Source: Candidatus Omnitrophota bacterium (GTDB lineage: Bacteria; Omnitrophota; Gorgyraeia; Zapsychrales; Zapsychraceae). From it: a stretch of DNA of 64,000 bases. Of the stretch, positions 1 to 64,000 are shown piece by piece. Within the stretch, counting starts at the first letter, position 1. Each line of letters starts with the position of its first letter. Both the position numbers and the translations under genes were made by a program. The DNA is taken from positions 35,735 through 99,734 of the forward strand of contig JACKFK010000010.1 of assembly GCA_020632515.1 (NCBI GenBank). Direction: 5' to 3'. Under the pieces are notes generated by a model. The model saw only the letters and a list, made by a program, of their open reading frames with translations, did no database searches and was not told the DNA's origin.

Positions 1-2027
1 TATTCAGCGGTTTCTTTTGATTCAGTAAACACAATAAGCTTATTGGATTTCAAGACAGCTTTATTCTTTAACGCGCGGATAAATTCTTCCAATTTTGGAT
101 CCCGCACAATTTGCTTCCACAAAGATTGAATGACTTTCAAAATCTTAAGATCATTTTTTAGGCAGCCATAAAACTCTGGCTTAAAATCCTTCGCATCATA
201 GCGTTTGGCTTTCTCGGAATCAATTAATTCCTGAATAGCTTTGTCGTCATCAGATTCAATGAGTTCGAATATTTTATTAATATGTTTTTTACTGACATAA
301 ACATTCCCCTTCTCGCACTCGGCAATAAATTTTTCATAGGAAATGATCGTTCGCTCAATTGTTTGTTTAAACGCGTAAAAACTGCTTTCCAGACGTTTGA
401 TAAACAAAATTTTGATAAACTTTCCCATGTTTTTCTGGGCTTGTTCATCGGATTGCTGAACCTCCCCTGTGTAGAAGGTCAATGGCATGTACCGTGCATA
501 TGTAAACTTTTGCGCGATCAGTTCAATTGTATCGGTGAATATTTCATCTTCTTCATCATTAAGTTGATAAAGTAATGGCTTAGGCGGGGCGACATCTGGA
601 AACTTCATCCCCTGTCGCGCCAAGTCTTCACCAAAAAATGCCTCAATCTCTTTACGAGTACGACGCACCATTAAATGCTTCAGCACTTTGTCCCTAATCT
701 CTCTGGCGTTAGCTTTGGCGACAGCCATATATTCATCACGGTCACGCTTTCGATCAAGCTTCTTTAATTTTCTGTCTAATTCATTAAAGAACCGTTCAAG
801 ATCCGGAACGTTTGGAATTGTACTTTTGCGTGTATTTTGAAATAACTTTATTTGACTAAGAATATCCAAAGGGGAATTATTAAAAGGAGTGGCCGTCACA
901 AGGATGACTCTCTTACCTCGGCAAATTTGCGCAAGTTTCGTATAGGTGACATTGTTTTCTGACCGAAAACGATGAGCCTCATCAATAATGATATTCTTGT
1001 ACTTCTCAACACCTTGCTTGATAAGTAAATCAAGTTTACCAATAGACTCATAATCAGCCGCTTCTTTAAAATCAGAGAACGCATTAGGCCATGATCCGGG
1101 ATTACTTCTTTCTAAAAGCACAGGCGGAGCAAGCACCAGTGTTCGCCCGTCACGAAGCTGACTGGCTAATAACGTCGCGATATATGTTTTACCCAAACCG
1201 ACAACATCCGAAATAAACACCCCACCGTATTCTTCCAATATCTTTTTTGCGTTAATAACTGCCTGCTTTTGATATTCCAACTCTTTATAACTCTCCGGAA
1301 TATATTTCATGATAACATCTTGCCCTTGAGCTAGGTCTTCCTTGAAATACTCATATAAAAACTTCAGGTACAATTCATAAGGAGTGACTGAATCATTAAG
1401 CCATGTCCGCTCATTAATTGTTTCAAGATATTTATCCTTAAGATCGACCGCATCTTCCCAGAGTTGATTAAATTTATCCTGAGCAAACTCATAATCCGCG
1501 CGATTTTTAAGTTCAACATTAAACTCAAGATTATCTATTAGTCCAGATTGTGTGAAGTTGCTTGATCCAGTTATAACACGCCCAGCATCACGGTCATCAT
1601 CCAAAAACGTCATAATATAAAGTTTGGCATGAATATTTTTTGATGGATAGGCTTTAATTTCCAGCTTACCTGACTTAAGCCATTCAATGAACTTTTGGAT
1701 ACCTTTTTCAACTTGGACAGAATCGTCAGAGGTTTTTAGTTCTTCAGCAACCATTTCTCCGAAAGTTTCTCTAGCTTCAGGATGGCTAAAGTCAATTTCA
1801 TGCTGAGCTAACACAACTCGATCGTGAGTTTGTTTATCAGTATTTATTCCAATAAGGATGCGAATTTTTTCGGTATTTTCTAATGAAGCGTAAAGGGCAT
1901 GAAAACCACTGGTATAAAAATATCCAACAAGGGCATCAAAGGAACACGTACTTTTAATCAACACACGGAAGCGTTCCGCCAAATTTTGATTCTTTTCATT
2001 GGTAATAAAAGTTAAATCGCTCGACAT
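1..2027 (-). CDS. PLD-like (HKD) nuclease domain fused to SNF2-family helicase; C-terminus runs off the window start
   Basis: My own translation from the ATG at 2027. It is not in the ORF track because it is open at the window edge. Sequence: MSSDLTFITNEKNQ... It has the HKD-type motif NIHAKLYI..ITGSSNFTQSGL, then helicase motif I DVVGLGKTYIA, motif II IIIDEAHRFR and motif III LVTATPFNN. The frame is open for all 675 codons. Confidence 0.8.
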   Translation of the reverse strand, partial: MSSDLTFITNEKNQNLAERFRVLIKSTCSFDALVGYFYTSGFHALYASLENTEKIRILIGINTDKQTHDRVVLAQHEIDFSHPEARETFGEMVAEELKTSDDSVQVEKGIQKFIEWLKSGKLEIKAYPSKNIHAKLYIMTFLDDDRDAGRVITGSSNFTQSGLIDNLEFNVELKNRADYEFAQDKFNQLWEDAVDLKDKYLETINERTWLNDSVTPYELYLKFLYEYFKEDLAQGQDVIMKYIPESYKELEYQKQAVINAKKILEEYGGVFISDVVGLGKTYIATLLASQLRDGRTLVLAPPVLLERSNPGSWPNAFSDFKEAADYESIGKLDLLIKQGVEKYKNIIIDEAHRFRSENNVTYTKLAQICRGKRVILVTATPFNNSPLDILSQIKLFQNTRKSTIPNVPDLERFFNELDRKLKKLDRKRDRDEYMAVAKANAREIRDKVLKHLMVRRTRKEIEAFFGEDLARQGMKFPDVAPPKPLLYQLNDEEDEIFTDTIELIAQKFTYARYMPLTFYTGEVQQSDEQAQKNMGKFIKILFIKRLESSFYAFKQTIERTIISYEKFIAECEKGNVYVSKKHINKIFELIESDDDKAIQELIDSEKAKRYDAKDFKPEFYGCLKNDLKILKVIQSLWKQIVRDPKLEEFIRALKNKAVLKSNKLIVFTESKETAE

Positions 2028-2072
2028 ATTATTAATTCCAATTGATATTTTAACTTTCTATAAGTTCAAATA

Positions 2073-2250
2073 TTAGACATTTTTCCTTGAGTTTATGAAC
2101 TCATCCAAATCCTCTGGCTTAATCCGCCACTTCCCTATTTTGACTGCCTTTATCTCTTTGGCGTTGATTAGGTCTCGAACCCATTCTTCCGTCACATCCA
2201 GTTTTTCTGCCACCTGTCGAACAGTCAAATAATTTTTTAGATCATCCATA
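2073..2250 (-). pseudogene. Excisionase/MerR-type HTH DNA-binding protein, apparently frameshifted
   Basis: The ATG at 2250 gives MDDLKNYLTV. One base later the next frame reads RQVAEKLDVTEEWVRDLINAKEIKAVKIGKWRIKPEDLDEFINSRKNV*, a typical excisionase-family HTH. The span is 178 nt (3n+1), with an extra base in the A3 run at 2220-2222. Alternatively a 46-aa product could start at the GTG at 2213. Confidence 0.5.
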
Positions 2251-2284
2251 TCATGACCTCTCTATTTTGGATTATTTATCAACT

Positions 2285-2328
2285 CCCTATTACTCCATAA
2301 TAGTCCCTATTGTAGTCCTATAAATACT
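2285..2328 (+). repeat. Four phased 10-12 bp direct repeats between the HTH and RadC-like genes
   Basis: CTCCCTATTA / CTCCATAATA / GTCCCTATTGTA / GTCCTATAAATA, read directly from the sequence. Confidence 0.6.
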
Positions 2329-2358
2329 TTTGGTCAAACAATGAAAAAATATATTAAT

Positions 2359-2772
2359 CTACAAATTATTATCATCACAAAAACTGTAATATGAATTATC
2401 CGCAATAATCACATGATCCAATAATTTGATCCCTAAAATATCTCCTGCTTGTTTAAGTTTTTCCGTTGCCCTTATATCTTCTCTTGATGGCTGCGGATTG
2501 CCTGAAGGGTGGTTATGAGCCACGATTAAGGATACGATCCCCTTAATACAAGCCCTTCGATAGATTTCCATAACATGACAAGGACATTGATTAATAGCTC
2601 CTAAATGAACAAGATCAATATATTTTATATGGTTCTGAGCATCTAAACCAATGGCCCAAAAATGTTCTTTTTCTTGATCCAATGGATCTTCTGATTTTAA
2701 AATTTCACCCAGAATATTTTTAATGCTTTCTGAAGACACAACCTGTTCTTTGCTTTTCAATTTGATTTCCAT
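2359..2772 (-). CDS. radC: RadC-like JAB/MPN domain protein
   Basis: It carries the JAB motif VAHNHPSGNPQPSREDI, preceded by HFWAIGLD...YIDLVHLG. The likely start is MEIKLKS at 2772, with AAAGGGG upstream. The ORF track extends it to 2817. Confidence 0.8.
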   Translation of the reverse strand: MEIKLKSKEQVVSSESIKNILGEILKSEDPLDQEKEHFWAIGLDAQNHIKYIDLVHLGAINQCPCHVMEIYRRACIKGIVSLIVAHNHPSGNPQPSREDIRATEKLKQAGDILGIKLLDHVIIADNSYYSFCDDNNL

Positions 2773-3216
2773 GATGATGACCCCTTTCGATTTTTTTGAG
2801 GTCAAAAACCACATCAATAGTCAAGGATTCATGACTACCAAACAATCAGGAATGAACTTGCAGCCGTAAGGCAGTCCTTGACGATGTGGTAAAATCGAGA
2901 AACCCGAATCGAAATATAATATGAGTTATCCCATAAAATAATAACCACTCCTAAGACAAAACGCCTTGTTTAAGCAAATATTGAGACGGTTTAATACAAA
3001 TATTTGTTTGCTGAATATTTCTTGTGGATACTGACGTGATATGGACAGCTTGCACCTGCCCACAACACTTGGATAACTCTGGCGAGTTAACACACAGTAC
3101 CCACAAGTGCTACGGCTAGTTTCAAAATATATAAAATTTACACCATAAAAAAATGATTTATGTTATAGTTATGTTTCCTTACTAATTATCTAAGAGAACA
3201 CTTGGAGGAGAAATAT

Positions 3217-4818
3217 ATGGAACGTATATGCGGATTATATGCCCGTGTTTCAACTGAAATGCAGGCCAATAAACAAGACAGCTCTATCGATACTCAAATC
3301 AGCCGAATGAAAAGCTTTATTTCCTATAAATCCGGTGATAAAGATACTTGGAAGGTAAAAAAGGTTTATCAAGAAAAAGGTAAATCTGGTAAGAATGTCA
3401 ACCGTCCTCAACTTCAGACTCTATTTAAAGATATTAAAGCTGGAAAAATCAATACGGTTGTTTGCGCAAAGATTGATCGCATTAGCCGCTCCCTTCTGGA
3501 TTTCTATAAAATGGTTGATCTATTTGAACAACATAATATTGAGTTTATTTCTCTGGATGAAAGTTTTGATACCTCTACCCCAATGGGTAAGGCTGCCTTA
3601 AAAATTACGCTTGTATTTGCCGAACTTGAACGAGAACAGACCTCCAAACGGACTAAAGAAAAAATGGCGTGGCGTGCTGAACAGGGATTATGGAATGGCG
3701 GACAAATATTAGGTTATGACCTTGTGGATAAAAAATTAGTCGTAAATAAAAAAGAGGCCAAACTTGTGAAACTGATGTATGAAAAATATATCGAGCTTGG
3801 CTCTCTCCTGCAGGTTGCCAATTGGTTAAACGAGCATGGATACAGAACTAAAGAATATGTTGCCAATAAAAGTCAAAAAAAACACGGCGGCTGTAAATTT
3901 ACCAACACTTATGTTTCACATAAATTAAAAAGCCGCGTCAATATTGGAGAAGTTGCTTTGAAAGACAAATATTTCAAAGGACAGCATGAGCCCATTATCG
4001 ACAAAGCTCTGTTTAATCAGGTAAATACATTATTAAACAATCAGTCTCCTACGCGCCGTAATCCAAAGCAGAAAAAAGAGCACACCTTCATCCTTCAATC
4101 ACTTGTTGAATGTGGGAAATGTGGGGCTTACATGACAACCAAATATGCCACGAGTAAAAGCAAAAAACGTCATTTCTATTATCAATGCACAGCCAATTCT
4201 CATGGGGGTAAAAATGCCTGTGAAATGAAATATGTGCCTGCGGAGAAACTTGAAGAATTTGTTATGAATAAAATAAAGTCATTATCTAAAAATCAGGAAT
4301 TCCTGAATCAGATTATTCAAGAAGCCAACAAATCTGTTGATAGTCTTTTAGAAGGACAACTGGAACGCAAAAAAGGTCAGGAAAACAAACTTCTAGCTGT
4401 AAATAACCAGATTGAAAACTTAATTGATGCCATTGCTAATAATAAAGTTTCGAATTTTAAATCTTTGGAAAATAAAATGGCAGATTTGGAGGAACAGAAA
4501 AAACAACTGGAACATGCTGTTAATGTATTAAATTTTGAAATCGAAGATAAGAAACAAAAAGTTTACAATGCGGATGTTGTGCATAAATCTATGAAGAAAT
4601 TTAACGAGATTTATGAAAAAGCCACGCCACAGCAAATCAAAGACCTTCTCCCCTACTTCATAAAAAAGATCATCTTTTCGCCACAAGAAATAAAAATAGC
4701 CCTTTTCGATCAACCGACCGATCAAGGGCTATCTTTTGTTAACCACTCCAGTGAGTGTTCTCTGGAGTTATCTAAATGGCTCCCCCGCGAGGACTCGAAC
4801 CTCGGACCCAGTGGTTAA
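3217..4818 (+). CDS. Large serine recombinase (resolvase/invertase N-domain, recombinase domain, zinc ribbon, coiled coil)
   Basis: MERICGLYARVSTEMQ is the catalytic Ser region. Also present are DRISRSLLDF, the Cys cluster CGKCGAY..YYQC, and a C-terminal coiled coil. GGAGGAG lies upstream of the ATG at 3217. The last ~14 codons lie inside tRNA-Asn. Confidence 0.85.
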   Translation: MERICGLYARVSTEMQANKQDSSIDTQISRMKSFISYKSGDKDTWKVKKVYQEKGKSGKNVNRPQLQTLFKDIKAGKINTVVCAKIDRISRSLLDFYKMVDLFEQHNIEFISLDESFDTSTPMGKAALKITLVFAELEREQTSKRTKEKMAWRAEQGLWNGGQILGYDLVDKKLVVNKKEAKLVKLMYEKYIELGSLLQVANWLNEHGYRTKEYVANKSQKKHGGCKFTNTYVSHKLKSRVNIGEVALKDKYFKGQHEPIIDKALFNQVNTLLNNQSPTRRNPKQKKEHTFILQSLVECGKCGAYMTTKYATSKSKKRHFYYQCTANSHGGKNACEMKYVPAEKLEEFVMNKIKSLSKNQEFLNQIIQEANKSVDSLLEGQLERKKGQENKLLAVNNQIENLIDAIANNKVSNFKSLENKMADLEEQKKQLEHAVNVLNFEIEDKKQKVYNADVVHKSMKKFNEIYEKATPQQIKDLLPYFIKKIIFSPQEIKIALFDQPTDQGLSFVNHSSECSLELSKWLPREDSNLGPSG

Positions 4819-4852
4819 CAGCCACTTGCTCTACCAACTGAGCTACAGGGGA
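4777..4852 (-). tRNA. tRNA-Asn (anticodon GTT), CCA encoded
   Basis: The cloverleaf was folded by hand. The acceptor is TCCCCTG/CGGGGGA, the anticodon stem-loop is AGTGG-CTGTTAA-CCACT, and the T-loop is GGTTCGAGTCC. Length is 76 nt. Confidence 0.9.
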
Positions 4853-4864
4853 ATAATTTTCTAT
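4836..4864. repeat. Direct repeat copy 1 (tRNA-Asn 5' end plus flank)
   Basis: aactgagctacaggggaataattttctat recurs at 5201-5231 with two 1-nt indels. Confidence 0.8.
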
Positions 4865-5109
4865 ACATCTCTTAATTTTTTATTTATTAATTTTCTTCCT
4901 ATACCCGACTTTAAGAACCGTTCCCGTTTTATCGCAAAATTCCTATCTTTATATTCTTCAAAATAAATAAGTTCAAAAGGTTTATTAAGTCGTGTAAACT
5001 TATTTGAACCATCATTATGATCCTTTAAACGTTCCTCAGGTAGTTTACCTGTAAAACCTACATACTTTGTGCCATTCTTTTGACTTCTAAGAATGTAAAC
5101 ATAATACAT
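4861..5109 (-). CDS. GIY-YIG nuclease family small protein
   Basis: MYYVYILRSQKNGTKYVGFTGKLPEERLKDHN... contains the GIY-YIG core with the YVY..YVG motif. The stop codon lies 8 nt from the tRNA-Asn 5' end. Confidence 0.8.
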   Translation of the reverse strand: MYYVYILRSQKNGTKYVGFTGKLPEERLKDHNDGSNKFTRLNKPFELIYFEEYKDRNFAIKRERFLKSGIGRKLINKKLRDV

Positions 5110-5200
5110 ATTCGACACCATCAAAATTGTCTACCTCCGCCAAAAAACTTGGCGGATCCGCCACACAAATCAACCTTTATCCGCCATGCTTTGTGGCGGA

Positions 5201-5231
5201 AACTGAGCTACAGGGGAATAAATTTTTCTAT
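5201..5231. repeat. Direct repeat copy 2 (duplicate of tRNA-Asn 5' end plus flank)
   Basis: aactgagctacaggggaataaatttttctat. A further degenerate copy, gcaggggaataaat, lies at about 5283-5296. Confidence 0.8.
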
Positions 5232-5414
5232 TCCTCACAACTTTGAGCTATCCCGAGCTTCGCTCGGGACTCCTTTCAGTCGCAGGGGAATAAATGTTAT
5301 AAAGAACAAATCCCCCGCCATTAATCAGGGGGATGAACGATTTCAAGACATGCAATGAATTATACAAAAAATAACTTAAATGTCAACCGAATCATTAAAA
5401 TCTGAAAGAGCCTA

Positions 5415-6623
5415 TAGATTGTAACTTTAATTGAGACAAAAAAGAAAAGGCTCCAAAGATCTTAAGAAACCTGTTAATTTGTGATTGACAAGAAAACAAA
5501 AACAGGAGGATCAAATGGAGCCAAATAATAATAGCACTAAAAAGAAAAAATTTACACATTTAAAAGAATCAGAGCGATACAAGATTGAAGTATGGTTGGA
5601 AGAGAAAAAATCTCTTGAAGAAATTGCTAAGAAACTTGGACGAGCGAGATCGACAATCTACCGGGAAATAAAACGAGGATCATTGATGCGACTACATTGG
5701 GATCTAAGTGAGAAAAAACAATACAGAGCCGATGTAGCTCAAAGAGATTATCATAAGAAAGCCAAAAATAAAGGCCGTGAATTAAAAATTGGAAAAGATC
5801 AGCGATTAGAAGACCATATTCGCAGAAAAATACTGAAAGAACGCTACTCCCCTGACGCAGTCATCGGGGAGATTAAAGCACAAGGATTAATCTTTGAAGG
5901 CATGATTTGCACAAAAACTCTTTACAATTATATTGAAGAAGGAATTTTCTCAGGGATCAGCAATGAAAACCTATGGGAAAAACGCAAACGTAGGAAAAAA
6001 CGATATAAAACACTGCTTCGGATAAGCCGCACTAACAGATTGGCCAAAAGCATTGAACAACGCCCCCAAGAAGCCAACCTCCGCAGCGAATACGGTCACT
6101 GGGAAGGTGATTGCATTAAAGGCCCTAAAAAGCGAACAACAAGCCTGTTTACATTAACTGAAAGAAAAACTTTAGAACAGATCATTATCAAGATTGAACG
6201 TAGTTCCCAGGAAGAAATTCATAACGCTCTTAACAACCTCGAAAAGAAACTTAAAGACAGATTCAGAATAAAATTTAAATCCATCACCTTTGACAATGGC
6301 GTAGAATTCTTAGACTGGCAATCACTGGAATTAAGCATCAGAAATCCAAAGAATAAACGTACAAACATCTACTTTGCCCATGCCTATGCCGCCTGGGAAC
6401 GCGGGTCCAACGAAGTTCAAAACAAAATGATCAGAAGATTTATCCCTAAAGGCACTGACATTCATCGAGTCAGTGAAAATCAAATTCAAAACATTCAAAA
6501 TTGGATGAATAATTATCCCAGAAAAAAACTGGCTTACAGGTCGGCCAATCAATTAGCTAAAATATATTCACAAATTAACAATAACTGAAGCCTTGACTTT
6601 GTTGCAATTATTTTTACAATCTA
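5415..6623 (+). mobile_element. IS30-family insertion sequence, apparently intact
   Basis: The terminal inverted repeats are TAGATTGTAACTTTAATTGAGACAAA (left) and TAGATTGTAAAAATAATTGCAACAAA (reverse complement of the right end). The element is flanked by the 15-bp direct repeat aaatctgaaagagcc at 5398-5412 and 6626-6640. Confidence 0.85.
5515..6588 (+). CDS. IS30-family DDE transposase
   Basis: It has an N-terminal HTH (SLEEIAKKLGRARSTIYREIKR) and DDE-region motifs HWEGDCI, TFDNGVEF and YAAWERGSNE. AGGAGG lies upstream of the ATG at 5515. Confidence 0.9.
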   Translation: MEPNNNSTKKKKFTHLKESERYKIEVWLEEKKSLEEIAKKLGRARSTIYREIKRGSLMRLHWDLSEKKQYRADVAQRDYHKKAKNKGRELKIGKDQRLEDHIRRKILKERYSPDAVIGEIKAQGLIFEGMICTKTLYNYIEEGIFSGISNENLWEKRKRRKKRYKTLLRISRTNRLAKSIEQRPQEANLRSEYGHWEGDCIKGPKKRTTSLFTLTERKTLEQIIIKIERSSQEEIHNALNNLEKKLKDRFRIKFKSITFDNGVEFLDWQSLELSIRNPKNKRTNIYFAHAYAAWERGSNEVQNKMIRRFIPKGTDIHRVSENQIQNIQNWMNNYPRKKLAYRSANQLAKIYSQINNN

Positions 6624-6640
6624 CCAAATCTGAAAGAGCC

Positions 6641-7243
6641 TTACTCCAATACTTCCCGGCGGCTGTTAAGCGACATGCTGAGTGTTGACATGTCCGAATA
6701 TTCAACACTACTGCCTACAGGCAGACCAAAACCAATCCGGCTTACACGCACTCCTAAAGGTTTTAATTGTTTAATCAAATACAATGATGTCATCTCGCCT
6801 TCATTATCCGCGTCCGTAGCAATAACAACCTCGTGAATCGCTTCGCTTTTAATCCGGGTCATCAGTTCAGCAATCTTTAAATCATCAGGTCCGCGGCCTT
6901 CCGCTGGTGAGATCGTGCCCAGCAGTACATGATACCGGCCTTTATACGCGCCTGTCTTCTCAATAGCAATCACATCCTTAGGATCTTCCACCACACACAG
7001 GGTAGATTTATCCCGTCGATCATCCTGACATACCGCACAAATCTCCCCTTCACTTAAATGATGACACTGCCGGCAAAACCGCAGACCTTCTTTTAAACGG
7101 ATAATCGCGGCTGCGAATTCTTCGGACTCTTCCTTTGTATGATTTAAAAACCAATAAACCATGCGCTCGGCACTACGCCGGCCAACGCCAGGAAGCTTGA
7201 CCAATTGATCTAATAAATTTTCGATTAGTTTAGGATAACTCAT
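6641..7243 (-). CDS. recR: Recombination protein RecR
   Basis: LPGVGRRSAERM is the HhH region. C4 zinc finger CRQCHHLSEGEICAVC is present. Toprim region VVEDPKDV..IATDADNEGE is present. Confidence 0.95.
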   Translation of the reverse strand: MSYPKLIENLLDQLVKLPGVGRRSAERMVYWFLNHTKEESEEFAAAIIRLKEGLRFCRQCHHLSEGEICAVCQDDRRDKSTLCVVEDPKDVIAIEKTGAYKGRYHVLLGTISPAEGRGPDDLKIAELMTRIKSEAIHEVVIATDADNEGEMTSLYLIKQLKPLGVRVSRIGFGLPVGSSVEYSDMSTLSMSLNSRREVLE

Positions 7244-7350
7244 TAAAAGTCACAAAGTTGCCAAGTCACAATGTCACAGGATTATAAATTTATAAAGTCA
7301 CAATGCTGCCAAGTCACCTTTCACTTTGCGACCTTGCGACCTTGTGACTT
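7244..7350. repeat. Intergenic 'GTCACAA/TTGTGAC' word-repeat hairpin region (family A)
   Basis: The left half carries aagtcacaaagttgccaagtcacaatgtcaca. The right half carries the complementary words ctttgcgaccttgcgaccttgtgactttt. Positions 7247-7271 are identical to 44641-44665. Confidence 0.8.
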
Positions 7351-9051
7351 TTATTCATTATGCCATCGGCTGATAACTTTACCTTGGAAAGTGGCCAACG
7401 CATCCTGCACATCATCATCTTCTTGTTTTGGTACGCTGACCTCAACGGTTTCATATTTAACAATTATATTGGCCTGCAGTTTTTCACTAAACACTTCTTG
7501 AACTAACCGGTAATTATCCTGCGATTCCAAACTTTCTTTATGAAACTGAAATTCTTTTGTAAATCCGACGATTAAATGATTATTATGAAAACTAACCGGT
7601 GTCCCTTCCTGCAAAAATGTTGCAACAGACATTTTCCTCTTGCTCGTTGCCTGCGTTAAGGCATCCCACATACGTTTAATCCGCTCCACGGTCAAATCGG
7701 CAAGAGGTTCATTTTCTATGGCCACAGTTTCAACAGCCTTCATCGCCTCAGGTTCTTCTTCAATCGGCTTTTGTTTGATGGATGGAGCAACAGTTTCAGT
7801 TAATTTCGATTCGGTCTTTTTTCCGCCGGAAAAATCAACTTCACCCTTATTATTCTTTAACACATTCACCGGTGTAAAACTTTTGGACGCAGTCGTTGAA
7901 GACGGTTCAACCACAGCTGGTTTTGGCGTTGGCTGTGACGATGTAACCGCAGGATTCTGTCCAGGAGCGTATGTCAAGCGCGCGAATGCGATCTCCAGAG
8001 GCATCCGCACTGATTCCATAATCTTTGCCGTATCCTGCGTCTCAATTAAAACATCAATGGCCAGCAGAATTTCTTTGAGAGAAAACTTTTCGCACTGCGC
8101 CAATAACAACTCTTTGATCGCGACCGGATAATCAACTAATTTTCCCAGCGCCTTGCCGCCGACTTTGATAATCATCAAATGGCGAAAATGTTCTGTGATA
8201 TCTTTCATTAATTGTTTTACATCTTTTCCTTTATCCACAATTTCGTCAAAAACCTCAAAAGATTTAACTGTATTTTTTTCGCCAATCGCATCCACCAAAT
8301 TAAAGAGCAACTGCGTCTCCACTAATCCCAACATAGAAAATACATCCTCAGCCGCAATCTTACGGTCACTTAAAGCGCTCAGCTGATCAAGGATACTTAA
8401 GGCGTCACGAAAACTGCCCTGCGCGGCTTTAGAAATGGCGAACAACGCTTCTTGGTCAATTTCAAAATTCTCACGACGGCTGATTTCCGTTAAATGTTCA
8501 ACAATTGTATTGATCGAAATCCGCTTAAAATCAAAACGCTGACACCGGGAGAGAATTGTCGCCGGGACTTTATTCGGATCTGTCGTAGCAAAAATAAACT
8601 TCACATGTTCAGGCGGTTCTTCCAAAGTTTTTAATAAAGCGTTAAAGGCTTCGGTGGTTAACATATGGACTTCATCAACAATATATATTTTGAAACGGCC
8701 GTAACTGGGCGCAAACTTCGCGTTTTCGCGCAAAGTACGGATTTCATCAATCCCACGGTTGGAGGCGCCGTCAATTTCCAAGACGTCAAAACTTGTTCCT
8801 TTGGCAATTTCCTGACAAATAAAACTTTTGGTATCTGGGTTAGTTTTCGGTCCATTTTCACAATTCAAACACATCGCCAGTATCCGGGCGCAGGAAGTTT
8901 TTCCAATCCCACGGGGACCACAGAATAAATAGGCATGCGCGATTTTATTATTTTCAATCGCTTTTTTTAATAGTTGAGTAATATGCTCTTGACCGATGAC
9001 ATCAGCAAATGTCTGCGGCCGATGTTTGCGGGCTAAAACTAAGTAGGACAT
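7351..9051 (-). CDS. dnaX: DNA polymerase III subunit gamma/tau
   Basis: The N-terminus is MSYLVLARKHRPQTFADVIGQ. Walker A GPRGIGKTS is present. The zinc module CLNCENG is present, as are DEVHML and SRCQRF. Confidence 0.95.
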   Translation of the reverse strand: MSYLVLARKHRPQTFADVIGQEHITQLLKKAIENNKIAHAYLFCGPRGIGKTSCARILAMCLNCENGPKTNPDTKSFICQEIAKGTSFDVLEIDGASNRGIDEIRTLRENAKFAPSYGRFKIYIVDEVHMLTTEAFNALLKTLEEPPEHVKFIFATTDPNKVPATILSRCQRFDFKRISINTIVEHLTEISRRENFEIDQEALFAISKAAQGSFRDALSILDQLSALSDRKIAAEDVFSMLGLVETQLLFNLVDAIGEKNTVKSFEVFDEIVDKGKDVKQLMKDITEHFRHLMIIKVGGKALGKLVDYPVAIKELLLAQCEKFSLKEILLAIDVLIETQDTAKIMESVRMPLEIAFARLTYAPGQNPAVTSSQPTPKPAVVEPSSTTASKSFTPVNVLKNNKGEVDFSGGKKTESKLTETVAPSIKQKPIEEEPEAMKAVETVAIENEPLADLTVERIKRMWDALTQATSKRKMSVATFLQEGTPVSFHNNHLIVGFTKEFQFHKESLESQDNYRLVQEVFSEKLQANIIVKYETVEVSVPKQEDDDVQDALATFQGKVISRWHNE

Positions 9052-9222
9052 GATAGTGATAATTTATTATATTTGTTATTGAATTTTGATACTACTTTAT
9101 CATCCTCTTCAAGAATGGGGAAAAATACTTTTGTTACTGTATGCCTGTATTTCTTGGTAGAACAAATATTTGTTAATTCGTTGCGTTATTTTAACATAAA
9201 ATTTATAAATTAAAATAACAAT

Positions 9223-9360
9223 TTAAAATTGATCAGAAAAATCTTCTGACGAGAGATACTTTCTTTTTAAAACCATTCGCTTTTCTTTTAAAGATTGCTC
9301 ATGGGGAATATGGATTTCTACAGTTAATAAACCGATGTGTGCTGTGACGTCGTTGCGCAT
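9223..9360 (-). pseudogene. DUF503-like N-terminal remnant (45 codons)
   Basis: MRNDVTAHIGLLTVEIHIPHEQSLKEKRMVLKRKYLSSEDFSDQF* carries the hallmark P-x-x-x-SLKEKR of DUF503 proteins but stops at about half the normal length. There is no SD sequence, and the start codon lies inside a long hairpin. Confidence 0.35.
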
Positions 9361-9436
9361 GAACGGTCTAAAGGCAAAAGAAGAAAAAACAGCACTGCAT
9401 CTTGATTAAATGGCTATGCCTGCCTTTTATATACTT

Positions 9437-10345
9437 TTATACTATCAAATTTTTTAGTGCTGTTTCAATATCCGGATATTGAAAAGTATATCCTAACCCA
9501 ATGAGTTTTTGGGGAGCTACCTTAGCCCCGCCTAAAAGCAAAGCCTCTCCCATTTCGCCAAACATAATTTTAGCAGCAAAAGCTGGTAAAGGTAGAATCA
9601 CTGGCCGATGCAAAACACGCCCTAAAACTTTAGTAAACTCCGCGTTTGTCACAGCTTGCGGTGCTGTTAAATTGACAACCCCTTTAGCCAAAGGATTTTG
9701 AATTAGATAATCCATGATACGCGGAATTTCATCCAAAGCAATCCAACTAAACATTTGTTGACCATTTCCAATGTTCCCGCCAAGCCCCAATTTAAATATC
9801 GGCATCATCTTCACCAAAGCCCCACCCTTGGAACTTAAGATTGCGCCTAAACGCATATAAACGACTCGTGTTTTGGGAGACGATTCTAGCGCGGCCGCAG
9901 CTTGTTCCCATTGATGGCAGACTTCCCCTAAAAACCCTTTTCCCCGCGGAGTATGCTCGTTAAACTCAACTTCAGCGCTGCCATCACCATAATATCCGAC
10001 CGCGGAAGCGCAAAGAAAAACCTTCGGCGGGTGACGCAATTTTGCCAACGCGTCACACAAAAACTGTGTACTGTCCACCCGGCTGCGACGGATGATTTCC
10101 TTATACTCCGGCGTCCAGCGTTGATCGGCAATATTAGCGCCGGCTAAATGAATCACAACATCAAAACCCTCAAGCCGTTTTAAATCAATGACTTTTTTCT
10201 GATAGTCCCAAGTAATGACGTCTTGATAATTAGCCATTTTCGTTGTCGGACGAATAAGCCGGGTTACCTGAACCCCGTTGCGTTGAAAATATACAACCGC
10301 AGCTTCCCCGACTAAACCTGTTGATCCTGTAATGGCAATTTTCAT
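9437..10345 (-). CDS. YfcH-like epimerase family protein (SDR fold plus DUF1731-type C-terminus)
   Basis: MKIAITGSTGLVGEA is the Rossmann GxxGxxG region. The C-terminus reads GGAKVAPQKLIGLGYTFQYPDIETALKNL. Confidence 0.8.
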   Translation of the reverse strand: MKIAITGSTGLVGEAAVVYFQRNGVQVTRLIRPTTKMANYQDVITWDYQKKVIDLKRLEGFDVVIHLAGANIADQRWTPEYKEIIRRSRVDSTQFLCDALAKLRHPPKVFLCASAVGYYGDGSAEVEFNEHTPRGKGFLGEVCHQWEQAAAALESSPKTRVVYMRLGAILSSKGGALVKMMPIFKLGLGGNIGNGQQMFSWIALDEIPRIMDYLIQNPLAKGVVNLTAPQAVTNAEFTKVLGRVLHRPVILPLPAFAAKIMFGEMGEALLLGGAKVAPQKLIGLGYTFQYPDIETALKNLIV

Positions 10346-10425
10346 AAATTACTCTGTAAATTTGTTGGCTGTTGAGTTGCTAAAAACTGCACAAGCACCG
10401 CGGTACTTAACACCTAACAATATTT

Positions 10426-11430
10426 TTATTCTTTCACAATCCGATACGTCGGATAAGCAAAGTTAACATCTTTCTCTTTCGCGAAATCTTCTAAGATCGC
10501 CTGACATAATTGGTCCTGAGTGGAACGCCGGCGTTTGGCCTCGGTTAAATAGCGCAGAGTTAACAACACCCCACTGTCTTTAATATCCACATAAACAATC
10601 GGTGTTAGCTTCCCATAGAAAATCATATAACGGTTGCGCATAGCATCGATTTTCCGTCGAACCCGGTCTTCCATCCCCTCTGCTAATTTCTTAGCATGCT
10701 GCATCATAATTGTTCTGCCTTTTTGCCAGTCGCTCTCAAAGGTAACTAAAATCGGCAGTTCATTCCAAATAAATTCAAAGCCGCGGCTGTAATTATAATT
10801 CTGCGTTTTAAAAACAAAACTATTCGGAACATTGACAATCCGTCCAGTACTCTGATCCGCGTCGACCCAATTGCCAATTTCCAATAACGACGTCTGAAAC
10901 AGCCTGATATCGATGATATCCCCTTTGACACCGTTAATTTCAATCCGGTCACCAACCGCGTAAGGCCGCCGGATTAATATCAACAACCAGCCAGCCACAC
11001 TTAAAATCACCTCTTGTAAGGCCAAGGCCAATCCTGCCGAAGCCACACCGAGAAAAATAGAAATTGAATTAAGTTTTTGCACCCAAATGCTGAAAATAAT
11101 AATAATCGCCGTTAAAGATGTAATATAAATCAGGTTCTTACGAACCATGTGCCGGGCTTTAATGTCGCTCACCCTTCTGTTAATAAAACTGATCGCAGTA
11201 AACATGAAGAAATACGCGAATAGGATAACAAAGATCGTCTCCCAAAACTTGCGCTGAGACGAGTTGGGAATGACAGCCTCAATTGGGGAAAATAGCTTCT
11301 GGAAAAACGACGATTCCATAGCCACCGGGGATGGCGAATCTGGGGATTGCGCGAAAAGAGTTGCCGGCCATAGAATTGTGGCACTGCACAGTAAAAAAAA
11401 GACTAAATTAATCCCGATTTTTCTCTTCAT
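10426..11430 (-). CDS. Mechanosensitive ion channel (MscS family)
   Basis: It has a signal/TM N-terminus, three TM segments, and the MscS beta-domain motif RPYAVGDRIEINGVKGDIIDIRLFQTSL..GRIVNVPNS. Confidence 0.85.
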   Translation of the reverse strand: MKRKIGINLVFFLLCSATILWPATLFAQSPDSPSPVAMESSFFQKLFSPIEAVIPNSSQRKFWETIFVILFAYFFMFTAISFINRRVSDIKARHMVRKNLIYITSLTAIIIIFSIWVQKLNSISIFLGVASAGLALALQEVILSVAGWLLILIRRPYAVGDRIEINGVKGDIIDIRLFQTSLLEIGNWVDADQSTGRIVNVPNSFVFKTQNYNYSRGFEFIWNELPILVTFESDWQKGRTIMMQHAKKLAEGMEDRVRRKIDAMRNRYMIFYGKLTPIVYVDIKDSGVLLTLRYLTEAKRRRSTQDQLCQAILEDFAKEKDVNFAYPTYRIVKE

Positions 11431-11584
11431 TGTATTTACTTGGGGCTAAAAAGGATAGATAAAATATAGTTTTATGTTAGCGCTTTCTTCAAAATTGTCA
11501 ATAAAATCCCTATATAAAATCGGGCTTTTTACAAAAAAATATGCTATCCTTGTAGAAAGTTTGGGTTAAGGATGTGTAAGGTTT

Positions 11585-11950
11585 ATGTCCAAAAAAATCT
11601 TGATCATTGAAGATGAGCATTACCTGCTGGAATTGACTGAACATGTGTTAAAAAAACGCGGGTATGAAATCACCACCCTCGATAAGGGTGAGGAAGTCGT
11701 ACAATACGCTGTTGATTATCAGCCCAATCTGATTATCTTGGATAACCTGTTACCCGACAAAAACGGCGTTGAACTTTGTAACGAAATTAAATCCACTTCC
11801 ACCACCCAAAACATCCCAATCATTTTAACCACCGGTCATGTCATGGAAGATAGCAAACAGATGCGTCGTTACGCCCAACCTGATTTTATTCTCTGGAAGC
11901 CATTTGATATTGAACAGCTTTGCGACAAGATTGAAGAATTGATTAAATAA
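11585..11950 (+). CDS. Single-domain response regulator (REC)
   Basis: KILIIEDE..DLIILDNLLPDKNG..PIILTTG..KPF shows the CheY-like acidic pocket and conserved Thr/Lys. Confidence 0.85.
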   Translation: MSKKILIIEDEHYLLELTEHVLKKRGYEITTLDKGEEVVQYAVDYQPNLIILDNLLPDKNGVELCNEIKSTSTTQNIPIILTTGHVMEDSKQMRRYAQPDFILWKPFDIEQLCDKIEELIK

Positions 11951-12065
11951 CTTTCAGTCGCTAGTCTCAAGTCTCCAGTGACCAGTACTGGTCATTATCT
12001 CCTGGCGACAGGAGAGACTCTATTACTTTTCTATGAAAACTAACTGAAAGCTGACGACTGGAGAC
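11951..12065. repeat. Palindrome/word-repeat region between convergent genes (family B)
   Basis: It holds the 14-bp palindrome gaccagtactggtc and the hairpin ctcctg-gcga-caggag. gtctccagt and actggagac are complementary. Positions 12042-12065 are the reverse complement of words seen at 41111-41124 and 50028-50042. Confidence 0.7.
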
Positions 12066-14225
12066 TTACTTCCCTTTCATCGACAATGCGATGCGGCGGC
12101 GATCTAAATCGATTTCTACGACCCTCACATTAACCTTTTGATGAACCTTCACAAATTCATGCGGATTCTTTACAAAACGATCTGACAGTTCACTGATATG
12201 CACCAACCCGTCTTGATGAACCCCAATATCTACAAACGCTCCGAAAGCTGTAACATTGGTGACTACTCCGGGCAGTTTCATCCCGGGTTGTAAATCTTCT
12301 AACCGCTCCACGCCTTCTTTGAAACTAAAAAGTTGAAACGGTTCCCGCGGGTCTCTCCCGGGCTTGGCTAATTCACTGACAATGTCTGACAAAGTCGGCA
12401 GTCCGATTGCAGCAGTCACATAGCGTTGAATATCAATCTTTTTCTGATAAGCGTTCGACTCCATGAGAACCTCAATCGTGCAGTTCAAATCCTTTGCCAT
12501 TGACGCGACAACTGCATAGGATTCCGGATGCACGGCACTACGATCCAAAGGGTTTACCCCATCGCAGATCCGCAAAAACCCCGCGGCTTGCTCAAACGCC
12601 TTATTGCCAAGTTTACTAATCTTGCGCAATTCCTCGCGCGATTTAAAAGGGCCTTCGGTATTGCGATACTCAATAATTGCCTGCGCACGCGACGGTCCCA
12701 GTCCGGAAACATAAGTCAGCAACTGTTTACTCGCGGTATTAACTTCCACTCCAACCAGGTTGACACAACTGATTACCACGTCATCTAAATTTTGTTTTAA
12801 TAAGCGTTGATCCACATCATGTTGATATTGTCCGACTCCGATAGATTTCGGATCAATTTTAACCAACTCTGCTAATGGGTCCATAAGCCTCCGGCCGATA
12901 GAAACCGCACCACGAACTGTAACATCATAGTCAGGGAATTCTTCACGGGCAGCTTCCGAAGCGGAATAGACCGAAGCTCCAGTCTCGCTGACCATGACAA
13001 TCACAATCGCTTTAGGCAAACCAATACCTTTTAAAAAGCTTTCTGTTTCCCTGCTAGCGGTTCCATTACCAACCGCGATTACCTCAATGTGATGTTTCTT
13101 ACATAACGCCTGAATAACATGCGCAGCTTCTTCTTTTTCATGTGGTGAGCCGACTAAATAAATCGTTTCATTTTCCAGAAGTTTTCCCTGCTTGTCTAAA
13201 CACACTACTTTGCAGCCGGTGCGCAGCCCCGGATCAATCGCCAACACATTCTTCTGCCCCATGGGTGAGGCTAACAGCAATTCCCGTAAATTTTGATTAA
13301 AGACATTAATGGCTTCCAGATCAGCCCGCTTTTTTAATTCCATCCGGAATTCCGATTCCAATGACAATGAGAGTAAACGTTTATAACTATCTTCAACCGC
13401 CGTCCTGACTTGCTGTGAATCTTCCTGACTTCCTTTGACAAACATCTCTAATAATATCTTTAAAGCTTCGTCTTCTGGCGGTAAAATCCGAACCATAAGG
13501 ACACCTTCTTTTTCTCCCCGCCGGACTGCCAGAATACGATGAGATGGGGCTGACTTCCCTAATTCTTCCCAATGGAAATAATCTTTATAGTTCGCGCCTT
13601 CAATTTCTTTTCCCTTAATAACTTTGGAATGAATTGTGGCTTGGTCGGCAAACAGTGCGCGCAAACGTCCACGAGCGTTTTGGTGTTCACTGATCCATTC
13701 CGCGATGATATCACGCGCGCCAGCAATAGCTTCGTCTGTTGAATTGACTTTCTTCTCCGCGCTGACAAACTCAATCGCTTCCTTTTCCACATCAATGCCT
13801 TTTTGCTCAAAAATCATTGCTGCCAAAGGCTCTAATCCTTTTTCTTTTGCCACAGTCGCTTTAGTCCGACGTTTAGGCTTATACGGCAGATAAATATCTT
13901 CCAACACGGCTAATGTTGAAGCGGCCAAAATCTTTTCTTTTAATTTTTCTGTAAGCTTACCTTGACTGTGAATGGTTTGCAAAACGGTTAAACGGCGTTT
14001 ATCCAATTCCCGCAATTGTTCAATCCGATCCCGCACTGCCGTGACCTTCACCTCATCTAAACTACCCGTGGCTTCTTTCCGATATCGGGAAATAAATGGA
14101 ACTGTTGCGCCACCATCCAGCAATTCGACTGTAGATTGCACTTGATCAGCGGAGATCTTTAGTTCTCGTGCTATTACTGCATTATAATCTTCGGCGATAA
14201 AAAATTCTTCTGTCATAGAGAGCAT
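12066..14225 (-). CDS. tex: Tex-like transcription accessory protein (YqgF/HhH/S1 domains)
   Basis: VPFISRYRKE lies in the N-terminal domain, LAIDPGLRTGCK in the YqgF-like domain, and GVVTNVTAFGAFVDIG is the C-terminal S1 motif. The start may be the second ATG at 14216 (MTEEF), which has better SD spacing. Confidence 0.95.
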   Translation of the reverse strand: MLSMTEEFFIAEDYNAVIARELKISADQVQSTVELLDGGATVPFISRYRKEATGSLDEVKVTAVRDRIEQLRELDKRRLTVLQTIHSQGKLTEKLKEKILAASTLAVLEDIYLPYKPKRRTKATVAKEKGLEPLAAMIFEQKGIDVEKEAIEFVSAEKKVNSTDEAIAGARDIIAEWISEHQNARGRLRALFADQATIHSKVIKGKEIEGANYKDYFHWEELGKSAPSHRILAVRRGEKEGVLMVRILPPEDEALKILLEMFVKGSQEDSQQVRTAVEDSYKRLLSLSLESEFRMELKKRADLEAINVFNQNLRELLLASPMGQKNVLAIDPGLRTGCKVVCLDKQGKLLENETIYLVGSPHEKEEAAHVIQALCKKHHIEVIAVGNGTASRETESFLKGIGLPKAIVIVMVSETGASVYSASEAAREEFPDYDVTVRGAVSIGRRLMDPLAELVKIDPKSIGVGQYQHDVDQRLLKQNLDDVVISCVNLVGVEVNTASKQLLTYVSGLGPSRAQAIIEYRNTEGPFKSREELRKISKLGNKAFEQAAGFLRICDGVNPLDRSAVHPESYAVVASMAKDLNCTIEVLMESNAYQKKIDIQRYVTAAIGLPTLSDIVSELAKPGRDPREPFQLFSFKEGVERLEDLQPGMKLPGVVTNVTAFGAFVDIGVHQDGLVHISELSDRFVKNPHEFVKVHQKVNVRVVEIDLDRRRIALSMKGK

Positions 14226-14283
14226 TCCTTTGTGAAAAGAAAATATTATACTATGTATTTTAAAATTTAAAAATTTTTTAAAA

Positions 14284-14319
14284 TAAAAAAGCCCTTTAAA
14301 GAATATCTTTAAAAGGCCT
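14284..14319 (-). terminator. Rho-independent terminator candidate after the 1477-aa gene
   Basis: On the minus strand: GGCCTTTTAAAG-atattc-TTTAAAGGGC followed by TTTTTTA. Confidence 0.55.
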
Positions 14320-14350
14320 TTTTAATTCGTGCGGCATTATCTGATCAGCT

Positions 14351-17300
14351 TTATTGAGATGTCGGAAAAGAATAATCGATATACGTCCATTGCCCCGCGA
14401 CTTTTGTCCATAACCGCACAAATATAGTTGGAACATTTAATGGAATATTCGTGACTTCAACCGATGTGACTGTTCCAACATTTTTCGAAAAAACATTTCC
14501 CCAAGGAGCCTTGCTGATCGAATTTTGTGTTGTTCCAACTCCTAAATAATACTCAGTTCCATCACCAGAGGTCCATTCAAAAGTTACTGTTGAAGAGAGA
14601 ATTGCACTTCCGGAAGCTGGAGCAATTAATTGCGCAGATTCTCCACTGGATCCTCCAGAATTATTGACCGTAGCATAAGTATAATCCTTGGACTGCCAAA
14701 TTCCATTAACTTTGAACCATAACCGAACAAAGATTAAATTACCATTTAAGGGAATTCCAGTAACAGCAGCCTCTTGCGCAAGCCCAACACTTTTTGAGAA
14801 AATATTTCCCCAGGGCGAAGCGCTAATAGAATTTTGCGTCGTTCCTACTCCTAAATAATATTCTGTAACTCCAACGCCAGCACTCCACCGAAAAATTACT
14901 TCTGTTTGATCTATTGTTGAAGCTGCTGTAGGCGCTATAATTTCCGGCTCCGTTATACTTCCACCACCTTGGTCTTCTGTTGCAAACGTGTAATCAACTG
15001 TTTCCCATTTTCCATCAATCTTGGACCATAGCCGAACAAAAACAGAATTACCATTTAAGGGAATACCTGAGACAACCTGTGAAGTCCCGTTAACAGCTTT
15101 AGCAAAAATATTTCCCCATGGTTTGGTTGAAACAGATTGAAAACTTGTCCCCACCCCTAACCAATATTCGGTCACCCCAGATCCAGTATCCCATTGAAAA
15201 GTGAGTGTGGATTGATTAATCGTTGTGTTAGGTTGCGGATTGATCAGATTAGCCGGTTCTTTTCCACCAATACCTAAATCTTCTGTTTGAAATTCATAAT
15301 CGATAGATTGCCATTTACCATCTATCTTAGACCACATTCTTGCAAAAATGGACTTACCATTTAATGGAATCCCGCTGATTTCTTGAGAATTTCCAATTAC
15401 TGTTCCAGCAAAAATATTTCCCCATGGTTTGGTTGATATGGATTGTAAACTTGTCCCGACTCCTAAATAATACTCTGTCACACTAAAACCATTATTCCAT
15501 TGAAAAGTGACTGTTGTCTGATTAAGTGGTGTCCCAACTTGCGGATTGATCAACGCAGCCGGTTCTTTTCCACCAATACCTAAATCTTCTGTTTGGAATT
15601 CATAGTCGATTGATTCCCATACCCCATCAATCTTTGACCACATCCGCACAAATATTGAATTACCTTTTAACGGAATACCATTAATTTCCTTAGAATTACC
15701 TGTGACTGATCCTGCAAATATATCTCCCCAGGGTTTATTTGAAATAGATTCAAGACTCGTCCCCACCCCTAACCAATATTCTGTTACATTAGAACCTTGA
15801 TTCCATTGAAAAATCGCGGTAGTGTCAGAAAGAATTGTTCCTGGGAGAGGACTAATAATTTCCGCCGCTTCCTTTCCACCAACACCTAAATCTTCTGTTT
15901 GAAATTCATAATCGATAGATTGCCACTTTCCATTAATTTTTGACCACATCCGCACAAATATTGGTTTTCCATTTAACGGAATACCTGCAATTTCTTTTAA
16001 ATTTCCAGTCACTGCCCCAGCAAAAATATTTCCCCATGGGTTAGTGGAAATAGATTGAAAACTCGTTCCCACTCCTAACCAATATTCTGTTACATCAATT
16101 CCATCGCTCCATTCAAAAACAACATTTGTACTAGAAATGAAAAATTCTGGTTGCGGGCTTATAATCTCTGCTAAATTACTTACCCCATTAGATGTTTGAA
16201 ACGTATAATCTTTTGTTTGCCAAAGGCCGTTAATTCGTGACCATAACCGCACAAAAATTGGACTACCCGTTAAAGGAATATTATCAATCGTTTTTGTTAC
16301 TCCTTCTACTAATCCATTAAAAATATCACCAAAAGGTTCATTAGTTAAAGCATCTAAATTTGTTCCCACCCCAAGAAATATTTCACTAATCCCTACACCC
16401 TGAGTCCATTCAAATGTCACGGAAGAGGATTTTAACACACTCCCTATGGAAGGAGCGATTAAATCAGCTGCTAAAGGATCTTCTCCCCCCCCTTGATTTT
16501 CAGTCGTATAATTAAAATCTTTAAAAAACCATACCCCGCTAACATTAGCCCAAAAACGTACAAAAATATCGTTTCCATTTAAAGGTATCCCTGTAACTTC
16601 CGCAGTTAAATTTAAACTTTGATTTTCACCATAAATGTCGCCCCAAGGAAAATGACTAATCTCTTCAAATGAAGTCCCTACCCCTAAAAAGTATGTTGCC
16701 GCATTTGGAATTGCATTCCATTGAAAAATAACTGTGGAAGAATTAAGAACACTACCTGGAACAGGTGAAACAATTTGCAATGAATTATTAATCAACCCTT
16801 CAGAAACGCTAATCTTAGTAATGACCGACACATCATTTTCTCCATCAGTTACAGCGAATGGAATAAAAAAATCGTCTAGTTGATTTGCATTTGGCTCCCA
16901 AAAAAAACGCCCTTCAATACGACCAGGCTCATTAAAAGTTATTTCAAACGTAGCCCCTTCCGGTAAATCTTCTGCCAAAGGTTTTAGAAAAGTTAAATTA
17001 TTTATCGCATCACTGTCCTGAGCAACGACAGAAAATTCAATAGGCTCTCCAAAACGCGCTAATATCGTGCCAGGGGCTTCAATAACGGGAACACCGCCAC
17101 CATCTGGGATTGTCAGAAGAACAATATCCCAATTCCCAAAAGTTTTATCCTGCCATACAATTTTATTATTAAAAATTTTAGGGTTAATTTGATCACTAAT
17201 CGAATTTGTAATCAATTCCTCTTCACGCGTCGAAGTATTATATAAATGAATATCCCATTTTGTTGTAAGTTTATCAGCCCAAACTAACTTATTACCATAA

Positions 17301-18769
17301 AAAGAAACCGGTGTGACTGGATCAAGAACATTTGAATCCCCTGTAATACGTGTTTCCGTTTTTTGATCTATATCATAAAGATAAATTGACCAATTTCCAT
17401 GGCGGGAATCATACCAAGCAATTTTATTACCAAAAATGACAGGTTTAATTTGATTTGCTTCATTAGTTGTAATTTGTTCGAGAAAGTTAGTAGAAATATG
17501 ATATAAGAAAATATCAGAATTACCGAAACGACGATCCTCCCAAACAACTAAATCTCCATAAGTAGTTGGATCAAATTGATCAAACTGATCTGCACTAATA
17601 TTCCTTCTGGAATCATTGATCAAATCATATAATATGACTTCCCAATTCCCTATTCCTGGTTGTAAATCATCATTGCTTTCATACCAAACAATATGATCAT
17701 TGAGAATATTCGGATTAGATTTAAAATTAAATCCATTGACTAAACGCCGCTCTGTATGATCTTGTAAGTTGTGCAAAATAATCGGACGATCATCAATGAT
17801 TTCATCAGTAATCGGATCAATATCTTCAACCGTCGCAACATATGCCAAATTATTACCTGAAATACTTCCGCCAATGAAACTTTCGATAAACGTATTACCA
17901 CCAAATAAAATTTCAGTCCCCTCTGTTTCCGTATTATATAAAGTAATATCATTAAAAAGCTGCGTTAAAACTTTCTTCCAAATAATATTCTGTCCACCCA
18001 ATATAGGTTGAATTTCATCATTTATGCCTGTTGTGAGTTTCTTAACGACTCCTTCAATCTGCATCGTACCTATAAGATTATTTTCAACATCAGCTAAAAC
18101 AACTGGTTCGTTATTAGAAAATTGGGGAATATTTGTAAAAGTTAATAATTGGTTCAAAATACTATCTTCCGGGCAAGTTGCCGAAATACAACCCCATGAA
18201 CGCTGATTTAATGAAATTTTATGATTTAATGCATTAATAATGCTCTGACTTATATCTGAACTTGTTACATATTTCTTAGATTCTTCAGAAATTGAAAACT
18301 CCTTGCTCACACGATAGTAAAAATCCGGTTGTATCTGCTCCACTTCAACCTGATTCCTTATTTTTTCGATTAAATAGGGAATATCACTATACATAGGAAC
18401 CTTAAGAACATAGATGTTTTGTAAATCTTTTTGGGGTAGTTCGCTGGTTAGGGTTTGAAACAAAGGAATTATTTCTTTTACTTCGATTTGATTAGTAATT
18501 TGTTCAAAAACATAACTTGTAGTAGAAGATTCATTATTCTCTTCCGTTTTTAATTTGATTAAAAAGCGGTCTGAACGATAAGCATTTTCTTTTTGTGTGG
18601 CAAAATCAATATTCTGCTCAATAGATGTTTCCAAAATAAAGGCGTCATGATTATATGTCCTTAATTTTTGAGCCGGAGAATTTTCAATAGCCTGACTAAT
18701 ACCTGGCTGAAAAAGAAAGACTGATAAAATTAAACACTGCAACCACTTTAAACCCATATGATTTCTCAT
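14351..18769 (-). CDS. Giant secreted repeat protein: signal peptide, prodomain-like region, beta-propeller repeats, Ig-like domain, and 8 tandem ~103-aa repeats
   Basis: The likely start is MRNHMGLKWLQCLILSVFLF, with GGGGAG upstream. Propeller-type repeats follow the pattern (N/K)K(I/L)(V/A)W.D....GNWDI.LY. Eight C-terminal units share the pattern I.P..G..L....V.F.W..G..VTEYWLGVGT...S.S..PWGNIF......I.GIPLNG..IFVR(M/L)WSKI.G.W...DY.F. Confidence 0.85.
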   Translation of the reverse strand: MRNHMGLKWLQCLILSVFLFQPGISQAIENSPAQKLRTYNHDAFILETSIEQNIDFATQKENAYRSDRFLIKLKTEENNESSTTSYVFEQITNQIEVKEIIPLFQTLTSELPQKDLQNIYVLKVPMYSDIPYLIEKIRNQVEVEQIQPDFYYRVSKEFSISEESKKYVTSSDISQSIINALNHKISLNQRSWGCISATCPEDSILNQLLTFTNIPQFSNNEPVVLADVENNLIGTMQIEGVVKKLTTGINDEIQPILGGQNIIWKKVLTQLFNDITLYNTETEGTEILFGGNTFIESFIGGSISGNNLAYVATVEDIDPITDEIIDDRPIILHNLQDHTERRLVNGFNFKSNPNILNDHIVWYESNDDLQPGIGNWEVILYDLINDSRRNISADQFDQFDPTTYGDLVVWEDRRFGNSDIFLYHISTNFLEQITTNEANQIKPVIFGNKIAWYDSRHGNWSIYLYDIDQKTETRITGDSNVLDPVTPVSFYGNKLVWADKLTTKWDIHLYNTSTREEELITNSISDQINPKIFNNKIVWQDKTFGNWDIVLLTIPDGGGVPVIEAPGTILARFGEPIEFSVVAQDSDAINNLTFLKPLAEDLPEGATFEITFNEPGRIEGRFFWEPNANQLDDFFIPFAVTDGENDVSVITKISVSEGLINNSLQIVSPVPGSVLNSSTVIFQWNAIPNAATYFLGVGTSFEEISHFPWGDIYGENQSLNLTAEVTGIPLNGNDIFVRFWANVSGVWFFKDFNYTTENQGGGEDPLAADLIAPSIGSVLKSSSVTFEWTQGVGISEIFLGVGTNLDALTNEPFGDIFNGLVEGVTKTIDNIPLTGSPIFVRLWSRINGLWQTKDYTFQTSNGVSNLAEIISPQPEFFISSTNVVFEWSDGIDVTEYWLGVGTSFQSISTNPWGNIFAGAVTGNLKEIAGIPLNGKPIFVRMWSKINGKWQSIDYEFQTEDLGVGGKEAAEIISPLPGTILSDTTAIFQWNQGSNVTEYWLGVGTSLESISNKPWGDIFAGSVTGNSKEINGIPLKGNSIFVRMWSKIDGVWESIDYEFQTEDLGIGGKEPAALINPQVGTPLNQTTVTFQWNNGFSVTEYYLGVGTSLQSISTKPWGNIFAGTVIGNSQEISGIPLNGKSIFARMWSKIDGKWQSIDYEFQTEDLGIGGKEPANLINPQPNTTINQSTLTFQWDTGSGVTEYWLGVGTSFQSVSTKPWGNIFAKAVNGTSQVVSGIPLNGNSVFVRLWSKIDGKWETVDYTFATEDQGGGSITEPEIIAPTAASTIDQTEVIFRWSAGVGVTEYYLGVGTTQNSISASPWGNIFSKSVGLAQEAAVTGIPLNGNLIFVRLWFKVNGIWQSKDYTYATVNNSGGSSGESAQLIAPASGSAILSSTVTFEWTSGDGTEYYLGVGTTQNSISKAPWGNVFSKNVGTVTSVEVTNIPLNVPTIFVRLWTKVAGQWTYIDYSFPTSQ

Positions 18770-19007
18770 CGGTTTTCTCCCCAATTTTAATAAATTAGAC
18801 CGATCCGCGGAATACTAAATATACGCGGAATGCTCCTATTAAGATTGAAGAAGTCCGTGGCCAACTTCTTACATCTAGTTGATATTATTTAGTTTATAAA
18901 TGTGTGTGGTTATTTTTTATTTAAAATTCTGACAAATTGTTAAATCCATTTAAGATAAAAGTTATTAATCTTAAATATGATAAAGTAAAACATATAAAAT
19001 AAAAATC

Positions 19008-19058
19008 GTCAATGGGACATAATAGGACTTACCAGGACATACTAGGACAACTCATGAC
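19008..19058 (-). promoter_or_regulatory. 10-bp-phased GTCC(T/C) direct-repeat array upstream of the 1477-aa gene
   Basis: The minus strand reads GTCATGAGTT GTCCTAGTAT GTCCTGGTAA GTCCTATTAT GTCCCATTGAC. A closely related array lies at 41207-41243. Confidence 0.5.
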
Positions 19059-19093
19059 AAAATCGAAGAATTTAAAAGTAATTTTGACTTTTA

Positions 19094-19579
19094 TCATTTA
19101 TTTTCAAAAATTGTTATGATTTGATTACGCTGCACATATATAACTTGTGGATTCTGAGCATACGCCTTTTCAGCATTCGAAAGATCAATATCCTTTTCAT
19201 AATGAAAAATATAGGTATCTTCAATGGCAGGTGAATCTACATTTTGAGAAATACGTTTTGAACGTTCTGGAAATTTCTTTTTAATCTCTTCCAAATCAAT
19301 TTTTTTAGGATAAAGCCGTTCTACTTTCATAAGGTGATATTGATTATTTAGTTTATCTAACCAGACAACCCCTGTTTGAACAGCTGTCTTTTCGTTGTCC
19401 AACAAATCTTTAATGGTTTGGCTAGTTTCCGGTTGAAAGCGGATAATCAGCTCTCTGGGATTATATTTTAGCTCTGAGTTCATGGAAAGATCCTGTTCAG
19501 AGGATGCATTTAAATTTTGACATCCTATACTCCCCACAAAGATTAATCCTATCAAAAACGATAAAAAAACTGTACTCAT
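19094..19579 (-). CDS. Hypothetical lipoprotein (prodomain-like fold?)
   Basis: The start MSTVFLSFLIGLIFVGSIGC has a lipobox-like Cys, and its ATG abuts the upstream stop codon. The body resembles the N-terminal region of the adjacent 1477-aa protein. Confidence 0.6.
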   Translation of the reverse strand: MSTVFLSFLIGLIFVGSIGCQNLNASSEQDLSMNSELKYNPRELIIRFQPETSQTIKDLLDNEKTAVQTGVVWLDKLNNQYHLMKVERLYPKKIDLEEIKKKFPERSKRISQNVDSPAIEDTYIFHYEKDIDLSNAEKAYAQNPQVIYVQRNQIITIFENK

Positions 19580-19580
19580 G

Positions 19581-20228
19581 TTATTTCTTCTCAAAATCTG
19601 ATTTTGATGTTTGCGCGATAATTTTACCATTCTGATCATATTGAATAACTTTATCCAATTGACCATTCTGAAATTGCATTTCCGCTAAAAGCGATCCCGA
19701 ATCATAATAATCTCGCTTTGACTGAATCTGCCCAAAATCAATACGGCTTTCGCTCATTATATGCCCATTTTCATAATATGATTTTACTGTTCCTGAAAGC
19801 ACATTATCTTTAAACGGCCATTCTTCTTTGACCGCACCATTGGAATAAAACTGTTTAGCAACACCATCGTAAACACCATTTTTATATTCCCAATGAGATT
19901 GAAGCAGCCCTTGCTGATCATAATATTCCGTCACGCCATCTTGAATACCTTGGACATATTTTCCCTTATATTTCAATTGGCCATTAGAGTAATAAATTTC
20001 TACTTGTCCATGCGGCTTACCATCTTTAAAATTAGCCTTTTCTTTCAGCACCCCGTCTTCATAATACGTTTTAGATTGACCATTTTGTTGACCATTTTTA
20101 TATTTCCCTTCAAATTTTAATTGCCCGTTTTCATAAAAACTTTTTTCATTTCCATTTTTGACTTCATCCCCAAAAACAGGGAGCGCAAAAAGCATTATTA
20201 TTAAAACAAAATTCATAAACTTATTCAT
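19581..20228 (-). CDS. MORN-variant / YwqK-family repeat protein, secreted
   Basis: It has a signal peptide, then repeated units of the form YYENGQLK.EG.YKNG..(N/D)G....YY. Confidence 0.75.
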   Translation of the reverse strand: MNKFMNFVLIIMLFALPVFGDEVKNGNEKSFYENGQLKFEGKYKNGQQNGQSKTYYEDGVLKEKANFKDGKPHGQVEIYYSNGQLKYKGKYVQGIQDGVTEYYDQQGLLQSHWEYKNGVYDGVAKQFYSNGAVKEEWPFKDNVLSGTVKSYYENGHIMSESRIDFGQIQSKRDYYDSGSLLAEMQFQNGQLDKVIQYDQNGKIIAQTSKSDFEKK

Positions 20229-20449
20229 AAAACATCCTTTCCTATTCTTTTAAAACAGATAGATATTTATTTTGCGAAAAATTAAGGAGTGTGTTAATAT
20301 TAGTACTTAATTTTTTGGATGAAGGCAGAAATTCACAGTTGAGCTTCATTATTATATCAATCCAGTCGAGTAATTCAACTGATTAAAAATCTAAAAAAGA
20401 CTTAAATAAACAATATTCTTGAACAAAAAACTATAATTAATGAATTTCA

Positions 20450-20541
20450 GGAGAGGTGGCAGAGTGGCTGAATGCAACTGACTGCTAATCAGTTGACCTA
20501 GGTAACTGGGTCCTCGGGTTCGAATCCCGGCCTCTCCGCCA
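20450..20541 (+). tRNA. tRNA-Ser (anticodon GCT), CCA encoded
   Basis: The acceptor is GGAGAGG/CCTCTCC and the anticodon stem-loop is ACTGA-CTGCTAA-TCAGT. It has a long variable arm and the T-loop GGTTCGAATCC. Confidence 0.9.
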
Positions 20542-20719
20542 ATTTTTTGGTGAACCCTTCGTCGAGGATTCAAGGCGTTTTAGGCTTGAGTAGACGGGGA
20601 TTCGAACTCAAGTTCGACCGGAGGGTTTTATCCGGTGGATGGCGGCTATACGGCACGATAATGTGGCTTGTAAAGGGATGGTTGGCCTCAGGAGAATAAA
20701 AGAACGAGGGAATTAATTC

Positions 20720-21619
20720 GTGTTTAAAAAATTTTGTTTAATGAACGTGGTCTTCTTGTTGGCTTCCCATGGGGCTTTTGCACAGGAGGAAACACTGCAG
20801 GCGAAAATTTCGCGCATTGTTGCGCCGATGAGAGCAGAGGTTGGTGTTTCCATTCTTGGCATAGAGGACAGGAAGGCTTTGGGTGTTAATGAGGAAAGCA
20901 AGTTTCCCATGCAAAGCGTTTTTAAATTCCCTCTCGCTTTGACTGTCTTGAGCGAAGTGGATAAAGGCCGCTTGGCATTGGATCAGGAAATAAATATACG
21001 CAGGAACGATCTTTTGCCGAATACCTGGAGCCCGATAAGGGATAAGTATCCCGATGGAGATATCAAGATGTCATTGGCCGAGATTTTAAAATATACCGTG
21101 GCCCAAAGCGATAATAACGGATGCGACATTTTGCTGAAGCTTATCGGAGGGCCTGCGGTGGTAAATGATTATATACATGGCCTCGGCATCAAGGATTTTT
21201 CCGTCCAATTTAACGAACAAGAGATGCATAAAAACTGGAACGTCCAGTTTTCTAATTGGGCTACTCCCGTAGCTATCATCGAGTTGCTTAAAATTTTTTA
21301 TGAAGAGAAGATTTTATCCCGTAAAAGCTTTGATTTTCTTTGGGGTGTGATGACGGAAACAAAGACAGGGCAGAACAGGATCAAGGGGCAGTTGCCGCAA
21401 GGAACTGCGGTTGCTCATAAAACGGGGACCTCTGATACGAATAAGGAAGGAATTACGGCAGCTGTCAATGATGTGGGGATTATCACTTTACCCGACGGTA
21501 AACATGTCGCCATTGCTGTATTTATTGCCAACTCGCGCGAGGATGTCGCAACGAATGAAAAGATCATCTCCGACATCTCCAGGGCCGTCTGGGATAATTT
21601 TGATGGACGCGTGCGGTGA
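20720..21619 (+). CDS. bla: Class A beta-lactamase (serine beta-lactamase)
   Basis: It has a signal peptide plus the S-x-x-K motif (QSVFKF), SDN (AQSDNNG) and KTG (AHKTGTS). It starts with GTG, with GAGGGA upstream. Confidence 0.85.
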   Translation: MFKKFCLMNVVFLLASHGAFAQEETLQAKISRIVAPMRAEVGVSILGIEDRKALGVNEESKFPMQSVFKFPLALTVLSEVDKGRLALDQEINIRRNDLLPNTWSPIRDKYPDGDIKMSLAEILKYTVAQSDNNGCDILLKLIGGPAVVNDYIHGLGIKDFSVQFNEQEMHKNWNVQFSNWATPVAIIELLKIFYEEKILSRKSFDFLWGVMTETKTGQNRIKGQLPQGTAVAHKTGTSDTNKEGITAAVNDVGIITLPDGKHVAIAVFIANSREDVATNEKIISDISRAVWDNFDGRVR

Positions 21620-21694
21620 GGCGAGAAACGTCTGGATTGTGCCGGGCGCTGGCGGCAGATAAAGAGCGTGTTGGGTTAAAGTCTCGAGAGAATT

Positions 21695-22066
21695 ATGAGT
21701 CAAAGAATGCTTACTGAGAAACAAGCAAGAGAATTTGCAAGCCATTGGATTGATGGATGGAATTCACACAATCTGGATGCGATTATGGCGCATTATGACG
21801 AGAAAGTTGTTTTGACTTCTCCAGTCGCGCAAAAGATTATGAATATCCCATCCGGCACAATCGAGGGCAAAGCAGCATTGCAAGTTTACTTTGCCAAAGG
21901 ACTGGACTTTTACCCTGATTTAAGATTTGAACTTATTGAGGTAATGTGGGGAATAAAAAGCGTGGTTGTGCATTACAAAAATCAGAAAGGTATAAAAGTT
22001 GGGGAATTAATGGAATTTGGTCTGACAGGTAAAGTTATTAGGGTTATTGTAAATTATAATAGTTAG
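21695..22066 (+). CDS. NTF2-like / SnoaL-type small protein
   Basis: ASHWIDGWNSHNLDAIMAHYDEKVVLTSP is typical of the SnoaL/DUF4440-like alpha+beta barrel family. Confidence 0.6.
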   Translation: MSQRMLTEKQAREFASHWIDGWNSHNLDAIMAHYDEKVVLTSPVAQKIMNIPSGTIEGKAALQVYFAKGLDFYPDLRFELIEVMWGIKSVVVHYKNQKGIKVGELMEFGLTGKVIRVIVNYNS

Positions 22067-22291
22067 CGCCGTTTTGATAAAATACCTTTACGGTATGGCT
22101 GGGTAGTGTCGATGGGTAGGTCAAGAGATATTAGCGACCCCGTACTTCGTTTGCGATAAATTTTTATAAGTAGCGGTATTTCAAGGGGTTGTAGGGTTCG
22201 CCTATCGTCAACGACTACCCGTTTTTAAAGAATTACACTTCTTCTGACTAAAAAAACTCCTCTCACTTTTCACACGCTTCAACTTTTAGTA

Positions 22292-22771
22292 TTAATTAAG
22301 ATTTTCAAACGATCGTTTTTGCTGGAAGAATCGACGGATAAGCGCAGCGCACTCATCGGCCAGGATACCGGGAATGATTTCCACTTTATGATTTAAACGC
22401 GGATCCTGCACAATGGAATACAACGATCCGCACGCGCCAGTCTTAGGATCTGTTGCGCCGAAAAACACACGTTTTAACCGCGCCAGCACCAAAGCCCCAG
22501 CGCACATACTACACGGCTCAAGCGTAACATACATATCGCAATCGTAGAGCCATTTAGAACGAAGAGAGTTACTCGCCTGAGTAATCGCGATCATTTCCGC
22601 GTGAGCCGTTGGATCGTTAAGCGTCTCGACCTGATTATGCGCCTTGGCAATGATCTGATTTTGATGAGTAATCACCGCTCCCACAGGCACTTCATCTTTT
22701 TCAAACGCAATCTTTGCCTGTTTTAACGCCTCTTGCATGTAATAGCGCTCTAAGACCAGAAAATCATCCAT
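22292..22771 (-). CDS. tadA: tRNA adenosine(34) deaminase
   Basis: The zinc-binding deaminase motifs HAEMIAI and PCSMCAGAL are present. The start could be the internal Met at 22738. Confidence 0.9.
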   Translation of the reverse strand: MDDFLVLERYYMQEALKQAKIAFEKDEVPVGAVITHQNQIIAKAHNQVETLNDPTAHAEMIAITQASNSLRSKWLYDCDMYVTLEPCSMCAGALVLARLKRVFFGATDPKTGACGSLYSIVQDPRLNHKVEIIPGILADECAALIRRFFQQKRSFENLN

Positions 22772-22774
22772 TCA

Positions 22775-23962
22775 TTAATCCTTAACACGGGGGACTTTTT
22801 TGGGAGGATAAACCGGAAGCGTAATAGTAACCGTGGTTCCTAGACGGAGATTACTATTAATTTTTATTTCACCTTTATAGGATTTAATAATCGTATGCGC
22901 AATGGCCAGCCCTAAACCTGAGTTCTTTTCAACTCCTCGCTGCTTAGTCGTATAAAAAGGTTCAAACACATGCGGTAATACATCTGCTGGAATTCCGACT
23001 CCTGTATCTTTACATTCTATCTGAATTAAATCCTGATCGATAAGATATTTTGTTTTCAGTTGAATTTTTCCGTCTAACGGAATTGCTTGAATCGCATTGT
23101 TAAGAACATTAATAATGACCTGGCTGAATTCCAATGTCCCAATCGCGGCTTCCGGAATAGCCGGATCAAATTTTGTTACTAATTTAATATTTGATAGTTG
23201 AATATTATGTCTTACCATTCGAATGCCTTCAAACATAATCGTATTTACGTTACAATGATGATCTTTAATTCCAACCTTTCTTCTATTAATTGTTAATAAC
23301 CGGTATGTCGTATCAAAACAGTATTTCACCTGATTATGCATAGAATTTAATGTATTCATCAAACTTTTATATTCTTTATACCCGACATATTCAAAATCCC
23401 GATCCTTATACTGATCAATCAAGCTTTGTGTACGCGCCAACAAACCTCGAAGGGGCGCTTGTATTTCCTGTGTGGTTCCAGCAATAAACTGTTTTAAAGC
23501 CTTTAACTTTTCATCTTCAACAATTTTATTCTGCATTGCCAATTGCTCGCTAATATTGCGGGCAACTGTCACAATAAATTCTTCATTATTCCATTCTAAA
23601 TACGTCGCTGTGATATCAACTGTCTGCACAATTCCTCCATGAGTAATCCTCTTTGCCGTAAAAGAAATTGGCTTTGCCCGTTTTTTTAAAAGATTAAAAT
23701 GTATCTTCTTCCAATCATCTATGGATATTTTGTCGGCTAATAAATCAACAATTTTCTTGCAAAGGATTTCATCTTCGGAAAACCCCAAAGCCTTTAAAGC
23801 CGTACTATTCGCATAAATAATCTGGCCAGATGAATCCAAGACTAACACTTCATCACCAAGAACAGAAACAACTTTCAAAAAGAATTGAGACATTTTAATG
23901 GGAGAAACGTTCTTATCGTTTAACAAGCTTTTCTTTTTTGATGGGTTAGATTCCGCAGCCAT
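22775..23962 (-). CDS. PAS-domain sensor histidine kinase
   Basis: It has a PAS region, then an HATPase_c domain with NAIQA..DTGVGI..GLGLAI. I chose the start MAAESNP at 23962 (AGGAG upstream) because the track ORF would overlap tRNA-Arg. Confidence 0.8.
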   Translation of the reverse strand: MAAESNPSKKKSLLNDKNVSPIKMSQFFLKVVSVLGDEVLVLDSSGQIIYANSTALKALGFSEDEILCKKIVDLLADKISIDDWKKIHFNLLKKRAKPISFTAKRITHGGIVQTVDITATYLEWNNEEFIVTVARNISEQLAMQNKIVEDEKLKALKQFIAGTTQEIQAPLRGLLARTQSLIDQYKDRDFEYVGYKEYKSLMNTLNSMHNQVKYCFDTTYRLLTINRRKVGIKDHHCNVNTIMFEGIRMVRHNIQLSNIKLVTKFDPAIPEAAIGTLEFSQVIINVLNNAIQAIPLDGKIQLKTKYLIDQDLIQIECKDTGVGIPADVLPHVFEPFYTTKQRGVEKNSGLGLAIAHTIIKSYKGEIKINSNLRLGTTVTITLPVYPPKKVPRVKD

Positions 23963-24012
23963 TATTGGGGAGCTCCTAAACTGAATTAAGATGTCCAAAA
24001 GATCACAAAACA

Positions 24013-24086
24013 CGCGCCCGAGAGGATTCGAACCTCTAACCTTCTGTTCCGTAGACAGATGCTCTATCCAATTGAGCTACGGGCGC
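24013..24086 (-). tRNA. tRNA-Arg (anticodon ACG), no encoded CCA
   Basis: The acceptor is GCGCCCG/CGGGCGC, the anticodon stem-loop is TCTGT-CTACGGA-ACAGA, and the T-loop is GGTTCGAATCC. Confidence 0.9.
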
Positions 24087-24223
24087 ATATTCTAAAAATT
24101 ACTATAGTTGATTGCGCACAGTATTGTTTTCCGCTATATCATTATTTTCTGAAAAACATACGGGCGCATATTCTAAAATATCAAAATAGATGTCTGCGCA
24201 CTATGGCGCATATATTCTAAAAC
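24079..24223. repeat. Three direct copies of the tRNA-Arg 5' end plus flank
   Basis: acgggcgcatattctaaaa occurs at 24079-24097 and 24161-24179. The degenerate copy tggcgcatatattctaaaa lies at 24205-24223. Confidence 0.8.
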
Positions 24224-24325
24224 TGTGAATATAGAATATTAACTTTAAAGGTAGATTATAACAATAGTTTCAAATTACGCAAGTTTGAAAAGCAATCTTT
24301 AAAAAACTCTCTTATCAAGAAAGAA

Positions 24326-24688
24326 TCAGGTATCGCGATGAACTAAATCCAGTGAAAAAGCAGGCAGACAAACTGCTACATATTCAGCTCCCTCATCAGG
24401 CGTGCTGTATTGAACCCATTCTCCCCGCGGACATATAATCGCTTGCCCAGCTGTTACCTTGATCTCACTCTGATCTTCTGAACGGACCGTAAGAATACCT
24501 TTTACAACCAATGTATATTCGTCAAACTCAGGTTTCTGCCCCGGTTCAATCCATCCCAGAGGACTGTTCATATACGCGATACTTACCGCATTTGTTTTTG
24601 AATTTACCCGGCCGATATATTCTTTAATAATTTTAGGTTTATTTCCAACTGCTTTAATTTGTGTGGGTTCTTTAATAAAAATAGGCAT
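24326..24688 (-). CDS. Cupin-domain protein
   Basis: The size and the beta-barrel motif GILTVRSEDQ..VTAGQAIICPRGEWVQYS fit a cupin domain. Confidence 0.6.
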   Translation of the reverse strand: MPIFIKEPTQIKAVGNKPKIIKEYIGRVNSKTNAVSIAYMNSPLGWIEPGQKPEFDEYTLVVKGILTVRSEDQSEIKVTAGQAIICPRGEWVQYSTPDEGAEYVAVCLPAFSLDLVHRDT

Positions 24689-24701
24689 TTCGTTTTCCTT
24701 C

Positions 24702-26189
24702 CTAATCCTTTAGCTCAAAATAAAAAACACTTCCCTGGCCTGGAGTACTATTAAAACCAATCTCTCCATGATGGGCTTCAATAATATATTTACAAATAGC
24801 CAACCCCAATCCATTTGAACTTTCATTTCCTGTTGGTCTTCGTGAAATTTTAGCAAATTTTGTAAATATCAAAACTTGCTCATCTTCAGGAATCCCTCCT
24901 GCCTGATCTTCCACTTCAACGCGTAGCTTTCCATTTCTTTCAGTGACAATAACATGGACTTTATTTTCAGGTTCAGAAAACTTTACGGCATTGCTGATAA
25001 GATTATTCATGACCTGCAATATTTTATCTTTATCAAATTGATATTTAGCCTGATTCACCTGGAGATTCACGGCAAGATCAATTTTCTTACTTTCCGCGAT
25101 TAGCGCGTTCATCACCTTGACTTTACTAAAAAAATCAGCAATATTCACATCTGTTTTCTCAATCTTAAAATTACCTGTTTCTATTTTATTGACATCCAAA
25201 AGATTCTTAATCAACCCAATCATATTCTGAGCAGAGTTATCGATAATAGAAAAAATTTCTTTTTGCGATTCATTCAAATCCCCCAAACCACCCTCTTTGA
25301 GCAAATCAACCGCACTGACAATTCCAGCCAGAGGATTGCGCAAATCATGCGCAGCCATATTAATAAACTGATTCTTTTGCTGATTTAATTCATCTAAATA
25401 TCGGTTCTTTTGCTGAATAGTCTTTTGCAGTAAAGACATTTTTAAATGCGCATTAATACGGACAACTAATTCATCGCGTTGAAAAGGTTTTTGCACATAA
25501 TCATTAGCCCCCGACATAAATGCGTGTATCACCTTACTTTGTTCTGAAAGCGAACTCATAATCACGACTGGTAACAACTTATACTCTTCATAATTTCTTA
25601 ATGCTTTAGTTAAGGAAATCCCATCCATTTCCGGCATTTCAATGTCGGTCAAGACTAAATCAACCGGCTGTTTTCTTACAATTTCTAACGCTTCTCTGCC
25701 ATTTTGCGCGGTTATCAATTCCATATATTCATGCGATAACAAACTTTTTATAACATCGCGACTTAACACACTGTCATCCACAAGTAAAACCGTTCCCTTT
25801 ACCTCCTGCGCTTGGTGATCTGCAGCGGTAAATAAATCCTGTACATATTCCACCAATATTTCATTTGCCTTACTCTTACTGAAGAATTCCGACACGCCAT
25901 TTTCAAACGCCTTAGCTTTTGTTTCAAAACTTTCATCACCAGTGATCATAATGACGGGAATGTTCTTGCATCTTTCTAATTGACGAATCTTCTTACATAG
26001 TTCAAAACCATCTATATCCGGCATATATAAATCTAAGGTAATTAAATCAATTTGATTTGACTCAAGAATTTTTAATGCTTCTTGAGCCTGCGCTGCCTGA
26101 AAAGTTTTAAACCCAGCCGATTCAAATAAATCTTTAAAATAATCTCTAATATGTCCACTATCATCAATAATAAGAATGGTTTTATTCAA
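24702..26189 (-). CDS. Hybrid signalling protein: two REC domains plus HisKA/HATPase_c kinase
   Basis: There are two receiver domains (ILIIDDS..DLITLDLYMPDIDG and VLLVDDS..DLVLTDIEMPEMDG). The H-box MAAHDLRNPL is present. NAVKF..DQAGGI..GLGLAI mark the ATPase domain. Confidence 0.85.
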   Translation of the reverse strand: MNKTILIIDDSGHIRDYFKDLFESAGFKTFQAAQAQEALKILESNQIDLITLDLYMPDIDGFELCKKIRQLERCKNIPVIMITGDESFETKAKAFENGVSEFFSKSKANEILVEYVQDLFTAADHQAQEVKGTVLLVDDSVLSRDVIKSLLSHEYMELITAQNGREALEIVRKQPVDLVLTDIEMPEMDGISLTKALRNYEEYKLLPVVIMSSLSEQSKVIHAFMSGANDYVQKPFQRDELVVRINAHLKMSLLQKTIQQKNRYLDELNQQKNQFINMAAHDLRNPLAGIVSAVDLLKEGGLGDLNESQKEIFSIIDNSAQNMIGLIKNLLDVNKIETGNFKIEKTDVNIADFFSKVKVMNALIAESKKIDLAVNLQVNQAKYQFDKDKILQVMNNLISNAVKFSEPENKVHVIVTERNGKLRVEVEDQAGGIPEDEQVLIFTKFAKISRRPTGNESSNGLGLAICKYIIEAHHGEIGFNSTPGQGSVFYFELKD

Positions 26190-26210
26190 AACTTGTTCTC
26201 CTTTTTATTC

Positions 26211-26693
26211 TTATTTAAATTGATTCTTAACTTTATCTCTTGAAAAATAAATTAACACCCCTCCCGCGAAGACCGTATCAATAAAATACAAAATAAAAAT
26301 TACAATCCAGGTAAATTGTTCAAGACTTAATCTGGCCGAGAGTGTTGATTGCGCGGCAGCAAGATTTGTATAAAAAGGCTGTGCTATTGGTTCAATTAAC
26401 ACATAAGAAAATTTCCAATAGACTGATACAATCGAAAGAACACTTACAATTACAAGAGTCTTTCGAAATATTTCCTTATGAGAAAGTATTCCAATCCCTC
26501 CCACAATCCAACCCAGACGGATCATCCAAGCCCATAAATAACGCATAAATATTTCAAAATTTGAGAATGACACCAGATTTTCTCTAAACTTTGAAACGTT
26601 AATTAAATGGCCGATATTGATTAAGGAATCAAAGACAATAAGAATCACAAAAATGGAAATGCCGATGAGTGGTTGGTGTTTTCTTTTAGGCAT
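26211..26693 (-). CDS. Hypothetical integral membrane protein (4 TM segments)
   Basis: It shows four hydrophobic stretches and sits in the same operon orientation as its neighbours. I recognised no family. Confidence 0.5.
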   Translation of the reverse strand: MPKRKHQPLIGISIFVILIVFDSLINIGHLINVSKFRENLVSFSNFEIFMRYLWAWMIRLGWIVGGIGILSHKEIFRKTLVIVSVLSIVSVYWKFSYVLIEPIAQPFYTNLAAAQSTLSARLSLEQFTWIVIFILYFIDTVFAGGVLIYFSRDKVKNQFK

Positions 26694-26724
26694 ATATAAA
26701 GAAACAGTGAGTTTAATTTACTTC

Positions 26725-27189
26725 TTATTCTTTAAAAATCTCGGAAACGACACGAATAATATCGGTCTGCGTGACAACCCCAATCGGGATAAAATCATCA
26801 TCCACCACGGGAATACACCCAAAACCGCCTTCACCCATTTTAACCATCGCATCCATGAGTAAAGCGTCTCCTTTTAAACTGACAGGTTGAATTGTCATGT
26901 TCTTTTCGATACTATTTAAATCCAATTCGTTATGATCATAATATGCAGTACCATCCGCTGTCTTTTTGGGAGATTGGATCTTATATAAATCTTGAAGAGT
27001 TATCATACCGATCAATTGTTTTCGATCGTTTACAATTAACAAATGTTTTATATTATGTTCGCGAAATTTCAAATCTACTTTATGAAAAGCTTCATCAATA
27101 TTAAGAACAATCGGCGGCGTGCTCATAATTGAACTAAGCTGGACTTGCTTAAACAATTTCTTTACATCAACTTCTTCATTTGCTGCCAT
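26725..27189 (-). CDS. CBS-domain pair protein
   Basis: Two CBS-like repeats are present: IMSTPPIVL...HLLIVNDRKQLIGMITLQDL and MTIQPVSL..IPVVDDDFIPIGVVTQTDI. Confidence 0.8.
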   Translation of the reverse strand: MAANEEVDVKKLFKQVQLSSIMSTPPIVLNIDEAFHKVDLKFREHNIKHLLIVNDRKQLIGMITLQDLYKIQSPKKTADGTAYYDHNELDLNSIEKNMTIQPVSLKGDALLMDAMVKMGEGGFGCIPVVDDDFIPIGVVTQTDIIRVVSEIFKE

Positions 27190-27203
27190 GCTAACCTCTC
27201 ATT

Positions 27204-28565
27204 TTATCCAATATCCGCTAAAATTTTATTCCGGTCTAATCCTAAACCTGCCGTTGCTTCAGATGGGGCACGATTATACGATCGGCAAAAAGTTGTGACT
27301 TCCTTGAGAGTAGACATCCCCTCTTTATCGAGATGTTCAATAAGACGGGCTCTTAAAATATGTTCCTTCATAATTTCTTTTGGTGTTAAACCTGATTGCT
27401 TGGATAATCGGTCTCTAAAAACTGTACTGGGAGAAATAGATTTAACTTTATGCTGTTCGTAATCATATTTATAAACACCCGACAATAGAATCTTCACCTG
27501 CTCCATTCCGCTGGTCTCACTAACCTCATCCACAACACGATAAAGTTTATCTTTTACATGATACCGTTTTAACACAATAAAAACGTCAATTAAGTTCACT
27601 AACATTTCGGGGATATTCATCGGTTCATTCTGCAAACGAATAATAGCTTCACGGGATGTCAAAGCATGAATGGTGCCCATACAATACTTTCCGATATTAC
27701 ATGCTGTGATCATATCCCTTGCTTCATCACCACGAACCTCTCCAACAATAATTCTTTCTGGGCGCATCCGGAGACTATTTTTAACTAGATCAGCCAATGT
27801 CACTTCAGCATCACTTTCCAGACGGGAACAACTATCTTCCAAAAACGTATTCAACTCAAGGGTATCTTCAATAACAACCATCCGGTCAGTCTGCGGAATA
27901 AAGCTAAATAAAGCGTTCAACAAAGTTGTTTTTCCAACACCTGGCCCTCCTGCGATCATAATATTAGCTGGACGAATCGACATTCCTTCAATGTACATCC
28001 ACAACTGAGCCGCGACTTCATAAGTTAAACTTCCAGCTCGAATTAAATCAATAATACTTAAAGGCGTTACTTTTGCCTTGGTAATAGTAATTTGCGGACC
28101 AAAAGGCGAAAGCGCGATATTCACGCGCCCCTCCAGTTTGGGAAGCTCTAAATTAACAATTTTCTCCAAATGTTTCCGGCCGGCAAAAAGTAATAATTTA
28201 CGGACAAACAAATCCATAGCTTTCTGCGTCGGAAAACGATGCGGGGTCTGAATAAAACCTTTTTCACTGTGATGAATGTAGACAGGTTTTAAATTATTAA
28301 TGATAATATCTTCGACGTGAATATCACATAATAATTCAGTAATAATACTGTAGGATAAAAAATCTTTAATAAACTTAATCTTATTTTCTTCTGAATCAAA
28401 GTAAACTTTAAATTCGGAAAACTCTCCTTTTTTCAAAATCGCTTCAAGATATTTTAATACCATCCCTTCCCGTTCCTGCTGGTCTTGCATCAAATTCATT
28501 TTCCCCAGCATAAGATTAACTAAACGGGATTCTAAAGATAAAAAGTCTAATTTTTCCATATACAA
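27204..28565 (-). CDS. Type II/IV secretion-family ATPase (CpaF/FlaI/VirB11-like), orphan
   Basis: Walker A GGPGVGKTTLLNAL is present, followed by VVIEDTLEL. RMRPERIIVGEVRGDEA gives Walker B and the Asp box. GTIHA is the His box. Confidence 0.8.
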   Translation of the reverse strand: MYMEKLDFLSLESRLVNLMLGKMNLMQDQQEREGMVLKYLEAILKKGEFSEFKVYFDSEENKIKFIKDFLSYSIITELLCDIHVEDIIINNLKPVYIHHSEKGFIQTPHRFPTQKAMDLFVRKLLLFAGRKHLEKIVNLELPKLEGRVNIALSPFGPQITITKAKVTPLSIIDLIRAGSLTYEVAAQLWMYIEGMSIRPANIMIAGGPGVGKTTLLNALFSFIPQTDRMVVIEDTLELNTFLEDSCSRLESDAEVTLADLVKNSLRMRPERIIVGEVRGDEARDMITACNIGKYCMGTIHALTSREAIIRLQNEPMNIPEMLVNLIDVFIVLKRYHVKDKLYRVVDEVSETSGMEQVKILLSGVYKYDYEQHKVKSISPSTVFRDRLSKQSGLTPKEIMKEHILRARLIEHLDKEGMSTLKEVTTFCRSYNRAPSEATAGLGLDRNKILADIG

Positions 28566-28568
28566 ATT

Positions 28569-31193
28569 TTAAGGTTGAACGACTTCAGTCTTTTTAATAG
28601 GTCGAGTAATAACTGCCGCATATTTATTTAAATCCAAATATTCCTTGGCCAAACGCTGAATATCTTCTTTAGTAACCTGGTCAATTTTCTGATCAAAATC
28701 CTGGTAAGCCAAATATCCTAATCCATATAATTCATCCAACCCGCTAGCAAAACTTAAAGATGCATTTGTTTGCAAATCAGATTTAAAATTTCCTTTTAAA
28801 TAAGTTTTGATATCTTTCAATTCCTGATCAGAGATCAGCTCATTCTGCAATTTCTTAATTTCCTGTAAAATAATTTCTTTGCTTTTTATAACATTTTCAT
28901 CTGTTGTTAACACATAAAAATAACTATACCCTAATTCAATTCCAGGGACGTAAAAACCGCCTAACGTATAGGCCCGCCCTAAATCTTCTCTGATTTTTGT
29001 AAATAACCGGCCGCTGAACGATGAACCGATTAAAGTGGTTAAAACCTCTACCCCATACCTTTCTTGATCAAACATTGATGGCGCGTGAAATCCAACTAAA
29101 ACCATGGCTTGCTGTTTATCCATGAAGATACTTTTTTCCCGCGGAGAATTAATATCCGGTTCATAATTGCGCGCCAACTTCATTTCTTTTTTCTTAATAG
29201 TCTTAAATTTTACTTTAATTTGCTTTAATACTTCTTGTGCATTTATATCTCCAAAAACAGATAAAACCATATTATTCGGCGTCAAGAATTTCTGATATTG
29301 CTGTTCACATGTTTTTTGTGACAAGCGCAAAATCGATTCTTTACTTCCCCCTTCATATAATCGAAAAGGGTGTTTTTCAAATAGCAATTGCCTTAATTGA
29401 AAACCACTGTTACGGCTAATATCAAAATCCCGTTCGCGTAGACTAGCCGACATATCTTCCTTAATTTGCGCTATTTCATCGGAAGGAAAAACAGGATTCT
29501 TAACAACATCTTCTAATAAATTTAAAGCAGTGTCTATATCTTGTGATAAAAAATCTAACGTCAGGCCAAAACTATTTTTACCCGCGAAACTATTCAAGCT
29601 CATTCCCAACCCTTCAGTCAATGCAGAAATTTCTTTCGCCGTTTTCGATTTTGTTCCTTTAATCCAGGCATCTGCCATTAATTCGGTGACTCCGTTAATC
29701 TCATCGTTTTCTTCGCGCAATCCACCCCGCAAATTTAAACGTAGTGACACCAGTGGAAAATCATGATCTTCCCGCAGCAAAACCGTTAATCCATTATCTA
29801 AAATGACTTTTTGAATATCTTCTACAACTTTATTGCTTGTAGAAGACGCTGTTTCTAGCGAAGGTGCTGCTTCTTTATTTTGGGGTTTTAGAATAATGAC
29901 GTTCTCGGCCTGATCTACCAAATACCGATTCGCTGCCAATATTATATCTTCTGCTGAAACATTTTCTACAGCCTTAACATAATTCTCTGAGAATTTATAA
30001 TCTCCGGTAAAAGCCTCGTCCAAAGAACGGGAAGAAGCCACACTGGCTGGGGTTTGGTTTGCAAAAACATACCCGCTTAACGTTTGGCGTTTGGCGCGCT
30101 CTAATTCCTCTTTGTCTACTCCTTTTTCTTTAATCAATGCCACCTGTTTAAGAATCTCGGCCTTAACCGTTTCAATATTCTTTTCTTCCAAGAGACAACT
30201 GATTTCAAACAGTCCGCGATCAACTGGTGTAAAATTATAACTGGAAATCTGATAAACCAACTTTTGTTTCTGATAAATATCCTGATAAAGACGAGAGCTC
30301 TCCCCTTGTCCTAAAATCATGGCTAATACATCCATGGCATATAAATCACGATCTAACAAACTCACCCCCGGATAGGCGATGCTTAAACGCGCTAAATCCG
30401 TGGCATACGTATCTTCATAATGTCGCGGGGTAATCTGCTGCGCGACTGCCGGCAAATTCCGTTCTTCATATTTACCTCGGGCAACCTTTTCAAATGTTTC
30501 TGTTACTTCGGAAAGAATATCTTCGCCTTTAATATTTCCTGCAATCGAGACAATGATATTATTAGGCATATAATGGGTTTTATAATAATCATACAATTCA
30601 TCGCGGCTTACAGCCCCAAAAAGATTTTCATATCCGATAATAGGGTGCCGGTAAGGATGGTTTAAATACATCGTTTGAAAAGTCATTAAACTTTGAATTC
30701 GATCTGGATTATCATTGTACAGACGCATTTCCCCAAAGATGACTTCTCGTTCTTTTTCAAATTCATCGTGAGGAATTGTCGCTTTAAACAACATTTCATT
30801 CATGATCTTTAATCCGGTGGAAAATGCTTCATGCGGAACCGTGATTTTATACATGGTAAAATCAAAGCTCGTTGACGCGTTAATATCGCCTCCCAAGGCC
30901 TGAACCGTGCTGGCAATTTCACCCATTTGATAACTTTCAGTCCCCTTAAAAAGCATATGTTCTAAAAAATGCGACACACCTGTTCCTAACAGTTTCCCCT
31001 CCGTAGCTGAACCGGCTTTTACCAACGCATAAATTGAAACCACCGGAGAAGACGGCATTTCACTAATAACCACAGTCAATCCATTATCCAAGACATATTT
31101 ATTGGCTTTACCTTCATACGCAAAAATATTCACTGGCAGAAAAACCGTAGTGCTTAAAATTAAAATCCATAACAACTTGATATATTTATTCAT
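28569..31193 (-). CDS. M16-family zinc peptidase (double pitrilysin-like module)
   Basis: It has a signal peptide, the HxxEH motif GVSHFLEHMLFKGT, and a second inactive M16-like half. Confidence 0.85.
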   Translation of the reverse strand: MNKYIKLLWILILSTTVFLPVNIFAYEGKANKYVLDNGLTVVISEMPSSPVVSIYALVKAGSATEGKLLGTGVSHFLEHMLFKGTESYQMGEIASTVQALGGDINASTSFDFTMYKITVPHEAFSTGLKIMNEMLFKATIPHDEFEKEREVIFGEMRLYNDNPDRIQSLMTFQTMYLNHPYRHPIIGYENLFGAVSRDELYDYYKTHYMPNNIIVSIAGNIKGEDILSEVTETFEKVARGKYEERNLPAVAQQITPRHYEDTYATDLARLSIAYPGVSLLDRDLYAMDVLAMILGQGESSRLYQDIYQKQKLVYQISSYNFTPVDRGLFEISCLLEEKNIETVKAEILKQVALIKEKGVDKEELERAKRQTLSGYVFANQTPASVASSRSLDEAFTGDYKFSENYVKAVENVSAEDIILAANRYLVDQAENVIILKPQNKEAAPSLETASSTSNKVVEDIQKVILDNGLTVLLREDHDFPLVSLRLNLRGGLREENDEINGVTELMADAWIKGTKSKTAKEISALTEGLGMSLNSFAGKNSFGLTLDFLSQDIDTALNLLEDVVKNPVFPSDEIAQIKEDMSASLRERDFDISRNSGFQLRQLLFEKHPFRLYEGGSKESILRLSQKTCEQQYQKFLTPNNMVLSVFGDINAQEVLKQIKVKFKTIKKKEMKLARNYEPDINSPREKSIFMDKQQAMVLVGFHAPSMFDQERYGVEVLTTLIGSSFSGRLFTKIREDLGRAYTLGGFYVPGIELGYSYFYVLTTDENVIKSKEIILQEIKKLQNELISDQELKDIKTYLKGNFKSDLQTNASLSFASGLDELYGLGYLAYQDFDQKIDQVTKEDIQRLAKEYLDLNKYAAVITRPIKKTEVVQP

Positions 31194-31727
31194 TTATTGA
31201 TCTTCCTTTTTGCGATACTCTTCCATTAAACGGCGGATATCCTGATCCGCGTTTTTAATAATTTGACTGCAAATAAAAACCAATAACGAAAACTGCCAAT
31301 AATCCTCCGGCCCAGTCAGAAGCCCGGTTTGCACGTTTTCCTGTTTCTGCAAAAGGTCTTGATAGTATTCAATGGCTTTAGACATCTTTCCTTCAAAAAT
31401 ATCTAAAGAATGTGTTTTATTATCATAGTACATCGAAGGCATGCTGATCCCGCGGACCAAAAGGAAATTAACAAGATTATTCTGCTGAAAAGGATTTTGT
31501 TCGAAATCAAATCCTTTAAATTGCGGATTATTTGGGGGAACGATAATGGATGGTTTATTAACCAACACCTCTCCCTGGCGAACCACAGTATCACCAAGGT
31601 TTACTGTTGATTCACATAAAAGAATATACGGCACCCGGGTGTCCGCGTGCGTCATAAGTGCCTGCACGCGGGAACGGATGATTTCCGTGTTGCGTAACGC
31701 GTTATTCCAAGCTTTTTCAAAGTCCAT
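31194..31727 (-). CDS. Hypothetical protein
   Basis: The ORF is long and uninterrupted, and its stop abuts the start of the M16 peptidase gene. I recognised no motif. Confidence 0.5.
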   Translation of the reverse strand: MDFEKAWNNALRNTEIIRSRVQALMTHADTRVPYILLCESTVNLGDTVVRQGEVLVNKPSIIVPPNNPQFKGFDFEQNPFQQNNLVNFLLVRGISMPSMYYDNKTHSLDIFEGKMSKAIEYYQDLLQKQENVQTGLLTGPEDYWQFSLLVFICSQIIKNADQDIRRLMEEYRKKEDQ

Positions 31728-31811
31728 GATATTTACTAAATAAAATTGTATACGGCTCTTCCTGTGTTTCGTGATTTAAGAATTAACCACAAGTTGCAAG
31801 CCATGATTTTA

Positions 31812-31903
31812 TGGCGGAGAGGGAGAGATTCGAACTCTCGAGCCATCTTACGACGACCACACACTTTCCAGGCGTGCGCCTTCAACCACTCGGCCACCTC
31901 TCC
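31812..31903 (-). tRNA. tRNA-Ser (anticodon GGA), CCA encoded
   Basis: The acceptor is GGAGAGG/CCTCTCC and the anticodon stem-loop is CACGC-CTGGAAA-GTGTG. It has a long variable arm and the T-loop AGTTCGAATCT. Confidence 0.9.
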
Positions 31904-32185
31904 CGTCATTTTTATTTAAAGTCTATTAGAAAAATGACGAGGCTCGTTCATTTTTCATTTTGCTTAAATTCTTCACAATGAACGGCCTTACATGTCGTAA
32001 ATTTCAGGATCTCGAATCCCGATTTTCGGGATGAAAAATTTACTATTAACTTACCTACGCCAATTAAAGGTTGTTCATCATATCAAAAAAATAAAGGCCA
32101 GGCAATTAAATATCCTAAAACACATCCTTTTGCCTTCCTTTCTCGATTAGCATTAACAAATCTTATCTGAATAAATATTTCATCA

Positions 32186-32425
32186 TTATTCTATTCCAAA
32201 TCCAAAAATACCGCTTTTAAAGTCCTTTAACAATGCCCTTGTTTCTTCTAATTGATTTCTAGCAATCATCACTCTCGCTGGTGCGACCAATGGACGAACT
32301 TGCATAAAATTCTCACCTTCAATATGATAAACAATATCGTGAGCATCTAATATTGATTTAATAAAAGCAATGTCTCCTGAATTAAAAGTTTTTAATAGTG
32401 GAACAAATTGAATAGGTTCAAGCAT
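32186..32425 (-). CDS. Small DUF2007-like protein
   Basis: Its 79-aa size and the pattern GDIAFIKSILDAHDIVYHIEGENF fit the family. The assignment is tentative. Confidence 0.45.
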   Translation of the reverse strand: MLEPIQFVPLLKTFNSGDIAFIKSILDAHDIVYHIEGENFMQVRPLVAPARVMIARNQLEETRALLKDFKSGIFGFGIE

Positions 32426-32494
32426 ATTTATTATGGTAAGTACAATGTGGTAAGCGTTTTAACAAAACGGATTACTACTTAACACAATTCTGTA

Positions 32495-32818
32495 TCACTG
32501 TTTTTCAACCGGATATAATTCTTTCCATTCCTCAAACCCGCCGATAAGACTGTACACATCCTTCACGCCTTGCTCAAAAAAATACTGTGCCGCCATTTGG
32601 CTGGAGTGCCCATGATAACAGTAACAAAGAATCGGTTTGGATTTATCCAAATTATGCAAAAAAGTTTCAATATTATGGTCATTAACTAAAACAGCTTTAT
32701 GAATATGCGCTTCCTCATAGGATGCGGGATCTCTGATATCCACAATAATTATATCTTCCCGCGCGATTAAATCTTTCGCCTGCTGCGGGTTAACCTGTTT
32801 CATAGAAAAATTTCTCAC
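32495..32818 (-). CDS. Rhodanese-domain sulfurtransferase (GlpE-like)
   Basis: The active-site loop CYCYHGHSS is present, and the size fits a single rhodanese domain. Confidence 0.8.
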   Translation of the reverse strand: MRNFSMKQVNPQQAKDLIAREDIIIVDIRDPASYEEAHIHKAVLVNDHNIETFLHNLDKSKPILCYCYHGHSSQMAAQYFFEQGVKDVYSLIGGFEEWKELYPVEKQ

Positions 32819-32826
32819 AGTTCTTC

Positions 32827-33318
32827 TTATTTCTTACTGATCATTTCCTTCTGCGTTTTTGTCATGTGCTTCTTATCAAACTTAATCTTAATACCGCCTC
32901 GGCCCAATGTTAAATCAAATCCTTCGCTGTCATTTTTTAAATACATCGTGACGCCATGACGATTGATGAGAAATACTCCAGACTTTCCGGTTTCCTTTAA
33001 CGTAATAGATGCCTTTGCCTGAAAATACACGCCTTCAAATTCTGCAAGATCATCCAAATGATAAATGTTTCCTGTAGCCTCTACATTAACTTTGCCGATA
33101 CTGCCAATCTGCATCCCCTTCATCTTAAAAGGATATTCCTGTCCTTGAAACGTTAAAACGCCTTCCCCTTTTTGTCCGCCAACACCAATCGCGAATTCCT
33201 TAATGGAAATTTCCACAGATCCGGTTGGATCTGATTTTGCTCCTGCCATCGGCGCATTCAACAATACGACCATCCCGCAGACGGTTAATAACCGCGCTAG
33301 CTTTTTTACCCTGTTCAT
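32827..33318 (-). CDS. Hypothetical secreted protein
   Basis: It has a signal peptide (LLTVCGMVVLLNAPMAGA). I did not recognise the family. Confidence 0.5.
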   Translation of the reverse strand: MNRVKKLARLLTVCGMVVLLNAPMAGAKSDPTGSVEISIKEFAIGVGGQKGEGVLTFQGQEYPFKMKGMQIGSIGKVNVEATGNIYHLDDLAEFEGVYFQAKASITLKETGKSGVFLINRHGVTMYLKNDSEGFDLTLGRGGIKIKFDKKHMTKTQKEMISKK

Positions 33319-33698
33319 TTTTCATCCTTTGGTTAATGGTTAGAGATTCAAGTTTTATCGTGAATCAGGCTTCTATTTTCTATCAAAAAATATCACCCCA
33401 CGCAATGAAAAACCCGAAAAAACCCCAAATGGTTTTTCACACCTTTTATATGTTATACTTCAAATAATGATGTTCGTTCTTTAAGAAATACTTGAAAGGT
33501 AAACTATTCGAAAGGATAGGACCCCGTGAGGGTATTAATGCGAGACCTAATCTCTCATTAATAACAAAGCCGTGAGTCTTCCTTTATTACTTCCAATTTT
33601 TTCTCATGTCGTAATAAAGATGACCGTCTGGCCGCCGCGAAAAACGCGTTAAACAAAACTCTTTCCCTCGTCCTTCTCTTTCGAATATAGGTAGAAAA

Positions 33699-33977
33699 AT
33701 GAAGGACAAAATAACACTTAAAATTATCATATTAACACTGCTATTCTGGCAGGCTGGAATTTCATCCGGTTTCAGCACGGTCAGCCGGAGTGTCAGTTAT
33801 AAACTTTCGGTTACTATTCCACCGCATGTCCACACCGTCAACACCAATGCTCTGGAACAAATCAGTTCGATTGAAGAACTCAACGCCCAATCCAGAGCCC
33901 ATCATCAAGATTATCTTATGGAAGAGATCATCCGCGCGGAAGAAACCATGCTCCTGCGAACCTTTGTGGTGAGATAA
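33699..33977 (+). CDS. Hypothetical small secreted protein
   Basis: It has an N-terminal hydrophobic segment and AGGTAG upstream. It competes with antisense ORFs, so the call is weak. Confidence 0.35.
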   Translation: MKDKITLKIIILTLLFWQAGISSGFSTVSRSVSYKLSVTIPPHVHTVNTNALEQISSIEELNAQSRAHHQDYLMEEIIRAEETMLLRTFVVR

Positions 33978-33985
33978 AATACTTA

Positions 33986-34441
33986 TCAAATTTTCTTATA
34001 AAAAGTATCCAACATTTCAAAACCATTAGTTTTATAAACATGATCAAAACTAAAGATCGCATCAACTTTAAAAAAACTCATCAGTGCCATATTCGTGCAA
34101 TCTGTAAAACTTACATTTTTAGATTTTTGAGCTGCAAAAATGCTAATAGCTAACTCTTCCATCTCTGGTGTTATCCATTTTGTCAAAATGCTAGATTCCG
34201 GCGATCTGATGTTATCAATAAACTGCAAAGCCACCGAATGGCCTATCCGTTGACTAAGAACTGTAATAACTTCACTATATACATAGTTCGAACTACAAAA
34301 AATAATATTCTTATCCTTTAATGAATAAAATAAATTCTTAGCTTTATTATGATTAGTATCATCTTTTTTAACAATTGCAATAAAAGCATCTGAATCAATG
34401 AAAACAACTTTTGCTTTATTTTTTTCTTTTTGGCGTGCCAT
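33986..34441 (-). CDS. vapC: PIN-domain toxin (VapC-like)
   Basis: VVFIDSDAFIAI carries the first acidic residue of the PIN fold. FTDCTNMALM is the C-terminal motif. It overlaps the upstream RHH gene. Confidence 0.75.
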   Translation of the reverse strand: MARQKEKNKAKVVFIDSDAFIAIVKKDDTNHNKAKNLFYSLKDKNIIFCSSNYVYSEVITVLSQRIGHSVALQFIDNIRSPESSILTKWITPEMEELAISIFAAQKSKNVSFTDCTNMALMSFFKVDAIFSFDHVYKTNGFEMLDTFYKKI

Positions 34442-34676
34442 ATAAATAGTGATCTACCTGCTGAGAAAGATCCTTGGGAGAGCCTGTTGCTTGAATAGCA
34501 AATAATTTTGTAAGAGCTTCTTTACCGCTAAAATCTCCTTCTTCCCGCTCTTTAAGTCCTTTATCAATTAAATCACGTACAAGCTGAGCCATAGGCTTTC
34601 CTCTTTGAGATGCTAACCTAGTAAGCCTTTGATGAAGATCTTTAGGTAAATAAATTTGTGTTCTTACCATAATCAT
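34416..34676 (-). CDS. vapB: Ribbon-helix-helix antitoxin (VapB/CopG-like)
   Basis: MVRTQIYLPKDLHQRLTRLASQRGKPMAQLVRDLI is a typical RHH N-terminus. Confidence 0.75.
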   Translation of the reverse strand: MIMVRTQIYLPKDLHQRLTRLASQRGKPMAQLVRDLIDKGLKEREEGDFSGKEALTKLFAIQATGSPKDLSQQVDHYLYGTPKRKK

Positions 34677-34756
34677 ATTTCAAATATACATTACCTACAT
34701 ACATCTGTCAAGAGTTGACCAAAACTTATTCTGGGGGATGATTGATCTACAATTTT

Positions 34757-37700
34757 CTACTTCCGGCTTACCGGCACGTGGAAGACGTAGGTGGTACCTT
34801 CCGTGACTTCAACTTCATTTTCAATCTTAATCTTGGGAAGGTATTCGATCGGTAGGGAATTAACATCAATCCGTACGGTATGCGTTCCAGGAAGGACATT
34901 TTTAAAGAAGTAGGTACCTTCAAAATCACTATAGACTGTTTCCTGGCCATCCATCACCAACTTGGTACGGGCAATAAATTCATCATCAGGATCTGGCCGG
35001 CCATTGCTATTAACATCGTAATAAACAACTCCGTAAATTCCGGATTGTGTGGTCAATCCAAACTCGACATGATTCACTGATTTCTGCGCGATGGCCACAT
35101 CCACCAGCATTGGCGTTGAGAAAATAAACCCTTGCGGAACAGAATCCAGTTCCACGCCAATAGAAACTTTCTTGGCTTTAACCTTACTGGTAAAACGGCC
35201 TTTGTCATCTGTTACAACTTTTTCATGCCCAACATTAACCGTAATCTCGGGAAGGCCTGCTTCCAACTCATCCTGCTTTTGATTACCGTTTAAGTCTTTA
35301 TAAACAATTCCTTCAATGATTCCTTCCGGATTCCAGACAAACGGAGTATCCCAGGCTGTGCGAATTCCACCGCGCACATCCACTTCATTAAATGAAGTAC
35401 TGTTGATCCGCTCCGACCAGACATTACGCATCCGTCCGTCAACAAAGAATTCAAAATCTGGTGTTGGTCGATACACCGCGCCAACACTTCCGGTAATGCT
35501 GTCTTCCCCGGCTAAGAAACTATTGATCCCTTCTGTATTCTCTTCATTCCGGTAAGAAAAATTAATATTTCCGGTCCAGGCCTCAGAAAGTTTCTTATGA
35601 TAATTTAATCCTGTATTAAACACATTCGGCTGCAAAGTATCTCCCGTTAATTTCTCATCAACCCAGGAATATTCATAATTCATGTAATAATTTAAATTAC
35701 GGATTAACGGATAGCTGAATCCAGTTGTGAAGGAATATCGATCAAATTCCGACGCTGGGGCGAAATCAAAACGGCTACGCTGATAAGTTGTCCCGACAAA
35801 GGCGTTGACTTCCTTAGCCCATAATTTAAAACGTTTAGAATAAACCGTGTTAAACCGCCAAGTTTCCCGCGGCGAAAGTTCTCCCGGGGTATTCACGTAA
35901 TACACAGATGAACGCACTTTGTCATTATGTGCCAACGGCACTTCCACAGATGTCGTTAAATCCAGATTCAATTTATCCGGATTATCTACGTTGGGTAAAA
36001 AACGATCTTTGTAAACATCAACAAAAGAACTGACGCTAAAACGCTCTAAATCCCAATTCATATCCACTGAACCGCCGACTTCTCCACGGTTTGATGGAAA
36101 ACTGGTAATGGTCGCGTATTCTTCATCCAGATCGCGGGCATCAACGCGTAAATGAAATTTATCTTTGTTATAAACGATGGCCGCGGTTTCAGCGAATTTA
36201 TCCTCATCATAACCAACTTCTCCTAAAAGTCGGACATTCTTAATCTTGGCCTGCCCTTCCACCGAATAAACCTTTTCTTTAAGAAAAACCTCCCGGTCGA
36301 TACCAGATCCACGCGCAAAATTAAAAGATAACCGGTTATCTTTATCAGGAAAAAGCGTTAAGCGCCCCCCCTGATAAAAGGAATTCATATCATCAATCAA
36401 CCCTGGTGATAAAAATCCAAATGTCGCGCGATCCCGGCCGTAGAGATATTCATATTTAATTTTCTGATCAAAAGCTTTGCTGTTGAAATAAAATCCGCGG
36501 ATATATTTTCCTGGTAAAGATAGTGGAGAAAAACTCGCCGCGGTGTCAAACCCACGGATATTAAAATCTTTAAAATTGCCAATCTTGCCGTCAGATAACC
36601 CCACCGAATAATTTGTTAGTTCCGTGGTTTCATCAAATTTATTAAAGGCCATTGAACTATCAACATCTCCATAAGGTGTTTCACCTTCTAATCCTAACCG
36701 TTGGATCAAAGTTAGATTTTCCCGCTTAACATTAGGGAGACTTTGCCCGGAATAAAACGCGCTCCAATCCACATCATAAGAAAATTTAAAAGGCGCGGCG
36801 GTTTCCAGCATTTGTTGTTCTTTAATTTCCACAGCCGCTAATTGAATCGGAAAAATAACTTCCATGCGAAACGTCCAGCGGCCGCGGTCATCCCAGACAT
36901 GAAGTAACGTAGATCCTCGTTTAATGCCAAAAACCTCTACTTGATTTCGACCATTTTGCTTAAGCTCAATAAATCCCGGCGAGATCATTAAAAAACGTTC
37001 AATATTTGATCCCTCTAAAATGATTGATGAATCAAACGGCACCCGAATCACCGTCTTCGGTTGAGTCAGCCATAAATCATCATTAAGATAAATTGTCTTT
37101 TGAAAATCGATAATACTAGTTTCTTTACGCGCTAAAACAATTTCTGTATCAGTTTCTTCTTTTTCTGAAGCTGTTTCTCTTTTATCCGATGGAGCTAAAG
37201 AAACTGCCGTTTTTTTAACTTGATCATCTTCTCTAATAATATGCTTAACGTCTTCTAAATCTTCGTTAAAACTTTCTTGCCCTTTCACAACCATATCTAT
37301 TGCCCGCTTGGATGGCAGGCTAATCTTATCGCGTTGAGCCCGAGGTTTATCTATTGCTTTTTGTTCATCTTCCAGCCATTTTCTCGGCACTTTAATATAT
37401 GTTCGTTCATCTTTTCGCTTGGCGATATAGCGGGTCATAACCTCTTGTTCAAAAACATCCAATGTATCATTAATAATTTCTTCTCGCTTTTTGGCAAACT
37501 GCCCCATTTCATGCGGACGGTCATCGTAAAAATACGTAGGAATATAAGGATCTTCTTCAACCACCGGAGATTGACGATCAGCTGAATAATGGATCAATTC
37601 CACACGTTTATCAGCTAACCGCTTAGCTAAGTTTAAATATTGTCCCGGTTCTCGGGCCGTAGGATAGGATAAATGGGCGAGTTTGAAATACGTTACCGCT

Positions 37701-37855
37701 TGGTTAAAATCACGATGATCCATGGAACGCTTCCCCAGATCCATGTACATCTCATATGTTCGTGGATATTCTGCCGCGGATTCAACAGATAAAGGCAGAC
37801 TGATTCCCAGCATTGTCCAAAGCAATAATATGTAAACGATTCGGCGTAATAACAT
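34757..37855 (-). CDS. Large outer-membrane protein: TPR-like N-terminus, pilus-formation N-terminal-type domain, predicted beta-barrel, two C-terminal Ig/SdrD-B-like domains
   Basis: It has a signal peptide. The segment IRVPFDSSIILEGSNIERFLMISPGFIELKQNGRNQVEVFGIKRGSTLLHVWD resembles the CpaC/secretin N-terminal 'pilus formation' domain. A long stretch of alternating beta-strand-like sequence is rich in Y/F/N/D. The C-terminus carries GIVYKDLNGNQKQD and GVVYYDVNSNGRPDPDD. Confidence 0.7.
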   Translation of the reverse strand: MLLRRIVYILLLWTMLGISLPLSVESAAEYPRTYEMYMDLGKRSMDHRDFNQAVTYFKLAHLSYPTAREPGQYLNLAKRLADKRVELIHYSADRQSPVVEEDPYIPTYFYDDRPHEMGQFAKKREEIINDTLDVFEQEVMTRYIAKRKDERTYIKVPRKWLEDEQKAIDKPRAQRDKISLPSKRAIDMVVKGQESFNEDLEDVKHIIREDDQVKKTAVSLAPSDKRETASEKEETDTEIVLARKETSIIDFQKTIYLNDDLWLTQPKTVIRVPFDSSIILEGSNIERFLMISPGFIELKQNGRNQVEVFGIKRGSTLLHVWDDRGRWTFRMEVIFPIQLAAVEIKEQQMLETAAPFKFSYDVDWSAFYSGQSLPNVKRENLTLIQRLGLEGETPYGDVDSSMAFNKFDETTELTNYSVGLSDGKIGNFKDFNIRGFDTAASFSPLSLPGKYIRGFYFNSKAFDQKIKYEYLYGRDRATFGFLSPGLIDDMNSFYQGGRLTLFPDKDNRLSFNFARGSGIDREVFLKEKVYSVEGQAKIKNVRLLGEVGYDEDKFAETAAIVYNKDKFHLRVDARDLDEEYATITSFPSNRGEVGGSVDMNWDLERFSVSSFVDVYKDRFLPNVDNPDKLNLDLTTSVEVPLAHNDKVRSSVYYVNTPGELSPRETWRFNTVYSKRFKLWAKEVNAFVGTTYQRSRFDFAPASEFDRYSFTTGFSYPLIRNLNYYMNYEYSWVDEKLTGDTLQPNVFNTGLNYHKKLSEAWTGNINFSYRNEENTEGINSFLAGEDSITGSVGAVYRPTPDFEFFVDGRMRNVWSERINSTSFNEVDVRGGIRTAWDTPFVWNPEGIIEGIVYKDLNGNQKQDELEAGLPEITVNVGHEKVVTDDKGRFTSKVKAKKVSIGVELDSVPQGFIFSTPMLVDVAIAQKSVNHVEFGLTTQSGIYGVVYYDVNSNGRPDPDDEFIARTKLVMDGQETVYSDFEGTYFFKNVLPGTHTVRIDVNSLPIEYLPKIKIENEVEVTEGTTYVFHVPVSRK

Positions 37856-37897
37856 GCATCTACTTGACGTAGCAATCGTATGAGCAAAAGCATCTTT

Positions 37898-37994
37898 TAA
37901 AAGTCACCAAGTTACAGCCAAACAGATCTAAAACTTTTGTCACAATGATTTTCTTTTAACTTTGTGACCTTGCGACTTTGTGACTTTGCAACTT
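37898..37994. repeat. Family A word-repeat region inside the fibre operon
   Basis: aaaagtcaccaagttacagcc ... ttttgtcacaatg ... aactttgtgaccttgcgactttgtgactttgcaactttt. Confidence 0.75.
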
Positions 37995-38789
37995 TTAATT
38001 TCTCACTTCAAGCACACGAAAACCTGCTGACGATTTCTCCAGCTCAACTTCTCTCACTAATACGTCACCCTCCTGTAAATCAAAGGTCATAATGACCGTG
38101 TATTTTCCCGATGGAAGCTTCTGATCAATCGTAAAGGCAAACGCTCCAGCTTCCCCTGGCGGTAGATAAAGCTTATTCATTTCACCGCGATCTAAAGCCA
38201 CTCCTTCTTCATTCATCACAAAATACGTTCCATTGGGAATGATAATCACATCGCCGGCATTTCGAAACGCGCCTTGAACTTCTCCGCCGCTGACCGTGAT
38301 GTTTTCAACTAAAGATTGTTTTGATTTATTCTTCGTTTCAATAAAAAACAAACTGCCAACTCTGGTGACAATCCGTATCCCTAATTTCTGCGGTTTTATT
38401 TCACTATCCTCTTCGAAAAACAAAACACCATAATATCCACCCTGCGCATCTTCAGGAACTTTGATAATATAAGAAATTTTCTGTCGTCCGTACGGCGCTA
38501 ATGTGAAACTATTCGGGGAATAATTAATCCAACCACTGACTGAATGCTCCGTTGTTTTAGCTGGCAGAAATTTCTTCTTTCCATCAAACGGTGTTTCATA
38601 AATAAAATCTTCAAAATATGCTTTCACCTTTACCGGTTTATCCGTAGTATTGTTGACCGTAAAAGAATCCATCACAGTTTGACCAGGCTCAACCGTAGTC
38701 TCAACCTTACCTTTTTCAATGAAAATCTGGGCTTGTGCCGAACCGATCAGCATCATTAAAAATAAAATTGTAAAAATATGTTTTTTCAT
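37995..38789 (-). CDS. Periplasmic Ig-fold chaperone candidate (PapD-like/DUF916-like)
   Basis: It has a signal peptide and two beta-sandwich-like halves: TVEPGQTVMDSFTVNNTTDKPVKVKAYFEDF and L.PYGRQKISYIIKVPEDAQGGYYGVLFFEE. The assignment rests on sequence pattern only. Confidence 0.5.
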   Translation of the reverse strand: MKKHIFTILFLMMLIGSAQAQIFIEKGKVETTVEPGQTVMDSFTVNNTTDKPVKVKAYFEDFIYETPFDGKKKFLPAKTTEHSVSGWINYSPNSFTLAPYGRQKISYIIKVPEDAQGGYYGVLFFEEDSEIKPQKLGIRIVTRVGSLFFIETKNKSKQSLVENITVSGGEVQGAFRNAGDVIIIPNGTYFVMNEEGVALDRGEMNKLYLPPGEAGAFAFTIDQKLPSGKYTVIMTFDLQEGDVLVREVELEKSSAGFRVLEVRN

Positions 38790-38927
38790 AATTGAGTTGT
38801 ATGGTATTGAGCATCTCGTTACTCGTGCCTCATAACTTCAATAAGAAGGAGTCTTTACTCCTTTTATATTCATTCAAGTTGATGAGACACGAGAACCGAG
38901 ATACTAACTTTCTAATATAACTATTTC

Positions 38928-39554
38928 TTAGCTTACTGTTCCAGAAATAACTAATGTTCCGTCATAAGTTCCCGGAGCATCTGCATTAGTAAACACTTCT
39001 GATCCAGTTGGATCTGGAAATGTCGCGTTTGGATCGCCTGTCACGATTCCTAAATAAATACGTAAGAATCCGCCAGCAATTTCTGATCCATCAACTTGCT
39101 CGCCGCTTAAATTCTTAAGCATTTTTTTAGGACCATGATTCGTTAATCCGGTTTGCACTTCGCTGGATCCAGTTCCTTCTACTTTTACAAAAGTAGCTGT
39201 GGCTTTAGTTCCTAAACCATTTCCTGGAGAATTTGGATTAGCGCCTTCTGTATACGTTACCGTTACAGTTGGGCTTCCCGCTCCGCCAGTGGCACCGATA
39301 TCAAGCGCAAAAAAGTGATCAGGTAAATAAATCCCGTTTTGCGTGTCTAATGACATCGGGTCAAAACTTAAGTTGGTTCCACTCACAGCTGAAAACTGAT
39401 TCGTTTGCGAATCCACCTGGCTAGGCGTGATGGAAATACCCGTCGCCGCTGGGATTGTAGCTGAAACAGTAAACGTTGTTTGTGCGAATCCAATTGAGCC
39501 CAGCATTAGCGCCAAAGCCAGTGTCATCACTGTAGTTAATGTTGTTTTGTTCAT
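38928..39554 (-). CDS. Secreted SCPU/Csu-type fibre subunit candidate
   Basis: The start MNKTTL has AAGGAG upstream, followed by a signal peptide ending in AQ. The sequence is Thr/Gly/Ser-rich. The C-terminus PGTYDGTLVISGTVS resembles the G-x-Y-x-D/G-T-(L/V)-x-(V/I) ending of spore-coat-U-domain pilins. Confidence 0.55.
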   Translation of the reverse strand: MNKTTLTTVMTLALALMLGSIGFAQTTFTVSATIPAATGISITPSQVDSQTNQFSAVSGTNLSFDPMSLDTQNGIYLPDHFFALDIGATGGAGSPTVTVTYTEGANPNSPGNGLGTKATATFVKVEGTGSSEVQTGLTNHGPKKMLKNLSGEQVDGSEIAGGFLRIYLGIVTGDPNATFPDPTGSEVFTNADAPGTYDGTLVISGTVS

Positions 39555-39623
39555 AATTTTTCTCCTTTCCAAAAAGTTAAATTTAATTTTCCTTCGTTTT
39601 TAATCCTTGAAACACCCCCTGAA

Positions 39624-41006
39624 TTACATTTCCCCCAATGAATACATAATTGATGTTGCATAACTTCCGGGTGCCATTTCTGGATAAGGCCGTAAACGAT
39701 AGTAAACCTTTACATGGGCAGAAGATCCGTTTTTATCCGAGAAGTAAACCGGAATCTCTCCATCGGGAACAGATTCAAAGTCATTATACGCTAGTTTTCC
39801 TTGTGCGCCATCTAATAGTTCGCCCTTAATACTGAAATATTTCTCCGCAAAAATTCCTCCTTCCTGATTAGTTAACGGAGAAACCACATTTTGCATGATC
39901 ATGTATGGCCGGCCTAAATTGCTTTTCACATAGACCTCAATTTCCCTGATCTGCGGCGGACTATTAGGTAATAAATTGGGGAAACTTACACCTTCCGGCG
40001 GCAGCTTCACCTCAATTTCAAAAATCGGTTTTACTTCAACCTCTACTTCTTTAACAAATTCCTTAAAGATTCCATTCACGTCCACAATAAATTTTATCTT
40101 GCCTAAAAACTTGCCTGCTTTCTGTTGATCAATGATTTTAGGATCTAATTGATAAGCAACTGCAAAAGTATCTTCGTTAGCTTCTGAACTATACAGTAAT
40201 GTGCGTTTGCGTTCAATCTTGGTCCAGGACGGCACTTCCTGCATCCCTTCCGTATTACCTTCGGTTTGAAATAATAACAGATTACGATTAAGTTCATTGA
40301 ATAATTCATCACTTGGTAAAGCGTCAATTTCCTGGTAAATTTTAATTTGATCGCCAGGATTATCCTTAAATGAAACAGTAAAATAACTGTTGCGAGAGCC
40401 AGTTTCAGTTGAATTCAAGTGGATCATATCCGCGCCAGCACCACCACTTACCTCAACACGAAAATCATCACTGCTTTCTAAGTACGCATTCAAATAAACT
40501 GTATCTTGTGAACTGGAGCCAATCGGCCGCACCGTGTATAAAATCCGGCCAAAGAAATTTCCTGATGCCTGCAATGCATTCCCTTTTGCGGTATAAACAA
40601 GGGTAAAACTATCACTATCCCCACCAGCGCTTGAAGAGTACACTAATTGTTCAGAATATCCTAAACGTTCCAAATTTTGTAAATAAAGCGTTCCGGAACT
40701 ATTGGAACCTAACAACGTGTAGGCATTGATCGCGTCCATTCCTAAGGTCTGCCCTTTATCATTTTGAAACGGTTCTACTAACCGCTGAAATACTTGATAT
40801 TGTGTGCCCTCATTGGAAGAAATGCGGATGCGGACTTCTTTATTCACGCTGGATTGACGATCTACCCGGCCAAAACGCAAATTATTCCCGCCAGCGATGG
40901 GGTTAACACTTAAATTAAGCGTGGCTTCCGCGGAAACAGTCATAAAAAGACCTGCGATTGCAGACACAATGACCAATTGCTTTATTGTCTTAAAACTCAT
41001 TCTCAT
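39624..41006 (-). CDS. Secreted three-domain protein related to the fibre subunit (tip/adhesin candidate)
   Basis: It has a signal peptide. Three modules each end in a G-x-(F/Y)-x-x-x-I-x-(Y/F)-x-(V/L) strand: SGNFFGRILYTV, AGKFLGKIKFIV and PGSYATSIMYSL. Confidence 0.55.
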   Translation of the reverse strand: MRMSFKTIKQLVIVSAIAGLFMTVSAEATLNLSVNPIAGGNNLRFGRVDRQSSVNKEVRIRISSNEGTQYQVFQRLVEPFQNDKGQTLGMDAINAYTLLGSNSSGTLYLQNLERLGYSEQLVYSSSAGGDSDSFTLVYTAKGNALQASGNFFGRILYTVRPIGSSSQDTVYLNAYLESSDDFRVEVSGGAGADMIHLNSTETGSRNSYFTVSFKDNPGDQIKIYQEIDALPSDELFNELNRNLLLFQTEGNTEGMQEVPSWTKIERKRTLLYSSEANEDTFAVAYQLDPKIIDQQKAGKFLGKIKFIVDVNGIFKEFVKEVEVEVKPIFEIEVKLPPEGVSFPNLLPNSPPQIREIEVYVKSNLGRPYMIMQNVVSPLTNQEGGIFAEKYFSIKGELLDGAQGKLAYNDFESVPDGEIPVYFSDKNGSSAHVKVYYRLRPYPEMAPGSYATSIMYSLGEM

Positions 41007-41206
41007 TTTTCAAAATACCTAACCTTTGGGAAGAATTATCTGCTTAACAGATACCTTCATTATACTCTCACCGCATTTAAGAATCAAATTCTCGAGGTAG
41101 GGGATTTTAAGTCTCCAGTCGTCATCCGCCAGTAAAAAACTTTAACAACTGTCCATAGGCACTAGAGAGACTAATTTGCTTCAAGTGTAAAATATTATAG
41201 AAAGAA

Positions 41207-41243
41207 GTCAATGTGACTTACTAGGACAGTCCTGGACAGTACG
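41207..41243 (-). promoter_or_regulatory. 10-bp-phased GTCC direct-repeat array upstream of the fibre operon
   Basis: The minus strand reads CGTACT GTCCAGGACT GTCCTAGTAA GTCACATTGAC. The 3' part matches the end of the 19008-19058 array (GTCCTATTAT GTCCCATTGAC). Confidence 0.5.
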
Positions 41244-41365
41244 ATTAAAACACAGGTTTACAACCTATTAATAATAAACAACTTATAATAATATATAATA
41301 ATTATTTTAAATTAATCTTGAATATAGTGAAATGCTTTCCTTTTAAGCCCTTGAATACGAATAAT

Positions 41366-42052
41366 TTAATATAAATCTTTAACTTCTTCGTACACAATAT
41401 CCGCCCAGCGCGTATATCCTTTTACAGAAGGATGCAAACCATCATAGGAAATTAATGAGGCATCTGCTTTCACTTCTTTAGCAAATGGAAACAAATCCAC
41501 AACACGTAGCTTCCGTTTTTGCGCCTCTTCTTTAATGATTCCATTAAATTCGGAAAGACCTAAAGTAATGTCCCGCGTCTGCTCAATATGCTTGGCTTTG
41601 GGAGCAACAGAAAAGTCCGGTAAGGTTAGAACAATCAAATGCCCAGGATCAGGAAGGATTTTAGTCATCTCATCTAAGATATAAGCAAAATTTGTACGAA
41701 AAGTCTGCGCGTCAACACCTTGAACCCAATCATTGGTGCCGATTAATACCGTGGCAAAATTAGGAATCAACGTTCGATACTGCGGCAGTTGATAATCAAT
41801 GACTTGCTGCGTGGTCCATCCTGCTCTGGCTAAATTCGCGATCAGCGTAAAAGGTTTTTCGCGTAAACGGAACTTCACCACCAATTGCATCGGCCAAGAC
41901 CGTTCAGGAGAAGCCCCAGTGCCGATTGTATACGAATCACCTACCGCCACATAACGAATTTCTTTGCCTAAGTTACTTGGATCCACATAGGCTGTTAAAA
42001 TTAAATAGACTAACAAACCTGGTATCAGAAAAAAACAACGATAAATTTTCAT
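41366..42052 (-). CDS. SGNH/GDSL hydrolase
   Basis: SGNH blocks are present: AVGDSYTIG (I), GTNDW (III) and DGLHPS (V). Confidence 0.85.
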   Translation of the reverse strand: MKIYRCFFLIPGLLVYLILTAYVDPSNLGKEIRYVAVGDSYTIGTGASPERSWPMQLVVKFRLREKPFTLIANLARAGWTTQQVIDYQLPQYRTLIPNFATVLIGTNDWVQGVDAQTFRTNFAYILDEMTKILPDPGHLIVLTLPDFSVAPKAKHIEQTRDITLGLSEFNGIIKEEAQKRKLRVVDLFPFAKEVKADASLISYDGLHPSVKGYTRWADIVYEEVKDLY

Positions 42053-42825
42053 TAACTTTTAAGCCCTGTCCCTTTATTTAATAAATACAAATTTAAAAAA
42101 ACTAAAACTATAATAAACGTAATCAGCATCGCGATACTGACGTTGATGCTCACATCTGAAATTCCATAAAATCCAAAACGAAAACCATTCACTAAATACA
42201 AAATCGGATTTATTTTTGAAACCGTCTGCCAAAAAACCGGTAACGTATGAATTGAATAAAATACACCACCTAAATATGTCAACGGCAATAAAATAAACAT
42301 TGGAAAAATTCCAATTTCATCAAAACTCTTAGCATAAATGGCGTTTAATAGTCCGCCCAAGGCAAAGACAATCGACGCCAAAATCATAAAAATCAAAATT
42401 AATCCAGGATACATGACCGTTGGATGGATAAAAAACATCGAAACACAAAAAACAACAACGCCGCAGATAATTCCGCGTAATAGCCCGCCGGTAATATATC
42501 CCGCCACAATAATCACATTAGTCAGCGGCGAGACTAATAATTCTTCGATACTGCGTTGAAACTTAGAACTGAAAAAAGAACTCGCCACATTTGAAAATGA
42601 ATTATTAATGACCGTCATCATCACCAGCCCCGGTACAATAAAGGCCATGTAACTAACCCCGCCGATATCGCGTAGTTGCGACCCAATAAACTTTCCGAAA
42701 ATAAGAAAATATAAAGACTGCGTGATCGCCGGCGGCAGAATCGTCTGTGTCCAAATCCGCATAAACCGATGAACTTCTTTTCGAACAATCGTAGAATACG
42801 CAATTAATTTTTCGCTAAAATTCAT
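42052..42825 (-). CDS. ABC-2 type transporter permease
   Basis: It has six TM segments and lies downstream of the ATPase gene. The start MNFSEKL at 42825 has AAGGTG upstream. Confidence 0.8.
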   Translation of the reverse strand: MNFSEKLIAYSTIVRKEVHRFMRIWTQTILPPAITQSLYFLIFGKFIGSQLRDIGGVSYMAFIVPGLVMMTVINNSFSNVASSFFSSKFQRSIEELLVSPLTNVIIVAGYITGGLLRGIICGVVVFCVSMFFIHPTVMYPGLILIFMILASIVFALGGLLNAIYAKSFDEIGIFPMFILLPLTYLGGVFYSIHTLPVFWQTVSKINPILYLVNGFRFGFYGISDVSINVSIAMLITFIIVLVFLNLYLLNKGTGLKS

Positions 42826-42894
42826 AAAACACCTTAATTCTTTCTGTTTATCATCGAGCAAACAGGGCAAAGAAAATTATCTATCCCTATAAGA

Positions 42895-43800
42895 TCATTG
42901 CTTGAGAATATTCAAAAACAACTTTTCCATCCGATTGCCTTTCGGCCTTAAATCCGTGACAATCATCCCGGCCTTACCAACCTTTAAAATAAAATCATTC
43001 AATTTTGCCCCTTTAGTAATTTCCGCTTCAAAAGTATGTTCATCAAGCGCTATCACATTATAATGCGCCAACTGATTTAATCCGGAAATTTTCTCAACAT
43101 GAACAACATACGTTTCCATATCGATCTGCTTAATCAATCGCTTGACACTATCGTAAGCAAAAATTTCTCCGTTTTTAATAAAGGCGGCATGCCGGCACAT
43201 TTGTTCCACTTCTTCTAAATAATGGGTTGTTAATAAAATTGTTGTGCCCTGTTGATTGATTTTCCGCAGATATTCCCACATGGAATGCCGCAATTCCACA
43301 TCCACCCCGGCGGTTGGTTCATCCAGAATCAAGATCTTAGGATGATTAATTAAGGCCCTGGCAATCATTAACCTTCGTTTCATCCCGCCAGATAACTGCC
43401 GTGAAGCCGTATCTCTTTTATCCCACAACTGCAACTCTTTAAGAATTTGTTCGCAATCTTTTTCCGCGACACTGCGCCGAATTCCAAAATAACCAGCCTG
43501 ATTAATCACAATATCTTTAACCTTCTCAAACATATTAAAATTCATTTCCTGAGGAACCACTCCGATCATCTTACGCGCCGCAGTATGCCGGATATCAATA
43601 TCATAATCAAAAACCTTAACCTCTCCTGATGATTTAATCACCAACCCGGTTAAAATTCCAATTACCGTCGTCTTACCCGCTCCATTCGCTCCTAAAAGAG
43701 CGCAAAAATCTCCTTCCTTAACATCTAGATTAATGCCCTTTAAGGCTTCAATACCTGTCGCGTAAATTTTTTTTAAATTTTTAATGGTAATAGCGTTCAT
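42895..43800 (-). CDS. ABC transporter ATP-binding protein
   Basis: Walker A GANGAGKTT is present. The signature motif LSGGMKRR is present, as is Walker B ILILDEPT. Confidence 0.9.
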   Translation of the reverse strand: MNAITIKNLKKIYATGIEALKGINLDVKEGDFCALLGANGAGKTTVIGILTGLVIKSSGEVKVFDYDIDIRHTAARKMIGVVPQEMNFNMFEKVKDIVINQAGYFGIRRSVAEKDCEQILKELQLWDKRDTASRQLSGGMKRRLMIARALINHPKILILDEPTAGVDVELRHSMWEYLRKINQQGTTILLTTHYLEEVEQMCRHAAFIKNGEIFAYDSVKRLIKQIDMETYVVHVEKISGLNQLAHYNVIALDEHTFEAEITKGAKLNDFILKVGKAGMIVTDLRPKGNRMEKLFLNILKQ

Positions 43801-43887
43801 TCTATCCGTTCTAACCACAGCGCCAAGGACTAGCCCCTGCCGCAGTATCTCTATATATCAAACTCAAAACTATAAACCCTTTTTTGT

Positions 43888-44619
43888 TCAAACTTCACTC
43901 CCCATCCGCACCATAATCCACGAACGTGCAAGGATGAAGATAATAAAGGAAATAATGTTAATAATCAACCCTACCTGCATTTTCTTTTTATCCTCGTGGG
44001 ATAAAAAATAAACAAGCAGCGCGATCGATAAATAACCAAACAAATGTGCGAAATGACTAATGCCGTCATTCTGCTCCGTAAAAATACTTTGCAGATCCAA
44101 ATAAATAAACAGCCATCCTTTCACCATTACAGGTATCGGGAAAATCATTTCAAAAGTAATCTTAAACGGATCCAGCAGCATCGCCGCGGCGATTAATCCC
44201 ATTAACGCACCAGAAGCTCCGATGATCGCGATATTTTTCTCAAGCACATACATATTCACAATCATCGCAAAAAATAACGAAATAAATAGCGCGCCAAAAT
44301 AAATATACAAAGTTTTAACCATCCCCAGATGATCTTCTACCACCCTCGCGAAAACAAAAATACCCAGCATATTCACCAGAAGATGGGATAACTCCAAATG
44401 CACAAAACCTGAAGTAAAAACACAATACAAATTGCCGTTGAGCAAATTGGCCGGATAAAGGATTAAATTGGTTAAAGCCTCAGGGGAAAGCGCGGTAAAA
44501 TGAATATACCAATAGACATAAAAATTGGCCCCGATCACTAAAAGGGCCGCCTTCGACTCAAAAATAAAATCTAAAAACCCCGGCTCACGTTCCCGCCGGA
44601 GATTACGTCGTTCGTACAA
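43888..44619 (-). CDS. Rhomboid-family intramembrane serine protease
   Basis: The catalytic Ser lies in GASGALMGL and the His in HLFGYL. It starts with TTG. Confidence 0.8.
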   Translation of the reverse strand: MYERRNLRREREPGFLDFIFESKAALLVIGANFYVYWYIHFTALSPEALTNLILYPANLLNGNLYCVFTSGFVHLELSHLLVNMLGIFVFARVVEDHLGMVKTLYIYFGALFISLFFAMIVNMYVLEKNIAIIGASGALMGLIAAAMLLDPFKITFEMIFPIPVMVKGWLFIYLDLQSIFTEQNDGISHFAHLFGYLSIALLVYFLSHEDKKKMQVGLIINIISFIIFILARSWIMVRMGSEV

Positions 44620-44640
44620 AAAAATACCTTTCTTATTAAC

Positions 44641-44672
44641 AAGTCACAAAGTTGCCAAGTCACAAGGTCACC
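44641..44672. repeat. Family A word repeat copy
   Basis: aagtcacaaagttgccaagtcacaaggtcacc. The first 25 nt are identical to 7247-7271. Confidence 0.85.
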
Positions 44673-44821
44673 GTATCAGTTATCTGGGTCGTAGCTGTCA
44701 GCGATCAACCTTCAGCTTTAACCATAAACAAACCTCGGAGGTTTGTTTACGGTTTGTCAGTTGTTAGACATCAGATTTCAATCATCAATTATTACGATTT
44801 TTCTGATGGCTGACAGCTCTT

Positions 44822-45259
44822 CTACTCCCTCTTCAACCCCCAACCTTTAATGACACCTGTATCCGCGTCAACATGGACATAAAATGGAATCACCGGATAA
44901 ATTCCCCAAAGTTGACTTCCTTCCCGATCACGGAATAAAATTTCCCACCACCGCTCAACCGTAATCCCTGTCCGATCGCGAGGCGCAATCGCAAATTCAA
45001 CCTCTATCCCGTCCTTAAACCATTTCTCCGCGTATTTAACATTGATTGGTTTTAAACTATACAAGCGGTCACCCATTCCTTTATTGATAATATGATTCTG
45101 CGCTAAAAGAATGGCCTCATTCGCATCAATGCCATCAACCGCGTTGATCTTAGCAGATAATTGTCGAATAGCTTGATAATTAATGGATTTATACGCGCAT
45201 CCGTTAAATAAGAAAATCATTAGCAGTATGCTTAAAAATTTTTCAGAAAATTTTATCAT
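44822..45259 (-). CDS. Hypothetical lipoprotein
   Basis: The start MIKFSEKFLSILLMIFLFNGC has a lipobox Cys. Its ATG overlaps the VOC gene stop (ATGA). Confidence 0.6.
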   Translation of the reverse strand: MIKFSEKFLSILLMIFLFNGCAYKSINYQAIRQLSAKINAVDGIDANEAILLAQNHIINKGMGDRLYSLKPINVKYAEKWFKDGIEVEFAIAPRDRTGITVERWWEILFRDREGSQLWGIYPVIPFYVHVDADTGVIKGWGLKRE

Positions 45260-45684
45260 TTTGATTCCGCGTCTTGAACGTATGAAGCTAAGTCCCAAAC
45301 ATACCCATCCGAGTCCTGTAAACGACAAACACGATCGCCCCATTCTTCTTGCTTAGGCGACTGTAACACTTTCGCGCCAGCCTCAACAGCCACTTCGTAT
45401 TTCGCGTCGACATCTTCGCAATACAAATAAAGAATGACAGCCGGCTCAATTTTTGATTTTAGCGGCACTTGTCCGTTATGAAAAGAACCTTCCGGGCTGA
45501 AAATAATATTCTGATCTTTGTAACGCATACGGGCAAAAATACAATTACCATTTTCATCCTCCGAAGCCATATACATCAACTCAAACCCAAACGCAGATTG
45601 ATAAAAATCGATAGACTTTAAAACATCTGTGACAATCAAATGTGGTGTGACCCAGCTTAATCCATTCGGTTTTAAAGAACTCAT
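45256..45684 (-). CDS. VOC-family (glyoxalase/bleomycin-resistance fold) protein
   Basis: PHLIVTDVLKSIDFYQSAFGFEL ... WGDRVCRLQDSDGYVWDL is a typical VOC pattern. Confidence 0.75.
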   Translation of the reverse strand: MSSLKPNGLSWVTPHLIVTDVLKSIDFYQSAFGFELMYMASEDENGNCIFARMRYKDQNIIFSPEGSFHNGQVPLKSKIEPAVILYLYCEDVDAKYEVAVEAGAKVLQSPKQEEWGDRVCRLQDSDGYVWDLASYVQDAESK

Positions 45685-45728
45685 AAGCCTTTCCTTCCTT
45701 AGTTTTCTTATACTCTAATTAATAAGCC

Positions 45729-47213
45729 TTATTCAATCCAATGTTGACTAATTAAATAGTCATAAATGTACCCCGCGGTTAACTCATGACCGCGTCTATT
45801 CCAATGCTCATCATAAGGAAAATGCAAAACACCTCTCTTGGAATCTTTCCTAATTTGACGAAAAGCATTCAGATAAGGCAGCCCTAATTCATTACATGCT
45901 TTCTTCAAACGCGTTGGTTCAACTTCCTTTCCTGTACTTGAAAATTCATAAACTAAAAACTTGGCATCAATCTGATTGGCAAATAACGCCATTTCTTTAA
46001 TAATTCTCTCCGTAATCTGCCATTGCTTTGTTAACACAAATTCAGGCAAGCGCTTGGGAGATAAATTCAGTTTAGGCGACATAATTTTTAACGCCACCAT
46101 CATACTGTTTAATTGGGGATTATTACGAATACGGCTGCCCATCCAACGAAATGTAGCCCACGATGAAAATGCCAGCTTCAAATGCAAAAGATCTTTTTTG
46201 ATTAAACCGATCACATCCTTTCGGTTGACAAGAAGTTCACGGTTAACGACTCGCGTCCGATCATATTTCTTATGCCGATTAATTTCAATATTATAAATTG
46301 TCTGCACTTGTTTGTCCGACATCAGCCATTGATCTGGCGGATCAAATTCCTGCGGAACAGGAACCCCTGTCAATTTTAAATCATAATGTTCATCAATAAT
46401 AAAACACCCTTTTCCAAATAACCGATAAGGACGATGATACGACATATTATTTTCAGGATCATTGGGGAAAAAGATATAAATTATAATATCCGGATTATAT
46501 TTTACGCCTTCTGATGTTAACCAAATATAACTCTGATCTGTACCATATCCGCGAACTCCGGCGTTAATCACTTCAAAGGTTCCGTGTTTGTTCAAATAAT
46601 CTTCCAGCATATAATCAATGGTATATTCTTTTTCAACCTCCAAACCCGCAACTCCCGAATCGCCGATCATAAGAATCCGTTTGCGCCCTTCAGGTTTTTC
46701 ATAAGTATGTTTTTTATCACGTAAACCTTTAGGATTAATTTTTGATAATGTTTTAAACTTATTCTTCTGATTCGTATAATACTCTTCCATTCCCGGCTCA
46801 TGCTTCCATCCTAATAACGGATCATGCATCCATAAAATGTCGGTATGCGTGGTGTCATTTGGAAATTTTTTTTCAATATAAAAGAAATAAAGTTGAAAAC
46901 TCCCCTCAATCAATAAAAAAACAATCAAGAAGCTGCAAAGGACCACTTTAAAACCAGTTGAACAAATCAACAATAAACATACGGCAATAGAATAAATTGT
47001 AAGTTTTTGAACATTACCATCTGCTAATTTTAGATAATGCTCTACTGAGTGCACATTCCGTCCTTGAAAAAAATCGTTAATCCTATTTATGCTGCGCTGT
47101 TCATATCCGGCTTTAATTAATCCATGACCAAACACAGCATAAGATATAAGAAAAACCCCTAATAAAATCAGAATTCCCAACGCAATTTTTTGTGATAATC
47201 TTAATTCACCCAT
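45729..47213 (-). CDS. Membrane-anchored SGNH-like hydrolase/acyltransferase paralogue 1
   Basis: N-terminal TM segments are followed by RILMIGDSGV (block I), NAGVRGYGTDQ (II), FFPNDPENN (III) and YDEHWNRRGH (V). Confidence 0.75.
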   Translation of the reverse strand: MGELRLSQKIALGILILLGVFLISYAVFGHGLIKAGYEQRSINRINDFFQGRNVHSVEHYLKLADGNVQKLTIYSIAVCLLLICSTGFKVVLCSFLIVFLLIEGSFQLYFFYIEKKFPNDTTHTDILWMHDPLLGWKHEPGMEEYYTNQKNKFKTLSKINPKGLRDKKHTYEKPEGRKRILMIGDSGVAGLEVEKEYTIDYMLEDYLNKHGTFEVINAGVRGYGTDQSYIWLTSEGVKYNPDIIIYIFFPNDPENNMSYHRPYRLFGKGCFIIDEHYDLKLTGVPVPQEFDPPDQWLMSDKQVQTIYNIEINRHKKYDRTRVVNRELLVNRKDVIGLIKKDLLHLKLAFSSWATFRWMGSRIRNNPQLNSMMVALKIMSPKLNLSPKRLPEFVLTKQWQITERIIKEMALFANQIDAKFLVYEFSSTGKEVEPTRLKKACNELGLPYLNAFRQIRKDSKRGVLHFPYDEHWNRRGHELTAGYIYDYLISQHWIE

Positions 47214-48643
47214 TGTTTCCTCTTTAAATAGTGATAAATACCTTCGGCAGCCAACGCGTGTCCGCGCTCATTCCAATGTCCATCAAAGGGGTAGCGAAAA
47301 ATCGGCTTACCTTTAGCTTTTTCTGCGTAGTCATCAAAATTGTTAAAATAAGGGATATTTAATGTATTGCAAACTTGATTTAATTTAGTCGGTTGAGATT
47401 CATCGCCCATGGCGGTAAATTCATACACTAGAAATTTAACATTCTTGTAATCAATATATCGCGCCATCTCGGCAAGAATATTTTTTAAAGATTCCCATTG
47501 CACATTCGTCACACTTTTGGGAACATCCAATTCCCAGCCCATTTGAAGAGAAGGATCCATTAAATTTAATTGAACAAATATCTTTTCTAATTTCTTATTC
47601 ATCTGAACACGTTTATAGATCCATTTCACAAAATGAAATTTTGCAAAATCCTTACGGATTAACGTAGCAATATCTCTTTGTTTGACTAGCTTTTTCTCAA
47701 ACGTTTTGTTCCGTTTAATAATCGAATTGTAATATTCCTGCGCATAAGGGTCTGTCATCATCCACTCATCAAACTGCTCAAAACTTTCAGGAACCGGGAT
47801 GCCTTTCAAATTTATTTTTCCCTGCGGATCTTTGGTAAAGTATCCTTTTCCGAATTTTCGGCCAGGCTTATGAATCGTAATATTATTTTCTAAATCATTC
47901 GGAACAAAAACATAAATGATAATATCAGGAGAATATTTATATCCTTCATTCTTTAAAAATAAAAACGCCTGATCCGTACCATACCCACGGGTCCCGCCAT
48001 TAATCACCTGATAATTTCCATTGGCCTGTAATTGTTCTTCCAATTTTGCGTCCAAAGCATCTTTTTTATCAACTTCAAACCCCTCGACCACAGAGTCTCC
48101 CAAGAGTAAAATTCTTTCTACACCAGACTCTTTTTCATAAGCATATTCTTCGTCACGTAACCCTCGAGAATTAATTTTGCACAACGTGTTTATCCGATTT
48201 TTCTTGCTGACAAAACGCGCGCTGGCATTAGGTTTTTGTGCCCATCCCAATAAAGGATCATACTCCCAGAGAATCGCTTCTCCTTCTATATTTTCAGGAA
48301 AACGGCGATCCAGATAAAAGTCATAAACACGTAAAGCCCCTTCTATCAAAATAAAAAGTAAGATTACGCTAAACACACTAAACTTCCATTGACGCGGCAA
48401 AAGATAAAACATACAAAAAATCAGCGCGTATACCGAAAACTTTCCTAAAATCCCATTGGCTAATTGCAAATAATCATCCAGAGAATTTTGTGTTTGCCCA
48501 GAAAAAATCCTATTAACCTGTTCAAGGCTTTGCCCATGATAAGCATCGGTAAGAATTTTCTTTCCTAACGTCAAATAGCCGGCCCAACCGACAATAAGTC
48601 CGATAAGAATAATCCAAATTAATTTATAATTTTTTTTGTTCAA
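47201..48643 (-). CDS. Membrane-anchored SGNH-like hydrolase/acyltransferase paralogue 2
   Basis: It is collinear with paralogue 1: RILLLGDSVV, NGGTRGYGTDQ, FVPNDLENN and FDGHWNERGH. Confidence 0.75.
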   Translation of the reverse strand: MNKKNYKLIWIILIGLIVGWAGYLTLGKKILTDAYHGQSLEQVNRIFSGQTQNSLDDYLQLANGILGKFSVYALIFCMFYLLPRQWKFSVFSVILLFILIEGALRVYDFYLDRRFPENIEGEAILWEYDPLLGWAQKPNASARFVSKKNRINTLCKINSRGLRDEEYAYEKESGVERILLLGDSVVEGFEVDKKDALDAKLEEQLQANGNYQVINGGTRGYGTDQAFLFLKNEGYKYSPDIIIYVFVPNDLENNITIHKPGRKFGKGYFTKDPQGKINLKGIPVPESFEQFDEWMMTDPYAQEYYNSIIKRNKTFEKKLVKQRDIATLIRKDFAKFHFVKWIYKRVQMNKKLEKIFVQLNLMDPSLQMGWELDVPKSVTNVQWESLKNILAEMARYIDYKNVKFLVYEFTAMGDESQPTKLNQVCNTLNIPYFNNFDDYAEKAKGKPIFRYPFDGHWNERGHALAAEGIYHYLKRKQWVN

Positions 48644-48646
48644 ATC

Positions 48647-49926
48647 TTATTCCACTCCAAGAAATGCGTTCTTTTCTTCATTAAATGAAAATATTTTCCC
48701 GCGTGCCGGCCAAGGACGAGATTTAAGAACTTCTAATACAGCTTGCGCATAAAGCTTATTCCCTTGCGCGTTATAATGATCAGAACTATTTTTCAAATCA
48801 CCCGCTTGCACATTATGCTGTTGAAACTGTTCTTCCAGCGCTGCTGTAGATTGAACATAAAGAACACTTGCTTTATAATCATTTAATAAATTTTGAATTT
48901 TTTGCGGCAACTTAAGAAAAGGTTTAGAACAGAAGAAAATAATTTTAGACTGGTTCTTCACGATTGTTTGCAGTAAATTTTCTAAAATCATAATATTTAT
49001 TCGCTCTAAATCATATTGATCACTTTTAATTTCTTTTAGTTTATTATTATACCGTTTTTTCGCCAGATTTTGTTTTAAAAAAAGCCCTAAATTCAGATGA
49101 GATAAAAAGTTTTTAGCCAATAAAAATTCTTTTCCATTTACTCCTAAAGGCTCAAATAAATATTTTTTTCGGAAGTTTGGATCAAATAAATCAAACGGGG
49201 TAACACTACGATTCTTTAAAATATTTTCATCTTCCCAAAATTGTACCCGGTAAATATAGGAATTGCGCAAATTGGTGTCACGCACAAACATACGCGCGTC
49301 CAAGAAATCCCGACTACCAGTTTCGATAAAACTGAAAAATATGATGTCAGGTTGAAATTTTAAACCATCTTTCAAATAACGCAAATAACTTTGCCCAAGA
49401 CCAAACCCGGAAACACCAAAATTAAGAACTTCCAGATTACTTACTGAATTCTCAAGAAAGTATTCCCAAGCATCTTCATTTTTCTCATCATCACAAAAAA
49501 CAAAAGAATCACCAAACATTGCTATCCTAAGAGTGTCGGCTGAAGGAATCAAAGAATAATCTCTATTGGCGCGCATCCCCCCTGACTATTACTTTGGTAC
49601 ATCCCAGTATCTTTACTGGCACCGATCGAATACCCTAAGGTATTATCTAAACGATAAATAAAACTCTCCCGTCCTTGCGCGAAATATGTCGCGTATGTTA
49701 ATCTCGCCCGAATAAGGATATCTAAAAATTTCTGATGGCCGATTAAAAAGAAACAATTCGCCTGGATAATTTGCAGTAAAAATAAAATGTAAACAACGCA
49801 TTCTATTATAAAAAGATTAAAAACCCCTAAAGTCATAAATTTTGCCAGCGTTTTTTTCTTGGTTGTGTATTTAATAAATACCAACCCCAGAATCAATAAA
49901 ATAAATAGTATTAAAATAGAAAGCAT
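48647..49926 (-). pseudogene. SGNH-like paralogue 3, split by a frameshift at a G6/C6 tract
   Basis: The 125-aa ORF (TM segments, ...YQSNSQGG) and the 309-aa ORF (MRANRDYS...RIAMFGDSFV, GVSGFGLGQ, SDHYNAQGN) overlap at 49549-49576. Together they are collinear with paralogues 1 and 2. One extra G in the run at 49577-49582 would fuse them. Confidence 0.65.
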
Positions 49927-49941
49927 ATGTCTCCTTTTATA

Positions 49942-50099
49942 AAAGTCACAATGTCACAGTAACTCAAATTTGAAACTTTTGTCACCAAGTCACCGTGTCA
50001 GTTGTCCGGTTCTTAGTTGTCAGCTATCAGTCGTCAGCTTTCTGAAAGTCACAATGTCACAACAGCTCAAATCTGAAACTTTTGTCACAAAGTCACCGT
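49942..50099. repeat. Two ~55-bp imperfect direct repeats (period 103 bp) built from family A words
   Basis: 49942-49996 and 50045-50099 (aaagtcacaatgtcaca..ctcaaat.tgaaacttttgtcac.aagtcaccgt) differ at about 6 positions. Confidence 0.8.
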
Positions 50100-50146
50100 A
50101 TTTGAAATCTGGAAACTTTGTACCCCTTGTGACTTGGTATCTTTGC

Positions 50147-50282
50147 GACTTTGCGACTTTGTGACTTTGCGACTTTGTGACTTTGCGACTTTGCGACTTT
50201 GTGACTTTGTGACTTTGTGACTTTGTGACTTTGTGACTTTGTGACTTTGTGACTTTGTGACTTTGTGACTTTGTGACTTTGT
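50147..50282. repeat. 8-bp microsatellite, 17 tandem units (GACTTTGY)
   Basis: Counted directly. The units are gactttgc/gactttgt in the order c t c t c c t then t x10. Degenerate units flank both sides. Confidence 0.95.
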
Positions 50283-50310
50283 GACATTTGATAGCTGATA
50301 GCTAACAACA

Positions 50311-50338
50311 CTTATCACTTATCACTTATCACTTATCA
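50311..50338. repeat. 7-bp tandem repeat (CTTATCA x4) overlapping the integrase stop codon
   Basis: cttatcacttatcacttatcacttatca, preceded by gatagct x2. Confidence 0.9.
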
Positions 50339-51302
50339 TTAAATAAGCATACCTCATAGCTTTCGCCGCATCATCTAACCCCAAAAGTTTCACTAATCCT
50401 AACACACTCCCCCCGCGGTTTAATACCATTCGTGCAAACGAATGCCGAAATACAGCTGGAGTCTGATATTCACGTAAATTGCATTCATGAAATAGTCGCT
50501 TAATTTCTAAAGGAAACAAATCCAGATATTCTTGAGAAAAAATTCTTCCCGTGCTTAAATGATCCGCATTACCCCTTTGACTAAGCCTATTCTGAAAATT
50601 GTGATCAAACGGAATTTTACGTTTATTTCCCCGGAGGTTTTTTATCTCAATTATATTTTTTTTAAAATCAATATCTTCCCAATTTAGATTTTTCATTTCA
50701 TTAAAAGTCATTCCCGTCTTAAGCAATATGATAAGCATTTCCCGATAAGGTGATTGCGCCTGCTGAATTAAACAATCTTGTTCTTCTTCGGTAAGCGGCT
50801 GCACTGTTCCATAATACAATATCTGCAATAAAGTCACATGGATAACCGGATTATCATTGAGATAACCCAGTTTAATAGCATAATCCAAAACATCCCGTAA
50901 CAATAAAAAAGTAAAATTAAACATCCGCGGTTTAATCCTCTTCGCAGATCTCTGCAACGATTGCCGATACTGTTCAATCACCTTTGGCGTAATATTCGAT
51001 AATTTTTTAATAGAAATATTCTGGTTACAAAATTGTTGAAAATGCTCAACAAGATTTCGATAACGTCGGTAAGATTTTGGTGAATACTGTTCTGCGGCGT
51101 ATTCTAAAAAAGTCTGAAAAAAAATATCATAATCCACATCCCGGACGATAATCCCCATTTCTCCCTGATCAATCTTGTTTTGCACCTGTTTAAGCAGGGT
51201 ATACGCCTTTTCTTCATCCGGGCCAGCTTTCTGCTGATACAGCAATCCCCGCGCATAGAATTCAATATAAAATTCATCGTTTATCTTGCGGACAGATCCC
51301 AT
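50322..51302 (-). CDS. Tyrosine recombinase / phage-integrase family protein
   Basis: It has an N-terminal SAM-like domain. The C-terminal catalytic region carries GMTFNEMKNLNWEDID and VFRHSFARMVLNRGGSVLGLVKLLGLDDAAKAMRYAY, which supplies the His, Arg and Tyr. Confidence 0.8.
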   Translation of the reverse strand: MGSVRKINDEFYIEFYARGLLYQQKAGPDEEKAYTLLKQVQNKIDQGEMGIIVRDVDYDIFFQTFLEYAAEQYSPKSYRRYRNLVEHFQQFCNQNISIKKLSNITPKVIEQYRQSLQRSAKRIKPRMFNFTFLLLRDVLDYAIKLGYLNDNPVIHVTLLQILYYGTVQPLTEEEQDCLIQQAQSPYREMLIILLKTGMTFNEMKNLNWEDIDFKKNIIEIKNLRGNKRKIPFDHNFQNRLSQRGNADHLSTGRIFSQEYLDLFPLEIKRLFHECNLREYQTPAVFRHSFARMVLNRGGSVLGLVKLLGLDDAAKAMRYAYLMISDK

Positions 51303-51336
51303 TGTGTATTTAAAATTTCAAAATTAAGGTAAGGCA

Positions 51337-52836
51337 TTATCCATTTAAACGTTTTTGCTCTTGTAACGTTTCAATAAAAATTTCTACGATCTCTTGATCA
51401 AGCTGATCCTGCATATTACGAAGAGTTTGGCAAGCTTCTTTATGCGTCATTTTCGCACGGTAAGACCGATTCGTGGTTAACGCGTCAAAAATATCCGCGA
51501 TCGTGGTGATTCGCACAAGCGGGGTAATATCGTCTTTCTTTAATCCGTCAGGATAACCGCTGCCATCAAGCTTTTCATGATGATGACGGATAATATCGCA
51601 CAAATGGTGCAATGAATGAATTGGTTTAATAATACTTTCCCCGATTTCAGGATGCTTGCGCATTAACACCCATTCATGATCGCTTAACGGCCCTTCCTTT
51701 TTTAAAACTTCATCGGGAATACCAATTTTACCTAAATCATGAAGCCGGGCGGCATCACGCAACGTTTTCTTATCTTCTTCATCTAGTCCTAATTTTTCAG
51801 CCATCATCATGCAATAATTGGCAACACGATCTAAGTGCCCTCGAGAATAAGTGTCTTTAGCGTCCACGGCTAACGCTAACGCTGAAATCGTTTCAAAATA
51901 CGTTGCTTCCATATCATCACTTAAATGCGAATTCTCAATAGCAACAGCAATTTGTGACGCTAAATGACTAATTAACTGAATTTCATCCTGGCCAAATTCC
52001 CGGTTAATATCTTTAGCACAAATAGCAATAACACCCTTACTTTTATCTCTAAAAACCAATGGCGTCGCGATTAAAGGTGCTTTAAGGTGCGAAGACAATT
52101 CTTTTGATCCGGTTGTGTCAAGATTGATCGTCTTAGTAATCAAAGGTTCTTTAGATTTAAAAATCGAAAAAAATTTAGATCCCTTATCAATTGTATGATT
52201 TACTTTAGTGTGTTTATCCGCTGCCGCATCGTAAACGCTCTTCACAAAAAGCATGTCAGATTTTTTATTTCCGTCAGTAATCATCAACACACCTGTCCGG
52301 CCACCCAACGCGTCAGTAATAGTTTCTAAAATCAAATCCAAGAAGGTATCAATATTCTGCATATTTGATATCCCTTCTCCGACTTTTGTTAAAACAGAGT
52401 GCAATGTCTTTTTAGCTAATTCTAAATTCTTAACATTTTCCTCAAGCCGTTCTGTAATCGCGGAAAAAGATCTGGCTAAAACAGCAATTTCATTTTTATC
52501 TTCACCGATTTCTTTAATTTTTTCCGGACTTAATAACCTTTCCAAAGCCTTCCGATTTGCATTGGTTAAATCAATAATCTTTTTAATGACCGAACGCATT
52601 GAAATGTAGCCAACCACAATACCGATAACAATAATGATTAAAGAACGGTTTAAAATATCAGGAGAAAGTTTTATTGCCCCATAAAGCAATAACTGCAGAT
52701 AAAGATACGCTAAAACAAGCAGCGGCACGATTGACATCAGAAAGAATAATTCGGTAAATTTCCGCAGAATCGATTCGTTCTCGATGGATTCAATTAATTT
52801 GTGACGGTATTTTGATTTATAATCTTCTTCAACCAT
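51337..52836 (-). CDS. HD-GYP domain c-di-GMP phosphodiesterase with TM/HAMP-like and GAF-like regions
   Basis: HDLGKIGIP ... HHEKLDGSGYPDGL is the HD-GYP signature. The N-terminus has TM segments. Confidence 0.85.
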   Translation of the reverse strand: MVEEDYKSKYRHKLIESIENESILRKFTELFFLMSIVPLLVLAYLYLQLLLYGAIKLSPDILNRSLIIIVIGIVVGYISMRSVIKKIIDLTNANRKALERLLSPEKIKEIGEDKNEIAVLARSFSAITERLEENVKNLELAKKTLHSVLTKVGEGISNMQNIDTFLDLILETITDALGGRTGVLMITDGNKKSDMLFVKSVYDAAADKHTKVNHTIDKGSKFFSIFKSKEPLITKTINLDTTGSKELSSHLKAPLIATPLVFRDKSKGVIAICAKDINREFGQDEIQLISHLASQIAVAIENSHLSDDMEATYFETISALALAVDAKDTYSRGHLDRVANYCMMMAEKLGLDEEDKKTLRDAARLHDLGKIGIPDEVLKKEGPLSDHEWVLMRKHPEIGESIIKPIHSLHHLCDIIRHHHEKLDGSGYPDGLKKDDITPLVRITTIADIFDALTTNRSYRAKMTHKEACQTLRNMQDQLDQEIVEIFIETLQEQKRLNG

Positions 52837-52988
52837 AATTATTATTCTAATTTTTTATAATTATTTTTTAGTAAAGTAAGTATAACATAAGTGTTTAAAA
52901 TTCATTCATGAATTTTATAAAATTTTACTACCTATTTAAAAATTAAACAGGCATAAACAAAAAAATGCGCCCAACGCATTATTTAAAA

Positions 52989-53576
52989 TTAATCTTGATT
53001 AATCCGAAGAAGAGTCTCGTGAAGTTTTTGCGCGGAGAGACGGGTGATCTGATCCCATTTAAATGAAAACTCCTGATCAAACGATGCTTTATAACATATT
53101 CCGAGTATATTTAATTTAAAATCTTCATATAAAAACTTCCACATTATCTTATTGATGTGGTCGAATTGTTCCGGATTGGAATAAAAAGATTCTTCCAATT
53201 CCAGATTATAAAATAGCAAAGCAAGAGACTTAACCTCTTCTTTAAATAATTCAATTTCAACCAAAAGCTTATGCTGCGTTTTAGTGTTTTCTAAAAGAAT
53301 CAAAACCTCTAAAATGGCGGATTCCACATCGTTTTCCTTTAACTGCAGAAAATAATATTGAAACTCCGGATCATTACGCATGTTACTGATCACACGCAAA
53401 ACATCTTCCCGTGTGAAATTTTTTGGGAGAGAATATTGGTTAAATATAATGGATTCTGTTTTCTTTGAGGCTAACGGAGTAAAAATAAGGATAATAACAG
53501 CCAATGGGGTAAGAATAAGCAGAATAAAAACAGCGAATTTTAAATAGGGTCTAGCTAAAATTTGTTTTGGAATCAT
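52989..53576 (-). CDS. Hypothetical membrane-anchored protein
   Basis: It has two N-terminal hydrophobic segments. I recognised no family. Confidence 0.45.
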   Translation of the reverse strand: MIPKQILARPYLKFAVFILLILTPLAVIILIFTPLASKKTESIIFNQYSLPKNFTREDVLRVISNMRNDPEFQYYFLQLKENDVESAILEVLILLENTKTQHKLLVEIELFKEEVKSLALLFYNLELEESFYSNPEQFDHINKIMWKFLYEDFKLNILGICYKASFDQEFSFKWDQITRLSAQKLHETLLRINQD

Positions 53577-53584
53577 GAGTATTT

Positions 53585-53648
53585 AGTGCTAAGTGGTAAG
53601 TGCTAAGTGGTAAGTAATAAAAAACCTTAACACCTAACACTTAACACA
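53585..53648. repeat. Family C word repeats (GTGCTAAGTGGTAA x2 facing TTAACACCTAACACTTAACAC)
   Basis: Read directly from the sequence. The two halves are imperfect reverse complements. Related words occur at 10405-10422 and 32436-32490. Confidence 0.75.
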
Positions 53649-53668
53649 AATATTTATATCTTCGTCCT

Positions 53669-54880
53669 TTACTCTTTCGATATCAGTTTACCGGATTCAT
53701 CATACGCCTTGCGGCTTTCACGAACACCTTCTTTATAACGATCTTCAAACGCAAGCACCCCGTTTTGATAATATAATTTATTTACACCGTCTTTTTGCCC
53801 GTTTTTATAATTTTCCTCACTCATCAATTCTCCGGTCTTATAATACGCTTTACTGCCTCCGAAAAGTTGTCCGTCTTTAATCTTCCATTCCTGTTTTAAC
53901 TGGCCTGTTTGATAATATTCCCTTAAAAATCCATCGCGGTCATCATTCGTATAAGTCCGCGTCACCCACAATGAACCATTATCAAAAAATTCTTTGGACG
54001 TTCCCGATTCTTCTCCTTTTTTATATTCACGCTCTAAACTTAAAATTCCGTTTGGAAAATATTCTTTAAAAATCCCCTCTTTTAAATCATCCACATATTC
54101 TGCTTCGCTTTTAATTTTATTTTCCGGATAATATTCTTTAACGATCCCATGCAACTTTCCTTTTTTAAATTGCGCTTCCATCGCTAGATCGCCTTTTTCA
54201 TCATACGCCACACTAGGTCCGTCCATTTCATCGTTAACAAAATTCGCCTCCCACTTAATCTTACCGGAAGGATACAGAATCTTAGAGGCACCGTCACGCA
54301 ATCCATTTTTATAATTCCATTGCGCCTGCAAACGGCCGGTTTCATCGTACTCTAACACCAATCCATGCCATTCATCATCTTTATAATTAATTTCACTCTT
54401 AATCACATTATTTTCATAATATTCTTTACTAACCCCATCTAAACGGCCTTGATTGAAAAACATTTCATATTTCAAATTTCCATTTTCATAATAATATTTG
54501 CACAGCCCGTGCAATTTATCGGCTGCGAAGTTTTCTTCACTTTTTAAAGTACCGTCTTCGTAATATTCCTTGGCTTCCCCTTGCTGTAACCCATTACGAA
54601 AATTCTTGATAAAATAAAGCTGGCCGCTTTCATAATAAGTTTTATAAACCCCATCTAAACGGTCAGCGCGATACGTTCCTTCTGTCATCATCTTACCGTT
54701 TTCATAATACGTCCGGCTTAACCCATCCAGTAAATCTCCAAGATATTCGCGCTTCGCGCGCAGAGCCCCATCAGGATAGAATTCTTCTAAGGTTTTGATA
54801 TCCGCGCCATAGGCAGGATAGACGCTGGCCAGGCAAAGAAAGAAAAGATAAAAAATTGTGAAATATGAACGCTTCATCAT
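53669..54880 (-). CDS. MORN-variant / YwqK-family repeat protein, secreted (about 15 repeats)
   Basis: It has a signal peptide and repeated units of the form YYENG.LK.E..Y.....DG....YY. Confidence 0.75.
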   Translation of the reverse strand: MMKRSYFTIFYLFFLCLASVYPAYGADIKTLEEFYPDGALRAKREYLGDLLDGLSRTYYENGKMMTEGTYRADRLDGVYKTYYESGQLYFIKNFRNGLQQGEAKEYYEDGTLKSEENFAADKLHGLCKYYYENGNLKYEMFFNQGRLDGVSKEYYENNVIKSEINYKDDEWHGLVLEYDETGRLQAQWNYKNGLRDGASKILYPSGKIKWEANFVNDEMDGPSVAYDEKGDLAMEAQFKKGKLHGIVKEYYPENKIKSEAEYVDDLKEGIFKEYFPNGILSLEREYKKGEESGTSKEFFDNGSLWVTRTYTNDDRDGFLREYYQTGQLKQEWKIKDGQLFGGSKAYYKTGELMSEENYKNGQKDGVNKLYYQNGVLAFEDRYKEGVRESRKAYDESGKLISKE

Positions 54881-55147
54881 GAATAAAAATATGTAAAAAT
54901 TTTAATTAATTATATTTAGAGATATTCTAACAAATAACTTTATGAATTGGGAGAAATATTTGCTGAATATGGCAGGCATTTTCGAGGGGATAGGCAACTT
55001 CTAAATAACTCGACTACGCCAAATTTAAATGCAGTTAACTGCAAAAACCAGCTCTACCTTTTCTCATGGATTTACCCAATTGTAATTTTCGGCTTTGCTG
55101 AAGAAAAAAATCCTCCGTCTTTCAATGAAAGAAAAACGGAGGATTAC

Positions 55148-55235
55148 TGGCGGAGAGGCAGAGATTCGAACTCTGGAAGGGTTGCCCCTTAACGGTTTTC
55201 AAGACCGCCGCTTTCAACCGCTCAGCCACCTCTCC
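55148..55235 (-). tRNA. tRNA-Ser (anticodon TGA), CCA encoded
   Basis: The acceptor is GGAGAGG/CCTCTCC and the anticodon loop is CTTGAAA. It has a long variable arm and the T-loop AGTTCGAATCT. Confidence 0.9.
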
Positions 55236-55305
55236 AAATACAATAAACGACTGTTTTCTATATAGTTACAAAATAGTTACAAAACTTTTAACTCTTGACG
55301 CTTTT

Positions 55306-55604
55306 TTAGATTTTACCACTGGGGACTAAATTAGAACCAATACCATTGGTTTTTAATTTGAAACTTTGTCCAAGGACTTCAAGAGCCCGTTTTTTATGAT
55401 CCAGTGATACATGAGAATATCGCAAAGTCATTTTTATAGTTTTATGCCCCCCAACAATTCTCGAACAGTATTCAAATCTACTCCATTCATAACTAAATAT
55501 GATGCAAATGTATGTCTTAAATCATGAAAATGAAAATTATTTATACCACATCTTTTTAACGCTGTCGAGAAAGAAGTTCTAATAGTTTTTAAACTGTACC
55601 CCAT
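55306..55604 (-). pseudogene. Tyrosine integrase C-terminal fragment, frameshifted
   Basis: ...FHFHDLRHTFASYLVMNGVDLNTVRELLGG then, after a frame break at the G6/C6 run (55447-55452), KMTLRYSHVSLDHK. The N-terminal two thirds are missing. Confidence 0.75.
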
Positions 55605-55660
55605 TAACAAATGGAGTAATTTAAGGTAGAATTAGCTCACAACCAAAAGGAGCTGATTCT

Positions 55661-55747
55661 ATGAAAAAACGTAACTGGCAACCCAAAGAAAAATTTAAAA
55701 TTGTCCTTGAAGGTATGTCCGGACAAATCGAAATCACCAAACTTTAA
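55661..55747 (+). pseudogene. N-terminal 28 codons of an IS3-type orfA (second, different IS remnant)
   Basis: AAAGGAG upstream, then MKKRNWQPKEKFKIVLEGMSGQIEITKL*. It is cut off at its junction with the oppositely oriented IS3 fragment. Confidence 0.55.
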
Positions 55748-56170
55748 CAATCCACATCCTCTTCGAATACTTTGCCCAAGATGCTTTCGCCACCAATTCA
55801 CCACTTCTCGCTTCACCTCAGGCTTTAAAACTTTTTTCCGACAACCTCCTTTAAACATCTTATATCTAATGCCTGTTCTGCCACCATCACCTTTAACTTC
55901 TTATTCTCTGCTTCTAATTCTTTCAGTCTTTGTACATCTTTTCGTTCCATTCCTTCTAATCGATTCTTCCACTTATAATATGTTCTATCATTTATTCCAT
56001 TTTGCCGGCACGCCTCTTTTACTGGCATTCCTGCCTCAATCTCCTTCATCACTTTAATGATTTGTTCATCTGTAAATTTTCTCTTTATTGTCATCTCAAG
56101 CTCCTTTCGAGCTTGTTCTATCATATTTTTATCGTACCTTCAAGTGGTCCTATCAATGGGGGAAAGCCAA
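55748..56170 (-). mobile_element. Truncated IS3-family element (left end, orfA, start of orfB)
   Basis: The terminus is TGGCTTTCCCCCATTGATAGG. The A6G slippery motif lies at 55831-55837, at the orfA/orfB overlap. orfB breaks off after ...RRGCGLLK. Positions 55874-56170 are identical to 59546-59842. Confidence 0.8.
55825..56124 (-). CDS. IS3-family transposase OrfA (HTH plus leucine zipper)
   Basis: KRKFTDEQIIKVMKEIEAGMPVKEACRQNGINDRTYYKWKNR...LKELEAENKKLK. Confidence 0.85.
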   Translation of the reverse strand: MIEQARKELEMTIKRKFTDEQIIKVMKEIEAGMPVKEACRQNGINDRTYYKWKNRLEGMERKDVQRLKELEAENKKLKVMVAEQALDIRCLKEVVGKKF

Positions 56171-56267
56171 CTTGTAGGAAGCGAAATTAAGGCGCTTAAC
56201 GAGGGCTGTAGTTTGGGTAAGCAAAGAACAAAGCCAGTAACAAGAATTACTGGCTCAACACTGCTAA

Positions 56268-56612
56268 TTACCTACTTAATTTAGGGTTCACAGTTCTCAT
56301 GGCTTCAGAAGCACACGAAGAATTTCGATATAGTTCTTCTAACTCATCATCTGTCTTAGAAAATTTCTTGCCGTAATTCATGAAATATTTCTTAGGTAAG
56401 TTTGCATTTTGTTCATCAGTCTTAACTATTTTAAATTGTCCAGGATCAAAAGTACTGGGTGATTTAACTAGCTCAAATTGGTATATAAAGCCATCATCAT
56501 CACAAGCTTCATACTCATTATTTTCAACATCAATAGCTTCGAGATTACTCTCTACTTCTTTCGTAGAATTAAAAAGATAAATTTCATCTCCTGTTTCATT
56601 TACTATAATCAT
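56268..56612 (-). CDS. Putative immunity protein for the upstream Rhs toxin tip
   Basis: This small acidic ORF sits immediately downstream of the Rhs C-terminal domain. The assignment is positional only. Confidence 0.5.
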   Translation of the reverse strand: MIIVNETGDEIYLFNSTKEVESNLEAIDVENNEYEACDDDGFIYQFELVKSPSTFDPGQFKIVKTDEQNANLPKKYFMNYGKKFSKTDDELEELYRNSSCASEAMRTVNPKLSR

Positions 56613-56636
56613 TCTTTTCTCCTTAAATCAATGTTA

Positions 56637-57575
56637 TTAAAAACCTTCCCATGGGCGATGCCTTCCAATCCCTCCACCAGGTTTAGTTATTCCAGTTTTA
56701 GGGTCAACTATGCGACGATGATAATGGGGCAGCCGACCTAAAGGATTTGAACTATTTCTACTTCCAAAAGGATTAATTCGAAAATTTACTTTACCATCAT
56801 TCTTAAAAAATATTTCTCCCCCTTTTATCCCAGTTTTTATTCCAGCCTTGCTTGTTGCCTTTGCAATGCCTGCACCTCCAAGCGTTAACTCCGCACCTGT
56901 TGCAGTATATCCTCCTGCGGAATAGGCATTAGAACATTTATCGACGACATCATTAAATTCACCTATTTCTCGAATATAGTTTGTTCCTCCGAAGGTAATT
57001 GTATCTCCGAATCCTGCTGAAAAATTTGAAGAATCCCTAAGAAAATCATACCAAGAATACAATCCATATGGATCGATAAAATTTATAGGATTATTAAGTG
57101 TATATGCATAGAGATTCATCGAATCAAAATACCCCAATGGATCTCTTTGTAGGAACCGACCTATTAAGGGGTCGTACTGTCTCGCCCGGTAATAATAAAT
57201 CCCTGTCTCTTCATCCCATCTGCGTCCGGTAAACATATATGGGTTGTTAATGTTGCTGGTTGCTAGTTGCTGGTGGCTGGCATCAAAAATACTTGGATTC
57301 CCAAAAGCGTCGTAAGTGTAACTTTCAACAACAGCGCCTGTATTATCGGTCATTTCGGACACACTGCCCAGACCATCATAATGATAATAATAATCGTTAC
57401 TGCCGCGTTCCATCGTTAATACTTCATCAATGGAATCGCCCAGGACATATTCCGCGTTAAGACTGCCGGAAGAATCGTATTCCGCGATGACGGAATCATC
57501 ATTATAAACAAAATACGTTGTTACGCCATCTACTGTTTTGGAAATTCTTCGGTTAAACGCGTCATAAATGAGCAC
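56637..57575 (-). CDS. Orphan Rhs/YD-repeat C-terminal fragment with variable toxin tip
   Basis: It contains YD repeats (YDAFNRR, YTYDAFGN). The Rhs core ending is RARQYDPLIGRFLQRDPLGY...NLYAYTLNNPINFIDPYGL, followed by a unique tip of about 130 aa. The frame opens only 312 codons from its end, so there is no Rhs shell. Confidence 0.8.
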   Translation of the reverse strand: MLIYDAFNRRISKTVDGVTTYFVYNDDSVIAEYDSSGSLNAEYVLGDSIDEVLTMERGSNDYYYHYDGLGSVSEMTDNTGAVVESYTYDAFGNPSIFDASHQQLATSNINNPYMFTGRRWDEETGIYYYRARQYDPLIGRFLQRDPLGYFDSMNLYAYTLNNPINFIDPYGLYSWYDFLRDSSNFSAGFGDTITFGGTNYIREIGEFNDVVDKCSNAYSAGGYTATGAELTLGGAGIAKATSKAGIKTGIKGGEIFFKNDGKVNFRINPFGSRNSSNPLGRLPHYHRRIVDPKTGITKPGGGIGRHRPWEGF

Positions 57576-57981
57576 ATGACTTACAGAGCACGTAGTGCGA
57601 AGTAAGTCATTGGTGCGAATTTATCCCGAGGAGTAACCGGTTTTATGGATATAAAACCGATATGTATGACGAGGGATAGAGCTCTACACGTATTATCTAT
57701 TTTCCTTTTCTTGTGCAGCATCTCAAAGAGCATAAAAGTTATAAATCGAACCGATGTTTGGTTCGATTTTGTTATTTTAAGTCTGAAGGAGGAGTTGGTA
57801 AATAACAAACCCCAAATATCTTTTATTTGGGGTTATAACGTTAAACTTTAAATATCCCTTAAAAAATAAAAAATGTGTTTACTAAGTTTGAAGTTTTTAT
57901 TTTTTAGGGGTATTTAATTGGTTTTCTTTCCCTCTGTCTCCGTCAGGGTCTGTCCCGCTCTCTTCTTGATTTGAAGCAAAG

Positions 57982-58299
57982 CTAAAGATATGGCTCAACC
58001 CTATCCTTCAGAATTTTAACCAATTCTTCATCCATAAATTTAAATTTGTCTGGAATATCCAATGATATTAACCGTTGTCCCTTTAAATACTTTTTAAACT
58101 GGTTTTGAACTTTCTTTTTGTATTTACCTTCCATTACAAAGATTACTTCTGCCCATTCAATGTCCTCAGCACTAAGTTTAATTTCTGAATTATTATTTAG
58201 TCCAGCGGATTTAACCTCTAAATCCTCATATCCCGAGAATATCGCTTCTGCTGTTGGACTCCTTAATTTGTTTTCACCACAAATAAATAGTATCTTCAT
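57982..58299 (-). CDS. Small LMW-PTP/ArsC-fold phosphatase-like protein
   Basis: The N-terminal P-loop reads ILFICGENKLRSPTAE (C-x5-R-S). Confidence 0.65.
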   Translation of the reverse strand: MKILFICGENKLRSPTAEAIFSGYEDLEVKSAGLNNNSEIKLSAEDIEWAEVIFVMEGKYKKKVQNQFKKYLKGQRLISLDIPDKFKFMDEELVKILKDRVEPYL

Positions 58300-58306
58300 A
58301 GACTTA

Positions 58307-58341
58307 AAAAAACAGCGGGCCCAAATTAATAGGCCCGCTGA
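58307..58341 (-). terminator. Rho-independent terminator
   Basis: On the minus strand: CAGCGGGCC-tattaatttg-GGCCCGCTG followed by TTTTTTT. Confidence 0.75.
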
Positions 58342-58380
58342 GAATTTATATGTTGCATCACTCTCTAAAGTAGTATTTTC

Positions 58381-58559
58381 TTAATTCTCCATCATACTTT
58401 TTTGATTTCATGCAACACCGTTTAAAATAACCTCCCTGAACCGCATGGACAAGGATCTTTTCGTCCTAACTTCTCGAATAACTCCTTATTGCCATGTACT
58501 ATTCTGGTTCCTTTTTTGACGTTAGTCTCGGAAGGATATCCTCTTCTTCTTTTACTCAT
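58381..58559 (-). pseudogene. SEC-C-motif small protein, frameshifted
   Basis: [45 protein letters not shown]. The adjacent frame continues [18 protein letters not shown], so the CPCGSG..K(R/K)CC metal-binding motif is split. The span is 179 nt (3n-1). Confidence 0.55.
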
Positions 58560-58680
58560 CGGTTCGAAAAAACTTCGATTTCTTGTTTTTATTGTACCGT
58601 TTCATGATGCACCTCCTGTTTTACCGTTAACATGATTTGCCCGTCATGTCGTAGATAAAATATAACATATGAATCCAGAA

Positions 58681-59058
58681 TCAAACAAAGAAAAACCTAA
58701 TCACCGCAATACTAAGGGCGAATATATAGGCACTCCAAAAACTCGAAAATAAATACAATTTATCTTCTCTGTAATTCCTTTTACCATGCAGAAAGACGAA
58801 CAGCTTGCCGATCAAAACTGGCCCTATAATTACATTGATTATTCGAAGCGTCATATTAGCAATTAAATGCTCTTTGAGAATAAATAAGCTGATTATCCCT
58901 GCGATAATCCCTAAAAACATGCTCAATGAAAACGAGAATAATTGTGGGTTTTCCTTCTTCTTGAATCGAAGCCATTCAAAGGGCAATTCGGCGAGAATCT
59001 GGAAGAATATTTCACCGATGAGTTGGAATATTAGCTCAAGAATGAATTCCATAATCAA
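58681..59058 (-). CDS. Hypothetical membrane protein (4 TM)
   Basis: The hydrophobic profile supports it, and its start abuts the stop of the upstream gene. Confidence 0.45.
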   Translation of the reverse strand: MIMEFILELIFQLIGEIFFQILAELPFEWLRFKKKENPQLFSFSLSMFLGIIAGIISLFILKEHLIANMTLRIINVIIGPVLIGKLFVFLHGKRNYREDKLYLFSSFWSAYIFALSIAVIRFFFV

Positions 59059-59463
59059 TCAGTCCCCACAAACAAGGATTTGCTCCTTTTCCTCTTCGGC
59101 AATTCTTATCATCGAGTCTAATTTATCCAAAATTTCATTAAATCTCTTTTTATTTAATTTAGCATATAGCTTCTTTTCTTCTGGGAATGTCTGCTCACCC
59201 GTACAAACGTCCCAATTATCTGGCTGTACGGAAACCATTTCTCTTGCTTTTTCAATTAATGTCTTTAAATGAATGAAGCTTTCCGATTGAAAACAAGCAT
59301 CTTCATATAAATCAATGCTTAAACCTGTTCTCTCTTTCAACTCTTTGAATAAAGGATATAGAAACCAGTAATAACCTTCCTCATCATCTGTAAAAGTAAA
59401 GACTCGTTCCTCAAACCCTTGTCGTGGTTTTAAATCTTTTGTTATAATAAAATCTAATCCCAC
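59059..59463 (-). CDS. Hypothetical cytoplasmic protein (possible orphan immunity protein)
   Basis: It lies directly downstream of the truncated IS3 copy that appears to have replaced whatever preceded it. I recognised no motif. Confidence 0.4.
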   Translation of the reverse strand: MGLDFIITKDLKPRQGFEERVFTFTDDEEGYYWFLYPLFKELKERTGLSIDLYEDACFQSESFIHLKTLIEKAREMVSVQPDNWDVCTGEQTFPEEKKLYAKLNKKRFNEILDKLDSMIRIAEEEKEQILVCGD

Positions 59464-59545
59464 TTTTAACCTCGCTTTTTAAACAAAAAGTATGCTCCAT
59501 GCGAAAACGTCCATATGGAAAGAAAAATACATAAAAACCAAAATA

Positions 59546-59842
59546 TGTTCTGCCACCATCACCTTTAACTTCTTATTCTCTGCTTCTAATTCTTTCAGTC
59601 TTTGTACATCTTTTCGTTCCATTCCTTCTAATCGATTCTTCCACTTATAATATGTTCTATCATTTATTCCATTTTGCCGGCACGCCTCTTTTACTGGCAT
59701 TCCTGCCTCAATCTCCTTCATCACTTTAATGATTTGTTCATCTGTAAATTTTCTCTTTATTGTCATCTCAAGCTCCTTTCGAGCTTGTTCTATCATATTT
59801 TTATCGTACCTTCAAGTGGTCCTATCAATGGGGGAAAGCCAA
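59546..59842 (-). mobile_element. Second truncated IS3 left-end copy (297 bp identical to 55874-56170)
   Basis: Base-by-base comparison shows identity. The chimeric ORF 59479-59796 shares its first 83 residues with OrfA and then diverges. Confidence 0.85.
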
Positions 59843-60005
59843 TAAAAAGAAACGGGCGAGAATACCTGAGGGGTATGATCTCGCCCGTAAATCGTGCACG
59901 ATTTCCAGTTTAAAATCTTGTTCTGTTTCCCCTCAGGTTTTTTGCTCTCCTTAGTTATCGCTCGAATTGCCGAGAATGGCAACACCTTTTTTATATCAAC
60001 GGAGT

Positions 60006-60467
60006 TTACAGTCCAAGCAAATCCCAGCGATCCAAATATTGCTTTTCTTCGTCCCTAAACTTTCGCATGGGATTGTCTTTGTGCTTTTGCCCTTTACGCC
60101 CCGGAGTTGCCAACCATTCCTTGTGAAACTTCTTTGAAAACTCTGCCACCTTTTTGCTCGGGACGACGTAATAGCTTGGCGCTTCCCCATAGTTGAGATT
60201 TACAAAGACATAAAATAAATTGTCTGCATGGTAATCTTCCGACTTTATGCCAAGCATCCATTCTTTTGAATTCCCCTGATTGGTTTTAACCTGAATCGCC
60301 GCTGATTTGGTCGCATCTTCATTCGTCACCAAAACATCTACGCCTCGTGAATTTCTGAGCGTAATGCTGGCAATATAACCTCGTCTCGAAAGCTCTCCAG
60401 CACAAAGATATTCGCCTGCGACACCACTTAAAATTGAACTTAACTTTTCTTTAACCATATACGTCAT
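60006..60467 (-). CDS. PD-(D/E)xK (Hjc/restriction-endonuclease-like) nuclease candidate
   Basis: AGEYLCAGELSRRGYIASI..SRGVDVLV....AAIQVKT gives the E...D...(Q)xK arrangement seen in archaeal Hjc-like folds. Confidence 0.55.
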   Translation of the reverse strand: MTYMVKEKLSSILSGVAGEYLCAGELSRRGYIASITLRNSRGVDVLVTNEDATKSAAIQVKTNQGNSKEWMLGIKSEDYHADNLFYVFVNLNYGEAPSYYVVPSKKVAEFSKKFHKEWLATPGRKGQKHKDNPMRKFRDEEKQYLDRWDLLGL

Positions 60468-60529
60468 CCAATCTGAATGTAGACGATCCTCTGTAGATAT
60501 ATCGCCTACACAATGGGATTATATGCTAT

Positions 60530-60769
60530 ATGGTTAAAGCGTTCAAGCGTAAAAAGATATGTATTAATTTCGGTGAGATTGTTCGTGCAAAACGTCACAA
60601 GCTCGGATTGTCTCAAGAGGCTTTTGCTGAACATGCTGACCTACATCGTACGTATATCAGCGATATTGAATTAGGTAAGGTTGATGTTGGAATTAGCGTT
60701 GCCCAAAAAGTTGCGAAAGCTTTGAAAACACCATTGAGTAAACTTATCAAAGACATAGAAAGTAAGTAG
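60530..60769 (+). CDS. XRE-family HTH transcriptional regulator
   Basis: IVRAKRHKLGLSQEAFAEHADLHRTYISDIELGK is a canonical Cro/C1 HTH. Confidence 0.85.
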   Translation: MVKAFKRKKICINFGEIVRAKRHKLGLSQEAFAEHADLHRTYISDIELGKVDVGISVAQKVAKALKTPLSKLIKDIESK

Positions 60770-60774
60770 CCTGT

Positions 60775-63639
60775 CTAAGTCGGAAAATTGTATTTTTGTT
60801 CCCTTTTTTGAAACGCCTCCGGTCCCCCTTCAAGCACATACCAACAGTGTTGTCGAATACCTTTTTGATTAAGAACAGATTTTTCTTCATCATTCTCAAA
60901 AGTATTTTCCAATCCACCTGATACATAGCTGATATATGCAGGTTGCAAGGCTTTGTCCTTCTCGAAATTTGCAACAATAACTTGTTCTGAATCAGTATTC
61001 ACAACCAAATTAGCGTTATGGGTTGCTATAATCACTTGTCTTTTATTCTTCGCTGTTCTGAAATAATTGATTAGTGTTTGATACACCGACCTATTATCCA
61101 GATTTTCCTCGGGCTGATCAATCAAAATCGGTTTAAAATCTTCATCAAGATCCAAGTATAAAATCAATAAAGCAATCCCCTTTAATCCTGGAGTCAATTC
61201 GTCCAGCTTCTTTTCATCAAATTCGATTGAATAGGATAACTTGTAATAATCTATGTTCGTTAACCATTTATAAAAATCAGCTATTGTAAAATTATTGTTC
61301 AACTGTTCTATGAGTAGCTTCTCCTTGAATGGAACATCTTTGTATCTAAACGCTCCAACAATTAATTTTATAAATTTACTTATTGTTTGAGAATTTTCTT
61401 CATCTAATCTTTTGCCCACACCTTCAGACCTCAATTCACTCTCTAAGTTTAACTTCATAATCTCCTGCTTTGCAGATTCAATCGTTTTCTGAAGTTCTCT
61501 ATAGTCTTTATATTGAAAGTTTCCTGACTTTCTGTGATCAATCAAAGCATCACCAAGTTCCGTCATCTTCTTTGAATCAAAAGTTAACCGAACATTAAAT
61601 CTAAACAATCTCCTCTCATCTTCCTGCTTCTCAAGTAAGGTGGTCTCTAATGGATTATAAATTTCTTCCAACGATGCTTTTTCTTCAAACAAAGTCACGA
61701 AATATTCAAAAAAAGCATTAGCCAATTTTAATTTAGAGTCTTTCAGTGTTTTTTGAGCCAAGTTTGAAGCCTTTAACTTTTCTCCAAGAGCATCTGTCTC
61801 TTCCTTCAACTTCTTATTTAAATCACTTAACGAAGTCAACCTTTCCTGCCGAGTCTTTTCTAGATTTAACTGCTTCACTATACTTGCAATATCCTGCTTA
61901 AGCTTACCCAGCTCGGTATTCTTACTTGAAATATCACTTTTATTTGACGTCTTCTGTTTTTCTAATTGAACAGAAAAGTCCTTTGGTTCAATCGAAACAG
62001 AAATTATCTGTTTAAGCCCAATCCCCTTAATTTTTTCGTTTATGTTAAATACTTTAGTTGATAAATCGCCTTTCAAATCTTGAATTTCATTCGCAACAAC
62101 ATCTATTGATCGGATGCTTTGGGCTAGAATTGAGATGCTCTTTTCAAGCAAAGCTTTCTTTTCATTCAAATCATTGTATGACGTCAATAATTGCTTTTTT
62201 TCTTCCTGCCCTTCAGTAATAATTTTGGTGATGCTCGTTATTTCCTTTGCATTCTTTAAATATTCCTTTTCTCTTCGTGAAATCTCTTCCTTAATCTTAT
62301 CAATTTCAAGGACTGAATTAACCTTTTCATTAACTTCATCACTAAAACTTTCAAGCTGTAATTTAATCTGATTACGCTTTCTATTTATTAAGTCAAGCTT
62401 TGAACTCTTAAACTCTCCAAAACTGCTGTAAATAGCTTTTTCTTCATCTCTAACCTTCTGATAAATAACACCCTCAATCTGCTTTTGCAAAGCTTCAACT
62501 TGTTCTTCCGAGCACAAACGTTTCACGAAGCCTTGCGATAGATAAACTACCTTTTTATTTGGATCATCACCGTCATCCCAGCTTATTCGCTCAATTTGGT
62601 TAAGCTCAACTAAATCCTCTTCTTCATCCTCCCACTTCAAAGATAATCCAAGTTTTGGAAAATGCCCCTCCGCTTTCTTTAAAAACGAGTCGTCGTTTTC
62701 TGTTATTTCTTCCCAGTCTTTGTTAGCTGTTATTGTTATCAAATCTAATAACGCTGTCTTACCTGTCCCACGACCACCAATAATACTCACAAGATTAGAG
62801 TTAAGCTGAAGCTCCTTTTCCTCAAACCAACCGTTTGAATTTCGTATGCTGATTGATTTAATAACTTTACTATTTTCAACTTTAGCGGAAGGCTCATCGC
62901 CAATGTAAACTCTGGATGGTTCGTAAATGATTTGTCTTAATCCTTCAAAGGTTGGGTCTGCCTTAATCCAACAATTTGCTTTTAATGAATAATTATTAAT
63001 ATTGTGATTGTCAGAACAAATAACTAGCGGTTTCTCTAGCTTGATTACAGGAAAAACTTTCTCTTTATATCCCTGCATATCCTCTGTTTTACCAATCTCG
63101 TAAATATCAATGGCACCGCATATTTCAGTTTTTTGTGCTTGTTTGTGTGACAAGGCATTTGTGATATTTTCTAAAGAATTGCTCTTTGTGCCTGCATGGA
63201 TAGAAATTAAACCACCAAGTTCATGGATTAACTTAGATGTGTCCATCAAATCTACACGAACATTTTCATGCCCTACTTTCTTGATATCTGATGCAGTTAG
63301 ATTAAGCTGCCCTTGCAACTTGGTCCAAATGGTGTTGATATCTGCATTTTCGGGAAATATTCCTATATAGTGAATTGATTCAGAGCCTCCAAGCTCCGAT
63401 CTAAACTCAATCCCTGGTAAAATTGTAATATCATCTTTCGCTAACTGATTTAATGCATTTATACGCTCAACATCAATGACATGATGATCCGTAATAGCCA
63501 CCGTCCTAATCTCATTATCTTTTAATTTTTGGATTAACTGCTCGTTAGAGACGAATTTATCCTGATAATCAAATGAAGACGGTGTATGGAAATGCAAATC
63601 CCATTTTCGCCAGATTGAACCTTTTGGATATTTAAACAT
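60775..63639 (-). CDS. PHP-domain phosphoesterase fused to SMC/RecN-like ABC ATPase with long coiled coil (Ppl-like)
   Basis: PHP motifs are WDLHFHTPSS, AITDHHV, SIHAGTK and CSDNHN. Walker A GGRGTGKTALLD is present. About 350 aa of heptad-rich coiled coil follow. The C-terminus carries GLKGIALLILYL, Walker B PILIDQPEENLD and ATHNANL. Confidence 0.8.
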   Translation of the reverse strand: MFKYPKGSIWRKWDLHFHTPSSFDYQDKFVSNEQLIQKLKDNEIRTVAITDHHVIDVERINALNQLAKDDITILPGIEFRSELGGSESIHYIGIFPENADINTIWTKLQGQLNLTASDIKKVGHENVRVDLMDTSKLIHELGGLISIHAGTKSNSLENITNALSHKQAQKTEICGAIDIYEIGKTEDMQGYKEKVFPVIKLEKPLVICSDNHNINNYSLKANCWIKADPTFEGLRQIIYEPSRVYIGDEPSAKVENSKVIKSISIRNSNGWFEEKELQLNSNLVSIIGGRGTGKTALLDLITITANKDWEEITENDDSFLKKAEGHFPKLGLSLKWEDEEEDLVELNQIERISWDDGDDPNKKVVYLSQGFVKRLCSEEQVEALQKQIEGVIYQKVRDEEKAIYSSFGEFKSSKLDLINRKRNQIKLQLESFSDEVNEKVNSVLEIDKIKEEISRREKEYLKNAKEITSITKIITEGQEEKKQLLTSYNDLNEKKALLEKSISILAQSIRSIDVVANEIQDLKGDLSTKVFNINEKIKGIGLKQIISVSIEPKDFSVQLEKQKTSNKSDISSKNTELGKLKQDIASIVKQLNLEKTRQERLTSLSDLNKKLKEETDALGEKLKASNLAQKTLKDSKLKLANAFFEYFVTLFEEKASLEEIYNPLETTLLEKQEDERRLFRFNVRLTFDSKKMTELGDALIDHRKSGNFQYKDYRELQKTIESAKQEIMKLNLESELRSEGVGKRLDEENSQTISKFIKLIVGAFRYKDVPFKEKLLIEQLNNNFTIADFYKWLTNIDYYKLSYSIEFDEKKLDELTPGLKGIALLILYLDLDEDFKPILIDQPEENLDNRSVYQTLINYFRTAKNKRQVIIATHNANLVVNTDSEQVIVANFEKDKALQPAYISYVSGGLENTFENDEEKSVLNQKGIRQHCWYVLEGGPEAFQKREQKYNFPT

Positions 63640-63827
63640 AGAATGACTTTCTAGTTATTTATTTGAACTTATATTTTATCAAATTTCGGTAATAATTGTA
63701 ATCTTTCGCAACCCTCAGAATTCCACCTCATTACAACATATTTTTGGATTTACTCAGGAATTTGGGTCAAACGGACAGGAAGACGAGCCACAAGGAAGGC
63801 AAAAAAGGATGGTGGTGGTAAAGACCC

Positions 63828-64000
63828 TACTTATCTTCTTCATTTTCGTATACATAAAACTCTCCAAAGTGTGTCTTTTCTGTTTCTTTAACTTTCTCAG
63901 CTAAAATTTTTATATCGTCTTCAACTTCAAAATTCGAAACACGCTTTTCAAATAATTCAACGTCTTTGATTTCTTCAACGTCATACTCATGTTCATACGC
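63828..64000 (-). CDS. C-terminal end of a hypothetical protein (N-terminus beyond the window end)
   Basis: My own translation: ...YEHEYDVEEIKDVELFEKRVSNFEVEDDIKILAEKVKETEKTHFGEFYVYENEEDK*. The frame is open to the window edge. Confidence 0.4.

Follow-up and report, generated by a model that had tools for sequence, protein, structure and literature searches.

Three genes lie side by side in the window, i.e. the whole 64,000-nucleotide stretch of Candidatus Omnitrophota DNA that was analysed: an intact trlF-family gene, an XRE-family regulator gene convergent to it, and a small nuclease gene divergent from the regulator. These open reading frames and their orientations are as given in a preliminary description of the locus. 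The stop codons of trlF and the XRE gene are 5 bp apart, and the divergent XRE and nuclease genes are separated by 62 bp. The features are as follows:

55148-55235, minus strand: tRNA-Ser(TGA), from ARAGORN
55148..55610, minus strand: the same tRNA-Ser(TGA), then a 58-aa tyrosine-integrase fragment (Phage_integrase, 2.3e-11)
60006..60467, minus strand: small stand-alone nuclease of the PD-(D/E)xK fold, 153 aa (homologues, AlphaFold, Foldseek)
60449..60539, no strand: divergent control region with a perfect 13-nt inverted repeat, TATATGGTTAAAG
60546..60518, minus strand: strong promoter-like site of the nuclease gene, TTGAAC-17-TATAAT, 10/12 matches
60530..60769, plus strand: XRE-family HTH regulator, 79 aa (HTH_3 PF01381, 3.9e-13)
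60775..63639, minus strand: intact trlF-family gene, 954 aa, encoding a fusion of a PHP phosphoesterase with a Rad50/SMC-like ABC ATPase
60778..61605, minus strand: C-terminal lobe of the ABC ATPase head, aa 679-954, with signature PGLKG, Walker B ILIDQPEE, D-loop D848 and H-loop H874
61660..62421, minus strand: antiparallel coiled-coil insertion, aa 407-660 (AlphaFold helices 407-539 and 555-660)
62440..62862, minus strand: N-terminal lobe of the ABC ATPase head, aa 260-400, with Walker A GGRGTGKT (K294) and Q-loop Q369
62890..63639, minus strand: PHP metal-dependent phosphoesterase domain, aa 1-250, predicted nuclease active site
63673..63702, minus strand: promoter-like site 5' of trlF, ATTACA-18-TAAAAT with TG extension, 9/12 matches, a consensus match only
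63826..64000, minus strand: 3' end of a 105-aa acidic ORF of a separate polymorphic-toxin/immunity cassette

The 954-aa protein matched the NCBIfam model NF045780, "TrlF family AAA-like ATPase" (TrlF_fam_ATP, equivalog), at 540 bits, where the cut-off is 350 (E = 1.7e-161), and the alignment runs end to end, from protein residues 6-951 to model positions 1-944 of 944. The match is not due to chance, and the protein, which is intact, belongs as a divergent member to the TrlF family, a previously catalogued group of nuclease–ATPase fusions. Among 2750 homologues at E ≤ 1e-10 the closest is 48% identical, and RefSeq labels plasmid homologues "TrlF family AAA-like ATPase". The 187-bp gap upstream of trlF contains the promoter-like site at 63673..63702, a weak consensus match which suggests that trlF is its own transcription unit; this copy, lying within a decayed island, may not be expressed.

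The architecture originally proposed for the protein, a PHP phosphoesterase joined to an SMC/Rad50-type ABC ATPase, is supported alike by Pfam, NF045780, AlphaFold and Foldseek. The PHP domain matched Pfam PHP at 2.5e-5 and RNase AM (9etk) at 4e-6 in Foldseek. It contains the motifs WDLHFHTP, ITDHH, IHAG and SDNHN, as had been claimed, and all of its metal ligands (H16, H18, D51, H52, E78, H148, D210, and H212); 20 homologues show no variation at H18, E78, and D210. In the N-terminal ATPase lobe, which gave weak AAA_23/AAA_29 matches, G288, G293, K294, and Q369 are invariant; the C-terminal lobe, with an AAA_21 match, has invariant P817, G818, G821, D841-E844, D848, and H874, and its Walker B/D-loop reads ILIDQPEENLD. 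With every PHP ligand and ABC motif kept, the protein is predicted to be catalytically competent. The Walker A and Walker B motifs are ~550 aa apart, and the two halves are split by a coiled coil, as the preliminary description had it, of ~250 aa (~125 aa per arm) rather than ~350 aa. The AlphaFold model (pLDDT 84) places the apex loop at about 540-555, and inspection of the Cys positions found no CxxC zinc hook in the coiled coil. Foldseek matched the ATPase/coiled-coil part to JetC, Rad50 (7zr1 and 5dny), SMC, MukB, LmuB, and RecN, with JetC 9qxu (3.5e-8) and LmuB 9hqu (1.4e-6) as the best matches. The predicted fold is a PHP barrel plus a Rad50/SMC-like head with this coiled coil. TrlF shares with Wadjet JetC and Lamassu LmuB the concept of an SMC-like DNA sensor with a nuclease effector; those systems have several subunits, kleisin-like partners among them, and their nuclease (JetD, LmuA) is a separate protein, whereas the TrlF nuclease is fused and has no conserved partner.

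TrlF-family genes occupy at least 583 loci in genomes that range from CPR bacteria to Methanobacteriaceae. They occur within Type I/III restriction–modification (R-M) operons, on plasmids (among them pNP40, a lactococcal phage-resistance plasmid), and next to the integrase of a Vibrio prophage. Among 80 sampled TrlF loci, R-M genes lay within 4 kb in 16 (and not in the other 80%) and integrases nearby in 10, and the neighbourhood scans of TrlF loci found no conserved partner gene. The five closest homologues of the window protein are all within or adjoining R-M operons: one has the order mod-res-TrlF, one (L183) has mod-TrlF-TrlG-res, with a TrlF-TrlG pair between mod and res of a Type III system, one has hsdM-KwaA-KwaB-hsdS-TrlF, with Kiwa as a neighbour seen once, and two adjoin Eco57I/MmeI-type methyltransferases. 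TrlF behaves as a stand-alone mobile gene with a patchy distribution.

For the small nuclease, the ATG at 60458 is the probable start codon and leaves 150 aa, which agrees with its homologues and with the gene as called on identical contigs. The search for homologues gave 1878, at 62-81% identity, and the family comprises 4013 clusters at 50% identity; no Pfam model matched above threshold. The PD-(D/E)xK fold suggested earlier was recovered in a confident AlphaFold model (pLDDT 93), with the SPARDA DREN nuclease domain, Hjc, I-Ssp6803I, and EcoRV as best PDB matches in Foldseek. With DREN (DUF4365-type) of SPARDA, archaeal Hjc, and I-Ssp6803I it shares the core (7e-5 to 3e-3, TM 0.45-0.58), a helix-1 acidic residue and the D...x-K catalytic pattern; unlike them, it stands alone, replaces (D/E)xK with QxK, and has a strongly conserved C-terminal extension (TPGRKGQxHxDNPMRxFxD...WDLLGL). 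Its invariant residues are E25, D44, and Q59-V-K61.

The XRE assignment is solid on the HTH_3 match. Relatives of this regulator (37-41% identity) are divergent from nuclease homologues, 57-67 bp upstream of them, at about seven other loci. Other XRE–nuclease loci have their own inverted repeats in the equivalent gap. In the window, the arms of TATATGGTTAAAG (60449-60461 and 60527-60539) overlap the start codons of both genes, and both proteins start with MVK. C genes of R-M systems usually precede the endonuclease gene and are transcribed together with it. The XRE protein matches the PADLOC R-M 'Control_protein' model (1.6e-17) and, as in C-protein-controlled R-M, its gene adjoins that of a nuclease and the control region contains inverted repeats; in contrast to such systems, the regulator is divergent from the nuclease, and the cluster, like most loci of the nuclease family, has no methyltransferase. 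On this arrangement we assign the XRE gene to the divergent nuclease gene and not to trlF, and the two form an independent, divergently transcribed and probably autoregulated module.

The preliminary description had instead proposed a three-gene cluster, in which the XRE protein would be the regulator and the nuclease a second effector in one defence system with TrlF. The tight packing (5 bp and 62 bp), the arrangement conserved at 100% in four metagenome contigs, and the 79-aa regulator also found near TrlF in the Photorhabdus trlR-trlF-trlG operon (PMC7554251) all speak for such a system. However, the four contigs carry identical sequence and are therefore not independent observations, and Photorhabdus TrlR is upstream and co-directional (PMC7554251), whereas the window HTH gene is convergent, downstream, and paired with a different gene. 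Relatives of the nuclease were found at 0 of the 80 TrlF loci, and TrlF at 0 of 91 loci of the nuclease family; an XRE-family gene lay within 300 bp of TrlF in 1/80, in none of them convergent. The divergent XRE–nuclease pair recurs without TrlF, and GC3 differs for the nuclease (0.44, against 0.33 for both trlF and XRE). In these loci the neighbours do not co-occur with TrlF, so the cluster claim falls; we rejected the three-gene system, which is very improbable. As XRE and nuclease are a separate unit, the locus amounts to a defence-island neighbourhood rather than a new system of three genes, and the module adjoins trlF by happenstance in a tRNA-linked island. The protein had also been called Ppl-like, after what Gao et al. 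reportedly described in 2020 as a single-gene anti-phage system. The kinship holds: genuine Ppl passes NF045780 over its full length with 501 bits (window protein, 540), which makes Ppl one characterised clade of the TrlF family. Each is a single gene in a mobile or defence context and encodes one ~900-aa polypeptide, in which an N-terminal PHP nuclease is followed by an ABC ATPase split by a long helical insertion. Pairwise, they align in two collinear blocks, residues 7-308 (PHP and Walker A; 25% identity, 4e-17) and 810-946 (signature, Walker B, and H-loop; 31%, 1e-16), with no alignment of the middle ~500 residues. The Ppl model was also the top PADLOC match (2.1e-25), weak overall at 87 bits in two stretches, the best one N-terminal; PDC-M49A and LmuB models matched weakly, and PADLOC v2 has no dedicated TrlF model. 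Annotation as an orthologue of the Gao et al. 2020 Ppl system would draw on the identical architecture, the collinear ends, the PADLOC match, and a hit to the NCBIfam Ppl equivalog model (1.5e-34), but on the latter the protein scored 119 bits, where the cut-off is 1000 and genuine Ppl reaches 1078, its best stretch spans only residues 7-317, and the identity of 25-31% is limited to the catalytic blocks. Orthology with Ppl is extremely unlikely, and the comparisons place the protein in a distinct TrlF clade. Since no alignment extends into the middle, sensing region of Ppl, both trigger and sensing surface could differ.

A housekeeping DNA-repair enzyme, i.e. an SbcCD/Mre11-Rad50 or RecN analogue with a fused nuclease that processes host hairpins or double-strand breaks, would fit the structural matches to Rad50, RecN, and SMC heads, the SbcCD logic of a nuclease plus an SMC-like ATPase, and the chromosomal setting of the window (dnaX and other core genes). 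As in Mre11-Rad50/SbcCD, a metal-dependent nuclease accompanies an SMC-like ABC ATPase with head halves split by an antiparallel coiled coil; in contrast, the TrlF nuclease is a PHP domain fused in cis, where theirs is a separate calcineurin-like Mre11/SbcD subunit, and its short coiled coil is hookless. Nor is TrlF housekeeping by distribution, which is sporadic and non-syntenic across phyla and domains: conjugative plasmids often carry it, it is likewise common in prophages or close to integrases, it lies inside R-M operons and beside Kiwa, and in the window it is found amid integrase, IS, and RHS debris near a tRNA. Its nearest relative is just 48% identical, and core genes are usually better conserved. 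The protein thus falls in a family associated with defence islands rather than in a repair family without that association, and a repair role is distinctly improbable. Another reading starts from the family name, taken from the trlR-trlF-trlG operon, induction of which leads to growth arrest at 36°C (PMC7554251): if TrlF were a stress/growth-arrest component that needs TrlG (AlbA_2 + HATPase_c_4), the window copy would be a functionless orphan. By family (the curated NF045780) and description, the protein resembles Photorhabdus laumondii TrlF (PMC7554251), a large PHP protein formerly annotated 'histidinol phosphatase', and the TrlF-TrlG pair of L183 agrees with this reading. Unlike the Photorhabdus locus, however, the window has no TrlG gene, and a TrlG-like gene was seen in 1/80 genome loci, 4.2 kb from TrlF; when the nearest neighbours at TrlF loci were scanned, AlbA_2 was not one of the 25 most frequent Pfam families. 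In the temperature-restriction locus, the sole genetics for a protein named TrlF, suppressor mutations were all in trlG and none in trlF, and no trlF mutation affected the phenotype (PMC7554251). Moreover, Ppl works as a single gene within the same HMM family, and the window trlF is fully intact; we consider the orphan reading unlikely.

We favour as probable, though well short of certain, a joint reading: an intact TrlF outside the Ppl clade that would act as a stand-alone nucleotide-gated DNA exonuclease against foreign DNA, next to an independent XRE–nuclease module. The family membership, intact catalytic residues, fold, patchy mobile spread, and frequent embedding in R-M operons and defence islands are established here; by analogy with Ppl, the function would most likely be that of an ATP/NTP-gated DNA exonuclease for defence. 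The nearest model is Ppl, which published work describes as a single-stranded DNA 3′–5′ exonuclease, kept inactive by NTPs on both its PHP and NTPase domains and released when phage infection depletes NTPs and makes 3′-OH DNA ends (PMC12904381; Xu et al., Mol Cell 2026, via PMC13434339). In TrlF, the ABC heads would dimerise upon ATP, the coiled coil could clamp or sense DNA in the manner of Rad50/SbcC, and the fused PHP domain may stand in for the Mre11/SbcD nuclease, with TrlF acting alone. Points that weigh against the favoured reading are the Photorhabdus genetics, in which no suppressor fell in trlF, the low and block-limited identity to Ppl, the weak PADLOC matches, the decayed setting of this copy, and the 80% of sampled loci that have no R-M gene within 4 kb. 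No experiment on anti-phage activity of any non-Ppl TrlF protein was found in the searchable literature.

The tRNA-Ser(TGA) and the integrase fragment are likely the boundary of the island. Its decayed state and toxin debris are as first described; the tRNA is not adjacent to the cluster and lies ~4.8 kb away. Besides the integrase fragment, the interval between them contains IS3 OrfA in two copies, a fragment of an RHS toxin, and a truncated LMWPc gene. On the other side, one contig (L085) is 100% identical to positions 59822-64000 and continues for ~700 bp beyond, and the 105-aa acidic ORF comes after an RHS toxin C-terminus located outside the window.

The ORF listing places the three genes of the cluster where the preliminary description had put them, with the XRE gene convergent with trlF and divergent from the nuclease gene (62 bp between the latter two).

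60775-63639, minus strand: trlF, encoding a 954-aa PHP phosphoesterase joined to a Rad50/SMC-like ABC ATPase (TrlF)
60530-60769, plus strand: XRE gene, encoding a 79-aa helix-turn-helix regulator with a clear HTH_3 match (3.9e-13)
60006-60467, minus strand: 153-aa ORF of the small putative nuclease, likely 150 aa in its true length

The convergent stop codons of trlF and XRE are separated by 5 bp (60770-60774), and as no terminator-like hairpin was found there in our scan, the two transcripts may overlap as antisense RNA.

The large protein was matched by the NCBIfam model NF045780, 'TrlF family AAA-like ATPase', at 540.1 bits (E 1.7e-161; curated cut-off 350 bits), with residues 6-951 aligned to positions 1-944 of 944, i.e. 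from end to end. It had been called Ppl-like, after the anti-phage PHP-ATPase protein Ppl, and we compared it with the RefSeq-annotated 'anti-phage protein Ppl' of an Acinetobacter pittii plasmid. On the Ppl equivalog model NF042955 (curated cut-off 1000 bits) this reference reaches 1078 bits, and on the TrlF model 501 bits over its full length. The window TrlF reaches 119.1 bits on NF042955, mostly over residues 7-317, so that its identification as Ppl itself was rejected, but the earlier call stands at the family level, where Ppl also passes the TrlF model. The PADLOC Ppl model (PDLC02208) gave 87 bits in two stretches, the best of them N-terminal (model positions 4-323 of 894), and another PADLOC model, PDC-M49A, matched weakly. 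Like Ppl, the window TrlF is a single polypeptide with a PHP domain and an NTPase domain, and BLASTP aligned the two proteins in two collinear blocks, one covering PHP and Walker A (residues 7-308, 25% identity, 4e-17) and the other the signature, Walker B, D-loop and H-loop (residues 810-946, 31% identity, 1e-16); the region between them gave no pairwise BLASTP alignment. Because genuine Ppl clears the TrlF model, Ppl is one clade inside the TrlF family as NCBI's model draws it, and the window TrlF belongs to another clade. The window TrlF is a divergent member of an already known, curated family.

Both catalytic modules of the protein are present, including all of the motifs quoted for it previously. 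The PHP metal ligands H16, H18, D51, H52, E78, H148, D210 and H212 are all in place, with H18, E78 and D210 invariant among 20 diverse homologues, and the PHP part has a Pfam PHP match and a Foldseek match to RNase AM. A split ABC ATPase follows, with K294 (Walker A), Q369 (Q-loop), PGLKG at 817-821 (signature), D841-E844 (Walker B), D848 (D-loop) and H874 (H-loop), these residues being invariant; of the PHP and ABC residues together, most are invariant across the same homologues. An AlphaFold model built from the 20-homologue alignment (mean pLDDT 84) has the following layout.

Domain layout of the window TrlF in the AlphaFold model
Residues 1-250: PHP barrel
Residues 260-400: ABC N-lobe
Residues 407-539 and 555-660: two long antiparallel helices, a coiled coil between the head halves
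Residues about 680-950: ABC C-lobe

For the ATPase and coiled coil, Foldseek against the PDB gave JetC (Wadjet), Rad50, SMC, MukB, LmuB (Lamassu) and RecN. No solved PHP-SMC fusion was found by Foldseek in the PDB, and therefore no Ppl structure was detectable; PDB sequence searches gave no full-length relative, the profile search returning only PHP or Rad50 fragments. The window TrlF shares the antiparallel coiled coil between the head halves with Rad50/SMC-like ATPases, but differs from them at the apex, where residues 540-555 form a short loop with no CxxC zinc hook or hinge dimerization domain. The sole cysteines of the protein are at positions 174, 208, 223, 376 and 932.

TrlF-family proteins number in the thousands and occur in CPR bacteria, in archaea and on plasmids of staphylococci, lactococci (pNP40) and enterobacteria. 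Among the candidates scored, 2750 proteins were related to the window TrlF at E ≤ 1e-10, the closest being 48% identical. A scan of one genome per species gave at least 583 TrlF loci, distributed over Nitrospirota, CPR/Patescibacteria, Bacteroidota, Bacillota, Actinomycetota, Pseudomonadota, Planctomycetota and Acidobacteriota, and also Methanobacteriaceae. Loci in which tblastn matched only residues ~203-950 had been candidates for PHP-less forms; this idea was rejected, as the HMM identified full-length TrlF in them at 638-704 bits.

We surveyed the neighbours of 80 TrlF loci with 10-kb flanks. Restriction-modification (R-M) genes (HsdS, HsdM, HsdR, Mod, Res) lie within 4 kb of TrlF in 16 of these loci and integrases in 10. 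Pfam assignments for the 142 nearest neighbours include ResIII (8), DEAD (7), Methylase_S (5), SWI2_SNF2 (4), integrase (4) and HSDR_N (3), as well as RloB, nSTAND3, Fic, PIN and BsuBI/PstI endonuclease. No conserved partner emerged from BLAST clustering, from Pfam on the 142 neighbours, from phmmer with a TrlG seed or from an iterated XRE-family HMM over the 80 loci. All five of the closest homologues that could be placed on contigs lie within or beside R-M operons.

Gene order around the five closest placed homologues of the window TrlF
Homologue 1: PLD-SNF2 helicase, MmeI/Eco57I-type methyltransferase, 160-aa ORF, TrlF
Homologue 2: Eco57I-type methyltransferase, 246-aa ORF, TrlF
Homologue 3 (contig L183, 3417-13161): Type III mod, TrlF, TrlG-like gene (AlbA_2 + HATPase_c_4), res
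Homologue 4: mod, res, TrlF
Homologue 5 (contig L185, 715-8747): hsdM, KwaA, KwaB, hsdS, TrlF

In the last of these, Kiwa (KwaA-KwaB) and TrlF are both nested inside a Type I operon. Many genes on RefSeq plasmids are annotated as TrlF family; on a Staphylococcus epidermidis plasmid, a solo TrlF gene is flanked by genes for an Fst toxin and a recombinase. On Lactococcus lactis pNP40, a classic lactococcal phage-resistance plasmid, a TrlF gene scoring 491 bits on NF045780 lies directly downstream of a DUF2130 gene (NC_010901.1, 11074-14944). Its identification as one of the recently named lactococcal systems, Rugutis or Audmula, was ruled out, these being SEC-C and transglycosylase-like proteins. 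The antiphage systems tested in a study of the lactococcal plasmidome do not include the DUF2130-TrlF pair of pNP40 (PMC11381338). A TrlF-like region also lies beside the integrase of a 14-kb Vinavirales prophage, Vibrio phage 10N.286.54.E11_PE001 (PQ189346.1, 1343-3959). The annotation there divides it into two CDS, one for the PHP part ('DPO3A') and one for the ATPase part; either the gene is truly split, or it carries a frameshift or was mis-called. A PHROGs search with the window TrlF gave no match. The spread of the family, with its R-M and integrase neighbours, plasmids and prophage, is that of a mobile, defence-island gene and does not fit a housekeeping repair enzyme.

The XRE and nuclease genes had been proposed to form one defence cluster with trlF, and this part of the proposal was not upheld. 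BLASTP detected no relative of the 153-aa nuclease in the 80 TrlF loci (0/80), and no TrlF was found in 91 loci of the nuclease family, which were drawn from metagenomes, genomes and viral contigs (0/91). Relatives of XRE were found by BLASTP in 6 of the 80 TrlF loci, none of them adjacent; with the iterated XRE-family HMM, an XRE gene lies within 300 bp of TrlF in one locus and within 1 kb in three, and never in the convergent position next to it among the 80. The arrangement seen in the window was found elsewhere only on four short metagenome contigs, which represent the same strain and therefore are not independent evidence for it. The longest of them (L085) is 100% identical to window positions 59822-64000 and continues ~700 bp beyond the window end. 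The extension identifies the upstream neighbour of trlF as a 105-aa acidic ORF, which follows the C-terminus of an RHS toxin; the two form a toxin/immunity cassette of their own, 187 bp away from trlF. The three-gene 'system' amounts to genes lying side by side in the island, and XRE and the nuclease do not belong with TrlF. The practical outcome is an annotation fix: the gene encodes a PHP nuclease-ATPase of the TrlF family that is related to Ppl, and is neither Ppl nor part of a new three-gene system.

The name TrlF derives from the 'temperature restriction locus' (TRL) of Photorhabdus laumondii, an operon of trlR (a 79-aa putative regulator), trlF (large, annotated as a histidinol phosphatase) and trlG (AlbA_2 + HATPase_c_4) (PMC7554251). 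Growth at 36°C was permitted by trlG mutations or by deletion of the TRL operon, and no trlF mutations were found (PMC7554251). In the TRL operon TrlR is upstream and co-directional, in contrast to the XRE gene of the window, which is convergent with trlF. No TrlG (AlbA_2) gene was found at 55-64 kb of the window or in the ~700 bp beyond it, and in the neighbour survey a TrlG-like gene occurred in one of the 80 loci, 4.2 kb away.

The small protein belongs to a widespread and unusually well conserved family of ~150-aa proteins with 1878 matches, of which the best-scoring 120 are 62-81% identical and include MAGs named Elusimicrobia and Chloroflexi; an exhaustive search put the family at 4013 clusters at 50% identity. 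It lacks a Pfam domain, a PDB sequence search found nothing and a PHROGs search returned only families of unknown function. A few NCBI MAG records name it 'aspartate ammonia-lyase', which looks like a misannotation. In keeping with its initial description as a Hjc-like PD-(D/E)xK protein, the structural model (pLDDT 93) gave Foldseek matches in the PDB to SPARDA DREN, Hjc, I-Ssp6803I, EcoRV and PvuII, and further matches to viral PD(D/E)XK, NOV_C and DUF4365 proteins, with a predicted α-β-β-β-α-β core of the PD-(D/E)xK fold. Invariant residues are E25 (helix 1), D44 and Q59-V-K61, so the middle position of the putative catalytic motif is held by Q59 and the site reads QxK, not (D/E)xK, which is compatible with known variants. 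The family also has a conserved C-terminal motif, TPGRKGQxHxDNPMRxFxD...WDLLGL. In some loci (L090/L091, 4171-5453) the nuclease gene overlaps an upstream 277-aa gene by 4 bp. A motif of similar appearance (GVDLIV...FLQIKGR) in the C-terminal half of the latter suggests that the two genes encode related nuclease-fold proteins in tandem; the same island contains integrase, Type IIG-like methyltransferase, DUF3800, DUF2971 and NERD genes.

The genomic contexts of the nuclease family are very variable, and no general partner such as a methyltransferase was found among its loci, minority partners being XRE (7 loci) and a ParB-like methyltransferase (6/91). In the XRE cases, about 7 loci, a divergent XRE gene whose product is 37-41% identical to that of the window lies 57-67 bp upstream of the nuclease; this pairing thus recurs, in a minority of the family's loci, independently of TrlF. 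Both start codons of the window pair are covered by a perfect 13-nt inverted repeat, TATATGGTTAAAG, with arms at 60449-60461 and 60527-60539, as a result of which both proteins start Met-Val-Lys. By a rough estimate, the chance of such a repeat in 131 bp is about 1e-4. The repeat could provide the two half-sites of an operator, or it could be a symmetric element of translation initiation. Of the promoter-like sites for the nuclease, the best (10/12 matches) overlaps the XRE start, and other XRE-nuclease loci have different inverted repeats of their own in the same gap. The XRE protein also matches models of R-M 'control proteins' (1.6e-17), but the locus differs from a control-protein-regulated R-M system in having no cognate methyltransferase, as no DNA methyltransferase was found at 55-64 kb of the window. 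The GC3 of the nuclease gene is 0.44 compared to 0.33 for trlF, XRE and nearby host genes, suggesting a different, more recent origin of the nuclease. We interpret XRE and the nuclease as a putative regulator-gated solitary nuclease module, which could be a Type IV-like restriction enzyme, a toxin-like element or a selfish element.

From the observed family membership, intact motifs, fold and context of the window TrlF, we infer its probable substrate, polarity, trigger and defence phenotype by analogy, for which Ppl is the best mechanistic model. Ppl is described as an NTP-inhibited ssDNA 3′-5′ exonuclease, activated by phage-induced NTP depletion together with 3′-OH ends from phage homing endonucleases (PMC12904381; Xu et al., Mol Cell 2026, via PMC13434339). 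As both catalytic modules of Ppl are conserved in it, the window TrlF would be expected to act as an ATP/NTP-gated PHP exonuclease, whose SMC-like head and coiled coil may bind or clamp DNA, the whole working as a fused SbcCD/Mre11-Rad50 analogue against foreign DNA. Its trigger may differ from that of Ppl, since no alignment to Ppl was obtained for the middle region. The literature searched contains no test of any non-Ppl TrlF protein for defence, and the sole published phenotype of the wider family is the temperature-restricted growth of Photorhabdus. If confirmed, the finding that Ppl passes the TrlF model would connect Ppl, a defence protein with a name, with a far larger family. The presence of TrlF members within R-M operons, beside Kiwa and on pNP40 raises the question whether NTP-gated anti-phage exonuclease activity is general among TrlF proteins, and a second question is whether the 'temperature restriction' of Photorhabdus is autoimmunity of a defence system. 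A joint reading, which we put forward tentatively and at slightly under an even chance, is that non-Ppl TrlF proteins are widespread putative single-protein immune nucleases, located preferentially inside Type I/III R-M operons, with divergent coiled-coil middles that sense non-Ppl triggers, and that, separately, the XRE-controlled 150-aa QxK nuclease could represent a new solitary nuclease module gated by its regulator, with a defensive or a selfish role.

The surroundings of the cluster agree in part with their initial description as a decayed island next to a tRNA: the debris is there, but the tRNA is not beside the cluster.

55148-55235: tRNA-Ser(TGA), about 4.8 kb from the cluster
55825-56124 and 59479-59796, minus strand: two copies of IS3-family OrfA (HTH_Tnp_1), identical in their first 83 residues
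56268-57575, minus strand: 312-aa RHS C-terminal fragment with a 114-aa downstream ORF
57982-58299, minus strand: 105-aa ORF of an apparently truncated LMWPc gene (LMWPc, 1.7e-6)
63826-64000, continued in L085 1-879, minus strand: RHS tip ('...DPYGE' plus ~120 aa), then the 105-aa acidic ORF just upstream of trlF

A 58-aa tyrosine-integrase fragment also lies between the tRNA and the cluster. In the LMWPc ORF, the match is limited to the first ~50 positions of the low-molecular-weight phosphotyrosine phosphatase/ArsC-like fold. The toxin tips of the two RHS remnants have no Pfam match, and both remnants look like orphan polymorphic-toxin/immunity cassettes. The 3′ end of the second OrfA copy has been truncated or has diverged. 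L085 stops about 25 bp from this copy, at window position 59822, as might be expected if the assembly broke at the repeat.
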